A stretch of 64,000 bases of DNA from positions 44,578,001 through 44,642,000 of the forward strand of contig NC_090334.1 of the NCBI RefSeq assembly GCF_035084215.1, given 5' to 3'. Shown here piece after piece: positions 1 through 64,000 of this stretch. The notes below the pieces were generated by a model. It did no database searches and was not told the origin of the DNA. It saw nothing but the letters and a program-made list of their open reading frames with translations. The stretch is from Heptranchias perlo (taxonomy: Eukaryota). Numbering within the stretch: the stretch's first letter is position 1; every line of letters begins with the position of its first letter. A program made the translations under genes and the position numbers.

Positions 1-773
1 GGCATGGCAGGGCTTCTCTGCTGAAGGTGATCTTAATACCTACACCTAATGTTCCAATTGCTGCAGGACAAAGCACATGGATTATGAAGGAGAGAAAATA
101 CAATTCCTAACCTGTAAATGTGATATCACACTCTGTGCATATATGTTAAATGTGTTCAGAATGTATTGATCAACACAATATTACAGTAATAGAGAGAAAG
201 AAATCAAGAAAACACTGGAAATCCATAGCAGTTTAATGAGCATTTAAAAGGAAAAGAAAGGTTAACTTTTTTTGAGTGAGATCCTTCATTGGAACTGCTG
301 AAGGGTTATTCTTGGAATGCAAGCCTATGTTTCTTGGATATTGATCAACATTTTTGCTTTTAATTTCATGATTTTTTAACAAATCCTGTTGATCTTAGAA
401 GTTAAATCACTTCTGTTTGATTCTTTAAAAAATGGATATCTGCTTTAACTTTTGTTTTCTGAACATTGGATAATGGCAATTTTTCTGTTCTATTGCCATA
501 TTGGGACCTTGTTTTACTGCAGGTAAGGATGGTTGTAAAAAATTTTTAAAGTGTAATAAATGTTTTGGCAGAAGTGCTGGACTTGAAGTTTAAACATTTC
601 AACAAGTACATATGTCTTGAAGCTCTTACTTCATTGCCTTTGTATTGCAGTAAATGTCTTTTTGAAATAGTGGTTCTAACTTCTCTTCAATCCACTAATG
701 ATCCCAAAATAATGCTACACGCAGTACATGTGCGTAACGATTGTAACTCTAACTATTGTTTTTTTTCCTGTAG

Positions 774-930
774 GTACCCCAGTATTTGCAGATTCCGAGG
801 GGATAGTTCGAATGCTGAACAGATCTCTAGGAAACACCTGGATTCCTATTTCTAACACTAGGGATTATTGCAAGGGCAAATCTGATTATTACTGGGTGGT
901 TGGTATACATGAAAACCCTCAGCAGCTCAG
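774..930 (+). CDS. WDHD1: WDHD1 (AND-1/CTF4) internal exon, SepB domain
   Basis: tag|GTACC...CTCAG|gtaaag; translates GTPVFADSEGIVRMLNRSLGNTWIPISNTRDYCKGKSDYYWVVGIHENPQQLR, close to vertebrate WDHD1 as I recall it. Confidence 0.95.
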
Positions 931-1869
931 GTAAAGCAAGTATGCCCATTAGCAGATGTATGATGTGCATTTTTACTTTTTTATCAACATGTAAAGCTGC
1001 CTGCAGAAAGCCTAGCTTCAGGGAGTAACTATTTTGAACCATTTACAGACAAGACTGATAAAACGCCAATTGTATCATAAATTACTTTACATTACAAACT
1101 TTAGAAATTACTTCATCCCTTTTAAACTAGAATAGATTGCAAAAAAAATGGATTTATAACAATTCTATAAGCTTATTTCACTTTTCAGACGGACTTTTGA
1201 ATAATTTGTCTATTAGTGTGCATTTGTACTAATTTAGCATTGGTGCAAAGCAATTTCCTTTTGTTGAAGTCTCGGATAAAATTGGAATACTGAGCACCTG
1301 GTATCTTGCATGTATTGTGTCTGTGTTTATACGACACTCGAGTAATTCTACCTATTGTAATAACTGATGCATAAGTTGCACCTTCACTCAGGGTTTTTAA
1401 TGATCTACATTCCTGGCAGTGTGACTTCACACTGTGGGTACAACTTCTACACTAGTGGAGCTTGTATACTTTTTTTTAAACAATAAGTGAATTTCCTTTG
1501 ATTCAGAAACCCCAGATTTCATAACTCTTCCACTGATTTCAGCTCTATTAAAATGAAAGCTGCTTATTTCTGAATAAAGTAGGGAGTACAGCATGAGCCA
1601 GATGAAAAGTAAAGCTCCTTCAATGCAATATATATTACCCTAACCTAGTGTGTGAAATGGAACCATTCAAACTGGTAAAGCCTCCTAATAACCTGTATGA
1701 ATGCTTCCATTGACCACGCTAGCCATTCTTATGATCGTCTGAATGTGAATGAATACTTTTTGTCAAATTGTGGGCATTTTATAGACCCAAGCTCATTTTT
1801 GAGAGTGCCTGAATTAATTTAATGTAGGTACATACAGCTGATAGACTTTAATTCCTTCCAGCTGGCCTG

Positions 1870-2700
1870 AATTTGCTATCCAGTTTCCTGCATTCTCAGC
1901 AATTTTTCAGCTAAGTGGAAAAATCCATTATGGGTTTGACAGTTCAAAAATACTTGCATTTTATAAAAACACATGCAAACATCACGCTGGTGACCTCTTT
2001 TATAACTTAAGCAAACATTCTGAATTGACTTGGTTGCTGTAGTGCACTGTACTGTTTCTGTAAGAGTGTAAGATGCTGTCCTACCTTATTGCTGGAGGGC
2101 AGAATGGTTAGCACCATAGGTTTCTCCGTGATTTTTTTTTACTGGCCAGAGCCACATTTTAAGTAAAGTAGGCTGGGCAATGCAGTAAAAAAAATCTTGT
2201 TCTAATTATCGAAAAGGTTTATCCAAAAGTATATAGTAAACAAATTGGTAATTATGTGATAAAACTAAAAGACCTACTTAAAATATGTCTAACCCACAGA
2301 ACTAAAATGTCAATTTGCTATCCAGTTTCCTGCATTTTCTGCATTTTTTCAGCTAAGTGGAAAAATCCATTATGGGTTTGACAGTTCAAAAGTACCTGCA
2401 TTTTATAAAAATACGTGCAAACATCACGCTAGTGAGCTCTTTTATTACTTGAGCAAACATTCTCCATCGACTTGCTTGCTGTTGTGCACTGTAGTGTTTT
2501 TGTACGAGTGTAAAATGCTGTTCTGCCCTATTGCTGGAGGGCAGAATGGTTAGCACCATAGGTTTCTCCATGATGACATTTTCTTTACTGACAGGAATCA
2601 CATTTCAAGCAAACAAGGTTGAGCAATACTGACATCATTTTATTGCCCAACCTGCTTTACTATAATTAAAATATGCTGCACCCCTAAAACTAAATTGTCA
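1870..2700 (+). repeat. Diverged tandem duplication (copies ~1870-2311 and ~2312-2700) in a WDHD1 intron
   Basis: Both copies start aatttgctatccagtttcctgcatt, share ttgctggagggcagaatggttagcaccataggtttctcc and end aactaaa(a/t)tgtca. Confidence 0.9.
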
Positions 2701-2715
2701 TTTTATTGTCAACAG

Positions 2716-2830
2716 ATGCATTCCATGTAAAGGATCTAGGTTTCCACCTACACTTCCACGTCCCACAGTAACAATCCTACCACTGAAGCTTCCTTATTGT
2801 CAAACTAGTTCAGAAAAAGGACAAATGGAG
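2716..2830 (+). CDS. WDHD1: WDHD1 exon, SepB domain
   Basis: cag|ATGC...ATGGAG|gtatat; CIPCKGSRFPPTLPRPTVTILPLKLPYCQTSSEKGQME; phase matches the previous exon. Confidence 0.95.
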
Positions 2831-3609
2831 GTATATGATAAATGGCATGCTCTTTTGCACTGATGCAAAGCCTGAAGTGCTCATTAATATAGTTTATTTT
2901 TTACTCAATAGTACTTTAATCTTGTTTGCAAAATCTAAAACCTTGAACTTTATTATTGCTTAATTTCAAAATAAATTTGAAAAAGACAAATCAAGTCATT
3001 ATAAACAAACTTGTGTAAGAAACCATGTTAAGGAGAACCTTTCAATCTGTTTCTGAATCTGAATTGGTGCCTGGCTGATCTCTGAATTTATCAGACAATG
3101 CAACAATAAGTTTATAAGACAGTGCAACAATGAATTAATTTTGAAAAGCAATACATCAAGGAAGATTGGTGAAGATATCTGAATAGTAACTGTTTTTCTG
3201 AGTATGAATTCTTAAACTTCTTAGCAGTGGGGTCCTTTTATAAAATGGATGTGCTTGGAATATTACACAAGCAGAACTATGGCTATAATTAACGTCTAAT
3301 TCATTTATTAACCAAAGTTTTTAAAGGCTATTCTTATCAAACGCTGAGGGTTTTAAATGTGTGGATGTGTTTAGAACTCTGACTCATTTCCAAAGTAAGA
3401 AGCTTGTGAAGACAGTTTAATTTTGAAAACATAGTTATGATTAACTGCCCATAAGGATGTTTTGTAAGATTCGGGGAGGAAGGGGGTGTTACTTTCATCA
3501 TCACCATTTGGCTGGTAAACTGGTGGAGTGAATGAATCAATGGAAATGAAAATCTGGCAGGTTCTATAACTGGTGAGCAGTCCGCTCTGCCAATTTACCA
3601 CCCAAGCAG

Positions 3610-4810
3610 TGAATCATAGAATGATACAATGCATCGGGAGGCCATTCGGCCCATCGTGCCTTTGCCGGCTCTTTGGTAGAGCTATTCAATTAGTCCATTC
3701 CCCTCTTCTTTCCCCATAGCCCTACAAATTTTTTCCCTTCAAGTATTAATCCAATTCCCTTTTAAAAGTTATTTTTGAATCTGCTTCCACCACCCTTTCA
3801 AGCAGTGCATTCCAGATCATAAAACTCACTGCATAAAATTTTTTTCCCTCATGTCACCTCTGGGTTCTTTTGCCGATCACCTTATATCTGTGTCCTCAGG
3901 TTACCGACTCTTTTGCCACTGGAAACAGTTTCTCCTTATTTACTCTATCAAAACCGTTCATGATTTTGAACACCTCTGTCAAATCTCCCCATAACCTTCT
4001 CTGTTCTAAGAAGAATAACCACAGCTTCTCCAGTCTCTCCACATAACTGAAGTCCCGCATCCCTGGTACCAGTCTAGTAAATCTCTTCTGCATCCTCTCT
4101 AAGGTCTTGACATCCTTCCTAAAGTATGATGCCTAGAATTGAATGCAAGACTCCAGCTGAGGCCGAACCAGTGTTCTATAAAGGTTTAGCATAACTTCCT
4201 TGCATTTGTACTCTATGCCTCTACTTATAAAGCCAAGGATCCCATGTGCTTTTTTAACAGCCTTCTCAACTTGTCCTGCCACCTTCACTGATTTGTATAC
4301 GTACACGCCCAGGCCTCTCTATTCCTGCACCCCCTTTAAGATTGTACCATTTAGTTTATATTGCCTCTTCTCGTTCTTCCTACCAAAATGTATCACTTCA
4401 CACTTCTCTGCATTAAATTTCATCTGCCATGTGTCTGCCCATTTCACCAGCCTGTCTATGTCCTCCTGAATTCTGTTACTATCCCCCTCATTTTTTACTA
4501 CATTTCCAAGTTTCGAGTCATCTGCAAACTTGAAATGACACTCTCTATACTCAAGTCCAGGTCATTAATATATATCAGAAAGACAAGTGGTCCTAATACC
4601 GACACCGCTGTAAACTTCCCTCCAGTCTGAAAAACAACCGTTCAGCAATACTCTCTGCTTTCTGTCCCTTAGTCAATTTTGGGCTGGAAACACAATGATC
4701 AAGAAAGTTGTCTTGTACACATTTCAGGAATTCCTCCCCCTCTTTGCCTGTTACACTATCACTATCCCAGTCTATATTACGATAATTGAAGTCCCCCACT
4801 ACTGAAGGGT
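3610..4810 (-). mobile_element. CR1-type LINE, 3' part plus a rearranged endonuclease fragment
   Basis: Minus-strand QKRFTRLVPGMRDFSYVERLEKL and VVGDFNYRNIDW; ATTCTATG-like 3' tail near 3610. Confidence 0.9.
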
Positions 4811-4964
4811 GAGAATTACTGCCACAGAGTTTCTTCCCGTGAGTGAATTTATCCACAGTCAAATATGCATTTGGTGCTACTGCACTGTCGTTACTAATCT
4901 TTGGTAGATGGCATTTTGTTGATAGTATATCATGGGTGATTTAAATTTTTTCCCATCTTCGCAG

Positions 4965-5096
4965 GAGCAGTACTGGCGATCTGTTCTATTTCATAATCAC
5001 TTTGACTATCTGGCAGCAAATAGCTATGAATTTGATGAAGCTGCAAAAACCCAAGTGCTAAAGGAACAGCAGGAACTGCTAATGAAGATGTTTGCT
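4965..5096 (+). CDS. WDHD1: WDHD1 exon
   Basis: cag|GAGCAG...TTTGCT|gtgagt; EQYWRSVLFHNHFDYLAANSYEFDEAAKTQVLKEQQELLMKMFA. Confidence 0.95.
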
Positions 5097-5222
5097 GTGA
5101 GTAAATTCTATATAATGTTCTGCAGCTGTTTCTGCAAATTATATGCATCCTCCCTTTCCTGCCTGTGAAGAGAGAAGTCTGCCAACACCCTGCAAAGAAA
5201 GAACTTTTTGTGATGAATTATA

Positions 5223-5692
5223 GGTGCAATCCCATTTTTAATGCACGTTGGTGCCCCCAATATGCTGCACTGCCAGAATACCTACCTGGGTATGTTAAAC
5301 TAGAACATTTTGGGCTTCTGATTCGCGTCCAATCTTCTTGCTTAAATTCTGCATCGTTTGAGCTTCCGATCCAATCAGTAACAATCAAAATTTGCAATGA
5401 TCTGAAGGAGTTACAGAATACACCATTTTGTAAGGTAAAATGCGAAAGCTGTTAATGTGAGAGCATTGTATCGCTTCCCCCCAATACGTTTACTTTTCAT
5501 TCGCAGCAATAAGTAGTTTCTATAAGTAGAGACCCCTGAGAACTGATACTGGCTTTATATGCTTGCAGTGAATGGGACAACATACTATGGGACTAACAAG
5601 TTACCCTTTTATTATGGCATAATGCACTGGAGACCACATGGGATTCCGACACTGCGCTCTTGTTTATTCCCAAACGGGGTAAATATTGCACC
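5223..5692. mobile_element. Probable non-autonomous DNA transposon (MITE, Harbinger-like)
   Basis: Terminal inverted GGTGCAAT...ATTGCACC flanked by ATA on both sides; interior richer in CpG than the flanks. Confidence 0.4.
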
Positions 5693-6239
5693 ATAGGACC
5701 ATTACGTTCAGGCTGGAAATAATAGTGGATTTATTTAGAAGTTAGATAATTACACAGAAGCAAGGAATTCTAGTAGGAGACAATGCTTGACTTTCACCAT
5801 TCATAAACTGCCCCAGAATAATAACCGTCTGATATCTTACTAATTTTCAATATCTTTTGGCTGAATCTCTGATTAAATATTTTGTGAAACCAGAAAAAAC
5901 ACACGAGACTCAAACAATGCAATGAGAAACAGGAACTCTAGTTACAGCTGCCTTGGTATTGCTTACATTGGGTTCACAAAAGGATGAATTCTATTCATCT
6001 GCTAACATTTCGACTTGAGCACAAAGATGAACCCTAAAAAAGTCCTTATACTTATTTTTGTCAGCATGGTGTGCTCTGTGAAATTTTAATTCCAAAATAC
6101 AAATACACGTTTGTATTTTGGAATTAAAAGGTGAATTTTGTTGACTAATATTGTTTTTTAAATGAAAGTTCTCATTTTAAAAACCATCAAGTTATTTTCT
6201 CTGAGGGGGGAAAATACTAACATTCTGTTTATTGTTTAG

Positions 6240-6448
6240 CTTTCTTGCAAGGTGGACCGTGAATTCCGTTGTGAAGAGCTCTCAGAGTTTATGACTCAGA
6301 ATGTCTTAAATTTGGCCATCAAGTACGCTTCGCGTTCAAAGCATCTAACTCTTGCCCAGCGCCTTAGTGACCTAGCTCAGGAGAAAGCTACAGCGTTGAT
6401 GGCAGTACAAGAGGAAGAAGATGAATTTAGAGCTGAACTAAATGCTGG
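6240..6448 (+). CDS. WDHD1: WDHD1 exon, helical end of SepB
   Basis: tag|CTTTCT...GCTGG|gtacta; LSCKVDREFRCEELSEFMTQNVLNLAIKYASRSKHLTLAQRLSDLAQEKATALMAVQEEEDEFRAELNAG. Confidence 0.95.
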
Positions 6449-7465
6449 GTACTACTACTTTTGTTAATTTGTTGTTACAATGTGTTCCCACCAAATCATG
6501 AGCTGCAGGAAAATGTATTGACGTGATTTCATTTGTTCTATCTGTTCAAGTCATGTTTTGTGTAAGATCACATAAATTATTTGCAAAGCTAAATTTGGTA
6601 TGACTCAAACAAAATTGTAGTTGCACGCATTATACAAAACAGTGGATCACTAGTGGTATGTTTCAGGATGGAATGTGGTTGAGTGAATTACTTCAAACTG
6701 CAAGCTTTACAGTTGTGATTTTATTCAGCCTGAGCACCTCAATAGTATTCCAGCTTGATCAATGAGCCTTTTGAGTTTTGAAACATCTCACCAAAATAAG
6801 CCGTTAGATATTGCTGTGAGTTTCATGTTTCTTGGTGGTTTCCACATTATACTGTATATATTTTTTGTCATTCAAGACCCTGTCATAATATTATTCTGCT
6901 GTTTCACCACTTATCTGAACAAATGTGTAACAGTAAGAATGGGACTACATTTTTTCTTTTCTGAGATTGTCCCTATATTCCTTTTTATGTGAGATACTTT
7001 ATATTATGCTCCTCTTTAGCGAGATTAAAATCTCAAAGTTGTGATTCATTTTGAAATTTCACTTCAGTACCCAGTGTCCATTGATGAAATCTCTTTCTAC
7101 TTCATGAAAGTACTATGAGAGCTACACTACTTAAAATGGAGCTGTAACACCAAGCAACTTTTCATTACTTCGCACAGTGCCAAAAGATGCAATAAACCTC
7201 TTTTGATGCTAATCTTAAAGGAAATATTCCCATATTTAAAACAGTGTATTTTAAACTTTGAATTGATACCAATCTTCATTGATGGGTATCTGGTTGTAAA
7301 ATTGAATCTGTTCAACACTGAAGTTTTTTTCTTCATTCTGCGATGTTTTTGCACAGCACTTGTGCTTTTGAGGTAAGAATCGAAAATGCAGCCTTTTTTG
7401 TTTTCATGTCCCTCCCCCTTCCGTAGTTATATATAATTTAAAGGTTTCATATGTAAATAGTGCAC

Positions 7466-8217
7466 TTTTTTATTCATTCATGGGATGTGGGCGTCGCTGG
7501 CGAGGCCGGCATTTATTGCCCATCCCGAATTGCCCTTGAGAAGGTGGTGGTGAGCCGCCTCCTTGAACCGCTGCAGTCCGTGTGGTGAAGGTTCTCCCAC
7601 AGTGCTGTTAGGAAGGGAGTTCCAGGATTTTGACCCAGCGACGAAGGAACGGCGATATATTTCCAAGTCGGGATGGTGTGTGACGTGCAGGTGATATTGT
7701 TCCCATGTGCCTGCTGCCCTTATCCTTCAAGGTGGTAGAGGTCGCGGATTTGGGAGGTGCTGTCGAAGAAGCGTTGGCGAGTTGCTGCAGTGCATCCTGT
7801 GGATGGTACACGCTGCAGCCACAGTGCGCTGGTGGTGAATGTTTAGGGTGGTGGATGGGATGCCAATCAAGCGGGCTGTTTTGTCCTGGATGGTGTCGAG
7901 CTTCTTGAGTGTTGTTGGAGCTGCACTCATCCAGGCAAGTGGAGAGTATTCCATCACACTCCTGACTTGTGCCTTGTAGATGGTGGAAAGGCTTTGGGGA
8001 GTCAGGAGGTGAGTAACTCGCCGCAGAATACCCAGCCTCTGACCTGCTCTTGAAGTTACAGTATTTATGTGGCTGGTCCAGTTAAGTTTCTGGTCAATGG
8101 TGACCCCCAGGATATTGATGGTGGGGGATTCGGCTATGGTAATGCCGTTGAATGTCAAGGGGTGGTGGTTAGACTCTCTCTTGTTTGAGATGGTCATTGT
8201 CTGGCGCGAATGTTACT
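7466..8217 (-). mobile_element. LINE 3' fragment (CR1/L2 superclade)
   Basis: ORF 7727..8197 ILGVTIDQKLNW...YKAQVRSVMEYSPLAW; same family as 43026-43793 and 62840-64000. Confidence 0.9.
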
Positions 8218-8640
8218 TTGCATGCTTGTACATGAATGTGTAGAAGGCATGCTGTAAGAGATGTGTAAGTGGCTTAAATTTGAGTTACTTGTGAAGCGTG
8301 AGCTGTATTCAAATGAAACACTGTAGAATTAAATTGGTAGCTTGGAAGAGAGCTTTTTGCAATTATGGTTCAATCTGAAATCCAGTAAATCTACATTGTT
8401 CACAGTGGCTTATTAAATTCGTATGAACAACTATTTCGTACTGATTTTAATTGACTGCATCCAAATAAATGAAGCAGCTGCAACTAGCCACAGAACCCAG
8501 CCACTACATGCATTTTCTTTCTGCAATTGCACTGAATTGTTTTGCATACAAAAATTAGTCTTGCTTAATTTAAGCATTTCAAGATGCAAAGCTTAATGGT
8601 CTAAATTTTGCTAGTTATTGAAACTGTCTTCCTCATGTAG

Positions 8641-8804
8641 CTACAGTAGGGCAGTGACCAAATGGAATTCGTCACATGTGCAACCTCCAGCTCAAAGTTG
8701 TGTTGAAAAGGAAGAAGAAGAAAATGAGGAAGGAGTTCAGAATGGTGCAGAAGAAGATGGTAATGATGGAATGGATCCTGAGGAAATACGTTATGCAAAG
8801 AGAA
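8641..8804 (+). CDS. WDHD1: WDHD1 exon, acidic linker
   Basis: tag|CTACAG...AGAA|gtgaga; YSRAVTKWNSSHVQPPAQSCVEKEEEENEEG...IRYAKR; phases consistent with both neighbours. Confidence 0.85.
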
Positions 8805-9250
8805 GTGAGACCAGCTAAATATTCTGAATTTTTAGTTTAGATTACTGGTTGCAGTATGTTCAGCCTAATTATAAGTCTAAATCAATTGTAAGCCTATTTT
8901 TAAAAAACTAGTTGTTTTCCTGTGAGTTTAGTCCCACGAGGACTTCAAATAAAATAAATTGCATCTCTCTTCCTGCAACTGTGTGCATGTCTCCCACTCC
9001 ATCGCTTCATGCATAAGCATAACCTGATACATTTAGTATTTGAGTTCAGAATTTTAAAGTAAATAAATAGATGAATATGTTTGTTCAAATAGATACTGAC
9101 AAATGGTTTCCTGCAATTCCCAAAAATAATCTCTTCGTTTATTTGTGCTGGCAGTTTATGTTTGGAACAAACTCAATATGTGCCTAAAACAGATTCTTAG
9201 TGTTGAGAGTTTATTGAATATAACCAACTCACTGTCCTTCTGTGCTGCAG

Positions 9251-9307
9251 GGTTAAATCCATTTAGTAAAGATCCTGGCTCTATGGAAAAAATTACTCCA
9301 AAATCAG
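9251..9307 (+). CDS. WDHD1: WDHD1 57-nt exon
   Basis: cag|GGTTAAATCCATTT...TCAG|gtgtgt; (R)LNPFSKDPGSMEKITPKS. Confidence 0.8.
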
Positions 9308-9761
9308 GTGTGTAATGCAAAACTATATTTCATGTAGATTATAAATGAGAATAGTTTGGCATTGATGTAATTGCATATTTAAATGTGTGATTAAGAAGTA
9401 TATTGACTTCAGTGTCATTAGGTTTTGGTCAAAAACCAACATCCTATGACTTGGTGTAATGAATTTGTATAGCAGTGTGTCATACCTCACACCATATGCG
9501 TTTGTGCTTGTTGAACTGGCTGGTTAATAGCGCAAGTTGCATTAATGGATCATTCATCACAAACTGAAACCAGATGCTTAATCCAGGATTGCTTCCTTTT
9601 AAATGCCATCTGTGTCTAGATGATCACATCATACAACCACTGATACAGATTTCAATATACTATGGAACAATGTTTAATTTTTTATTAGTGAAATTGGAAA
9701 CCATTATTGGACTTGCGATGTAAGTTCTGGTTTTATAACTTTGTATCTCTCCTGCCAACAG

Positions 9762-9805
9762 TAACTTTTACAAACAGTATTCTTGGACGTGCCAATCCCT
9801 TCAAG
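9762..9805 (+). CDS. WDHD1: WDHD1 44-nt exon
   Basis: cag|TAACT...TTCAAG|gtaaga; (V)TFTNSILGRANPFK, compare human VTFSSQGRVNPFK from memory. Confidence 0.85.
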
Positions 9806-10776
9806 GTAAGAGATGATCGTACATTACCTCAAGATTTTGTGATTGTAAAATATTATCTCTTCTGTAACTAACGTTTGATTGTAGGTGGGGGACAGGTTAG
9901 AAAACAATTTGGTATCCACTTTTGTAACTTGATGTAGCTTATGGACCTAGTCACAAAACCACAATTTGACCTCCCAGAAAATGAAGAGGAAATATATATT
10001 TTTAGGGAAATGTGTAAGGGAAGCTTCTTCCTAGAATTTGAAGAGCAAACTACAGTGACTGACTTTATAATTTTACATCTTAAAAAAAACACTAACTGCT
10101 TAATGGGAATAAACTCTGAAAATAGATGGATTCTGTGTACTAATAAATACTGATGGTGCATGTCTTCCTATCTATTATTTATATTGAGAAACCTAAGTAA
10201 GGGGCTACGGTCTTTAGTACAAGTAAGAATTAAATCAGGAAGTAGTGATTGGGTCGTGCAATGAATTGTAAATTGGAGAAGTAAGTGAAGACTGATGGAG
10301 TTATGGTGTTCTGTATCTTTAAGATGTTGAGAAAGATGAGTTTGAGTAGGAGATAGTTTAGTGAGTCTTGATTTCAGTGCATTGAGGATGCAGAATGGTG
10401 GAAGAGCATGGAAGATAATATTAGCATAAACAAGAGGAAAATTCAGGGGACTATAATAGTTGTGTGAGGTTTGAGGTTAAAGGTGAGCGAAGAGTAATCT
10501 TATCTGACAATGAGCTTTTCCTTTTATCTTGTGTAGAGTGCAAGAGAGCCTCTTCAAGTCTGGGAGCAGTATTAAAGTTTTGAATATTAGGGAACTATAA
10601 TATGGTGATGAGGTAGGATAATTTGATATGAAAGCCAAACACAAATATATTTTGAGGCAGTTTTAGCAATGCAGAAGATGGGAGATTTCTTTTTATCAGA
10701 GGAGATGGTGAGATGAAGAATTTAAATAGATGAAGAAGAACTAAATGTAGAGTCACTTAAAATAAGAGTTGATACC

Positions 10777-13700
10777 TGTTGGTTGAACTACCGAATGATT
10801 AAAAAAAATCTGCCGCCGAATAATCAAAAGAAACAATTTGTAGATAATCTATTTTACAGGTTTAGTCTTTAAGCAAAAAGGCTGCAAGGTGTTTTGTTCC
10901 AAAGTATAATAACTTTATTAAGAAGTTATAATAAGTAACAAAGATGTTAAAATACAAGGGTACAATTAAACGTATACAGCCTAACAAAGTCTATCACTGT
11001 CCCAGGCTTCGGGGCTGATCAAAACCGTACGGTCCCTGTACTATCAAGTTCTCCAGCTGCTCCGAGAAGGTTCTAATCAATACGAAGAAGCCCCCGACTT
11101 ATATACGTTTTAAACACAATTAGCTGTATATGAGCCTTCCATCAATCATCCCCTCTGGCTCATGGGGCTGCCATCAGTCCTACTCCCTTATACACACACA
11201 ACATCTGACTTTACCACCTCCTCATGGTCTTGGCGAATGTGTTTTCCATGGCACACTTCATATGTCCAGTAAGATTCAATTCTGTAAGACCAATGGCTCT
11301 GTTTGAAGAGTGACTCCAATAGCTCACCAGGCTGTAGGCCTTTGGAATCATTTCATCATCCTGGTCTCCGTTTCCAATGGCAATATACATTTGTATCTTT
11401 CATGTCCACTGTAGCCATTCTTGGGCTTTCAGATTATCTTATCAAAAGATCAGGAGGTGTCTGAGGTCTTTGCTTATCTCTCCATGCAGGGTCCCAATGT
11501 CTCAGGTTGAGGCCAGGCTATCAAATGAAGTTTTCTCATTGTTCGGTATAGGCAAGGACACAAATATCTCCAAAAGAAAGCTATCAATTAACTATTCTCA
11601 ACTACACTTTCCTGACTTTCACTAGATCGTACATTTATACCAGTTTGATATTTTTAGTAAATCATGCCCAGGTGATTAATTTTACTCATGGATGCACTCA
11701 AATATCTTTCCCTAACCCCTTTGGTTTGGTTCCTGAAATTCACTCATAATCATCTAGGGTGATGACCTAGACAAATTCCCATTTGGAGGTATAATTTCCC
11801 TGTTTCTGTCTCATATCCTCAATTACTTCCTCTCATCCAATTTTACACATCCCATTATATTACAATTCCATCTCATTCATGAGCCCTGGAGAAACTTTAC
11901 TGTCCAATGCAATATTTACAGTCTGGTCCAGTATCAATACATTTTTTTTTGTTTATTTTACTTAAATTCTTCTTGGACCGCTTTCATTTCCCAAAACATC
12001 CAGTTATATCGTGCCCGAGTCCATTCCATCAAATCAAAATTATCCCAATTCCAGAGAGCAGTGTTGTTGGACTGACAGGACTTGTCAATGTACAATTTTA
12101 TTTACCCCTCCCCCCAAAATACTTTCTTCCTTGATGCACAGCATTGGGCAGGAACCAGGACTCGACTTCTTTTATTTTAAAATATAATTTGTTTATCCAT
12201 TTTAAACTATGGGTAAATTTTCCCTTCTCGAGTGCTTGAACAGCAATTCATATCAATTTATCTTATCAATTCCAATTTCAGAAACAAATTATGTCCAGGC
12301 TTTGTGGTTTTATAGTAGAGACAGAAGTGCTTATAATTTCTTTTGGATATATCCTCCCCCGTCCTTTAAGCACTCTTGTCTCGGAAAATAAATGGATTAA
12401 AGCAAAACCGGTCAAAATGTTTTCAAAAGAGGAAAAGCAACTTGGATCAAGGCTGATGATTGCTTTTCCTTCCCTATGTAATTTTGAATTTTCAAAATCC
12501 AAGTCTTAGTTCTAAACGTCACCGTGCTGTGACATTTGATATCTGCCAATGTCTGCAGATAAGGTCTTAAATTCTTAACACCACTGGATCGCTCTGTAAC
12601 TTTGTGACGCCACTTTTATGTCAGAGAACTACTCTTGGTAATCCTGCATCATCAACACTCGTGCAGTCCTGAAAAGCATAGTCCCCTGCTTTAAAAGGAA
12701 AGAAAAACCGAAAATCCATCAAGGCTGCTCTTGTCAATTCATTAATAATCCCTTTAACTGAAACAAATCCAGAAAAACAAAACACGAGAGACTGCCTAGC
12801 TTCTCTGTTCTCTCTCTCTCTCTCGCAGACTGTCTGAAATTAACCCTGTCTATCCCACACACACATGTACATAGGACAGCTGACTTTGGAATTTCCAATG
12901 CCAAGTCCTCCTCTGTGTTTTTGATTGATTTCATTTATTCCCTCAAGTAAGGAGGGTTCAGAATGCTCAAACTCCCACTCACTGTTCATTTTATTAAAGG
13001 CCCATAGCCTGGGAATGACCTTCTGGAGTCGGTGGAAGCTGCCTCATTCTCCTCAACTTGCATATTGTCGTTGTCCATAAGCCATAAAAGGATTATAGGA
13101 ACGATGGCATGTGCCATTACGGTATCCTGTCCCTGCCACTTCTTTATCTGGTTAATATGTACGCACCTATCCCTTTTATCAGTCTGAATTTTGTATACAT
13201 ATTATCGAGAAGGCTCCTTCAAATCTGTTTGCCCACTTTTCTGTGACGTTGTTCACTTTCACCATCACCTTGTCCCCCACTTCAAGACCCTTAACATACG
13301 GACCGAACTTGTGCCGGCACTTATTGTTGTGGCCAATTGATAGGATCTCAACATGAGCGTGTGACCAGTGACGGGTTTACCTAAATTCCGCCCTGAGAGG
13401 GCGCTGCCTAGCCAAAGCGCTGGCAACCGCATCCGCCATCTAGTCATGACCTCGAACAGAGTATGTCCCGTCATGTGGGAAGGGGTCCCTCGAATTGCCA
13501 TTAGTATGAGCGGCAATACAAGATCCCAAGTCTTACCAGCCTCTCCTGCTGCCTTGATAACTTGCTGCTTAAGGGTACGATTCATTCCCTTGACCCACCC
13601 CAGCTGCCTGAGGGTTATGTGGAATGTGAAATTTTTGCCTGATTCCTAGGAGCCTTAATGTCGTCTCCTTCATGACCTGACTCAATAAGTACCTTTCCAG

Positions 13701-15700
13701 TTTGGGTAGCAGTGGCTTGTCTCTCAGGGATAGCCTCAACCCATTTAGATAAAAGTCAATTATAACCAAGACATACTGGTTACCCTTCTGAAACAGGCCA
13801 ATGTAATCAATCTGCAAATTTCTCCACGGGCCATCGGATGCTGCGACATAGCTGTGCCTCAGTTAGTAGCACTCTCGCCTCTGAGTCAGAAGGTTGTGGG
13901 TTCAAGTCCCACTCCAAAGACGTAATGCAGGCTGACCTCCAGTGCAGTTCTGAGGGAGTGCCACACTGTCGGAGGTGCCATCTTCTGGATGAGACATTAA
14001 AACAGAGGCCCCGTCTGTCCTCTCGGGTGGATATAAAAGATCCCATGGCACTATTTCGAAGAAGAGCAGGGGAGTTCTCCCCGATGCCCTTGCTGTGCGC
14101 AAATTGGCTGCCGCATTTCCTACATTACAACAGTGACTACGCTTCAAAAGTACTTAATTGGTTGTAAAGCTTTTTGGGACGTCCTGAGGTCATGAAAGGT
14201 GCTATATAAATTCAAGTCTTCCTTTATGACTAGGAGGAGTTTTAATTCTGGGTCCAGGGTCATACTGGGCAAACGTGAGGCAGTCATTAATAACGGCATT
14301 CACGGTCTGGTTCACAAGGTGGTGACCATGCATTCACAAGGCCACCACATCTGCCTTCTGTACTGTAAAATTGTCCCTTCTGTTAAAATCATCTCTGGGC
14401 CATGAGCCCTCACCTTTGATGGCCACCTGGACTGATTTAATCTAAGGGTCCTCACCCTGAAGAAAGGGGGGTGTTTCAATTTGAACTTATAAAAAAAAAA
14501 TCATTGTTTTTATCAAGAGACAATGAAACCGTTTGTACAGTAACTGCTCTTTCCACTTCAGAAAGCTGAGACTCAATCAGATTGTAATGCTAGAAGCTCA
14601 CAGTATCAGACCAACTTCTTAAAAAAAAAACCAAGTACAGTCCAAATACTTAACTTCAGCAACACAGAAGTAAGGATTAATTACTTCTTGCTTGTCAAAC
14701 CCTTAGGGGATGAGGGTGGAGTTAATCACCATAGCAGGTCTCAAATTTGCAGTAGCCAAATTAAGAAAACAGTGCTTTGTAAACGTTCAAATTGATTTAA
14801 AACCAAGACCTCGTGTCTTTAATTTAAACTGTATAAAGCAATAGCAGTTTTTAGCTGTAATCCAATTAAAACAAATAAGCATCTTTTAATTAAAAATGTA
14901 ACGCACACAAGTTTTCCTCATATCTCCCATCTTCTGAGGGCGCAATCTTAAATTGAAATGAACGTACTCAACAACCATATTCATACTTTCATGCACCTTT
15001 TAAAAAAAAATATTGAACTTTGCAATGGGTTATGAACTCAAAGTGCCAAATTTCATTTGATAATCCCAGGTCTCGATCCCAAGGAATATTCACACAGTTT
15101 AAATAGCTAGCTGTCCGTAGCGGCCAACCACAGAAAACTAATTTCATAATTTGATAATTTAATCAAACACTCAATCTGTCAATTACTCCAAATTAATTCA
15201 AAAACAAAGACTCAATATCTGAAAAATAATATGCTTATAGAAAAGATATTAATTAAAATGCTTAAAATATTCCATCAAAGACAAGACTACAGAGGGTTAA
15301 ACTGCTTTTAGTTCTGTGAAAAGAAAAGAGGGAGCAGCTGACACCAAAAACAAATATCAAGCAGACACATTTTTAAGAGAGACTTTCAAACAAGAAATGC
15401 TGCAGCTTGTTAAACATTCGTCATTCTTAATGTTAAATCATAAGCAAATTTCCACACTTTCGCACCATTTTAATTCTTGCTGTGAGCATTTAACTTCTTT
15501 CCCTTTTTTTTCTAATTTTTTTTACACCTCAAGTCGCCAGCCCAGGGTTTTAATGCCACTCTTTCACGACCTTTGTCTACTGTGAAACAACTGATGTTAA
15601 GCTCTTCTCCTCAACCTCAGTCAAAGTCTGACAGTTCTTAATTAATAAAGCACAAGTTCCTAATTTCTCCTGGATATGTTTCTTTGTTTTATCAACCAGA
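10777..15700 (-). mobile_element. Degraded LTR retroelement / endogenous retrovirus relic
   Basis: Integrase core on the minus strand ~13080-13830 (QIDYIG..YVLVIIDF; FHIPHNPQAAG..MNRTLK..WDLVLPLILMAIRGTP..TG). LTR-like segment from 10777 with terminal TGTTG, minus-strand TATATAA near 11100 and AATAAA near 10915. Outer limits uncertain. Confidence 0.65.
13849..14225 (+). mobile_element. tRNA-derived SINE (Deu-domain/SacSINE1-like, L2-type tail) inserted in the integrase relic
   Basis: A-box-like tgcctcagttag, B box ggttcaagtcc; tail ctacattacaacagtgactac...tatataaattcaagtctt recurs at 56240-56350. Confidence 0.85.
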
Positions 15701-15707
15701 GTTTTTC

Positions 15708-18700
15708 ATAGTATCATAATAGGTACAGCACAGGAGGAGGCCATTCAGCCCATCGTGCCTGTGCCGGCTCTTTAACAGAGCTGTCCAACTAGTTCCATTC
15801 CCCTTCTCTTTCCCCATAGCCCTGTAAATTTTTTCCCTTCAAGTATTTATCCAATTCCCTTTTGAAAGTTACCATTGAATCTGCTTCCACCACCTTTTCA
15901 GGCAGTGCATCCCAGATCATTACAACTCGCTGCGTTAAAAAAAATCTTTCCTCATATCACCTCTGGTTCTTTTGCCGATCACCTTTTAATCTGTGTCCTC
16001 TGGTTACCAACCTGACAGTTTCTCCTGTTTACTCTGTCAAAACCGTTCATGATTTTGCACACCTCTATCAAATCTCCCCTTAACATTGTTTGTTCTAAGG
16101 AGAACAACCCCAGCTTCTCCAGTCTCTCCACATAACTGAAGTCCCTCATCCCTGACACCAATCTAGTAAATCTCTTCTGCATCCTCTCCAAAGCCTTGAC
16201 ATCCTTCCTAAAGTGTGGTGCCCAGAATTGAACACAATACTCCAGCTGAGGCCTAACCAGTTTAACTGGTTTAACATAAAGGTTTAACATAACTTCCTTG
16301 CTTTTGTACTCTATGCCTCTAATAATAAAGCCCAAGATCCCATATGTTTTTTTAACAGTCTTCTCAACTTGTCCCGCCACCGTCAAAGATTTGTGTATGT
16401 GCACTCCCAGGTCTCTCTGTTCCTATTGTACCATTTAGTTTATATTCCTCTCCTCATTCCTCCTACCAAAATGCATCACTTTACACTTCTCTGCATTAAA
16501 TTTCATCTGCTATGTGTCTGCCCATTGCACCAGTCTGTCTCTGTCCTCCTGAAATCTGTTACTATCTTCCACATTGTTTACTACATTTCCGAGTTTTGTG
16601 TCATTTGCAAACTTTGAAATTATACCCAAGTCCAAGCCATTATTATATATCAAAAAAAAGCAGTGGTCCTAATACTGACCCCTGGGGAACACCACTGTAT
16701 ACATAAGTACATAAGAAATAGGAGCAGGAGTAGGCCATACGGCCCCTTGAGCCTGCTCCGTCATTCAATACGATTCATAGCTGATCTTCAACCTCAACTC
16801 CACTTTCCCGCCCTGTCCCCATATCCCTTGATTCCCTTAAGTGTCCAAATATCCATAGATCTCAGTCTTGAATATACTCAACAACTCAGCATCCACAGCC
16901 CTCTGGGGTAGAGAATTCCAAATATTCACGACCCTCTGAGTGAAGAAATTCCTCCTAAACTCATTCATAAATGTCCGACCCCTTATCCTGAGACTATGTC
17001 CTCTAGTTCTAGACTCCAGCCGGGAAAACACCTTCTCAACATCTACCCTGAGAGTATAGGCCCAATCTACTCGATCTGTCCTCATAGGACAACCCTCTCA
17101 TCCCAGGAACAAATCTAGTGAACCTTCATTGTACTGTCTCTAAGGCAAGTATATCCTTCCTTAGGTAAGGAGACCAAAACTGCACACGGTACTCCAGGTG
17201 TGGTCTCACCAAAGCCCTGTACAATTGCTCTTGTATTCCAACCCCCTTGAAATAAAGGCCAACATACCATTTGCCTTCCTAATTGCTTGCTGTATCTGCA
17301 TGTTAACTTTTTGTGTTTCATGTACAAGGACACCTAAATCCCTCTGAACAACAACATGTAATAGTTTCTCACCATTTATAAAATATCAGTTTTTCCATTT
17401 TTTCCTGCCGAAGTGTATAACCTCACATCTCCCCACGTTATACTCCATCTGCCACCTTCTTGCCCACTCATCTAACCTGTCGATATCCCTTTGCAGACTC
17501 TTTGCGTCCTCCTCACAGCTTACTTTCCCATCTAGCTTTGTATTGTCAGCAAACTTGGATACGTTACATTCAGTCCCTTCATCTAAGTCATTAATATAGA
17601 TTGTAAACAGCTGAGGTCCAAGCACCGATCCCTGCGGCACCCCACTAGTTACAACCTGCCAACCTGAAAATGGCCCGTTTATTTCTACTCTCTGTTTTCT
17701 GTCCATTAACCAATCCTCAATCCATGCTAATATATTACCCCCAATCCCATGAGCCCTAAACTTGTGTAACAAACTCTTGTGTGGCACTTTATCGAAAATC
17801 CAAATGTACTACGTCCACTGGTTCCCCCTTATCTACCCTGCTAGTTACACCCTCAAAAAACTCTAATCGATTTGTCAAAACATGATTTCCCTTTCATAAA
17901 ACTGTGTTGACTCTGCCGAATCATATTATAATTTTCTAAGTGCCATGTTACTACGTCCTTAATGATAGATTCTAGCATTTTCCCTACTACTGATTTCAGG
18001 CTAACTGGCCTATAGTTCCCTGTTTTCTCTCACCCTCCTTTCTTGAATAGTGGGGTTACATTTGCTATCTTCCAATCCACGATGATCGTTCTAGAATCTA
18101 GGGAATTCTGGAAGATCAAAACCAAAGCATCCACTATCTCTACGGCCACCTCTTTTAAAACCCTAGGACGTAGGCCACCAGGCCCAGGAGCTTTGTCAGT
18201 TTTTAGTCCCATTCATTTTTCTAAAACTTTTTCTTTACTAACCTTAATTACTTTAAGTTCCTCCCTCTCATTAGACCCTTGGTTCCCCACTATTTCTGGT
18301 ATTTTTTTGTGGCTTCTGTGCAAACAGATATAAAATATTTGTTTAATGTCTCCGCCATTTCCTTATTCCGCATTATAATTTCTCTTGTCTCAGCCTCTAA
18401 GGGACCCATGTTTATTTTTGCTAATCTCTCCTTTTTTTATATACTTGTAGAAGCTCTTACAATCTGTTTTTATATTTCTTGCTAATTTAATCTCATATTC
18501 AATTTTCTCCCTCTTTATCAATTTCTTGGTCATCCTTTGCTGATTTCTAAAAACCCTCCCAATCCTCAGGCGTACTACATTTTTTAGCAACATTGTAAGC
18601 CTCCTCTTTTAATCTAATACTCCCCTTAACTTCTCTAGTTAGCCACGGTTGGATCACTTTTCCTGTGGAGGTTTTATTCCTCAAGGGTATGTATATTCGT

Positions 18701-21700
18701 TGGGAATTATGAATTATTTCTTTAAATGTCCACCTACCTGCTGTCGTGATACTCCCCTCCAGTCTGAAAAACAATCGTTCACCACTACTCTGCTTTCTGC
18801 CCCTTAGCCAATTTTGTATTCAAGCTGCCACTGTCCCTTTAATCCCAAGAGCTTTAATTATGCTAACAAGTCTATTATGTGGTACTTTATTAAATGCCTT
18901 TTCCAAGTCCATATACCCTCTCTGTTACTTCATCAAAGAACTCAATCAAGTTAGTCAAACACGATTTTCCTTTAACAAACCCGTGCTGACTTTCATTTAT
19001 TAGCCCATACTTTTGCAAGTGCCAATTTATTTTATCCTGGATTATTTGTAAAAGTTTCCCAGGCTGGCTGGCCTGTAATTGCCGGGTTTATCCCGCTTCC
19101 CCCTTTTTGTACAGGGTTATAACATTTGGAATCCTCCAGTCCTCCAGCACCATCCCCACATCTGAGGAAGATTGGAAGACTGTGGCCAGAGCCTCTGCAA
19201 TTTCCACCCTTACTTCCCTTGGTAACCTAATATGCATCCCATCTGGACCGGGCACTTTTCTACCTAGAGTGCTGCCAATTTTTTGAGTACGTCCTCTTTA
19301 TTTTTATTCTATCCAATATCGCTGCTACCTTCCCCTTTACTGCTACAATGGCAGCATCCTCTTCTCTAGTGAGAACAGATGCAGAGTACTCTTTAGTGCC
19401 TCAGCCATGCACTTTGCCTCCACAAGAAGATCTCCTTTTTTGTTCCTGATCGATCCCATGGTTCCTTTGCCTACCTTTTTACTATTTATATGTTTATAAA
19501 AAAATTTTGGGTTCCCTTTTGTGTTAGCCGCTAATCTATTCTCATACCTTCTCTTTATTCCTCTTATTCCCTTTTTTAGATCTCCTCTGTACTTTCTGTA
19601 TTCAGCCTGGTTCTTTACTGTATTATGAACCTTACATTCGTCATAAGCCTCCTTTTATCTGTTTCATTTTAATCTCAGTATCTTTAGTCATTCAGGGAGC
19701 TCTAGCTTTGGATGCCCTTCCTTTCCCCCTCGTAGGGATGTATCTACTCTGTACCCGAACCAACTCCTTGAAGGCCTCCCATTGTTCAATTACTGTTTTG
19801 CCTACCAGTTTTTGATTTCAATCCACCTGGGCAAGATCCCTTTGTAACTCACTGAAATTTGCCCTCCTCCAGTTAAGCATTTTCACATTTGATTGTTCCT
19901 TGTCCTTTTCCATAATTATTCTAAACCTAATGATATTATGATCACTGTTCCCCAAATGCTCCCCCACTGAAACATGCTCCATCTGCTCCACTTCATTCCC
20001 CAGAACTAGATCCAGCATTGTTCCCTTCCTGGTTGGGCTGGAAACACACTGTTCCAGAAAGTTCTTTTGAACATATTTCAGGAACGCCTCCCTCTCTTTG
20101 CCCTTTACACTGTTACTGTCCCAGTCTATATTGGGATAATTACAGTCCCCCATTATCACTACTCTATATAGTTCTTGCATCTTTCTGTAATTTGCCTGCA
20201 AATGTACTCCTCTATCTCCTTCCCACTATTTGGTGGCCTATAGTACACACCCAGTAGTGTAATAGGTCCTCTATTGTTTCTTAATTCTAACTAAATAGAT
20301 TCTGTCTTTGACCCCTCAACTACATTGTCCCTTTCCAGTGCTATAATAGTTTCTTTGGGCAATACTATCACGCCCCCACCTTTCTTTCCTTCCCTGTCTT
20401 TCCTGAATACCTTGTAGCCAGGACTATTAAGTACCCAATCCCTCCCTTCTTTGAGCCAGGTCTCTGTTATTGCCACTAAATCATCGTCCCATGTGGTGAC
20501 TCGAGCCTGCAGCTCACCAACCTTATTTACCATGCTACGTGCATTTACGCACATGCACTCCAATCTCATAGATTGCCTCGCATTTGCCCCCTGTCTGAAC
20601 CCCCCCCCTCCATTTCTGATCTGTTCTTTACTCTAGTGCTACTTGTCCCTCCCAATCCTCTGGGCACTTTGTTTTTCCTCTCTAATGTTTCATCTTATTG
20701 CCCAGGCCCCGGCCAAATTAGTTTAAACCCTCCCCCACAGCACTAGTTAACCTCTCTGTGAGGACATTGGTCCCAGCTCTGTTGAGGTGCAATCCGTCCA
20801 TCTTGAACAGATCCCTCCTGCCCCAGAACTGGTCCCAATGCCCTAGGAATCTGAAGCCCTCCCTCCTGCACCATTGCTGCAGCCACTCGTTAACTTGTCT
20901 TATCCTACTATTCCTATACTCATGAGCGCGTGGCACTGCGAGTAATCCAGAGGTTACTACCTTTTGAGGTCCTGCTTTTTAACTTCCACCCCAGCTCCTG
21001 AAATACTGACTGCAAGACCTCGACCATTTTCTTATGTCATTGGTTCCCACATGGAACACGACTTTGGGCTGTTCCCCTTCCTTCCTCAAAATGTCCTGCA
21101 CCCTCTCAATAAACCATGCGTGACGCACGTTGGCGGTTGCAGAAATGCCTGTCTGTCCCCCTGACTATCGAATCCCCTATAACAACTGCATTTCTTTTGT
21201 CCCCCTGTGCAGCTGAATCTCCCATGGTGCCGTGGATTTGCTCCTGACTGCACTACCCCGAGGTGTTAACACCTTCACTGGTATTCAACGCTGAATACTG
21301 GTTTGTGAGTGCCACACTCCCGGGGGACTCCTGCACTGTGCCTGCCTATTCCTCCTAATGTGTCTGGTGGCCATCCACTCCCTCTCAGCCTGAACTCTCT
21401 GTAGCTGCGGGGTGACCACCACCTGAAACGTGCTTTCCATGAAACTCTCAGCTTTCCGTGTGCCAGCCACCCCATAAGCTCAAATTCTGAGCTCGAACAT
21501 TTGGTGGCATTTCCTGTGCATGTGGTTCTCCAGGACACACAAAGCATTCTGGAGCTCCCACATGGCACAGGATGTGCATGTGACGGGCCCCAGGTATCCT
21601 GCCATGTTAGCTAACAGTTACTTAAACTTTGTTTAACTTTAAGGCACTTTACTGTTTATCTGTCATTAAAACACTAACCAATGAACTAAATACTTACTGA

Positions 21701-21780
21701 CTTACACTCGGCACTCCTCCTTGCCTTGTTTTGATTCCTCGTGCGGCTCCCTTTATGCTCTGCTCGGTCTTAGTCTATCG
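15708..21780 (-). mobile_element. Near full-length CR1 LINE (ORF1 SGNH-esterase-like, APE endonuclease, RT), interrupted by a second CR1
   Basis: ORF1 FKMDGLHLNRAGT (20718-20936); endonuclease CVNARSMVNK..AITETWL (20291-20569) and IMGDCNYPNIDW; 3' end LEYCVQFWAPH (15979-16404); sequence resumes across 16703-18747. Confidence 0.9.
16703..18747 (-). mobile_element. 5'-truncated CR1 LINE of a second subfamily nested in the previous CR1
   Basis: Tail ataagtacataagaaataggagcagg; RT GVPQGSVLGPQLFTIYINDLDEG..KFADNTK (17386-17787). Confidence 0.9.
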
Positions 21781-22799
21781 TGCTTTGGTTTAACTCACTT
21801 AGCACCTCCTTCCCCCTCTGCACCCAATTCCTAGTTGAATGTTCTCGCTCTGTTTTAGCCTCTAACGGAGTGAAGCGCTATCACTGTCTTTCCCAACCTC
21901 TGCTCAAGCTCTGGTGGTTCTACCATCTTTCCATGACTATTAATCTCATCTGCCATGGCTACACACTCCCCTTTTTTAAAAAAAAAAATTGAAATAAACC
22001 ATGAGCCCGTGCGAGGATCTGTGGCCACGTCAACCAACCCACCCCTCAAATCCGTGAGTTAAACAACCCACCGCCGTACCGCCCCTGGACCATTGCACAG
22101 GTCTCCCATGACCCAAAACGCGTGATCCCAACTTTGCCCATTTAATATGTACAATATAGTCATGGTGGAAGACCATATAATGTTAACTTGTCCAGAGTGA
22201 TGTCAAATGATTTCAAATGAAAGTGATCAAAGGCACAGGTTGAGTTCATAGCATAGGCAAGATGATAACCAGTGGAATTAAAAACTAAACTGCTGATTGT
22301 GGATGAAAGCAGAACTTTAAATATGATGATTAATTTAAGATTCAACAAAATCTTGCAAAACTTTAGAAAGTGCAGACATTTGGGCAATAGTTGAAGCGTA
22401 CGGTAGGATCATTTTTAGGGATAGGATGAACGAGTGAATTTCCAAAAAGAGAAGGTGGACTAGGAGTAAGAGACTGAAGTAAACGCATTGCACAGGTCTA
22501 TATTTGGAAATGTACATCTTAACTACAATCTATGATATATTTAAAAATGAAAGGTGGGATGCCACGTTTCATGTATTATTCGTCACACAGGTAGGTGTTG
22601 CTGTGATAAGATGCCACAGTTAAAATGTAACATTACGGCCAGAAATACAAACTACAGCTCAATCCTGGGTATTAAGATCCACGCAATTGTACACACTGAC
22701 CAGTGGGTGGTTAATTATGCATTTCAACGTAATTTTCTCTTTCTAATTCTTGATCAGTGAGCTGGATCCTTGAGTCTGTCAACAGAACAGTTACCTACA

Positions 22800-23135
22800 G
22801 AAACCTGTCTCTCTTTCCTGCCCCCTCCTCCGCATAGCTCCCTTGCCTTTTCACCTTCCCTCATTTCTCTTCCCCAATGGTCCTCTTCACCCTCCCCTCC
22901 ATTTTCTCCAACTCCATTTCTCTATCCCCTCCCCATCTCTCCTCTTTCCATATCCATCCTCGTGTATCGTGTCTCTCTCTCTCTCTCTCTCCCCCTTCCC
23001 CTCCTCTATCCCACCTTACCACCTCCATCTTCCCTTGTTTTCCCTCTCCTCTCACCATCTTTATCTCCATCTCTCCCTCCTCTTGTTATCGCCATCTCTA
23101 TCTGCTGTCTCCCGTTCCCTGCCCTCCGACCTTGT
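22800..23135. repeat. Polypyrimidine (CT-rich) low-complexity tract
   Basis: Almost exclusively C/T on the + strand, including (CT)n. Confidence 0.85.
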
Positions 23136-23400
23136 TTGATCTAAGTACTTCACTAGGTCTTGACTCTGTATGCAACGCCACAGGAGATCAACTGGTAGAT
23201 ACTAATGACTTATCATAGATAATAAGTGCACCATCCGTTAAATTAATTACAATGTCAAATTGGTTAAAGTTCTTGTGAAGAAGAATATCACTGGTCAAAA
23301 TAGACCTTCAACATAGCTTCTGTAAAAGTGATTAAAGTAGTAATGCACAGTCAACAAGAACAGATTTTTTTTAACTGGAAGGCAAGTTGTGCCACGTCTT

Positions 23401-25055
23401 GGGGGGAAAATTGGTTAAGGGTCCGTTCTGGGCGACGGTAGCGTGATGCGTGACCACCCCGCGCCGAACGGACCCTGGGCAAACAAGACCGGTGTACCTT
23501 TCTAGCCTTGCACGTGGAATTAATGCAGTTTGCACTTTCCACCACCAGAGGGAGCTCCATCTCTTAAAGGGAGGATGTTTTTTTAGAAATCTCTTAAAGG
23601 TAGCTTGTACCTGTTATTTGATGAAAATAACAGTCTACTGTCTGCACGGAGTCTGAACAGAGATCAGACATCACACACGTAAAACACAGATGCAGATCCC
23701 ATTCCTATGTTTACACACATGAGTTATGTTAAAATATTGAATATAAGTTGCGCATTACTAAATCCCACATCCTCCAATCTGCACACCAGACCTCACCTAT
23801 CTGCCAATCTGAGTTGGTACCAGGCCTGTGAGAGTGCATGCACCAAGGTTCTCTGCTGATGCACTAGAGACCTTGGGTGCAAGAGGTGGACAGAAGGAGG
23901 GACATCCTATATCTGTATTGGGTTGGGGGTGGGGGGGGGCGGCGGCGGCGGCAAGAGGCCCTCCAGACATATACTCAAAAGACAGTGGGAGGCAGCGGGG
24001 GATGAAGTCAATGCCAGGCGCACAGCATCATGAACATGGATGCAGTGCAGGAAGAAGTTCAATGCTTTGACATGAGTGATCAAGGTGAGTGAGGTCAAGT
24101 GTCAAGTGGCGTCTCATACCAACTGCACCATGCACTACACCCCCCCCCCCCCCCCCATCACCCACATACCAATAAACTCTTTCCATCAGTACTCAACTCT
24201 TCCAATCAGATGCTTCTTCCCACCCTTACACATTACCACTGTTTCAAGCCGCCCACCTACACCTCACGGGCCACACACACTGGCAGCTATTCAACCATGA
24301 CAGGCACATCACCCAGACACATGTCCTGCTTTCTTGCAGGAGAAGGTGGTGCATATCAAGAGGCAGCAAGTGGCAGTGGCATTTAGCCCCTCGAGCCTGT
24401 TCCACCATTCAGTGAGATCATGGTTGATCTGTGACCTAACTCCATATACCCGCCTTAGCCCCATATGCCTTAATACCCTTGGTTCACCGAAATCTATCAA
24501 TCTCTGATTTAACATTCACAGTTGAGCTAGCATCAACTGCCTTCTGCAGAAGAGCCTTCCAAATGTCTCCCACCATTTGCGTGTAGAAGCATTTCCTAAC
24601 TTCACTCCTGCACGTCCTGGCTCTAAATGTTAGACTATGTCCCCGTGTCCTAGTATTGAAGTCTAGGAGACTTCCAAAAACAGTTACAAATGTCTCGGTG
24701 GCCAGAGGCAATAATCCAGCCACTAACCTGTAAATCCTGCATGGTCCCTTTAAATAGTGCCGGTGGGGGGTCCTCCAGGCACTCTAAGACACGTTCAGAC
24801 GGTCGGGGTTAAGACTGTGCATTGAGTTGAGCGTTAAGTCCCAAAATGGTGTCTATCACTTTAAATCAGCGTTGTACACTGAAGCCATTTTCTCCCTGCT
24901 TTACATGATTCCAGCATTCGGGGTTCCTATACCAAGACGGTGTCTGGCGCACGTCACGCAGGAAACGTGCGTGCGCATCCGAGACGCCATCTTGGATGTC
25001 GGTGGGGCCGTGTAGCGCTGAAACAACGGGCGCCACACGGCCCAATTTAGTGCCT
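23401..25055 (+). mobile_element. Harbinger/PIF-type DNA transposon relic with a Myb/SANT-like gene remnant; CR1 tail inserted at ~24380-24655
   Basis: Imperfect termini GGGGGGAAAATTGG / CCAATTTAGTGCC; frameshifted APRFSADALE...QWEA..DEVNAR...WMQCRKKFNAL followed by donor gtgagt at ~24085. Confidence 0.7.
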
Positions 25056-25165
25056 CTTATGTCTTACCACGTCATGCAAAAAATAAACATTAATATAGCT
25101 TTTTATTAACTCATTTTACTTCATTTTATTTACTTAAACCCAAATATTTGTTTTCTTCTTCCCAG

Positions 25166-25339
25166 GTAACATCTGGTGGAGTATCTCCTGCATTAGCTGA
25201 TGGTCAAGCTCGTAACAGCAATATTCTAGATAGCATGACGAAAACTAGTAAGAAATCGACAAGCAACAACAGCCAGTCTGCAAATAAGGAGAAATCATTG
25301 GTCCTAAAACCTCTGATATCAAAACCAAAGACCAAACAG
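25166..25339 (+). CDS. WDHD1: WDHD1 exon
   Basis: cag|GTAACA...AAACAG|gtgcta; VTSGGVSPALADGQARNSNILDSMTKTSKKS...LVLKPLISKPKTKQ. Confidence 0.9.
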
Positions 25340-25409
25340 GTGCTATATTGTTTCAGAATTTGTTTTATTAGAATCAAGACTTACATGTTTTTTAAAAAAA
25401 ATGCAGGAT

Positions 25410-25790
25410 TGGCGGTTCCCCTAGTGGTTCAGTTAAGTGCAGTGCCCAGTGTGGGACTGAGCTGTGCAGGCCAGAAAGTCTCAGGTTGATCCCTGCTCTA
25501 CGCTGAATTGGTTGATCTTGGCCAGAATGGTGGTAAAAGGACTGCTAATACTACTACTGTCCTCTGTGGCCCTGCGTTAGGAGTTTCCCCTCCTCATCAC
25601 TATTGAGTATCTCTATCTGGAAAGTGATGTGCAGACATTTCGTTCGGACACAAGTGGGTCTGGTAATGGTGTCCCTGTAGTTGAATAACATCCTGAAGCT
25701 CGCTGCCTCTGCTCACATGTGAAAAATGGCCACGATAGTTGACATTAGTAAACATCCATGGAACAAATACTGGATTAAAGTTCAAGGGAA
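25410..25790 (+). mobile_element. Old tRNA-headed SINE
   Basis: tagtggttcagttaag...caggttgatccct head; a related minus-strand relic lies at ~56490-56660. Confidence 0.5.
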
Positions 25791-25932
25791 ATATTTCACA
25801 CAATACATATCAAAATTCGACGATTAAAAAAGCAAGTTGTGAGTGTGCTACTTTTGGTGTAGCTCCAGAGATATGCCCAAATAATTTTTCAGAATATTAA
25901 AAGTTGATTTTGTAATTATCTGTGCAGTTACA

Positions 25933-26821
25933 TTGGGCATGGAGAAGGGGGGGGAGGGGCGACGGAGATAATCGGCCACGCAACCCAGAAGCTAAGTTGG
26001 CGCATCGCGATCTGCGGTCACGACCTTTGTGAAGTCAATAAATTTTACTTCTGAGCTTTGCGCCCGGCAGCCCAACTGATTGACTGGTTGTCAGGGTGGA
26101 AGGCTAGGGATCGGAGAAAAAGAAGGATGGGATCGTGGGCCGTGGAGGACATTGCAGGGGGAGGCTGATGCCAGGAGGAGATCTGGCAGGGGGTGCAGGG
26201 GCTGATGGAAGGACATCGGGTGGCATGGGTGGGGGCGGCTAATGTCAGGAAGAGATCGGAGGCCGCTCAAAGAGGAGGGAGAAATCGGAGGTTGCTCGCA
26301 AATCGGGAGAAGAGATCAGAAGTCGGGTGAAGAATTAGAGGTCGGGGTGGGGGGGTGGCGCTCCAGGATCGGTGGGAGGGACCGATTGCGGGGTGATGTC
26401 GCACCAGATGAGCTTGTTGGGCCTGGATGAAGCACACCTGCTCCTCCGGGCCCACAAGCAGTGCAATAAAGGCACTCACATCGTGAATCCAGCCCTTCCC
26501 ACCTGCTTTCACCTGACTTGGATCAGAAGCGATGGGAAACCTGAACAGGTAAGGTTAAAGTTGTTTGACTTTTACAATACACAAAGAATCAAGTACCGCA
26601 ACTATTTCAATGAGGTTCATTGCCCCTTTAAATATTAGCCTGCCAGCTTTAAGTGAGGGCGAGACGTCAGGTTGCCTGTTGTGTGCATGCATCCAAACGC
26701 GCTTGGTCAAACCCGGAAGTAGGCGCGTTGGAGCCGGGACGCGGTCCCGCTCCCAAAATCCGCTACTTTTACTGCCCACCTGCCCCCAACCCACCCGTTC
26801 TCGGGGGTTAAAATTATCCCC
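25933..26821. mobile_element. GC-rich non-autonomous Harbinger-like element
   Basis: Abrupt CpG-rich block; subterminal aacccggaagt...gttggagccggg shared with the Harbinger end at ~36170-36200; ends AAAATTATCCCC. Confidence 0.6.
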
Positions 26822-27146
26822 ATTATCTCAGAAAACAATACAGTTGCAAGCTAGTCTTTAAAAATGTTTTTTTGAAGTGTTTTGCAGCTCTAGCACTGTA
26901 AAATTAAATGTAAAAATAAAAACTTGATCTTTTAAAGCTCTCATGTGATGATAATTACATTAGAGCTCTTTACTTGTGTAATTAGTTTGTGTAAGTTAAA
27001 TTTGATTACAACTGAAGCTAGTCCTACCCTTACCTGCAATTAATTCAGAACTAATCCTGTATGACAAAAGAACCATAATTTTTGTTTGAACATTAGGGCT
27101 GATAATCTAGTTTGGCATCTTGTTTCACTTTTCTTATTTTTCAAAG

Positions 27147-27271
27147 ACCCAAACTACACTGTTCCAGTCAACCATCCCTAAATCCAGCAGTAAAACTGTG
27201 GAAGAAAAAGCAGCTGAGGCTAAGCCTGTACAAACGATCAACCCTGAAAGCAAAAACACAGAAAACAAAAA
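27147..27271 (+). CDS. WDHD1: WDHD1 exon
   Basis: aag|ACCCAA...AAAAA|gtgagt; TQTTLFQSTIPKSSSKTVEEKAAEAKPVQTINPESKNTENK; phase 0 to 2 fits its neighbours. Confidence 0.8.
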
Positions 27272-27593
27272 GTGAGTGCTTTTAACATTATACGCAAAGG
27301 ATGTGCACTTTAGATAACTTTTTATACAGCCATAAAATTTAACAATTTGTGTTGGAGACCATAGCAGATTTTTTTTTTGAAACCTCGTGAATTGTGACTT
27401 GTTTGCTGAAAATTAGTCATTTCAAAGTTCACTTTGTGTTGCCAGATAGTTACCACACAGATTCTGCTTTGAAATTTAGTTATATTATTTCCACGATCAC
27501 TGCTGGCTTGTAATTCCTAACTACTTAATGCTTGAGACCAGAAAACAATATTTTGTTACAATAAAATAATAGTGTGTTTTTTTTTGGAAAAAG

Positions 27594-27729
27594 GCCTAAG
27601 ACAGGTTTCCAACTCTGGTTAGAAGAAGGCCGAGGGGATATTGTCGCTGAGAGTCCAGGTTTGACAGAAGAAGAAATAATTAAGGAAGGCATGAATAGAT
27701 TCCGCATTCTGTCATCTGAGGAGAGGAAG
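27594..27729 (+). CDS. WDHD1: WDHD1 exon, HMG box
   Basis: aag|GCCTAAG...AGGAAG|gtatga; PKTGFQLWLEEGRGDIVAESPGLTEEEIIKEGMNRFRILSSEERK. Confidence 0.93.
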
Positions 27730-29009
27730 GTATGAGAACTCAATCCTGGTATTTAGGTTTTAGCATTTTTGATGTACTTAACCATCAATTTTTTTTGTCT
27801 GATCTTAATAATTAATAAGCTTCATTTGACGAAGTTTAATTGAAATCTCCGAATAATTAAGAATTATTAGCTAGGACAATCTATTTCCATTGATTCCAAA
27901 GAAAATGTATTTGCTTGGGCAAATAATGGTTCATAATCATTCCCTTGACTTGTATCCTGTTCTTTTGGCTATATAGTTCAACATGGTTTCCATTGCTGTT
28001 TTGCTTTGGTTAAATTGGTTGGAGATAGATGTAAGAGAACCCATTAACTATTTTAGAAATATCTGTTTTAATACAATGGCAGATATTTGAATCTCGTCAA
28101 ATCTGTGTAGTGAAGCTAATGCACAACAGACACCCCACATTTACTATGAGTATATAGATTTAAATCTGTAGGTCTAAATAGGTTAAATTGATACAAAATA
28201 AATCTGTTTAGGTGTGTTAAGGCACATCCACTATGCTGAAAGTTATTTTCATGAATACTGGGAAATCTAGCAGCAATCAGATTGGAAACAGCTTTGTCAC
28301 CAGTGCTACTTGATCTTGATTGCACTGCTCACAGACTACAAAACAAAATGTAACTGAATAGGTTTGAAGTGGATGTTGCTGAGGAACCATACCTATGTAA
28401 ATTTAGTAGTAGTGATTTTGTTTCTTTGTGAACTGATGACATTGTTATTTAAGCAGGCTTGGCAGATGCAGAAACATATCAGTTTAGGTTCACTTAATTG
28501 GAGGATAAAATTGGAGAGTGAAAAATGGAATTTTACAGAAGGGCTTCTTGCAGCTGGCGTTTGTGCTTTGAACTTGAAATGAATTTGAGGTGATAAGTCT
28601 TAAAGCTGTAGATAAGGAGTTGCAGTTTGACGGTGAGTAAAGATTTGGGTTGACCAGCCAACTTGTCGTTTCATGTTTGATCTTCTTTTCTCTTTTGAAA
28701 ATGGAGTATTGCCATTACAACAGCTTTGCTTCAGGCTTTATTTTCAATTGATTGGGAATCAGTTGTACAAAGGGGAAAAAAAAGCAATTCATGAGGAGCT
28801 TCAAGGTATGTAAAAATCCTGCAAATAAACTGAAACCCAAACCCAAAATTATTTTCTTTGCTAAGGAGGAATTAAGTATGACCAAAAATATTTCCATGAA
28901 GAAAAAGCATGGAGGAACTGCAGAACTTAATTTTAAATTGCAGGCGGCAAGAACACCTACCCCAAGCCAGTGCGATCCTCTTTAAATATGCAGAATCTAG
29001 AGTGCTTTG

Positions 29010-30880
29010 GAAAATTATGACTAACACATCTGCAATTTCCTTACCTATTTATTTTAATACCTTGGGGTGAAAACCATCAAGTCCTAGAGATGTGTCTTAT
29101 CTTAAGTCCCATTATTTTTTCCATTACCCTTTTTTAAACTTATATTAAATCGAATGTTCCCCCGCCACCCCCCAACCTTAATTTATTTTTACGTTTCCTT
29201 ATACCGGTGGTATTTTGTATTCTTCTTCCACTGTGAAAATGGATGCAATATTAATTTAACAAGTCTACCATTTCCTTATTATCCATTATAGTCTCGACTG
29301 CATCCATCTTTAATAGGGCAACGTTCCCCTTTACCACTCTCTCTTAATATGTAAAAACATTTGGGTTAGCTTTGATATCTCTGGCAAGTTTTTTTTCATA
29401 GTCCCTTTTTGCATCTCTTAATGCTTTCTTTGTATCCCTTTGTTGCTTTTTATAGCCCTCCCAGTCTGCTGGATTATCACTTTTCCTTGTATTTATATGA
29501 GCTGTTTCTTTTAGCTTGATACTATTTCTAACGTCATTTGTTGACCATGGTTGCTTAACTATAAAAGTGGAGTCTTTACCTTTTACGGGTATGTGCTGGT
29601 TTTGTACCAAGTACTTCTTTGAATACTTCCGACTGTTTGTCTGCAGGTTTATCCATTAACAGTTCAGCCCAGTTTTACTGCAATTAATTCATTTCTCATC
29701 CTTTTGAAGTTTGCCTTACTTAAATTTAAAACCTTGGATTGTGACTCTCCTTTCTGCCTCTCAAACCTAATATCAAACTCAATCAAAAGCAAAATACTGC
29801 AGATGCTGGAAATCTGAAATAAAAACTGAAAATGCTGGAGAAGCTCAGTAAGTCAGGCAGTTCTGACGAAAGGTCTTCGACCTGAAACATTAACTCTGTT
29901 CATTTCTCCACAGGTGCTGCCTGACTTGCTGAGCTTCTCCAGCATTTTCTGTTTTTATATCAAATTCAATTATCATATGGTCACTATTTGCAAGATGTTC
30001 CCATACAGTCAGATAGTTGACTTGTTCTGGTTTGTTGCTCGTCACTAAATTGAGTATGGCCTGTTCCCATGTTGGTACGAAAACATATTGTTCTAGAAAA
30101 CTGTCCCAATTACATTCTAAAAATTAATTGTTTTACTACTTGAGCTGTTCTGCTTCACCCAGTCTATGAAAATGAAAATCTCCCATTTATACAACACCCT
30201 CCGCACCAACCCCCCCACCTCCCTACATCACTATTATCATGAGGCCTGTAGATAATTCCCACCAGAGTCCTAACTCTACACGGTGTTTCCACTGCGTGAT
30301 CATCCTTACTGAAATCCCTTGTTCTTACTGCTATAATTGTGTATTTTATCAATATTGATACTCCCCACATCTTTCCTAGTTTCCCCTGTCATTTCTAAAG
30401 ATACTATGGACTGGAATATTTAGCTACCTATCATACTTGGGTTGTAGCCAGGTCGCTGTAATGCCTACTACATTATACCCTTTAAGTTGAATGTGTGCTT
30501 CTAACTTGTGTTATTTCTTATGCTATCTGCATTTGTATGCATAACTCTTATCTGGGTAACTCTTCCCACTTTGCCCATAATATGTCCTGGATATTTCTTC
30601 ATACTTTTTGACTTGGGTTGTGGATTTTCCTCTCTCATCACCCCTCTCCCCCCCCCCCCCCCCACCCCCCCCCAACTAGTTTAAATTTTTGCCCACTTTC
30701 CTATTTACCCTTTCTGCAAGGACACTGGTGCCTCTCCAGTTTAGGTGAAGGCATCCCATCTGTACAGCTTTCCCTGGCTCCAAAAGTGGTCCCAGTGTCC
30801 CAGGAATCTCAAACACTCCCTTTTACGCAATCGTTCCAGCCATGCATTGATTCCTAATCTTTCTTTCCCTGTTTGGTCCA
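29010..30880 (-). mobile_element. Old CR1 LINE fragment (end of ORF1, endonuclease, linker)
   Basis: LVGIIYRP and AKRDYEKKLARDIKANPNVF on the minus strand. Confidence 0.75.
29784..29956 (+). mobile_element. Short non-autonomous Penelope-derived fold-back element with a hammerhead-like core
   Basis: Inverted arms 29821-29860 and 29917-29956; GTT-CTGACGA-AAGGTC-TTC-GACCT-GAAA-CATT-AAC; flanking near-TSD atatcaaa(c/t)tcaat. Confidence 0.7.
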
Positions 30881-31357
30881 GTGTGTGGAAAAAAAAATCA
30901 CAGCTAGCCCACTAATTACCAGATTTTTTTTTTTGAATTCAGATTCAAAACTTGACAGAGTGAGATTTTTGGGTTGCTAGTCCAGTACCATAATCACTAA
31001 GCTGTCATACCCAGCTCTGTGTATATATTTTTTCTTGTAATAAGCAATTTGTAGTTTAGCTTGCAATATACGATCTGTCAACATGTTCTTTTCTTTCTCT
31101 TGGAGAGATCAGGAGTATACAGTGAACATCCTGTGCTATTTCTGGTATAACCCAGTAATGAAAGAGTAGATTGTTAACTCCAAGACATGCTAATTCCAAT
31201 GGATTACATGCATAAGGTTAAGTTTCAGAAGTGTTCACCTTTTTCTGGAAGCTGCCTTTTGAGGTGAGGTCTAGTACAATGTTTAGAGATGGCCCAAATT
31301 GTAACATCCACACCAGTGCAGTTTTAAATTATTCTTGCGGCAAATTTTATTTTCCAG

Positions 31358-31573
31358 GCCTGGACGGAGAAAGCTAAAAGAAGTGGAAGCATCAACAATA
31401 CGCCTGATGCAGAAGATGTCAAAAAACGCAAGCGTGTGGAGGAGTTAAGTGAAGATGAACCAGAAAATAAAAAGGAAAATTCTGAAGAACACGAAAGCTT
31501 GGCCAAAAAGCAAAAACCACAGCACCTATCCACAAATTCAAGGTTGTCTGCCTTTGCCTTCAAAAATAACTAA
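31358..31573 (+). CDS. WDHD1: WDHD1 last coding exon (end of HMG box, NLS-like KKRKR, stop)
   Basis: cag|GCCTGG...AWTEKAKRSG...VKKRKRVEE...STNSRLSAFAFKNN*; TAA at 31571-31573. Confidence 0.95.
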   Translation, partial: AWTEKAKRSGSINNTPDAEDVKKRKRVEELSEDEPENKKENSEEHESLAKKQKPQHLSTNSRLSAFAFKNN

Positions 31574-31634
31574 CAATGCTGCATTTTACTTCAACACGGT
31601 TTGAACATATTAGTATCTTTGTTTAACCTCATTT

Positions 31635-32537
31635 ATTAAATATAATTGTTGATGGTGAAGCAGTTTAGACAAAACTTGTATTATATATAATGTTCTTAAA
31701 ATTATTTTGCTGTATTTTGGGGATTTAATATGAACTTCACGTTAACAATGTAAATTGTACTCACGATTCATCTCGTGATTCATCCCATGTGGCGAGCTCT
31801 CCATTTCAGCTAGACAATGTTTTTGAGTGGAACAGAGGTACTTTTTTATGGGGAGGGAAGAACAGTTGGACATCTCATAGGAACAGGAGTAGGCCGTTCA
31901 GCCCTTCGAGCCTGTTCCACCATTCAATTAGATCTTGGCTGGTCTCTATCTTAACTCCATCTACCCGCCTTGGTTCTGTAACCCTTAATACCCTTGCCTA
32001 ACAAAAATCTTGTATCTGGTTTAGGTGCAATTAACAGAGGATCAGGGACCAGATACCTACCAGCATTTGTTAACTGGAATGGTGTGTAGTACAAAAGGGG
32101 GGGGGGGGTAAGAAATGTGAATAAATCAAATGAACTTTCACTGAAACTACTATGTGTTTTTATACATTTTACTATATTGTAAATAATGACATTAGAAATG
32201 TGATTGTCTTTATATAGCTGTTGTGAACCATAATATAGTGGGGTTTGGAGATTTAATTGGCACAATCTGCTCAATTGTGAATTTATTGGAATACAGTTTT
32301 TAATAAGCTGCTGCTCTTGCTTGGCAGCTGCCGTTAATCAGTCTAGTTAACTCCAGTTACTCGTCCACTTCATGCAAATAAATGTAGATCAAAATATTCA
32401 CTGATTTTCATGTTTTGGTATTTACATTTTAATGTATTACATCCTCCAAGTTGTTGAATTTTGTTTGGTTACAAGTTTTCACTTTTCTGTGTTGTTTGCA
32501 TTTTTATGTATGTGATGTTATTTTGACAGGAATTAAA
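31635..32537 (+). promoter_or_regulatory. Candidate WDHD1 polyadenylation signals
   Basis: ATTAAA at 31635, AATAAA at 32120 and 32377, ATTAAA at 32532 followed by GT-rich sequence; the site actually used is unknown. Confidence 0.4.
31877..32030 (-). mobile_element. CR1 3' tail fragment in or near the WDHD1 3' UTR
   Basis: cataggaacaggagtaggcc tail; minus-strand GKGIKGYRTKAGRWS. Confidence 0.8.
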
Positions 32538-33430
32538 CTGAATCTATTTTGAGTATTTGTGTTTCTCATAGATTTAAAATAGGTTTTGAAGAGTGGTACA
32601 ATGTGTTGAAATACCAGCAGGTGTCACACTGAAAAGGAGAGATGGCAAAGGTTCATTTTGGTCATGAACTACCTTTTTGGTACTCGAGCACTTCCCTTTT
32701 GCATCATGGTTTTCTCCAGCATATAAAATTGATGCTTCATTCCTAAAAGGTAAAAGTAATTTAGATGAAGATAAATGTGACAATCTAATTAATAGTAATA
32801 CGATATTGTGGATAGAATGGATTGTCTTAAATAATCAGAAACAACATGATTATGCCTCAGTATACAAGGTGCAGGGTATCATGAAAAGGTAAAACTGTGT
32901 GCACACAGCTGTCTTAATATGTTTGTTAGCCAGCATAGTTAGTGTCCCGTATACTTGTAAAAGGTTGAGATCAAAAATCTGAGCTTTGAAAATGCAGTGA
33001 CTGGGAGGTGTTAAGGGAATGTAACTGTTATACAGGTTTTTTAAACTTTGGTAGCAATGAGCACAGTCCAGAGAGATGGAATCAAATCTCTAGTTTCTCT
33101 CCTACCTCCCCTCATGCTCGCTACGAGCTCATCTTGACCATAACCTGCTCGCTCGACCCTATTCTACTAAACTGCTGACCACCCAACTTCCCTTCCTGGC
33201 CCCCATGTTAACTGATATTGTTAATGGTTCCCTCTCCTCAGGTATTGTCCCCCTCCCCTTCAAATCTGCCATCACCACCCCCTCCTCATAAAACCCACCC
33301 TTGACCCCTCTGTCCTTGCAAACCTCGGCCCCATCACCAACCTCCCTTTCCTCTCCAAAGTCCTTGAATGTTTTGTCGCCTCCCAAAACCGTGCTCATCT
33401 TTTCTGCAACTCCATGCTTGAATCCCTCCA

Positions 33431-36400
33431 TAAGAGATAGGAGCAGGAGTAGGCCATTCGGCCCCTCGAGCCTGCTCTGCCATTTAATGAGATCATGGCT
33501 GATCTGATTTTTATCTCAACTCCACTTTCCCGCCTTTTCCCCATATCCTTTGACTCCCTTGCTGATCAAAAATTCGTCTAACTCTGTCTTGAATGTATTC
33601 AATGACTCAGCCTCCACAGCTTTTTGGGGTAAAGAATTCCAAAGATTCACGACCCTCTGGGAAAAGAAATTCCTCCTCATTTCCATCTTAAACGGGCGAC
33701 CCCTTATTCTGAGACTATGCCCCCTAGTTTTAGATTCCCCCATGAGGGGTAATATCCTCTCAGCATCTACCCTATCAAGTCCCCTCAGAACCTTGTATGT
33801 TTCAATGAGGTCTCCTCTCATTCTTCGAAACTCCAATGAGTATAGACCCAACCTGTTCAATATTTCCTCATAAGACAACCCTTCCATACCCGGAATCAAC
33901 CTAGTGAACCTTCTCTGAACTGCCTCCAATGCAAGTATGTCCTTCCTTAAATAAGGGCACGGAACTGTATGCAGTACTCCAGGTGTGGTCTCACCAGCAC
34001 CCTGTACAGTTATAGCATGACTTCCCTGCTTTTATACTCCATACCCCTGGAAATAAAGGCCAATATTCCGTTTGCCTTCCGGATTACCTGCTGCACCTGT
34101 ATATTGACTTTTTGTGTTTCATGTATGAGGACACCCAGATCCCTCTGTACTGCAGCATTTTGTAGTATTTCTCCATTCAAATAATATTTTGCTTTTTTAT
34201 TTTTCCTCCCAAAGTGGATGACTTCACATTTTCCCACATTATATTCCATCTGCCGAATTTTTGCCCATTCACTTAACCCGTCAATAGCCCTTTGCAGACA
34301 CTTTGGGCTTGATGTTACCAGGGCTGCGGGTTCGCGGCCTAATTGGATCCACTTACCTGGTCTTCCGGGTTCCCCACTGCTGATCTACACGTCGGGCGGG
34401 CTGCGCATGCGCAGTAAGCTCTGTCAGCTGGAGGAGCTCTATTTAAAGGGGCAGTCCTCCACTGACAGAAGCTGCAACAAATAGCAAAAACTACAGCATG
34501 GAGCAGCCCAGGGGGAAGGCTGCTCCCAGTTTAATGATGCCTCACTCCAGGTATCATTAGATAGGGGGAGGGGGAGGACAGAGATCTTCCCGCGGGCAGG
34601 AGGAAGCAGCCTGCCTCTGCCACCAGGGAGGCCTGGCTCAAGGTGGCAGAGGAGGTCACCTGCACCACCAACATATCGCCCACCTGCATACAGTGCAGGA
34701 GGCGCTGCAATGTCCTAAGTAGGTCAGCCAAAGTGAATACACTTACTCATTCCCCTACACTCCGTCTGCCACATAACTGCCCCCACCCCACATCTCCTTC
34801 TGCACTGCCAACACTACTCTGTCACATCACCCCTCATACCCACTCAAACCTCATCCTCATCTTACCTGCACTTACTCACCTCGCCAGTACTCATCCCGCC
34901 ACTACCACTCAACCCATTCCTCATACAATCTCATGGCTCTATCTCATACTCACCCTCTCGTGCATCTCTTTCACAGTCAGCCTCACTCAACCTGCCACTA
35001 CCTGTGCTGCAGCCACAGGGCATGCATCACATATGTGCAGTAGGAAGCGTAAGGCAAACGTGTCGTGAGCATGAAGGGGATGCACAAGGGTGTTTGAGGG
35101 TTTGTCATGGTTTTTACTTATATTGAATTTCTGACCAACTCACATTACATATTATATTGGCACCACCACTGCCACGTCTTTGCGAATCTTGTCTGGTTTG
35201 TGCAATAATGCCCTTTCCTGAGGATCACAATGAAGACCCACAACTGATGACACCCATTGTGTCACTGCAGAGTGGGTGTAGGTGTATTTGCAGGGCTCTT
35301 TTGTGCAAACGACTGAGGGATGTCGGCGATGTACCCGGTTGCACCCTGGAAGGATGTGGAGGAGAAGTTGTTGAGGGCAGTGGTGACTTTGACAGAGACA
35401 GGTAAGAAGATGGTGCTTGGGCCAACCGGGAGCAGCTCGGCATGAAGGAGGCTGCAGATGTCCACGACTACATGTCGAGTGACTCTGAGCCTCCGTGTGC
35501 GCTGCTGCTCAGAGAGGTCCAGGAAGCTGAGCCTCGGTCTGTGGACCCTGTGGCGAGGGTAGTGCCCTCTGCGACGCATCTCTCTCTGCGGTAGCCCTCC
35601 CTCCTGCTGTGCAGGTGGATGTGTCACAGCACTGTGTTGTGGAGCTCCACATGTCAGAGGTGGACGGCGAGGCTGGTGATGCTGTTCGCCCTCCGAGGTG
35701 GTCATGACTGTAGCTACGGCGGCCCCCATCCAAAAGATGTACATCTGAGGGGGTCTGCAAGGTAGGTACATGTCTGGACCCCGGGGTAAGTGTGCAAGTT
35801 GGTGACTTTGATTGTCAGGAGGAGGGTGGTGGAGGCCAAACTTTGTCCAAAGTGACAGAGTGGCCTCCTGCAATGAGTGAGGGTCTTCCCCCCGCCCCCC
35901 CCCCCACCACCTGTCAAATGGACCGTTGCAGCTGCCACAGGCTGACAGCTGCAACATGTCCATTTCAACTGGGAGTGTTTCCCCCAGTATGGGAAAAAGT
36001 CCCAGTTGTCTTTAAAATCCCACCCCTCCTCACATAATCCCTTAATCAGGTCTGTTAATGACCTGAAATAGCTAGATAAATATTGTCAAGTGGCACCCCG
36101 CTGGCTTTAATTGCCTGCGGGAGTCCCACATGCGGGGTCTGCGCGCGCACGTCGACGCGTCTATGGGGAACCCGGAAGTGGACGGGTTGGAGCCGGGCTC
36201 CCGACCCGCTCCGGGATTCCCCGGCCAGGAACCCACCCGATAGCGGTTTCTAAAATGAAGCCCCTAGTGTCCTCATCACAACTTGCATTTCCACCTATCT
36301 TTGTATCATCAGCAAATTTGGCCACAAGACACTCTGTTCCTTCATCCAAGTCATTGATATATATTGTAAATAGTTGAGGCCCCAGCACTGAGCCCTGTGG

Positions 36401-37320
36401 CACCCCACTAGTTACAGATTGCCATTTTGAAAATGACCCTTTTATCCCGACTCTTTGTTTTCTGTTAGTTAGCCAATCCTCTATCCATGCCAGTATATTA
36501 CCCCCAACACCATGAGGTCTTATCTTGTGCAGTAATCTTTTATGTGGCACCTTATCGAATGCCTTTTGGAAATCCAAATATACTACATTCATTGGTTCCC
36601 CTTTATCCACCCTGCCCGTTACTTCCTCAAAGAACTATAATAAATTTGTTAGACGTGATTTCCCCTTCATAAAACCATGTTGACTCTCCTTGATTGTATT
36701 ATGAGTCTCCAAATGTCCTGCTACTACTTCCTTAATAGTGGATTCTAGCATTTTCCCAATGCCAGATGTTAGGCTAACTGGTTTATAGTTACCTGCTTTC
36801 TGTCTCACTCCCTTCTTGAATAGGGGTGTTACGTTTGCGGTTTTCCAATCCGCTGGGACCTTTCCAGAATCTAGTGAATTCTGGAACATTACAACCAAAT
36901 GCATCCACTATCTCTGTGGCCACTTCCTTTAAGACTCTGATACAAGCCATCAGGTTCAGGGGACTTGTCAGCCTTTAGACCCATTAGTTTACCTAGTACT
37001 TTTTCTCTAGTGATTGTGATTGTTTTTAGTTCCTCCCTCCACTTTGCCCCTTGATTATCTATTATTGGTATGTTACTAGTGTCTTCTACTGTGAAGACAG
37101 ATACAAAATATCTGCTCAATTCCTCTGCTATTTCCTTCTTTTCCATTATTATTTCCCCAGTCTCAACCTCTAAGGGACCAATGTTTACTTTAGCTACCCT
37201 CTTCCTTTTTATATACTTGTAGAAGCTTTTACTGTCAGTTTTTACATTTCTTGCTAGTTTACTCTTATAATTTATTTTCTCCCTCTTTATATTCTTTTAG
37301 TCATCCTATGCTGGTTTTTA
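33431..37320 (-). mobile_element. CR1 LINE (5'-truncated) inside the L2, interrupted by a Harbinger
   Basis: YLDFQKAFDKVPH, GVPQGSVLGPQLF, KFADDTK (36161-36610); 3' ORF end at 33516-33929. Confidence 0.9.
34305..36263. mobile_element. Internally deleted Harbinger transposon with a Myb/SANT gene (+, from ATG 34498) and transposase N-terminus (-, ~35262-35700)
   Basis: Imperfect TIR GGGCTTGATGTT / AAAATGAAGCCC; AWLKVAEEV..IQCRRRCNVL; HARBI1-like LSFLDLSEQQ..RLR..LPVSVKVTTALNNFSSTSFQ. Confidence 0.85.
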
Positions 37321-37358
37321 CGGTATGTCAGGTTTCCGCCGCTGCCACAGTACTGAAA

Positions 37359-38255
37359 TCATAGAATCATAGAAAGGTTACATCACGGAAGGAGGCCATT
37401 TGGCCCATTGAGTCCCCACTAGCTCTATGCAAGAACAAGCCAGCTAGTCCTGCTCCCCCGTCCTATCTTGTAGCCCTGCAAACTTTTTCCTTTCAAGTAC
37501 TTATCCAATTCCCTTTTGAAGGCCATGATTGAATCTGCCTCCACCACCCCCTCGGGCAGTGCGTTCCAGATCCTAACTACTCGCTGTGTATAAAAAAAAT
37601 TCCTCATGTCACCTTTGGTTCTTTTGCCAATCACCTGAATTCTATGTCCTCTGGTTCTTGAAGCTTCCGCCAATGGGAACAGTTTCTCTCTATCTACTCT
37701 GTCTAGACTCTTTATGATTTTGAAAACATCTGTCAAATCTCCTCGCAACCGTCTCAAGGAGAACAACCCCAGCTTCTCCAGTCTATCCATGTAACTAAGG
37801 TCCCTCATCCCTGGAATTATTCTAGTAAATCTCTTCTGCACCCTCTCTAAGGCCCTTCACATCTTTCCTAAACTGACGTGCCTAGAACTGGACACACTAC
37901 TCCAGTTGTGGCCAAATCAGTGTTTTATAAAGGTTCATCATGACTTCCATACTTTTGTACTCTATGCCCCTCTTTATAAAGCCCAGGATCCCATCTACTT
38001 TTTTAACCGCTTTCTCAACCTGCCCTGCCACCTTCAATGATTTGTGCACGTATATCCCCATTCCTGTACCCCTTTTAGAGTTGTGCCCTCTAGTTTATAT
38101 TGCCACTGCTCGTTCTTCCTACCGAAATGTATCACTTCGCATTTTTCTGCTTTAAATTTCATCTGCCACGTGTCCGCCCATGCCACCAGCCTGTCTATAT
38201 CCTCTTGAAGTCTATCACTATCCTCCTTAATGTTTACTACCCTTCCAAGTTTAGA
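37359..38255 (-). mobile_element. CR1 LINE 3' fragment inside the L2
   Basis: tcatagaatcatag tail; ORF 37425..37841 QKRFTRIIPGMRDLSYMDRLEKLGLFSL. Confidence 0.9.
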
Positions 38256-40465
38256 GTCAAGAAACGGCCCTTATCAAAGTCACAAATGACATTCTATATG
38301 ACTGTGACCATGGTAAACTAGCCCTCCTCACCCTTCTCAACATGCCTGCAGCCATTGACATGGTTGACCACACCATCCTCCTTCAAAGCCTCTCCTCCGT
38401 CCTCCAGCTGGTAGGGACTGCGCTCGCCTGGTTCCATTCTTCTCCATCCAGTCATAGCCAGAGAATCAAGTGCAATGGCTTCTCTTCCTGCTCCCACACT
38501 GTTATGTCTGGAATCCCCCAAGGATCTATCCTTGGTTCCCTCCTATTTCTCATCTACATGCTGCTCCTCGGTGACATCATCCGAAAGCACGTGAGGTTTC
38601 ACCTGCACGTTGACAATACTTAGCTCTACCACACCACCGTCTCTCTACCACCCCTCTTGACCCTCCCACCGCCTCTGATTTGTTACACTGCTTGTCCGAC
38701 ATCCAGCACTGGATGAGCAAAAATTTCCTCCAACTAAATATTGGAAAGACCAAGGCCATTGCCTTCGATCCCCACCATAAACTCTGTTCCCTAGCCACTG
38801 ACTCCGTCCCTCTCCCTGGCCAGTGTCTGAGGCTGAACCAAACTGCTTGCAATCTTGGCGTCCTATTTGACCTTGAGATGAGCTTCCGACCACATTTCTG
38901 CTCCATCACCAAGACCACCTACTTCCACCTCCGTATTATCACCGGCCTCCACCCCTGCCTCAGCTATCTTCTGCTGAAACTCTCATCCATGACTTTGCTA
39001 CCTCTAGACTTGACTATTCCAATGCTCTCCTGGCCGGCCTCCCATCTTCCACCCTCCATAAACTTGAGCTCATCCAAAACTGCTGCCATATCCTAACTCG
39101 CACCAAGTCCTATTCACCCATCATCCCTGTTCTCACTGACCTACATTGGCCCCGGTCCGGGAACACCTCAATTTTAAAATTCTCATCCTTGTTTTCAAAT
39201 TCCTCCATGGCTTTGTCCCTCCCCGTCTCTGTAACCTCCTACAACCCTCCGAGATCTCTGCGCTCCTCCAATTCTTGCCTCTTGCACATCCCCAATTTTA
39301 ATCGCTCCACCATTGGCAGCCATGCCTTCAGCTGCCTAGGCCCTAAGCTCTGAAATTCCCTCCCTGAACCTCTCGACCCCTCCTTTAAGACACTCCTCAA
39401 AACCTACCCCTTTGACTAAGCTTTTGGTCATCTGTCCTAATATCTTCTTATGTGGCTTGGTGTCAAATTTTGTTTGATAATCGCTCCTGTGATGTGCCTT
39501 GGGACGTTTTACTATGTTAAAGGTGCTATATGAATGCAAGTAGTTGTTGTTAGGGGTGGCAAGTCCCTTCCCGGAAGGGCATTAGTAAAACAGTTCAGTT
39601 TTTAAAAGAAACCAGCAGCTTTCATGGGATCACTTTATTTGGTGCCAACCCACAAATTACCAAAATTATTAAATTCAATTTCCCAGTTTACCATAGTGGG
39701 TTTTTTGTACAAAGGAATTACAATATTATAGTTCAGTCATATTTCAGTAACAAGGCTGCTCCTGACATCTGAGCAGCTTTTTGGTTTTTTTTCTATTATT
39801 GTCTGTTTTAGTACCATAATGTGTGAGCTCAAGCCCTAAAAATTTACATCTCGAGGGGACTAGAATTTCCTCTTGCTGCCAGTACTTCAGGGGTTAACTA
39901 CATTTCATCATAAAAGCATCTTTTTCTTTAAATATTGTATACTCAGTGATTCACAATAATGAATATTTATTATTTTTATTCTAATGTGCAATTTGTAAGC
40001 AGCTACATTACCATGATCTTCCAGAGGCAGGGCTGGTTTTCTTTAGTGCCAGCAGCAGTGGTGTTGCAGCATTAATTTACAAATATAGTGCAATCTGAAT
40101 GAGATTCTGCAGTGCAAAAAAGATTTATTTCAAAGTTGGACATATTCTGTTCTTCAGTACATAGGATGGGGTTGGGTCTAAACTCGAAGAGCTAGAGAAC
40201 AACATATCTTTGGATGCTTTAATTCCCATCTTTTTAACTATACATTCTCGGGGTGTGGCCGTCACTGACAAGGCCGGCTTTTATTGCCCATCCCTAGTTT
40301 CCCTGAGAAGGTAGTGGTGGACCATCGAACCGCTAAGTCTATATGGTGAGGGTACTCCCACAGTGCTGTTAAGTAGGGAGTTCCAGGATTTTGACCCAGT
40401 AGGGTCCATAAGGAATGAATGGCTGAGAATTGCTAGTATCCCTAAACTTCTTGTCATTAAAATTC

Positions 40466-41533
40466 TCTCCTTGTAATCTGTGATATATTAAAATTCTTCA
40501 GACCGTGCAATTCCAATTGTCACACTTCCTGCTGCCGTGATTTTTATCAAGCCTGTTTACACTTAGTCATGTATTGTTCCAGTGATCAATGCTTACACAT
40601 CTACACAAATCTCCAGACTTTCACTTTTATGTCCTCTGACACTGCAAACACTAAGCCTGTCTGCTAACTTCAAGAAGTTGGAAGTTAAAGATATCCTTGA
40701 AATTCGCGCTGAATTGTTGAAACTCAATATTTTTTCCCATACTGACCCTGATGTAAAATAAATAATTAAGCAGGCGACTTGCTGCTTCCCTGTTGTCAGT
40801 GATGTGTTGCAAATGATTATTCTGGAACCAGTTTGAAAACAGATTCCACATTATTCACCAAAAAATAAATTGCCCAATGTATTTTCTCACAGAAACATAG
40901 AAAATGGGAGCAGGAGTAGGTCAGTCGGCCCTTCGAGCCTGCTCTGCCATTCAATGTGATCATGGCTGATCCTCTATCTCAATACCATATTCCCGCTCTC
41001 TCCCCGTACCCCTTGATGCCTTCTGTGTCTAGAAATCTATCTATTTCTACAGCCTTCTGTGGTAGAGAATTCCACAGGTTCACCACCCTCAGTGAAGAAA
41101 TTTCTCCTCATCTCAGTCCTAAATGTCCTACCCCGTATCCTGAGACTGTGACCCCTCGTTTTAGACCCTAATGCCAGGGCAAACATCCTCCCTGCATCCA
41201 GTCTGTCTAGCCCTGTCAGAATTTTATACGTTTCAATGAGCTCCCCTCTCATTCTTCTAAACTCGAGTGAATACAGGCCTAGTCGACCCAATCTCTCCTC
41301 ATACGACGGTCTTGCCATCCCAGGAATCAGTCTGGTGAACCTGCTGCTTGCTGCAATTTAAAACAAACAAATTAGTGAAAGTCTGGAGATTTGTGTAGAT
41401 GTGTAAGCATTGATCACTGGAGCAATACATGACTAAGTGTAAACAGGCTTGATAAAAATCACGGCAGCAGGAAGTGTGACAATTGGAATTGCACGGTCTG
41501 AAGAATTTTAATATATCACAGATTACAAGGAGA
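40466..41533. repeat. 160-bp near-perfect inverted duplication (40466-40625 vs 41374-41533)
   Basis: tctccttgtaatctg...ccagactttcact is the reverse complement of agtgaaagtctgg...cagattacaaggaga; one mismatch seen. Confidence 0.95.
40890..41341 (-). mobile_element. CR1 3' fragment
   Basis: agaaacatagaaaatgggagcagg tail; SYEERLGRLGLYSLEFRRMRG. Confidence 0.9.
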
Positions 41534-43025
41534 CCTATGAGGAGAGAAAAGCGGGAGGGTAAGAAATTGCATCCCCTTATTTCGATAGGAGAACATTCCA
41601 AAAAAAGGCTTTAATTTGCCCCAATTAATTACATCCCAGTATTCAAACCCTGCACCTTCAATGTGTAGGTACCTAGCTGATTGGAATTAATTGAGAAAAA
41701 ATAGTAGCGAATGCTATCCACATTGTTTTTCTCTGATGTGCTACTGCACGTTAGTTTTAACATATGATGACATCTGGTTTCCTACCTCTAATCTGCTGTA
41801 TGCTGATTTCAGCGTATGGGGCAATGCCAATGGAGGCCACGTACTTCTTAGAGAACATGCAGCAACTATCATAAACCTACACCATTATACACTATTGTGT
41901 AACTCATTATGGTTGGATTGAGATTTACATTGATGTAAGTCTGGAAGCAAGTTGGATCCAATTGCAGTTGACATGTGGGTCAGGGAGACCTAAATAATTT
42001 GAGGTGGAATAAACAGGTACAAGTCTATAAAGAATTTTTTTAAAAAGATTCCGTCCACCTGGCTCCATTCATGTGTTTGGTCCCGAACTGAAGAATCAGG
42101 GAAATTACTTTTGTGGTGATTCCTGTAATGTGAGGGATGATTACTTCATCTTCTAAACTTGCATTAGGAAATTGTGTAATGATTTCTCCTTTGAATAATG
42201 GAAACTATTACGGTCAGTAATTTTCCTTTGCAAGTTCTTCTCTGTTAATTATGTGCTAAGAATGCAATATTAGATCCACCAGTTCGAAAAGAGGAACTTG
42301 AAAAATTACGGATGAATGAACGCTGGGCAGGTTTATCACGTGGCAAGTCAAGTAATGGGGCTGACCAATTTCCCAAAACTGTCCTGAAACAAGCATTGGA
42401 CCGTTATTTTAATATTACAATGAGGCTTTTTAATACTTCTGGCCTTGGGTGCCTACAGAGCAGCCCAATCCAATATGGTGGGTAGTGCAGAACGGTCCAA
42501 GAAGTTGGGAGAAGAGGGAGGAGGAGGGCACTGCACAGGAGGTCCTACCTACAGTGGGTCTTCAGAGAACACCTTGCTTCTCGGCCAGGTTGATTTAGGA
42601 ATGGGAGAGACACCTGCGCTTCACCAAGGAGGCTGCCACCAAGCTATGTCGTCTGCTGTAGCCACAACTCTGGCTGTCAAGGTCACCGTGCCCCTTTACG
42701 CCACAGTGTAATTCCAGGTTGCAGCAGGTGACATAAGTGACTCCTCCCAGTTTGCAGTGAACCACTGTACCCTTAGGCACCCATTTTACACCTGTAAAAT
42801 GGGCACAGCGAGATTGAATTTCTAGGCCTAGAAGTTTCAGGTACTGGGGAAAAAATGGCAGACAAAAACTTCTGCAGGAAGCATTTTGACTGATTTGTGG
42901 TGAAAAGATAATGTAGCATTATGTGTGGTGTCACAGAGCCATTACGTCAGTGATCAGATTAACACTGGAAATCCTATTAGAGTGCCACTTAGAAGGGTTA
43001 CTGAGGAAACGTGACACATAAGCAT

Positions 43026-43793
43026 ACAGGTGCCAGGCAATGACCATCTCCAACAAGAGAGAGTCTAACCACCTCCCCCTGACAATCAATAGCATTGCCA
43101 TCGCCGAATCCCCCACCATCAACATCCTGGGGGTTACCATTGACCAGAAACTTAACTGGATCAGCCATATAAATACTGTGGCTGCAAGAGCAGGTCAGAG
43201 GCTGGGTATTCTGCAGCGAGTTACTCACATCCTGACTCCCCAAAGCCTTTCCACCATCTACAAGGCACAAGTCAGGAGTGTGATGGAATACTCTCCACTT
43301 GCCTGGAAAAGTGCAGCTCCAACAACACTCAAGAAGCTCGACACCATCCAGGACAAAGCAGCCCACTTGATTGGCACCCCATCCACCACCCTAAACATTC
43401 ACTCCCTTCATCACCGGCGCACAGTGGCTGCAGTGTGTACCATCCACAGGATGTACTGAGGTAACTCGCCAAGGCTTCTTCGACAGCACCTCCCAAACCC
43501 ACGACCTCTACCACCTAAAAGGACAAGAGCAGCAGGCACATGAGAACACCACCACCTGCACGTTCCCCTCCAAGTCACACACCATCCCGACTTGAAAATA
43601 TATTGCTGTTCCTTCATCGTCGCTGGGTCAAAATCCTGGAACTCCCTAACAGCACTGTGGGAGAACCTTCACCACACGGACTGCAGCGGTTCAAGAAGGC
43701 GGCTCACCACCATCTTCTCAAGGGCAATTAGGGATGGGCAATAAATGCTGGCCTTGCCAGCGACGCCCACATCCCATGAACAAATAAAAAAAA
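43026..43793 (+). mobile_element. LINE 3' fragment with A-rich tail (same family as 7466-8217)
   Basis: ORF 43040..43459; tail cccatgaacaaataaaaaaaa. Confidence 0.9.
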
Positions 43794-43934
43794 GGTAAAT
43801 GTGGACATTTTTACATTGGAATTATCATAGGAAATGTTTACATAGGAGTTTTCAATGGAGCACATGACCCACATAAGAATTTTAAAATATTGTAGCTATG
43901 TGTAAGAAAAGTATGTGTGTACATAAAATTTTTA

Positions 43935-45320
43935 TATAGACATAGAGGTTACAACACAGAAACAGGCCATCCAGGTGTCAGTGTTACCCTCCTTGCAAGT
44001 AAATAGTTCCAATCACATTTACCTGTCCTGTTCCCATATTCCTTCAATCCTAATTCTTCATCTACCCATCCAATCTAACCTTGACTGTTGACATTGTTTT
44101 TGCCTCAGCCAAATCCTCACATTCTGTGTAAAGAAGTCTCTCCTGCCCTTTATTCTAAATCTCTTACATTTAATATTGTATCTATAACGTCCTCGTTCTT
44201 GACCCCCTCAACTACTGGAAACAGTTTGCTTCTACTTATCCTGTTTCATCCTTTCATAATTTTAAACACTACTATCATATCAACCCATAATTTGCATTTG
44301 AATTTTCCACATCTTCATATTTGTATTTTCTCATACCAGGCAGCATCCTAATGAATCTGCATTGTACCCTCTCTAAAACCTCAATATCCTTCTTGTAGTG
44401 CGGGGCCCAATACTGCACACAGTACTCTAACTGAGGTGTTATTAAGGTTTTATATAGGCTCATCATCACCTCTTGGCTTTTATACATCATACTTCTTGTA
44501 ATAAAACCTAGAATTCAATTAGCTTATTTTACGGCCTTTAATATCCTGTGAATCTGTACCCCCAAATTCTTTTGCTCTTCAACAGCACCGAGCCTACTTA
44601 CATTCAGAGTATAATTACTGCTGTTATGTTTTTTTATCAAAATACATCACCTCACACAAACTGACATTCAATTTCATCTGCAATTTTTAGCCCATTCCCC
44701 CATGTTATCAATATCCCTTTGCAGCTGCCTTTAGTCTTCTAAAGATTAACTACACCTCTTATTTTGGTATCATCTGCAGATTTCGATAGCACTCACTCTA
44801 GGCCAAATCCAAATCATTGATAGACACAATGAACAAAAGTGGCTGCAGAACTAAACACTGAGGGACACCACTACCCACTTCCAACCCCTCTGAAAAAGTG
44901 CCCCTAAATCCTATTTTCTTTTTCTCCCTTCCAACCAATTTTTAATCCAGTTTGCTATCCTCCCTCTAGTTCCATATACCTTAATTGTCTGTAGTAATTT
45001 CTCATGTGGTGCCTTGTCAGAGGCTTTCCTAAAGTTCACGTATACTGCATTCACTGAATTATTCCTATCTACCTGATAGAATTCTATGAGGTTTGTCAAG
45101 CACGAATGTCCCTTTTGAAATCTAGCAGACTACTTCTAACTATTTTCTCTTTATCCAGATACTTGATAATTTCATCCTTAATCAAAGACTCTAAAATTTT
45201 CCCTACCACAGATGTTAAGATAACTGGCCTGAAATTACCTGGATTAGCTCTGTAACCTTTTTAAAAATGGGCCACACTCCGGTCCTTTGGAACATATCCA
45301 TAATCTAGAGTTCTGAAATA
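43935..45320 (-). mobile_element. Old CR1 fragment
   Basis: LEYCVQYWAPHYKKDIEVLERVQ and VYVNFRKASDKAPH. Confidence 0.8.
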
Positions 45321-46000
45321 TAATATCTATGTGGGAGTGGTGGAGAGTTGCTCCAGTGAAAGAAGTTCGAAACAAGAGTCAAGGATTTCTGCCTTGAGAC
45401 AGTTCCTAGAAAATAAATAATTGGTGATTCCTTTACCCACTACAGCTCTATAAACACATCTACATAAACAACAACTGTTTTTGAATTCTCAGTATAAAAA
45501 TAAAGCACAGTTGCTCTAATCACCATCATCTCTCACAGCAGCCTCTTTTTGAAGTTAGAAAAAGCACTTCAAATTAGTTACTTCAAAAAAGGTCCAGGTT
45601 GTTTTGAAATCATTTGAAAAAACAAATGTATAAATATTATCGTAGCTGAGAAAAGACCGGGTTATAGTTGCACAGAAAATGTATTAATACATGCTGGGAG
45701 ATTCTCCACACTGCTTGTCACAAACTATTGCATCCTGAGAATTGTAGGCAGAGGTGTAGTTGGTAACACACACTGGCAGGCAAGTGTAATTGCAGCATAA
45801 CACATTATAAGTGTGGATATAAGATTTTATAATAGGAAAAGTTCACAAGCAACGCAGGCAGGTGTAAGATTTTAATATATAAATGTATAGATTATGAAAT
45901 ATGTAATTTATGTTTTAATTGTGGTAAAAACTTAATTTTGAGCCATGGTTATTTGACTTTGAGGACAAAAGATTCTGGGGAAAATCAAGTCATTTGAGTA

Positions 46001-46099
46001 AAAACATAAAATACTGGAAACACTCAGGAGGTCAGGCAGCATCTGTGGGGAGAGGAAGATGGGGTTAACGTTTCAGGTAGATGTCATTTCGACATAACC
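46001..46099. mobile_element. Truncated Penelope-derived short element with a 10-bp TSD
   Basis: Related to 29784-29956 and 62720-62797; catttgagta at 45991-46000 and 46100-46109. Confidence 0.6.
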
Positions 46100-46519
46100 C
46101 ATTTGAGTAGTTGGGTGTCTGCTTTTATTTACCTTGGGTTAAGATAGAGCTCTGATTTGCTGTGTTATGAATATGATTTTTTTGAGTCAATCAGGCAAAA
46201 GCGTGACAAGAAATTTTAATATCGAGGGGTGTGAAGGACATAATAGATTATGAAATATGTAATTTATGTTTTAATTGTGCCACTGACAAAATCTGTGCCA
46301 AACCTGCCCTTTAAGTTAGATTAAAATAGACAGGTGCAGTGATATGAATTTAACTTGACACAAAAAGGTCTTGGGTTGGGGGCAGTTGGCGCTGTTGGTT
46401 TCTAGGTATTACTGTGGCCAATCTGTCTGCTCTATTTGTTTCTTGTTTAGGTGCCTTTGGGGGGGGGTTTAAGCACAAACGTGTCCATCCACCGTTGACA
46501 CTGGGTCACCCTACAAAAT

Positions 46520-46745
46520 CCTGACTAATCAATCACCACACCCAATTAGATAAAAATTTTATTATCCTTGTTGATGATGCACTCGAGTCCCTGCGGTGCC
46601 CACCGGTCGGGGAAAGCCTCAAGCGTTTTGGCAGACACCACGTGCTCCTCCTTCAGAGCCACCTGGGCACGGAGAATCCGTGGAAGAGAGGCAAACAGAC
46701 AGAGCGAACCTCCCCGCCACGGGCCATGTCTGGCCTGGACCTGTG
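46520..46745 (-). mobile_element. L1/Tx1-like LINE 3' fragment
   Basis: Minus-strand RAQVALKEEHVVSAKTLEAFPDRWAPQGLECII resembles Tx1-clade ORF2 C-termini. Confidence 0.55.
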
Positions 46746-47003
46746 GATTGCCACCTTGGTCAGGCCCAGGAGCAGACCCAGGAGGAGATCCTGTGACTTG
46801 CGCATCCCCCCCCCCCCCCCCCACAAACAAAGATCAGGAGCGTGTGACTGAAGTGCAACCAAAACTTGAGGAGCAGCCCCCTTAAAAATTGAAATAGCGC
46901 TGCAACCTCTCACATTCTTCGTAAACATGGAGAAGGGACTCATCTGACTGCTCTGTTTTGGGGGCTGAGTCTGATCTCAGATAAGTCTTCAATGAAATGC
47001 AAG

Positions 47004-47090
47004 TGACGCAGGCCAGCGAGTGAAGATCGCCGCAGCCAATAGCAGGTTTCCAGTCCAAGAACTATTTATACTAAAGGAGCCGGAAACATT
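47004..47090 (+). promoter_or_regulatory. GCH1: GCH1 proximal promoter: CRE-like TGACGCA, CCAAT box, TATA-like TATTTATA, ETS-like CCGGAA
   Basis: TGACGCA 47004-47010, CCAAT 47036-47040, TATTTATA 47063-47070, at the start of a CpG-rich block (~47000-47600) upstream of ATG 47196. Confidence 0.75.
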
Positions 47091-47195
47091 ATTGTGTGTT
47101 TGAACGAGCGGCAGCAGCAACTTGTCCCAATCCGCAGATCCCTCCTCCCTGGGCAAGGCGCAGCCGAGTGGTTCGAGTTCCTGCTCCCCACATTA

Positions 47196-47550
47196 ATGGA
47201 TTGCGAGAAGCAGCGAGCGAAAGGGGGCCACGCCGAGGGGCTGAGCGGCGGCGGGGGTTCGGGCAAGCTGCCCCGGTCCGTGCCCGCTGCCGGTGGTGCC
47301 AGTGGCTGGGTGGGTGGGCACTCTGAGCCGCCCGAGCGGCAGGCACAGAGAGCGGCGGACCAGTGGAAGGAGGAGCGGACCCGCAGCGCCGAGGACAACC
47401 AGTTGAATTTGCCGAGTCTGGAAACCGCCTACTCGGTTATCCTGAAGGGGCTCGGGGAGGATCCCGGGCGGCAGGGGCTCCTCAGGACACCGTGGAGAGC
47501 CGCCACAGCCATGCAGTTCTTCACCAAGGGTTACCAGGAGAAGGTTTCAG
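47196..47550 (+). CDS. GCH1: GTP cyclohydrolase 1, coding exon 1
   Basis: MDCEKQ...[60 protein letters not shown]; phase-1 donor CAG|gtagag; exon 2 not found in the window. Confidence 0.95.
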
Positions 47551-48379
47551 GTAGAGTCAACGCGAGGAGGGAGTGGGGAGCTCACCTCCCTTTTACTGCC
47601 TAAAAAAAAAACTCTCCCTTTCCCCTCTCTCTCTGCATCGACTGTGATTAAATAACTTAAAATGTTTTAATGATTTCCTGATCGTCGTACCTTTTAATAT
47701 AAAGATTTTATACATTTTGTGTAAAGGTGGGCAGTGGATCTCGTTTTGAGAGCCTGTGGTTGCTTGGAGGTGCTATCACTGCTTTTGAAGTATGGTACAC
47801 TTGTCACGCTGTAAACCGTACAGGAAACCCCGTTTCATTTGGTCTCTTTCGCTCTCCCATTCACTAAAGTTTGATGCTTTTCCACAGTTTCTGAATATAC
47901 TGCAGTCAGCGGCGCCCTAACAAGGTGGTTCACGTCTGACGGTCATATGAAAGGAGTTTGCGTTCTTTCTCCCCTCCCCTACTTGTACCATCCCCATGCC
48001 CAAAAGGGCAGGGAACCTGCTCGGCCATTTGGACTTTAACCAAACGGTAGATGTCCCAACGTGACTTTTAAGTGTATATAAGTTCGGTGGGGGAGTGCTT
48101 TGTTACAAGTCCCTGTATCCCTAACAGCTTAATTGAAATTACCAGCATACTGTTTGTGGCGAATTCTACCATTCTCTGCGTACCACCCTGATATTGAAAA
48201 TCTACAAAGCTGAACTACCAATAGTTTATACAGGACTTTAAAAACTGTTTATGAATATACCAGTAATTCAGTATTCCTAATAGCACACCTATTGTATTGC
48301 CAAGCTTTTTGAAGTCAATGTTATTAAAGGTATCAATACTAACTCCATCCTCTGCTCAGTTTTGTCTAAACATTTGTAA

Positions 48380-48832
48380 ACAATTTTACAACACCAAGTT
48401 ATAGTCCAGCAATTTTATTTTAAATTCACAAGCTTTCGGAGATTTTCTCCTTCCTCAGGCAAATGTTTCAAGATCTCCTTGAAGCCTACGCATTTATACA
48501 TATTGAACAATAATACATGGTGTTTACAGACTGCCCCTGCAACTGCCCGTTGCCAAGGCAATCACCGTGTTCAGACAGAGAGGTGTTACCTGCAGAACCT
48601 CCGAATACACATTCAACAAAAAAACAAACAGGGAAAAAAAACAGAGAAAAAAAAACACAGAGAGAGGCAGAAACATCCGGAAGGCAGAGAGAGCCAGCAA
48701 ATGACCCATTATATTAAAAACAGATAACATTTGTTCGCTGGTGGGGTAACGTGTAGCGTGACATGAACCCAAGATCCCGGTTGAGGCCGTCCTCATGGGT
48801 GCGGAACTTGGCTATCAATTTCTGCTCGACGA
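48380..48832 (-). mobile_element. 5'-truncated Penelope-like element (GIY-YIG ORF end plus 3' UTR with hammerhead)
   Basis: ~48738-48832 matches the ORF end of the 59742-62107 element; the rest of the UTR differs. Confidence 0.85.
48426..48463 (-). ncRNA. Minimal type I hammerhead ribozyme motif
   Basis: Minus strand TTTGC-CTGAGGA-A-GGAGA-AAA-TCTCC-GAAA-GCTT-GTGAA. Confidence 0.7.
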
Positions 48833-50449
48833 ACATGTTTGAGAACCTGATTTTTATTTAGCAAACTATATGAATTTCAAATAATTACATAACAACAAAT
48901 CTGATCATTTTAAATTGGTCTGCAAATCCCTCTCTATTACAGGGGAGGAAAGTAATTGGGCTATGTGGAAAATGAGACCATGTTCAGTATATGCTTTTGT
49001 GATGTTTTTAGATGTATATGTAAGCAGCTCAGTGTTTCACTGGTGAGGTGCACTTATTTACAGTGATGGCCATACTTGTTTATTTAAAACAGTCTGCCCC
49101 TTCAGGAATATTTGATATAGTTTTGAGATAAAATGCAATCTAATTTATAATTCAATTGGTTGTACGTGCTGTGGCCCCATGTAAGAAAGCCTCACTTTAC
49201 ATGGGTTAACATGTGATGAAGGGTGATTTCTAATTGCAAGTAAACCCTTCATTTTTCCTCAATCAGATCTCCTTTCTGAACTACCCAGTGTGATTGTGCT
49301 TTTATGCCCAGGATGCCTGCATCAAAACTAACCTTTTATGTTGGGACAAGTTGATCGCACCTGCAACTTGAAAACCCCATTGATTACTTTTGTTTGCAAT
49401 TTTTTTCCAGGAATAAATTATTGCAGTAATAATAATAGAATAGTACTGCTTCAAAAGGTGGAGTGGGGTTGATTTCAGTAATTATACTGGCTTCGTGATC
49501 TAGTTCTAGGATCCACCTCTCAGAATTTTATCAACATCTAAACAAGCCAACCTTGATGTGATATTTTAATCAGAGCTGGTTACAAGTTTTATATTTTCTC
49601 ATTGTAATTTGAGGACCATATTGAGAGCAAATAGTTCACTGTAAAGATTTTTTTAACTTTGTACTTCTAATCTTCAGATGAGTTAATAATCAGGTGGGCT
49701 TTGTTAATTTTCCTTTTTTTTGTTTGAGGTGTACATGATGTGTCAAGTAGAAATTTGGACTTGTAGTTTTAAGCCATCCATCCACTATATTGTACCCTAG
49801 GACAGAACATAACTCAAGTCTCACACATAAAATTCTTGAGCCACTTATTAGGAAAGAATAGCTGAGGTGGTTTCCTGTTGCCTTCCTCTCGGTTTTTATC
49901 TTCGAAGTACCTTCTCCTAGGTGGGCTGCAACCATGGCCAAAGAGCCCCACCTACCCTTTACGATCGGGGAGAGGGGTCACCTGCACCCATTGTACTCAA
50001 GTGCCCCTGCTTGACGTCACCCAGTATACAGAACCGGTAGTCTGGTTTCCACTCGCCAGCGCTGTCTGGAATGGGGCCCGAACCGAACCCTTTTGACTCA
50101 GACAGGAATACTACCACTGAGCCAGTGGTCACTCTAATTTTGGGTACCTGATTATACATTGTGACTTTTAAACATCAGAGGCAAATTTTAATGCAACTTA
50201 TGGTAGAAAATATCAGTAAGGACACTAGAGCTTAATGAAATCCTGACAGTATTTTAGTAGTCTGGTCATCTCCTGCAGCTCCTTAGTACACAGAGCTGTT
50301 AAGACAACCCTTCGCCTGCTAGAATAAAGAAGTCTATGTTTTTTACAAATGTGGTGAATTTTAATGCTTTGCAATTATGCCAAAGGTATATGTGTCCATT
50401 TTTTTTTGGTTAGATAATTATGCCTTTGTCAGAACAAACTACATACACT

Positions 50450-53400
50450 CCTGGATGATGAGACAGAGAGGGACTGGGTGACCTCTACACAGACAAGGAC
50501 GACCAGGCAGGTAGTGCAGGAGTCCCCTGAGTGCATCACGCTTTCTAACCAGTGAATACTGGTGAGGGAGAGGTTTCCTCTGTGGAGTGCAGCCAGACCT
50601 AAGTCCACAGCACCATGGATAGCTCAGCTGTACGGTGGGGGAGGAGAAAGGTCAGGAGAGCAATAGTGATAGGGGACTCTATAGTTAGGGGAGCAGACAG
50701 GCGTTTCTGTGGCTGCAGACTTGATTCCAAGATGGTATGTTGTCTCCCTGGTGCCAGGGTCAAGGATGTCACTGAGCAGCTGCAGAACATTCTGGGGGGG
50801 GGGGAGGGTGAACAGCCAGAGGTCATGGTCCGTATTGGTAGCAACGACATAGGGAGAAAGAGGGATGAGGTCTTGCAGGCAGATTTTAAGGAGTTAGAAA
50901 AGAGGTTAAGAAGCAGGACCTCAAAGGTAGTAATCTCCGGATTATTCGCGGTGCCCCGCGCTTCTGAGTATAGAAATAGAAGGATAGAGCAGATGAATGC
51001 GTGGCTGGAGAGATGGTTGCAGGAGGGAGGGCTTTAGATTCATGGAGCACTGGGACCAGCTCTGGGGAAGGTGGGACCTGTATAGGCCGGACGGGTTGCA
51101 CCTCAATGGAGCTGGGACCAATGGAGCGGGGAGGTTCACTAGTGCTGTGGGGGAGGGTTTAAACTAATTTGGAGGGGGATGAACACCAGGATGTAGCAAA
51201 GGAAAGGAGAAACAAGAGGCACAAAGGATCGGGGGAGAAAAATAGCACTAAAGCAAGTAATAGAACAGTATTAGGTGGGATCAGACTAAGAGAGAATACG
51301 AGAAGGTCTAGGATTGGTTTAGAGTGCATGTGTGTAAACGCACGAAGCGTGGTAAACAAGATTGGTGAGCTGCAGGCACAAGTAGCCACGTGGGAATATG
51401 ATGTCGTGGCAATAACGGAGACCTGGCTCAAAAAAGGGCAGGATTGGGTACTAAATATTCCTGGATACAAAGTGTTCAGGAAAGATAGGGAAGGAAAGAA
51501 AGGAGGGGGTTGGTGGCAGTATTGATTAAGGAGAATATTGCAGTACTGGAGAGAGAGGATGTCCTGGAGGGGTCAAGGACAGAATCTGTTTGGTTAGAGT
51601 TAAGAAATAAAAGAGGTGCCATTACACTACTGGGTGTATCCTATAGGCCACCAACTAGTGGGAATGATACAGAGGAGCAAATTTGCAGTGAAATTACAGA
51701 GAGGTGCAAAAGCTGTAGAGTAATGATAACTGGGGACTTCAATTATCCTAATATAGACAGGAATACCAATAATAATATAAGGGGTACAGAGGGGGAGGAA
51801 TTTTTTTAATGTGTCCAGGATAACTTTCTTAACCAGTATGTTTCCGTCCCAATGAGGAAGGAGGCATTGCTGAACTTGGTTCTAGGGAATGAGGTGGGCC
51901 AAGTGGAGCAAGTGTCAGTGGGAGAGCATTTAAGGAGCAGCGATCATAGTATCATAAGGTTTAGAATAGCTATGGAAAAGGACACGGACAACTCTAAAGT
52001 AAAAATACTCAATTGGAGGAGGGCCAATTTTAAGGGGATGAGAACGGATCTGGCCCGGGTAAATTGGAATCAAAGATTGGCAGGCAAAACTGTCATTGAA
52101 TAGTGGGCGGCCTTTAAGGGGGAGATGGTTCGGGTACAGTCTAGGCACATTCCCACAAAGCCGAAAGGTAGGGCAACGAAAGCTTCCTGGATGACAAAAG
52201 AGATTGTGAGTAAGATGAAAGGGAAAAAGGGGCGTATGACAGATGTCAGGTTGATAACACATGTGAGAACCAGGCAGAATATAGAAAGTTCAGAGGGGAA
52301 GTGAAAAAGGAAATAAGAGGGGCAAAGAGGGAATATGAGAATAGATTGGCGGCCAACATAAAAGGGAAACCAAAAGTCTTCTACAGGCATGTAAACAGTA
52401 AACAAGTAGTAAGAGGAAGGGTGGGGCCGATTAGGGATCATAAAGGAGATCTACTCATGGAGGCAGAGGGGATGGCTGAGGTACTAAATGAGTACTTTGC
52501 ATCTGTCTTAACCAAGGAAGAAGATGCTGCCACAGTCTCAGTAAAGGAAGATATAGTTGAGATACTGGATGAGTTAAAAATTGATAAAGAAGATGTACTT
52601 GAAAGACTAGCTGTACTTAAAGTAGATAAGTCGCCCAGCCCGGATGGGGGAAGTAAGGGTGGAAATTGTGGAGGTACTGGCCATAATTTTCTAAACATCC
52701 GTAGATATGGGGGTGGTGCCAGAGGACTGGAGAATTGCAAATGTTACACCCTTGTTCAAGGAAGGGTGTAAGGATAAACCCAGCAACTATAGGCCAATCA
52801 ATTTAACCTCAGTGGTGGGGAGAATTTTAGAACCGATAATCCGGGACAGAATTAACAGTCACTTGGACCAGCGTGGATTGATTAGGGAAAGCCAGCATGG
52901 ATTAGTTAAAGGTAAATCGAGTTTAACTAACCTGATAGAGTTTTCTGATGAGGTAACAGAAAGCGTAGATGAGGGCAATGCAGTTGATGTGGTGTATATA
53001 GACTTTCAAAAGGCATTTGATAAAGTGCCGCACAGGTAGGCTTATCATCAAGATTGCGGCCCATGGAATAAAAGGGGCAGTAGCAACATTGATACAGAAG
53101 TGGCTAACGGACAGGAAACAGAGAGTAGTGGTGAATGGTTGTTTTTCGGACTGGAGGGAGGTGTACAGTGGTGTTCCCCAGGGATCAGTGCTGGGACCAC
53201 TGCTTTACTTGATATATATATTATTGACTTGGACTTGGGTGTACAGGGCACAATTTCCAAATTTGCAGATGACACAAAACTTAGAAGGGTAGTAAACAGT
53301 GAGGAGGATAGTGAGAGACTTGAAGAGGATATAGACAGGCTGGTGGCATGGGCGGACACGTGGCAGATGAAATTTAATGCAGAAAAATGTGAAGAGTAGG

Positions 53401-54152
53401 AAGAACGAGGAGAGGCAATGTAAACTAGAGGGCACAGCTCTAAAAGGGGTACAGGAACAGAGAGATCTGGGGGTAAATGTGCACAAATCATTGAAGGTGG
53501 CAGGGCAGGTTGAGAAAGTGGTTAAAAAAGCATACAGGACCCTGGGCTTTATAAATAGAGGCATAGAGTACAAAAGTATGGAAGTCATGATGAGCCTTTA
53601 TAAAACACTGGTTCGACCACAACCGGAGTATTGTGTCCAGTTCAGGGCACCGCACTTCAGGAAAGATGTGAAGGCCTTAGAGAGGGTGCAGAAGAGATTT
53701 ACTAGAATATTCCAGGGATGAGGGACTTTAGTTACATGGATAGACTGGAGAAGCTGGGGTTGTTCTCCTTGGAACAGAGACGGTTGTGAGGAGAAATCAT
53801 GAAGGGTCTAGACAAAGTAGATAGAGAGAAACTGTTCCCATTGGCGGAAGGGTCAAGGACCAGAGGACATAGATTTAAGGTGATTGGCAAAAGAACCAAA
53901 GGTGACATGAGGAAAGACTTTTTACACAGCGAGTGGTTAGGATCTGGAATGCACTGCTCGATGGAGTGGTGGAGGCAGATTTAATCATGGCCTTCAAAAA
54001 GGAACTGGATAAGTACTTGAAAGGAAAAAATTTGCAGGGCTACAGGGAAAGGGCGGGGGAGTGGGACTAGCCGGCTTGTTCTTGCATAGAGCCAGCGCGG
54101 ACTCGATGGGCCAAATGGCCTCCTTCCGTTCTGTAGCCTTTCTAGAATTCTC
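50450..54152 (+). mobile_element. CR1 LINE, ORF1 through 3' tail, with stops and frameshifts
   Basis: IVIGDSIVRG (SGNH-like), CVNARSVVNK, ITGDFNYPNID, YIDFQKAFDKVPH, KFADDTK. Confidence 0.92.
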
Positions 54153-54544
54153 TGTAATTTTGGGTCTTAATTTGTAGTCATCTTGAGTTTTTATGCTTGG
54201 GTTTTCCTGGATTTGTTTTTGTAACTTTAAATTTGTAAAGGGCTTTCACTCATCCTATGAGTCATTCTATGAGTAATAATATTGGCATCAGATTTCACAA
54301 TCATTTTGTGAGCAGGAAGGGATGCTTTCATTTACAAGAAAAAACATGTTTTGCAATGTAGGGGTTTCTGAATCTTCACATAGGAACTTTTTTTTTATTC
54401 GTTCATGGGATGTGGGCGTCGCCGCACATATTCTTTTTTTCTCCTGCTCTTCTTTCTTGCTTGCTGTCTCACTATCTTGCTCTCTGCTATGCATGCATCA
54501 CTTTTTTTCCCTGCGCGAGAGAGAGCAATAGTGCATGAGAGAAT

Positions 54545-55866
54545 CTGTTATTAGGGACAGACTGACTGAGCACTTGGACAAATATGAACTGATCAGAGAG
54601 AGAGTCAGCATGGCTTTGTAAAGGATAAGTCATGTCTAACGATCCTAGTTGAATTTTTTGAGGAGGTAACTAATGTGATAGATAAGGGAGTGTCTATGGA
54701 TGTTATTTATTTGGATTTCTAGAAGGCACTCGATAAGGTTCCACATAAGAGACTGTTAACAAAAATGAGACCGCGTGGAATTGGAGGCAGCCTATTGACA
54801 TTGGTAAGGAATTGGTTAGGAGGTAGGAGATAGAGAACAGGGATAATGGGTATGTACTCAAATTGGCAGGATGTGACTAGTGGTGTCTCCCAGGGATCTG
54901 TGCTGGGGCTTCAGCTTTTCACTATATTTATAAATGACTTGGATGAAGGAATAGAGAGCCGAATATCCAAGTTTGCTGACGATACTAAGTTAGGTGGTAC
55001 AGAAAACAGTGTAGATGGGAGCAGAAAGTGGCAAAGGGACATTGATAGATTAGGTTAATGGGCAAAACTGTGGCAGATGGAGTTCAATGTGGGGAAGTGT
55101 GAGGCCATCCACTGTGAACCTAAGAAAGATAGATCAGAGTATTTCTAAATGGCATGAAGTTCAGAACTATGGAGGAGCAGAGAGATTTAGGGGTCCAAGT
55201 ACAGAAATTACTAAAAGCTAGTGGACAGGTACAGAAAATAATTTAAGAGGCTAATGGAATGTTGGCTTATCTCTCAAGGGGGCTGGAATACCCAAAAGGG
55301 ATGGAAGTTATGTTATAGTTATATAAAGCTCTGGTTAGACTGCATCTGGTGTGCTGCGTTCAGTTCTGGGCACCGCACCTCAGGAAGGATATATTTGGTT
55401 TTAGAGGAGGTGCAGCACAGATTCACCAGAATGGTAACGGGGCTAAAAGGGCTAAATTATGAGGACTAGGCTTGTATTCCTTTGAGAATAGAAGGTTAAG
55501 GAATGATCTAATTGAAATGTTTAAGATGATTAAAGGAGTTGATAGGGTAGATAGAGAGAAACTATTCCCTCTGGTGGGGGAGCCCACCACAAGGAGGCAT
55601 AACCTTAAAATTAGAGCTAGGCCGTTCAGGGGTGATGGTAGGAAGCACTTCTTCACACATAGGGTAGAGGAAATCTGGAACTCTCTCCTCAAAAAAACTG
55701 TTGAGGCTTGATTTCAGAGCTGAGATCGATAGATTTTTGTTAGGCCAGGGTATTAAAGGTTACCGAACCAAGGTGGGTAGACGGAGTAAAGATATAGATC
55801 AGTCATGATCCAATTGAAAGGCAGAACAGGCTAGAGGGGCTGAATGGCCTACACCTGTTCCTATGA
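54545..55866 (+). mobile_element. CR1 RT-to-tail fragment
   Basis: GVSQGSVLGLQLFTIFINDLDEG..KFADDTK; tail aatggcctacacctgttcctatg. Confidence 0.88.
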
Positions 55867-55879
55867 GAGCGAGCATGCA

Positions 55880-56240
55880 AACGTTGTTTCTGTGTCTCTG
55901 CATCTGATTTTCCGCATGTGCTTTCTCACTCTCTTGTCTCTCTGCTCTCTTGCTCTCTGTCACTTTATTTCACATGTGCCCACTTTCTCTCGCTTTCTTT
56001 CTCTATCTTCCTCTTTTGTGTGTGCAATTTCACGTTCTCTCTCTGGCGCACTCTTGCACATGTTCATTCGTTCATCCTCTCTGACTCCCAATGTCTTTCT
56101 CTCATGCTCACTTGCTCTCAAATGCATAGTTGCTTTCTTTCTCGCGCTCTATCTCATGCTTTGGCATTCGCAATCTCTGCACGGACTCGCTCTTTGCACA
56201 CATGCTCTTCTCGCGCTCTCAAGCATGCTGTGCTGCGCTC
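55880..56240. repeat. TC/TG-rich low-complexity tract followed by a SINE tail (56240-56350)
   Basis: Degenerate (CT)n/(CTCG)n; tail matches 14118-14222. Confidence 0.7.
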
Positions 56241-56671
56241 TCCCTACATTACAACAGTGACTACACTTCGACAAGTACATCATTGGTTGTAAAGCACTTT
56301 GGGATGTCCTGAGGTCATGAAAGGCGCGATATAAATGCAAGTCTTCTTTTCCCCTCTCACGCATGTACTGAGCTCTCCCTCTTGCACGCACACTCTCTTG
56401 TGCTTTTCTTCCATCTTATTTTTTTTGCAAATATTTTCTCCTCTCCTCGCCTCGGCTCTTCCTCTTCCAATGAAAGCATTGATTCCTTGCTGCGGTACAG
56501 TTCCATAGATGATAGATGGCCTCCGCTACCTTCCCCAAGTGGAGGTCAATTTGCAATCCCTTGGTGTCATCCCAGCAAATGTAAGATAACTCAGCACACG
56601 CCTAGGATCTTCCTGGTGTTTATGGCTGGTGTTTACTCACTGCCTTAACCAGCTGAACCATTGTGGGGGCC

Positions 56672-57962
56672 TCACTAGGTTGTGTTCTTTCACTTCAACA
56701 TGACTTGTTTTCAGATTGTGAGGTAAGCACAGAAATTGACATCTATTAAGAAAATATTCAAACATTTTGATGAACTGGAGAGAAAATATAAAGTAGAAGT
56801 TTGTGTGTTTTGGAGTAAGACTGTAGAGCAGTGCAGGAAAATGTGTACCGTTTTGTTTTCACCCAGTTCTACACAATGATGTGTTTGTTTAATATCCTTC
56901 ATTTAGTTTTTCCTCACTTCACAATAGTGTTGATAAGCTACTCTCATTGATTTGTTATATTAGTTTTTTCTGTCACCGGGGTGTACACTGAGATGTTTGC
57001 AGCAATTCAGACAGTTGCCATATCAACACATTGTCTTTTTGTGATGCAGTTCCTGAAAATAACCGGTAAAGTAAAATTTAATCTCAATTTCTTGAAAGGT
57101 GTGGTGTCATCATGTTTGCTGTTTCATACCCACAGATGATTGAAATTCTGCTCGTCAAAAGGATATGTTGCAGAAATTGTGTGTCATGTTATATATTTCC
57201 TAGCAGAGCCTGCAATTGTTTTGTTGGCCATTGCTAAAGATGATGTCCTGTAGTGACAATTGATATATCTTTTCACCATTAGCTGTGAGAAAGCGCCTTT
57301 CATGACCTCAGTTCCTTCTTTTAAATCAAAAAGATAAAATATAGATGATTTATTTTGCCACCTAACCACTAACTGAAAACATTGTAAGAAACTTGTTCCT
57401 TTTAATTCCAACTAATTCACATTTAAAAAGAATCAATCAATCCTACATAATTGCTTCATGTAATACTGTATTGTGATGCTTCTAGCCATACAGAAGCGTT
57501 CTTTCCTGTCTTGACTAAATCTGGAAATAAAAAGCTGGTACCAGTAAAAGTGACCATGAAACTGTTGGATTGTTGTAAAAACCCAAATGTCCTTTAAGGG
57601 AAGGAAACCTGCCGTCCTTACCTGGTCTGGCTTATATGTGACTCTAGTCCCACACCAACATGGTTGACTCTTAACTCCCCCTGAAGTGCTCTAGGAAGCC
57701 ACTTAGTTGTATCAAACCATTACTAGCGGGTTAAGAAGACAGACCACCACCACTTTCTCAGGGCAACTATGGAAGGGCAATAAATGCCAGCCTTGCCAGT
57801 GATGACCACATCCTGAGAATTAATTTTTAAAAAATATACATTTAAAATTGCATAAATAAGAACACGATGAGTTGTGGGATGAGAGTTTCCATTCACTAGG
57901 TTGTGTTCTTTCACTTCAACATGACTTGTTTTCAGATTGTGAGGTAAGCACAGAAATTGACA
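56672..57962 (+). repeat. Exact 70-bp direct repeat (56672-56741 and 57893-57962)
   Basis: tcactaggttgtgttctttcacttcaacatgacttgttttcagattgtgaggtaagcacagaaattgaca occurs twice. Confidence 0.95.
57520..57825 (+). mobile_element. SINE body with a tail shared with the 43026-family LINE
   Basis: Tail caccaccactttctcagggcaactatggaagggcaataaatgccagccttgccag matches 43705-43760. Confidence 0.7.
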
Positions 57963-58129
57963 AATGTATAACTGTAACCCAGAGCCATGCTCAATCATCG
58001 AGCAGCCAGTTGTAGGGCAACATAGGCTGATGTCTTGGAGCAGGCTTCCAGTCCAGGGTGAATACCTGGGTGAAAAATTTGAGGCTTTGGGAGACCAGAA
58101 GCCGATGTGGATCAGCAAGGAAAGGGATA

Positions 58130-58625
58130 ATGGTCAAGCAGGGCTTGATGCGGGATAAGATAATGGCAGCAGAGTTTTGGATGAGTTGAAGTTTATGGAG
58201 GGTGGGAGATGAAAGATGGCAGGCCAGAAAGGACAGTGTTGGAATAATTAAGTTTGGAGGTGACAAAAGGCATGGATGAGGGTTTCAGTGGCAGATAGGA
58301 TGCGATAGGGGAAGAGGCGGGGGATGCTTGAGTGCAAGCATCCAGTCTTTGTGATGGAGAGGATATGGGGGCAGAAGGTCAGCTTGGGGTCAAATAGAAT
58401 GCTGAAGTTGCAAACAGCCAAATTCAGTCTGAGCCAGTAGCTGGGGAGTGGGGTGGATTTGGTGACAAGGGAATGGAGTTTGTGGTGGGGGCTGAAGATG
58501 ATGGCTTCATTCTTCCCAGTTTTTAGCTGGAGAAAATTACGGTTAGTGGATAAGTAGTTTGACAGCAGAGGGGTTGAGAGAAGTGATGGAGAAATAGAGC
58601 TGGATGATATGGTGTACGTGCAAGC
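58130..58625 (-). mobile_element. Old L2 fragment
   Basis: LHKLQLIQNSAA on the minus strand; homologous to 38680-39100. Confidence 0.7.
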
Positions 58626-58699
58626 TAAAGTTCCCTTCAGGTTGTCCCAATGATAGTAGTTAATCCTGAACTCAGAAGGTCTACCAGTACAGCACCAAT

Positions 58700-58862
58700 A
58701 GAAAGATAGATAGATTTTTGGACTCGAGGGGAATCAAGGAACCTCGGGATGGGACAGGAAAGTGGAGTTGAGATTAAAGATCAGCCATGATCTGATTGAT
58801 TGGCGGAACAGGCTCGAGGGGCCATATGGCCTATTCCTGTTCCTATTTCTTATGTTCTTATG
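58700..58862 (+). mobile_element. CR1 3' tail
   Basis: ggctcgaggggccatatggcctattcctgttcctatttcttatgttcttatg. Confidence 0.85.
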
Positions 58863-59796
58863 AATTTTTCATTTCCCATTTTCCAAACCAGACGTCCTTG
58901 TGGGAATTTGAGTGAGATTGCTAACTTTGTGTGAATTCTTGTCAGTACCTGTGCAGTAGATGCATAGCTATTAGGAACTAATTTAAGAACGGAGTTGAGA
59001 CTGCCTACACTTTTTCATTTGAGGACTCTTGCACTGACCAAGGAGAATTCCATTCTGTTAGTCTTATCTATATTTGAACACCTGTCTCAAAGCAAAAGTG
59101 AATTGCTAGCCCACTGCAGCACCAGCCTTGTGATCTTCAATCTCAACTCCACTTTCCTGTCCCATCCCCAGATTCCTTGATTCCTCTGGAGCTTCACCCT
59201 AAATTATGCTAATTTGGTTCTTATTTTTAGGAGCTGAATACCCTGTCATAAGAGGTTTGAAGTTCTAACTTAACACAGTGGAAACTAGTAGGAAGGTGCT
59301 TTGGTTCCCCACTCCATTAATGTAGTTACAATTTTGACATGATTTGAATGTGGGGTAGACAGAGTACAAAAATGTCAAAGCAATCTTTTTACATCCTCAC
59401 TGGCAGAGAAATTTTGAGTATTAGATGTCTTCCAGTGATTATAAGGAAGGAAACCTCAGACTTAAATATCCAGATCTATCAATGGTTTTGTTTGCTTTAT
59501 TAGTAATGCATTGTTGCTAGTCTTTGTCAAAAGTATAATCATTTTTGTAGGTTTTAAGCAATCACAAGTAAAGCTTTTCCTAAATGTAGTCTTATTGTAG
59601 CAATCTTGCAAACATTTTCATGTTTTAGCTGTTTGCTATATTGAGACTCGCATTAGGGTAAAATTAATGGTTACAAATGTAATTGTTTCTTTAGCGACAA
59701 ATAAGAATGTTTTTGCTGTTCACATCGAGGCATTGAAAATTCAAATGTAAGGAATCTTACAACACCAGGTTATAGTCCAACAATTTTATTTTAAAA

Positions 59797-59833
59797 TCAC
59801 AAGCTTTCGGAGATTATCCCCTTCATCAGGTGA
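59797..59833 (-). ncRNA. Minimal type I hammerhead ribozyme motif (inverted arm)
   Basis: Minus strand TCAC-CTGATGA-A-GGGGA-TAA-TCTCC-GAAA-GCTT-GTGA. Confidence 0.75.
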
Positions 59834-60884
59834 GTGAGTGAATGAGAGGTTCTCAAATCGCATATCTTATATTAGGCTGGGACACCATCACACCAAGCAA
59901 AAGGTGTCGTTGGTGTTCAGACAGGTTAGCCACGGAAAACAGTAGGTCCCAGTATGCTGAATACACATTGTGTCAAATTACACAGACAGAGAGAAAGAGA
60001 CCCAAAAGGCAGAGAGCGAGAGAGAGAGAGAATATTAAAAACAGATAACTTTTTTTTCCCCTTGCTGGTGGGGTTACGTGTAGCGTGACATGAACCCAAG
60101 ATCCCGGTTGAGGCCGTCCTCATGGGTGCGGAACTTGGCTATCAATTTCTGCTCGACGATTTTGCGTTGTCGTGTGTCTCGAAGGCCGCCTTGGAGAACG
60201 CTTACCCGAAGATCGGTGGCTGAATGTCCTTGACTGCTAAAGTGTTCCCCGACTGGGAGGGAACCCTCCTGTCTGGCGATTGTTGCGCGGTGTCCGTTCA
60301 TCCGTTGTCGCAGTGTCTGCATGGTCTCGCCAATGTACCATGCTCCGGGGCATCCTTTCCTGCAACGTATGAGGTAGACAACATTGGCCGAGTCACAGGA
60401 GTATGAACCATGTACCTGGTGGGTGGTGTCATCTCGTGTGATGTTGGTATCCGTGTCGATGATCTGGCATGTCTTGCAGAGGTTGCCGTGGCAGGGTTGT
60501 GTGGTGTCGTGGACGCTGTTCTCCTGAAAGCTGGGTAATTTGCTGCGAACGATGGTCTGTTTGAGGTTGGGTGGCTGTTTGAAGGCGAGTAGTGGAGGCG
60601 TGGGGATGGCCTTAGCGAGGTGTTCGTCGTCATCGATGACATGTTGAAGGCTGCGGAGAACGTGGCGTAGTTTCTCCGCTCCGGGGAAGTACTGGACGAC
60701 GAAGGGTACTCTGTTGGTTGCGTCCCGTGTTTGTCTTCTGAGGAGGTCTATGCGATTCTTCGCTGTGGCCCGTCGGAACTGTCGATCGACAAGTCGAGCG
60801 TCATATCCCGTTCTTACGAGGGCGTCTTTCAGCGTCTGTAGGTGTCCATCACGTTCCTCCTCGTTTGAGCAGATCCTGTGTATT

Positions 60885-61742
60885 CACCTCAACCATGTCA
60901 AAGAGGCCATCCCCTATGGACAGGCCTTACGAATACACAGGATCTGCTCAGACGAGGAGGAACGCGATGGACACCTACAGACGCTGAAAGACGCCCTCGT
61001 AAGAACGGGATATGACGCTCGACTTGTCGATCGACAGTTCCGACGGGCCACAGCGAAGAATCGCATAGACCTCCTCAGAAGACAAACACGGGACGCAACC
61101 AACAGAGTACCCTTCGTCGTACAGTACTTCCCCAGAGCGGAGAAACTACGCCATGTTCTCCGCAGCCTTCAACATGTCATCGATGACGACGAACACCTCG
61201 CTAAGGCCATCCCCACGCCTCCACTACTCGCCTTCAAACAGCCACCCAACCTCAAACAGACCATCGTTCGCAGCAAATTACCCAGATTTCAGGAGAACAG
61301 CGTCCACGACACCACACAACCCTGCCACGGCAACCTCTGCAAGACATGCCAGATCATCGACACGGATACCACCATCACACGAGAGGACACCACCCACCAG
61401 GTACATGGTTCATACTCCTGTGACTCGGCCAACGTTGTCTACCTCATACGTTGCAGGAAAGGATGCCCCGGAGCATGGTACATTGGCGAGACCATGCAGA
61501 CACTGCGACAACGGATGAACGGACACCGCGCAACAATCGCCAGACAGGAGGGTTCCCTCCCAGTCGGGGAACACTTTAGCAGTCAAGGACATTCAGCCAC
61601 CGATCTTCGGGTAAGCGTTCTCCAAGGCGGCCTTCGAGACACACGACAACGCAAAATCGTCGAGCAGAAATTGATAGCCAAGTTCCGCACCCATGAGGAC
61701 GGCCTCAACCGGGATCTTGGGTTCATGTCACGCTACACGTAA
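60885..61742 (+). CDS. PLE ORF C-terminal part: RT thumb, Cys-rich linker and GIY-YIG endonuclease (5'-truncated, frame open)
   Basis: KEAIPYGQALRIHRICSD; PCHGNLCKTC; SCDSANVVYLIRCRKGCPGAWYIGETMQTLRQRMNGH; EQKLI..GLNRD. Confidence 0.88.
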   Translation, partial: HLNHVKEAIPYGQALRIHRICSDEEERDGHLQTLKDALVRTGYDARLVDRQFRRATAKNRIDLLRRQTRDATNRVPFVVQYFPRAEKLRHVLRSLQHVIDDDEHLAKAIPTPPLLAFKQPPNLKQTIVRSKLPRFQENSVHDTTQPCHGNLCKTCQIIDTDTTITREDTTHQVHGSYSCDSANVVYLIRCRKGCPGAWYIGETMQTLRQRMNGHRATIARQEGSLPVGEHFSSQGHSATDLRVSVLQGGLRDTRQRKIVEQKLIAKFRTHEDGLNRDLGFMSRYT

Positions 61743-61982
61743 CCCCACCAGCAAGGGGAAAAAAAAGTTATCTGTTTTTAATATTCTCTCTCTCTCTCGC
61801 TCTCTGCCTTTTGGGTCTCTTTCTCTCTGTCTGTGTAATTTGACACAATGTGTATTCAGCATACTGGGACCTACTGTTTTCCGTGGCTAACCTGTCTGAA
61901 CACCAATGACACCTTTTGCTTGGTGTGATGGTGTCCCAGCCTAATATAAGATATGCGATTTGAGAACCTCTTATTCATTCAC

Positions 61983-62019
61983 TCACCTGACGAAGGGGAT
62001 AATCTCCGAAAGCTTGTGA
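61983..62019 (+). ncRNA. Minimal type I hammerhead ribozyme motif in the PLE 3' UTR
   Basis: TCAC-CTGACGA-A-GGGGA-TAA-TCTCC-GAAA-GCTT-GTGA: CUGANGA and GAAA core, stems I and II, palindromic AAGCTT stem III. Confidence 0.75.
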
Positions 62020-62719
62020 TTTTCAAATAAAACAGTTGGACTATAACCTGGTGTTGTAAGATTCCTTACATTTGTCCACCCCAGTCCATCACCGGCATCT
62101 CCACATCTTGAAAATTCAAAGTATACAACTGTGGGCAGCACATAATAGAAAGCAGATTCCATGCAACTTTGACCCTTACGTTAGTTTTCTCATTTGTTGT
62201 GTTACCAGGATAGATTTTCTATTCATAGAAAGAAATTGCGATTGAGTTTCAGGTAATTGGAAGCTAAAACTCAATTGCAAATAACTCAAAAATACAGTAC
62301 TAACTAAGCACACCTGAACCATGCAATAACAATACTGTCAGTAAAATATTTTCATACACTGTGATTCCAGTTACAAACCTGTAGAAATAAGAGGACATGG
62401 TGTAGATGTGATGTATGCTCTTTTTGAAATGTAACCGATAAAGCCCACAAATAAAGTGCAGGCGTTTTGTTTGAAGTCTGTTCTTAACAACAAAGAATGA
62501 TGTGCACCTTGAGGTTTCTATGATTACAGCCATAGATCATGGATTGCAGACAGGAAATTAACATCCCACAGCACTGCTTTGATGTTGTAAGCAACAAATC
62601 GTTTTGCTTTAGTTCTTGCAAAATGGAGGGGAGAATAATTATTTCAATATTATTTTGCAGTGACTCTGTTGGTGAAAAGACATTCAAATATTTAAATATG
62701 AATGGGGTGAAAACATTCA

Positions 62720-62797
62720 ATCAAAAGCAAAATACTGCGGATGCTGGAAATCTGAACTAAAAACAGAAAATGCTGGAAATACTCAGCAAGTCAGGCT
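62720..62797. mobile_element. Truncated Penelope-derived short element
   Basis: caaaagcaaaatactgcggatgctggaaatctgaa matches 29784-29860. Confidence 0.65.
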
Positions 62798-62839
62798 TTT
62801 TTTTATACGTTCATGCAGAAGAGATTTACTGGAATGGTT

Positions 62840-64000
62840 TTTTTTGATTTGTTCACGGGATGTGGGCGTCGCTGGCGAGGCCAGCATTTATTGCCCATCC
62901 CTAATTGCCCTTGAGAAGGTGGTGGTGAGCCGCCTTCTTGAACCGCTGCAGTCCGTGTGGTGAAGGTTCTCCCACAGTGCTGTTAGGAAGGAATTCCAGG
63001 ATTTTGACCCAGCGACAATGAAGGAACGGCGATATATTTCCAAGTCGGGATGGTGTGTGACTTGGAGGGGAACGTGCAGGTGGTGTTGTTCCCATGTACC
63101 TGCTGCTCTTGTCCTTCTAGGCAGTAGAGGTCGCGGGTTTGGGAGGTGCTGTCGAAGAAGCCTTGGCAAGTTGCTGCAGTGCATCCTGTGGATGGTACAC
63201 AATGCAGCCACAGTGCGCCGGTGGTGAAGGGAGTGAATGTTTAGGGTGGTGGATGGGGTGCCAATCAAGCGGGCTGCTTTGTCCTGTATGGTGTCGAGCT
63301 TCTTGAGTGTTACTTGCCACTTATGAGCCCAAGCCTGGATGTTGTCCAGGTCTTGATGCATGCGGGCACGGACTGCTTCATTATCTGAGGGGTTACGAAT
63401 GGAACTGAACACTGTTCAATCATCAGCGAACATCCCCATTTCTCACTTTATGATGGAGTGAAGGTCATTGATGAAGCAGCTGAACATGGTTGGGCGTAAT
63501 ACACTGCCCTGAGGAACTCCTGCAGCAGTGCCCTGGGGCTGAGATGATTGGCCTCCAATAACCACTACCATCTTCCTTTGTGCTAGGTATGACTCCAGCC
63601 ACTGGAGAGTTTTCCCCCTGATTCCCATTGACTTCAATTTTACTAGGGCTCCTTGGTGCCACACTCGGTCAAATGCTGCCTTGATGTCAAGGGCAGTCAC
63701 TCTCACCTCACCTCTGGAATTCAGCTCTTTTGTCCATGTTTGGACCAAGGCTGTAATGAGGTCTGGAGCCGAGTGGTCCTGGCGGAACCCAAACTGAGCA
63801 TCGGTGAGCAGGTTATTGATGAGTAAGTGCCGCTTGATAGCACTGTTGACGACACCTTCCATCACTTTGCTGATTGAGAGTAGACTGATGGGGCGGTAAT
63901 TGGCCGGATTGGATTTGTCCTGCTTTTTGTGGACAGGACATACCTGGGCAATTTTCCACATTGTCGGGTAGATGCCAGTGTTGTAGCTATACTGGAACAG
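62840..64000 (-). mobile_element. LINE RT/3' end (43026 family), runs off the window, with an internal deletion
   Basis: NYRPISLLS..QFGFR..LDIKAAFDRVWH..GVPQGSVL (63443-63961). Confidence 0.92.

Follow-up and report, generated by a model that had tools for sequence, protein, structure and literature searches.

A head-to-head Neptune-type Penelope-like element in the first intron of GCH1 and the probable origin of its inverted arm

Described Penelope-like elements

Among endonuclease-bearing Penelope-like elements (PLEs), the Pen2a unit of Adineta vaga has an inverted pLTR, a tail, and a TSD (PMC3846280). A general inverted-copy scheme is given in the Fig. 2 legend of PMC8557442 and in PMC8969392. 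PLEs with a C-terminal endonuclease (EN) are defined by a CCHH motif whose two Cys lie between GIY and YIG. The Neptune and Nematis clades have CX2-5CxxC in the RT-EN linker, while Penelope and Poseidon have no linker motif, and the inverted copies of PLEs are described as still unexplained (excerpts of PMC8557442).

The Poseidon protein of Anolis (PAc) nicks and extends both strands in vitro, with synthesis beginning at two positions on the RNA, one at each border of the tail. Its cDNAs run past the hammerhead cut site, its hammerhead needed the protein, and hammerhead cleavage is reported not to be needed. The inverted layout is not derived from the two start sites in the excerpts of that paper (PMC11167929), and no derivation from priming at both nicks was found in the literature searched (open-access main texts).

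The minimal hammerheads of metazoan PLEs have a CUGANGA/GAAA core, an unpaired base before stem II, a 4-bp stem I, and a palindromic helix III without a loop. Single motifs are inactive in vitro, a hammerhead-cut circular RNA is proposed as template, and opposite-strand hammerhead pairs have already been noted in Schistosoma (excerpts of PMC4209133).

The insert in GCH1 intron 1

The window is the whole stretch of 64,000 nt that was analysed. Its host gene is GCH1, as judged by the match of coding exon 1 to GTP cyclohydrolase I. Intron 1 starts at 47551 and is about 33 kb long, and the insert lies within it, in agreement with the earlier note, about 12 kb from its start. Exon 2 was placed by a PF01227 search about 33 kb past exon 1, beyond the window; it is absent from the window and the next 10 kb. 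A second GTP cyclohydrolase I gene occurs on contig C8 (73% over 41 aa). The insert is CpG-rich with 51% G+C, and its flanks have 35-39%. Intron 1 also contains another inverted pair, 95-97% identical over about 900 nt, and one older sense pLTR about 16 kb downstream.

The structure is largely as the earlier note had drawn it. Two inverted arms of 1,144 nt each, with 45 nt between them, differ by 16 substitutions (six CpG transitions, four other transitions, and six transversions) and no indels. The plus arm carries a 33-nt extra tail, and one 13-nt TSD, TTGAAAATTCAAA, stands around the whole structure, with the final CAAA of its left copy forming the first 4 nt of the inverted arm. The 45-nt spacer keeps its length, but it is not a separate spacer, being element sequence in sense orientation. 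The features are as follows.

47196 to 47550, plus strand: GCH1 coding exon 1 (phmmer against PDB GTP cyclohydrolase I, E 6.9e-30)
59733 to 59745, plus strand: left TSD, 13 nt; its CAAA end matches the element at the tail-less start site
59742 to 60885, minus strand: inverted arm without tail, 1,144 nt with the CAAA overlap counted in
59797 to 59833, minus strand: minimal hammerhead with CUGAUGA core, antisense to GCH1
59866 to 59871, minus strand: TATA-like box of the left arm, a putative promoter element directed outward toward exon 1
60074 to 60883, minus strand: open thumb-linker-GIY-YIG frame, 269 aa, no start codon before YIG
60886 to 60930, plus strand: the "spacer", 45 nt by which the tail arm exceeds the other arm
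60886 to 62107, plus strand: sense arm with the tail, corresponding to the 3'-terminal 1,222 nt of an element some 3.0 kb long
60888 to 61742, plus strand: thumb-linker-GIY-YIG frame, open over 284 aa; CX4CxxC motif in the linker, first Met past YIG
61919, plus strand: near-private variant C61919, in both arms (mirror position 59897); 3 exact matches, 2 of them these arms
61945 to 61980, plus strand: TATA-like box (61945) and initiator-like TCATTC (61975)
61983 to 62019, plus strand: minimal hammerhead with CUGACGA core, sense in the GCH1 pre-mRNA, predicted cut 62015/62016
62024 to 62034, plus strand: patch of three type-A letters in a type-B arm, outer bounds 62004-62076
62075 to 62107, plus strand: 33-nt tail, which directly precedes the ATG of the ORF in a full-length copy
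62108 to 62120, plus strand: right TSD, 13 nt

The head-to-head joint at the centre has only 1 nt of microhomology (C60886). Both outer junctions are bridged by contigs from two DNA runs of one sample, and among the contigs listed none spans the centre junction or the whole structure. Contigs with either letter of the heterozygous site 62126 extend into the tail. Therefore, both haplotypes of this sample appear to carry the insert, although the sample may be the assembled one and hence not independent.

The insert is a 5'-truncated Neptune-type PLE, and its layout of inverted copy, tail, and TSD is already published. The frame that the earlier note had found open on the plus arm is open on the minus arm as well, and neither has a start codon ahead of the YIG motif. 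The CCHH motif consists of VVYLIRCRKGCPGAWYIG followed by His residues, with two Cys between VVY and YIG, and the linker motif is CHGNLCKTC (CX4CxxC). In Pfam, the arm frames match no relevant family, GIY-YIG included, at E 0.1. In L101, a near-full-length relative that shares 95% identity with copies of the family, the ATG directly behind the tail opens an ORF of about 891 codons, interrupted by one stop. This ORF contains RVT_1 (E 2.1e-10) followed by GIY-YIG (E 8.7e-4, below Pfam's cut-off). L101 has a partial tandem plus inverted pLTR layout, and the window contains the 3' 1.2 kb of an L101-like element twice.

The thumb-linker-GIY-YIG motifs, the ends typical of the family, and this relative with RT and GIY-YIG bear out the Penelope-like identity given earlier. 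The features of a C-terminal-EN PLE are present, namely RT then GIY-YIG (in L101), CCHH, a pLTR or inverted copy with a 30-40-nt tail, and, by pattern and fold, a minimal hammerhead in the pLTR. Because it has the CX4CxxC motif, the element is placed with Neptune/Nematis and not with Poseidon, and the Poseidon-type label was dropped; as both clades share the motif, the assignment by linker motif is to the two together.

Like Pen2a, the insert comprises a head-to-head inverted 5'-truncated copy with a 30-40-nt tail at one end and one TSD, as well as TATA and initiator-like motifs in the pLTR. In contrast to Pen2a, both arms are truncations of 1.1-1.2 kb, there is no direct 5' pLTR, and the tail lies wholly before the ATG. 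It shares RT followed by a C-terminal GIY-YIG with CCHH, and the CX2-5CxxC linker motif, with the Neptune clade as described in the excerpts of PMC8557442, but its targets here are AT-rich unique DNA and not microsatellites. It resembles PAc in having two probable start sites at the borders of the tail, in the likely nicking and extension of both strands, and in cDNAs that run past the predicted hammerhead cut site. Unlike the insert, PAc has its start sites inside the ORF and, as its clade is defined, no linker motif (excerpts of PMC11167929).

Origin of the two arms

The claim that PLEs often insert with an inverted partial copy holds for this family, in which the palindrome is the commonest product. 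The family samples are lower-bound lists of exact matches from the start of the largest contigs. At the tail end, an exact 49-mer is matched 2,210 times genome-wide, and pLTR types A and B have 2,777 and 2,991 exact matches. Of the first 40 tail ends listed in position order on contig C1, for which an ATG after the tail was required, 25 have a strict inverted arm and TSD. Four others have a 12-13-nt TSD with a less clean arm start, one has another structure, and ten have no inverted arm. Among the 40 most similar copies, window included, 23 pass the same test of inverted arm and TSD.

In 48 palindromes, the TSD is 11-18 nt long with a mode of 12 (one mismatch allowed), and the inverted arm lacks 32-39 nt of the 3' end in 42. 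All but one of 37 close pairs are head-to-head, and the exception is tail-to-tail. For an exact 34-mer with 564 matches, the first 100 contain 26 head-to-head pairs, ten of which span at least 2 kb. Scaled to all 564 matches, this corresponds to about 147 pairs genome-wide and about 56 spanning at least 2 kb, the span not being equal to duplex length. Since the layout is the family's commonest product, nothing in it points to GCH1. The locus is an ordinary fossil with a layout already known for PLEs.

LINE-1 twin priming is a related process: each end of the cut target serves as a primer, and a single TSD surrounds the two cDNAs, which are linked through microhomology. Its inverted part comes from further upstream, and the 3' end is not repeated. 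The insert would likewise have had two primed ends, and it has a microhomology joint and one TSD, but its 3' end is repeated in both arms. A LINE-1-type twin-priming inversion was rejected, as both arms contain the 3' 1.1 kb.

The insert is quite probably a dead, 5'-truncated Neptune-type PLE in the commonest head-to-head form. In this reading, a single event likely produced it, with a 13-nt staggered cut whose two ends each primed RT on the same RNA, and it likely plays no part in GCH1. The single insertion event proposed earlier is upheld by one TSD around both arms and by ends typical of the family. The microhomology-primed inversion proposed with it is not. Since the start site at which the CAAA overlap lies is fixed throughout the family, a second priming site, with pairing between primer and template, accounts for the overlap better than inversion does.

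A single TSD surrounds both arms. The bottom-strand end would have primed at the end of the tail, just before the ATG of the ORF. The top-strand end, its CAAA paired with the RNA, would have primed 33-37 nt upstream and given the tail-less arm. Both cDNAs, of about 1.2 kb, may have been made on the same template and joined head to head through the 1-nt microhomology, and the 45-nt length difference between them would be the loop. All ten differences in the bodies of the arms, and some of the six in the pLTR, would postdate the insertion, while three linked letters of the tail arm may be of sister-subfamily origin, acquired in a template switch or through gene conversion at a later time. In the GCH1 pre-mRNA, the arms are predicted to form a 1.14-kb duplex that buries the sole sense hammerhead, as a by-product.

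Arm lengths were obtained for 34 of 59 long loci, in which the adjoining arms were long enough to measure. The longer arm is the tail-less one in 16 and the tail-bearing one in 18, and the two lengths are unrelated (Spearman rho -0.01). Both arms must usually have been primed on RNA, because fold-back from a tail-less cDNA cannot make a tail. The centre overlap is 1-9 nt in 24 of the 34 palindromes. The in vitro finding of both-strand extension from two start sites fits RNA priming of both arms by analogy, the tested protein being Poseidon-type and not Neptune-type. Taken together, these counts across the family speak for a single RNA on which both DNA nicks served as primers, at two sites separated by 32-39 nt.

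Self-priming by fold-back, a suggestion published in PMC3846280 (excerpts), would make the same layout if a tail-primed cDNA reached 1,222 nt, bent back on itself through a 45-nt loop, and was then extended on its own sequence as far as the tail-less site. The loop is indeed part of the tail arm at this locus, and the shared C61919 is compatible. Arms within 60 nt of each other in length occur in seven of the 34 palindromes, the GCH1 locus included, versus 2.9 expected (p about 0.02). Such an excess is also expected from fold-back copying and would count against priming from both ends. However, the tail-less arm is the longer one in six of nine near-equal palindromes (within 100 nt), which suggests that a shared stop on one RNA explains the near-equal arms better. 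The tail-less end is also fixed in position across the family, and the centre microhomology at the GCH1 locus is 1 nt. Fold-back is unlikely here. A mirrored read in the assembly is hardly credible: no listed contig contains the centre or the full length, but the arms differ at 16 sites with several letters present in other family copies, contigs from two DNA runs cover both outer junctions, and the TSD and ends are like those of dozens of other loci.

The arms could also derive from two RNAs, one per subunit of a dimeric protein, with the pLTR differences reflecting two parents; a dimer predicted by AlphaFold is reported in PMC11167929 (excerpts). Six of the 16 arm differences fall within about 100 nt of the pLTR (binomial p 0.002). 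Three of them, at 62024, 62033, and 62034 in the tail arm, are letters of the abundant type A. Against this, the type-A part is a patch of only 11-73 nt, and type-B sequence makes up both stem II of the tail arm and the tail itself, from which 17 of 18 type-A tails differ. Both arm bodies carry C61919, which has 3 exact matches genome-wide compared with 564 for the common letter; the third carrier, L221, is otherwise not close to the GCH1-intron copy. In two exact-match lists, 35 of 36 head-to-head pairs are of the same subfamily type where about 16 mixed pairs are expected, and in the sole mixed pair the two arms turn out to have inserted separately. Across 35 palindromes, arm differences show no general excess in the pLTR. 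On pair concordance and this absence, a general two-RNA model was rejected, and two RNAs at this locus are more doubtful still than fold-back.

The counts point to one RNA template. In the 35 long palindromes, the arm bodies diverge by 2.6% versus 4.0% between loci, and seven have private variants common to both arms. Such variants could come from arm-to-arm conversion instead, and the subfamily concordance could be compatible with two RNAs if A and B were active at different times. The patch is bounded on both sides, which favours gene conversion from abundant A copies; a rare A variant may instead have supplied it through a template switch close to the cut site. The mosaic 44-mer of the tail-arm pLTR has only 3 exact matches genome-wide, and a separate sub-lineage with this pLTR was rejected on that count. 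A template jump fits locus L059, in which the pLTR is type A, from stem II to the end of the tail, in the tail-bearing arm alone. Clear cases of a subfamily switch number two in the 35 palindromes.

Short copies, hammerheads, and the host transcript

The gap between patterns divides 36 pairs into 19 mini-palindromes of 70-116 nt, three pairs at 188-255 nt, and 14 at 887 nt or more. In 23 short palindromes, chosen as having less than 200 nt between cores (two with long extra sequence), 45 of the 46 arm ends lie 14-39 nt upstream of the hammerhead GAAAG. The ends were found by ungapped extension against five copies, which underestimates some. A TATA-like box that subfamilies A and B have in common lies about 30 nt upstream of the ends of the short copies, and the two subfamilies diverge right where these copies stop. 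This suggests run-off at the 5' end of an RNA that would start near 61977.

The earlier note placed a minimal hammerhead at each end, and both cores are recovered by pattern and fold. Rfam gives no match in the window at gathering score, hammerheads included. Both share the core, the unpaired base before stem II, the 4-bp stem I, and the palindromic, loopless helix III of metazoan PLE motifs, and the predicted monomer fold likewise shows helix III without a loop. The short cDNAs pass the predicted cut at 62015/62016, which argues against a hammerhead-cut circular template for most insertions and is in line with the report that cleavage is dispensable.

A more speculative extension, for which the odds are rather poor, is that PLE integration follows a strong-stop route like that of retroviruses, but carried out at chromosome ends. 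Priming by the two nicked strands would occur near the 5' end of one uncut RNA, and run-off at the transcription start after at most 130 nt would give the mini-palindromes, which are half of the pairs. Long arms would need a jump to the pLTR copy at the RNA's 3' end, and the patch at the GCH1 locus and the type-A pLTR of L059 would be scars of such jumps.

The earlier note also expected a long pre-mRNA duplex pairing over the sense hammerhead, and the predicted fold agrees, with 2,282 nt paired arm to arm at -2,432 kcal/mol. Shielding of the transcript from cleavage follows from this predicted fold, but it is probably of no consequence, given that a dimer is required for motifs of this type. 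No second sense hammerhead core of the family occurs in intron 1 as scanned to 10 kb past the window. In two runs guessed to be RNA, contigs cover the repeat and not its unique flanks, and the A>G difference at 61502 in these runs also stands in the DNA runs. Co-option of the palindrome as an intronic dsRNA that regulates GCH1 by editing, siRNA, or splicing, or that shields it from hammerhead cleavage, would draw on this fold with its covered hammerhead and on the apparent presence of the insert on both haplotypes of one sample. Such a role is very improbable, because pairs of this kind number about 147 genome-wide by one exact 34-mer (about 56 spanning at least 2 kb, scaled), the arms are decaying, the one sense hammerhead nearby belongs to a class inactive as single motifs (PMC4209133, excerpts), and the same intron has another inverted pair.

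The locus is one of thousands of natural records of how PLE inverted copies form. The counts tie the two start sites seen in vitro (PMC11167929, excerpts) to the inverted layout and argue against fold-back, and they place the run-off of short copies at the likely transcription start, upstream of the hammerhead cut site. A genome of this kind contains hundreds of long potential intronic dsRNAs, which represent a testable load on editing and RNA silencing.

Full-length and compound copies of the element family

One full-length copy was found at another locus, L101.

L101:3776-6970, minus strand, full-length copy in partial tandem, with an inverted pLTR

Its 5' pLTR starts immediately below a TATA-like box, and its ORF is interrupted by one stop. 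The sister subfamilies A and B (loci L125 and L137 versus window 61835-61975) are about 94% alike in the ORF and have the pLTR in common, whereas their 3' UTR/promoter segments are unrelated. Both the A and the B segment contain a TATA-like box at an equal distance to the pLTR start.

Compound insertions of the family occur at L033:7215-8122, L057:4423-7911, and L067:5702-7910, where newer copies directly abut the ends of earlier ones. L053:1-3398 is a 3.4-kb palindrome of the same family sequence with an arm identity of 99.5%, closer than in any other palindrome measured in this analysis. It is either young, converted, or misassembled.

Repeats around the insert

The region upstream of the insert contains two short repeats, and GCH1 intron 1 also holds a fragment of a related Penelope-like element.

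56672-56741 and 57893-57962, perfect direct repeat of 70 nt, copies 1,221 nt apart
58723-58783 and 59131-59191, inverted repeat of 61 nt (92%), copies 347 nt apart
48375-48459 and 48655-48832, minus strand, Penelope-like fragment

High read depth of its bin suggests that the inverted repeat is a short repeated element. The Penelope-like fragment is diverged (83-86%) and older, with its hammerhead core antisense.

An inverted pair in this intron joins 62813-63713 with window-equivalent 68852-70065 (L070, reaching beyond the window). Both are pieces of another repeat, about 900 nt with 95-97% identity. A further pair, 52104-53708 and 70043-71637, is at 75%.

Possible coding sequence

25094-25489, plus strand, open frame with a splice-like site at its end

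This frame may resemble a C-terminal exon of WDHD1; its Pfam search gave no significant match. Two weak PF01227 matches to one profile stretch, 790 nt apart (G000:C10:44662350-44662427 and 44663140-44663217, genome contig), indicate that GCH1 exon 3 may be duplicated.

Outward promoter-like motifs

Each arm of the insert retains an outward-facing TATA-like box and initiator, at 59866-59871 (minus) and 61945-61980 (plus), so RNA starts are possible in both directions. From these motifs, antisense RNA could run toward GCH1 exon 1, and sense RNA could run into the GCH1 intron.
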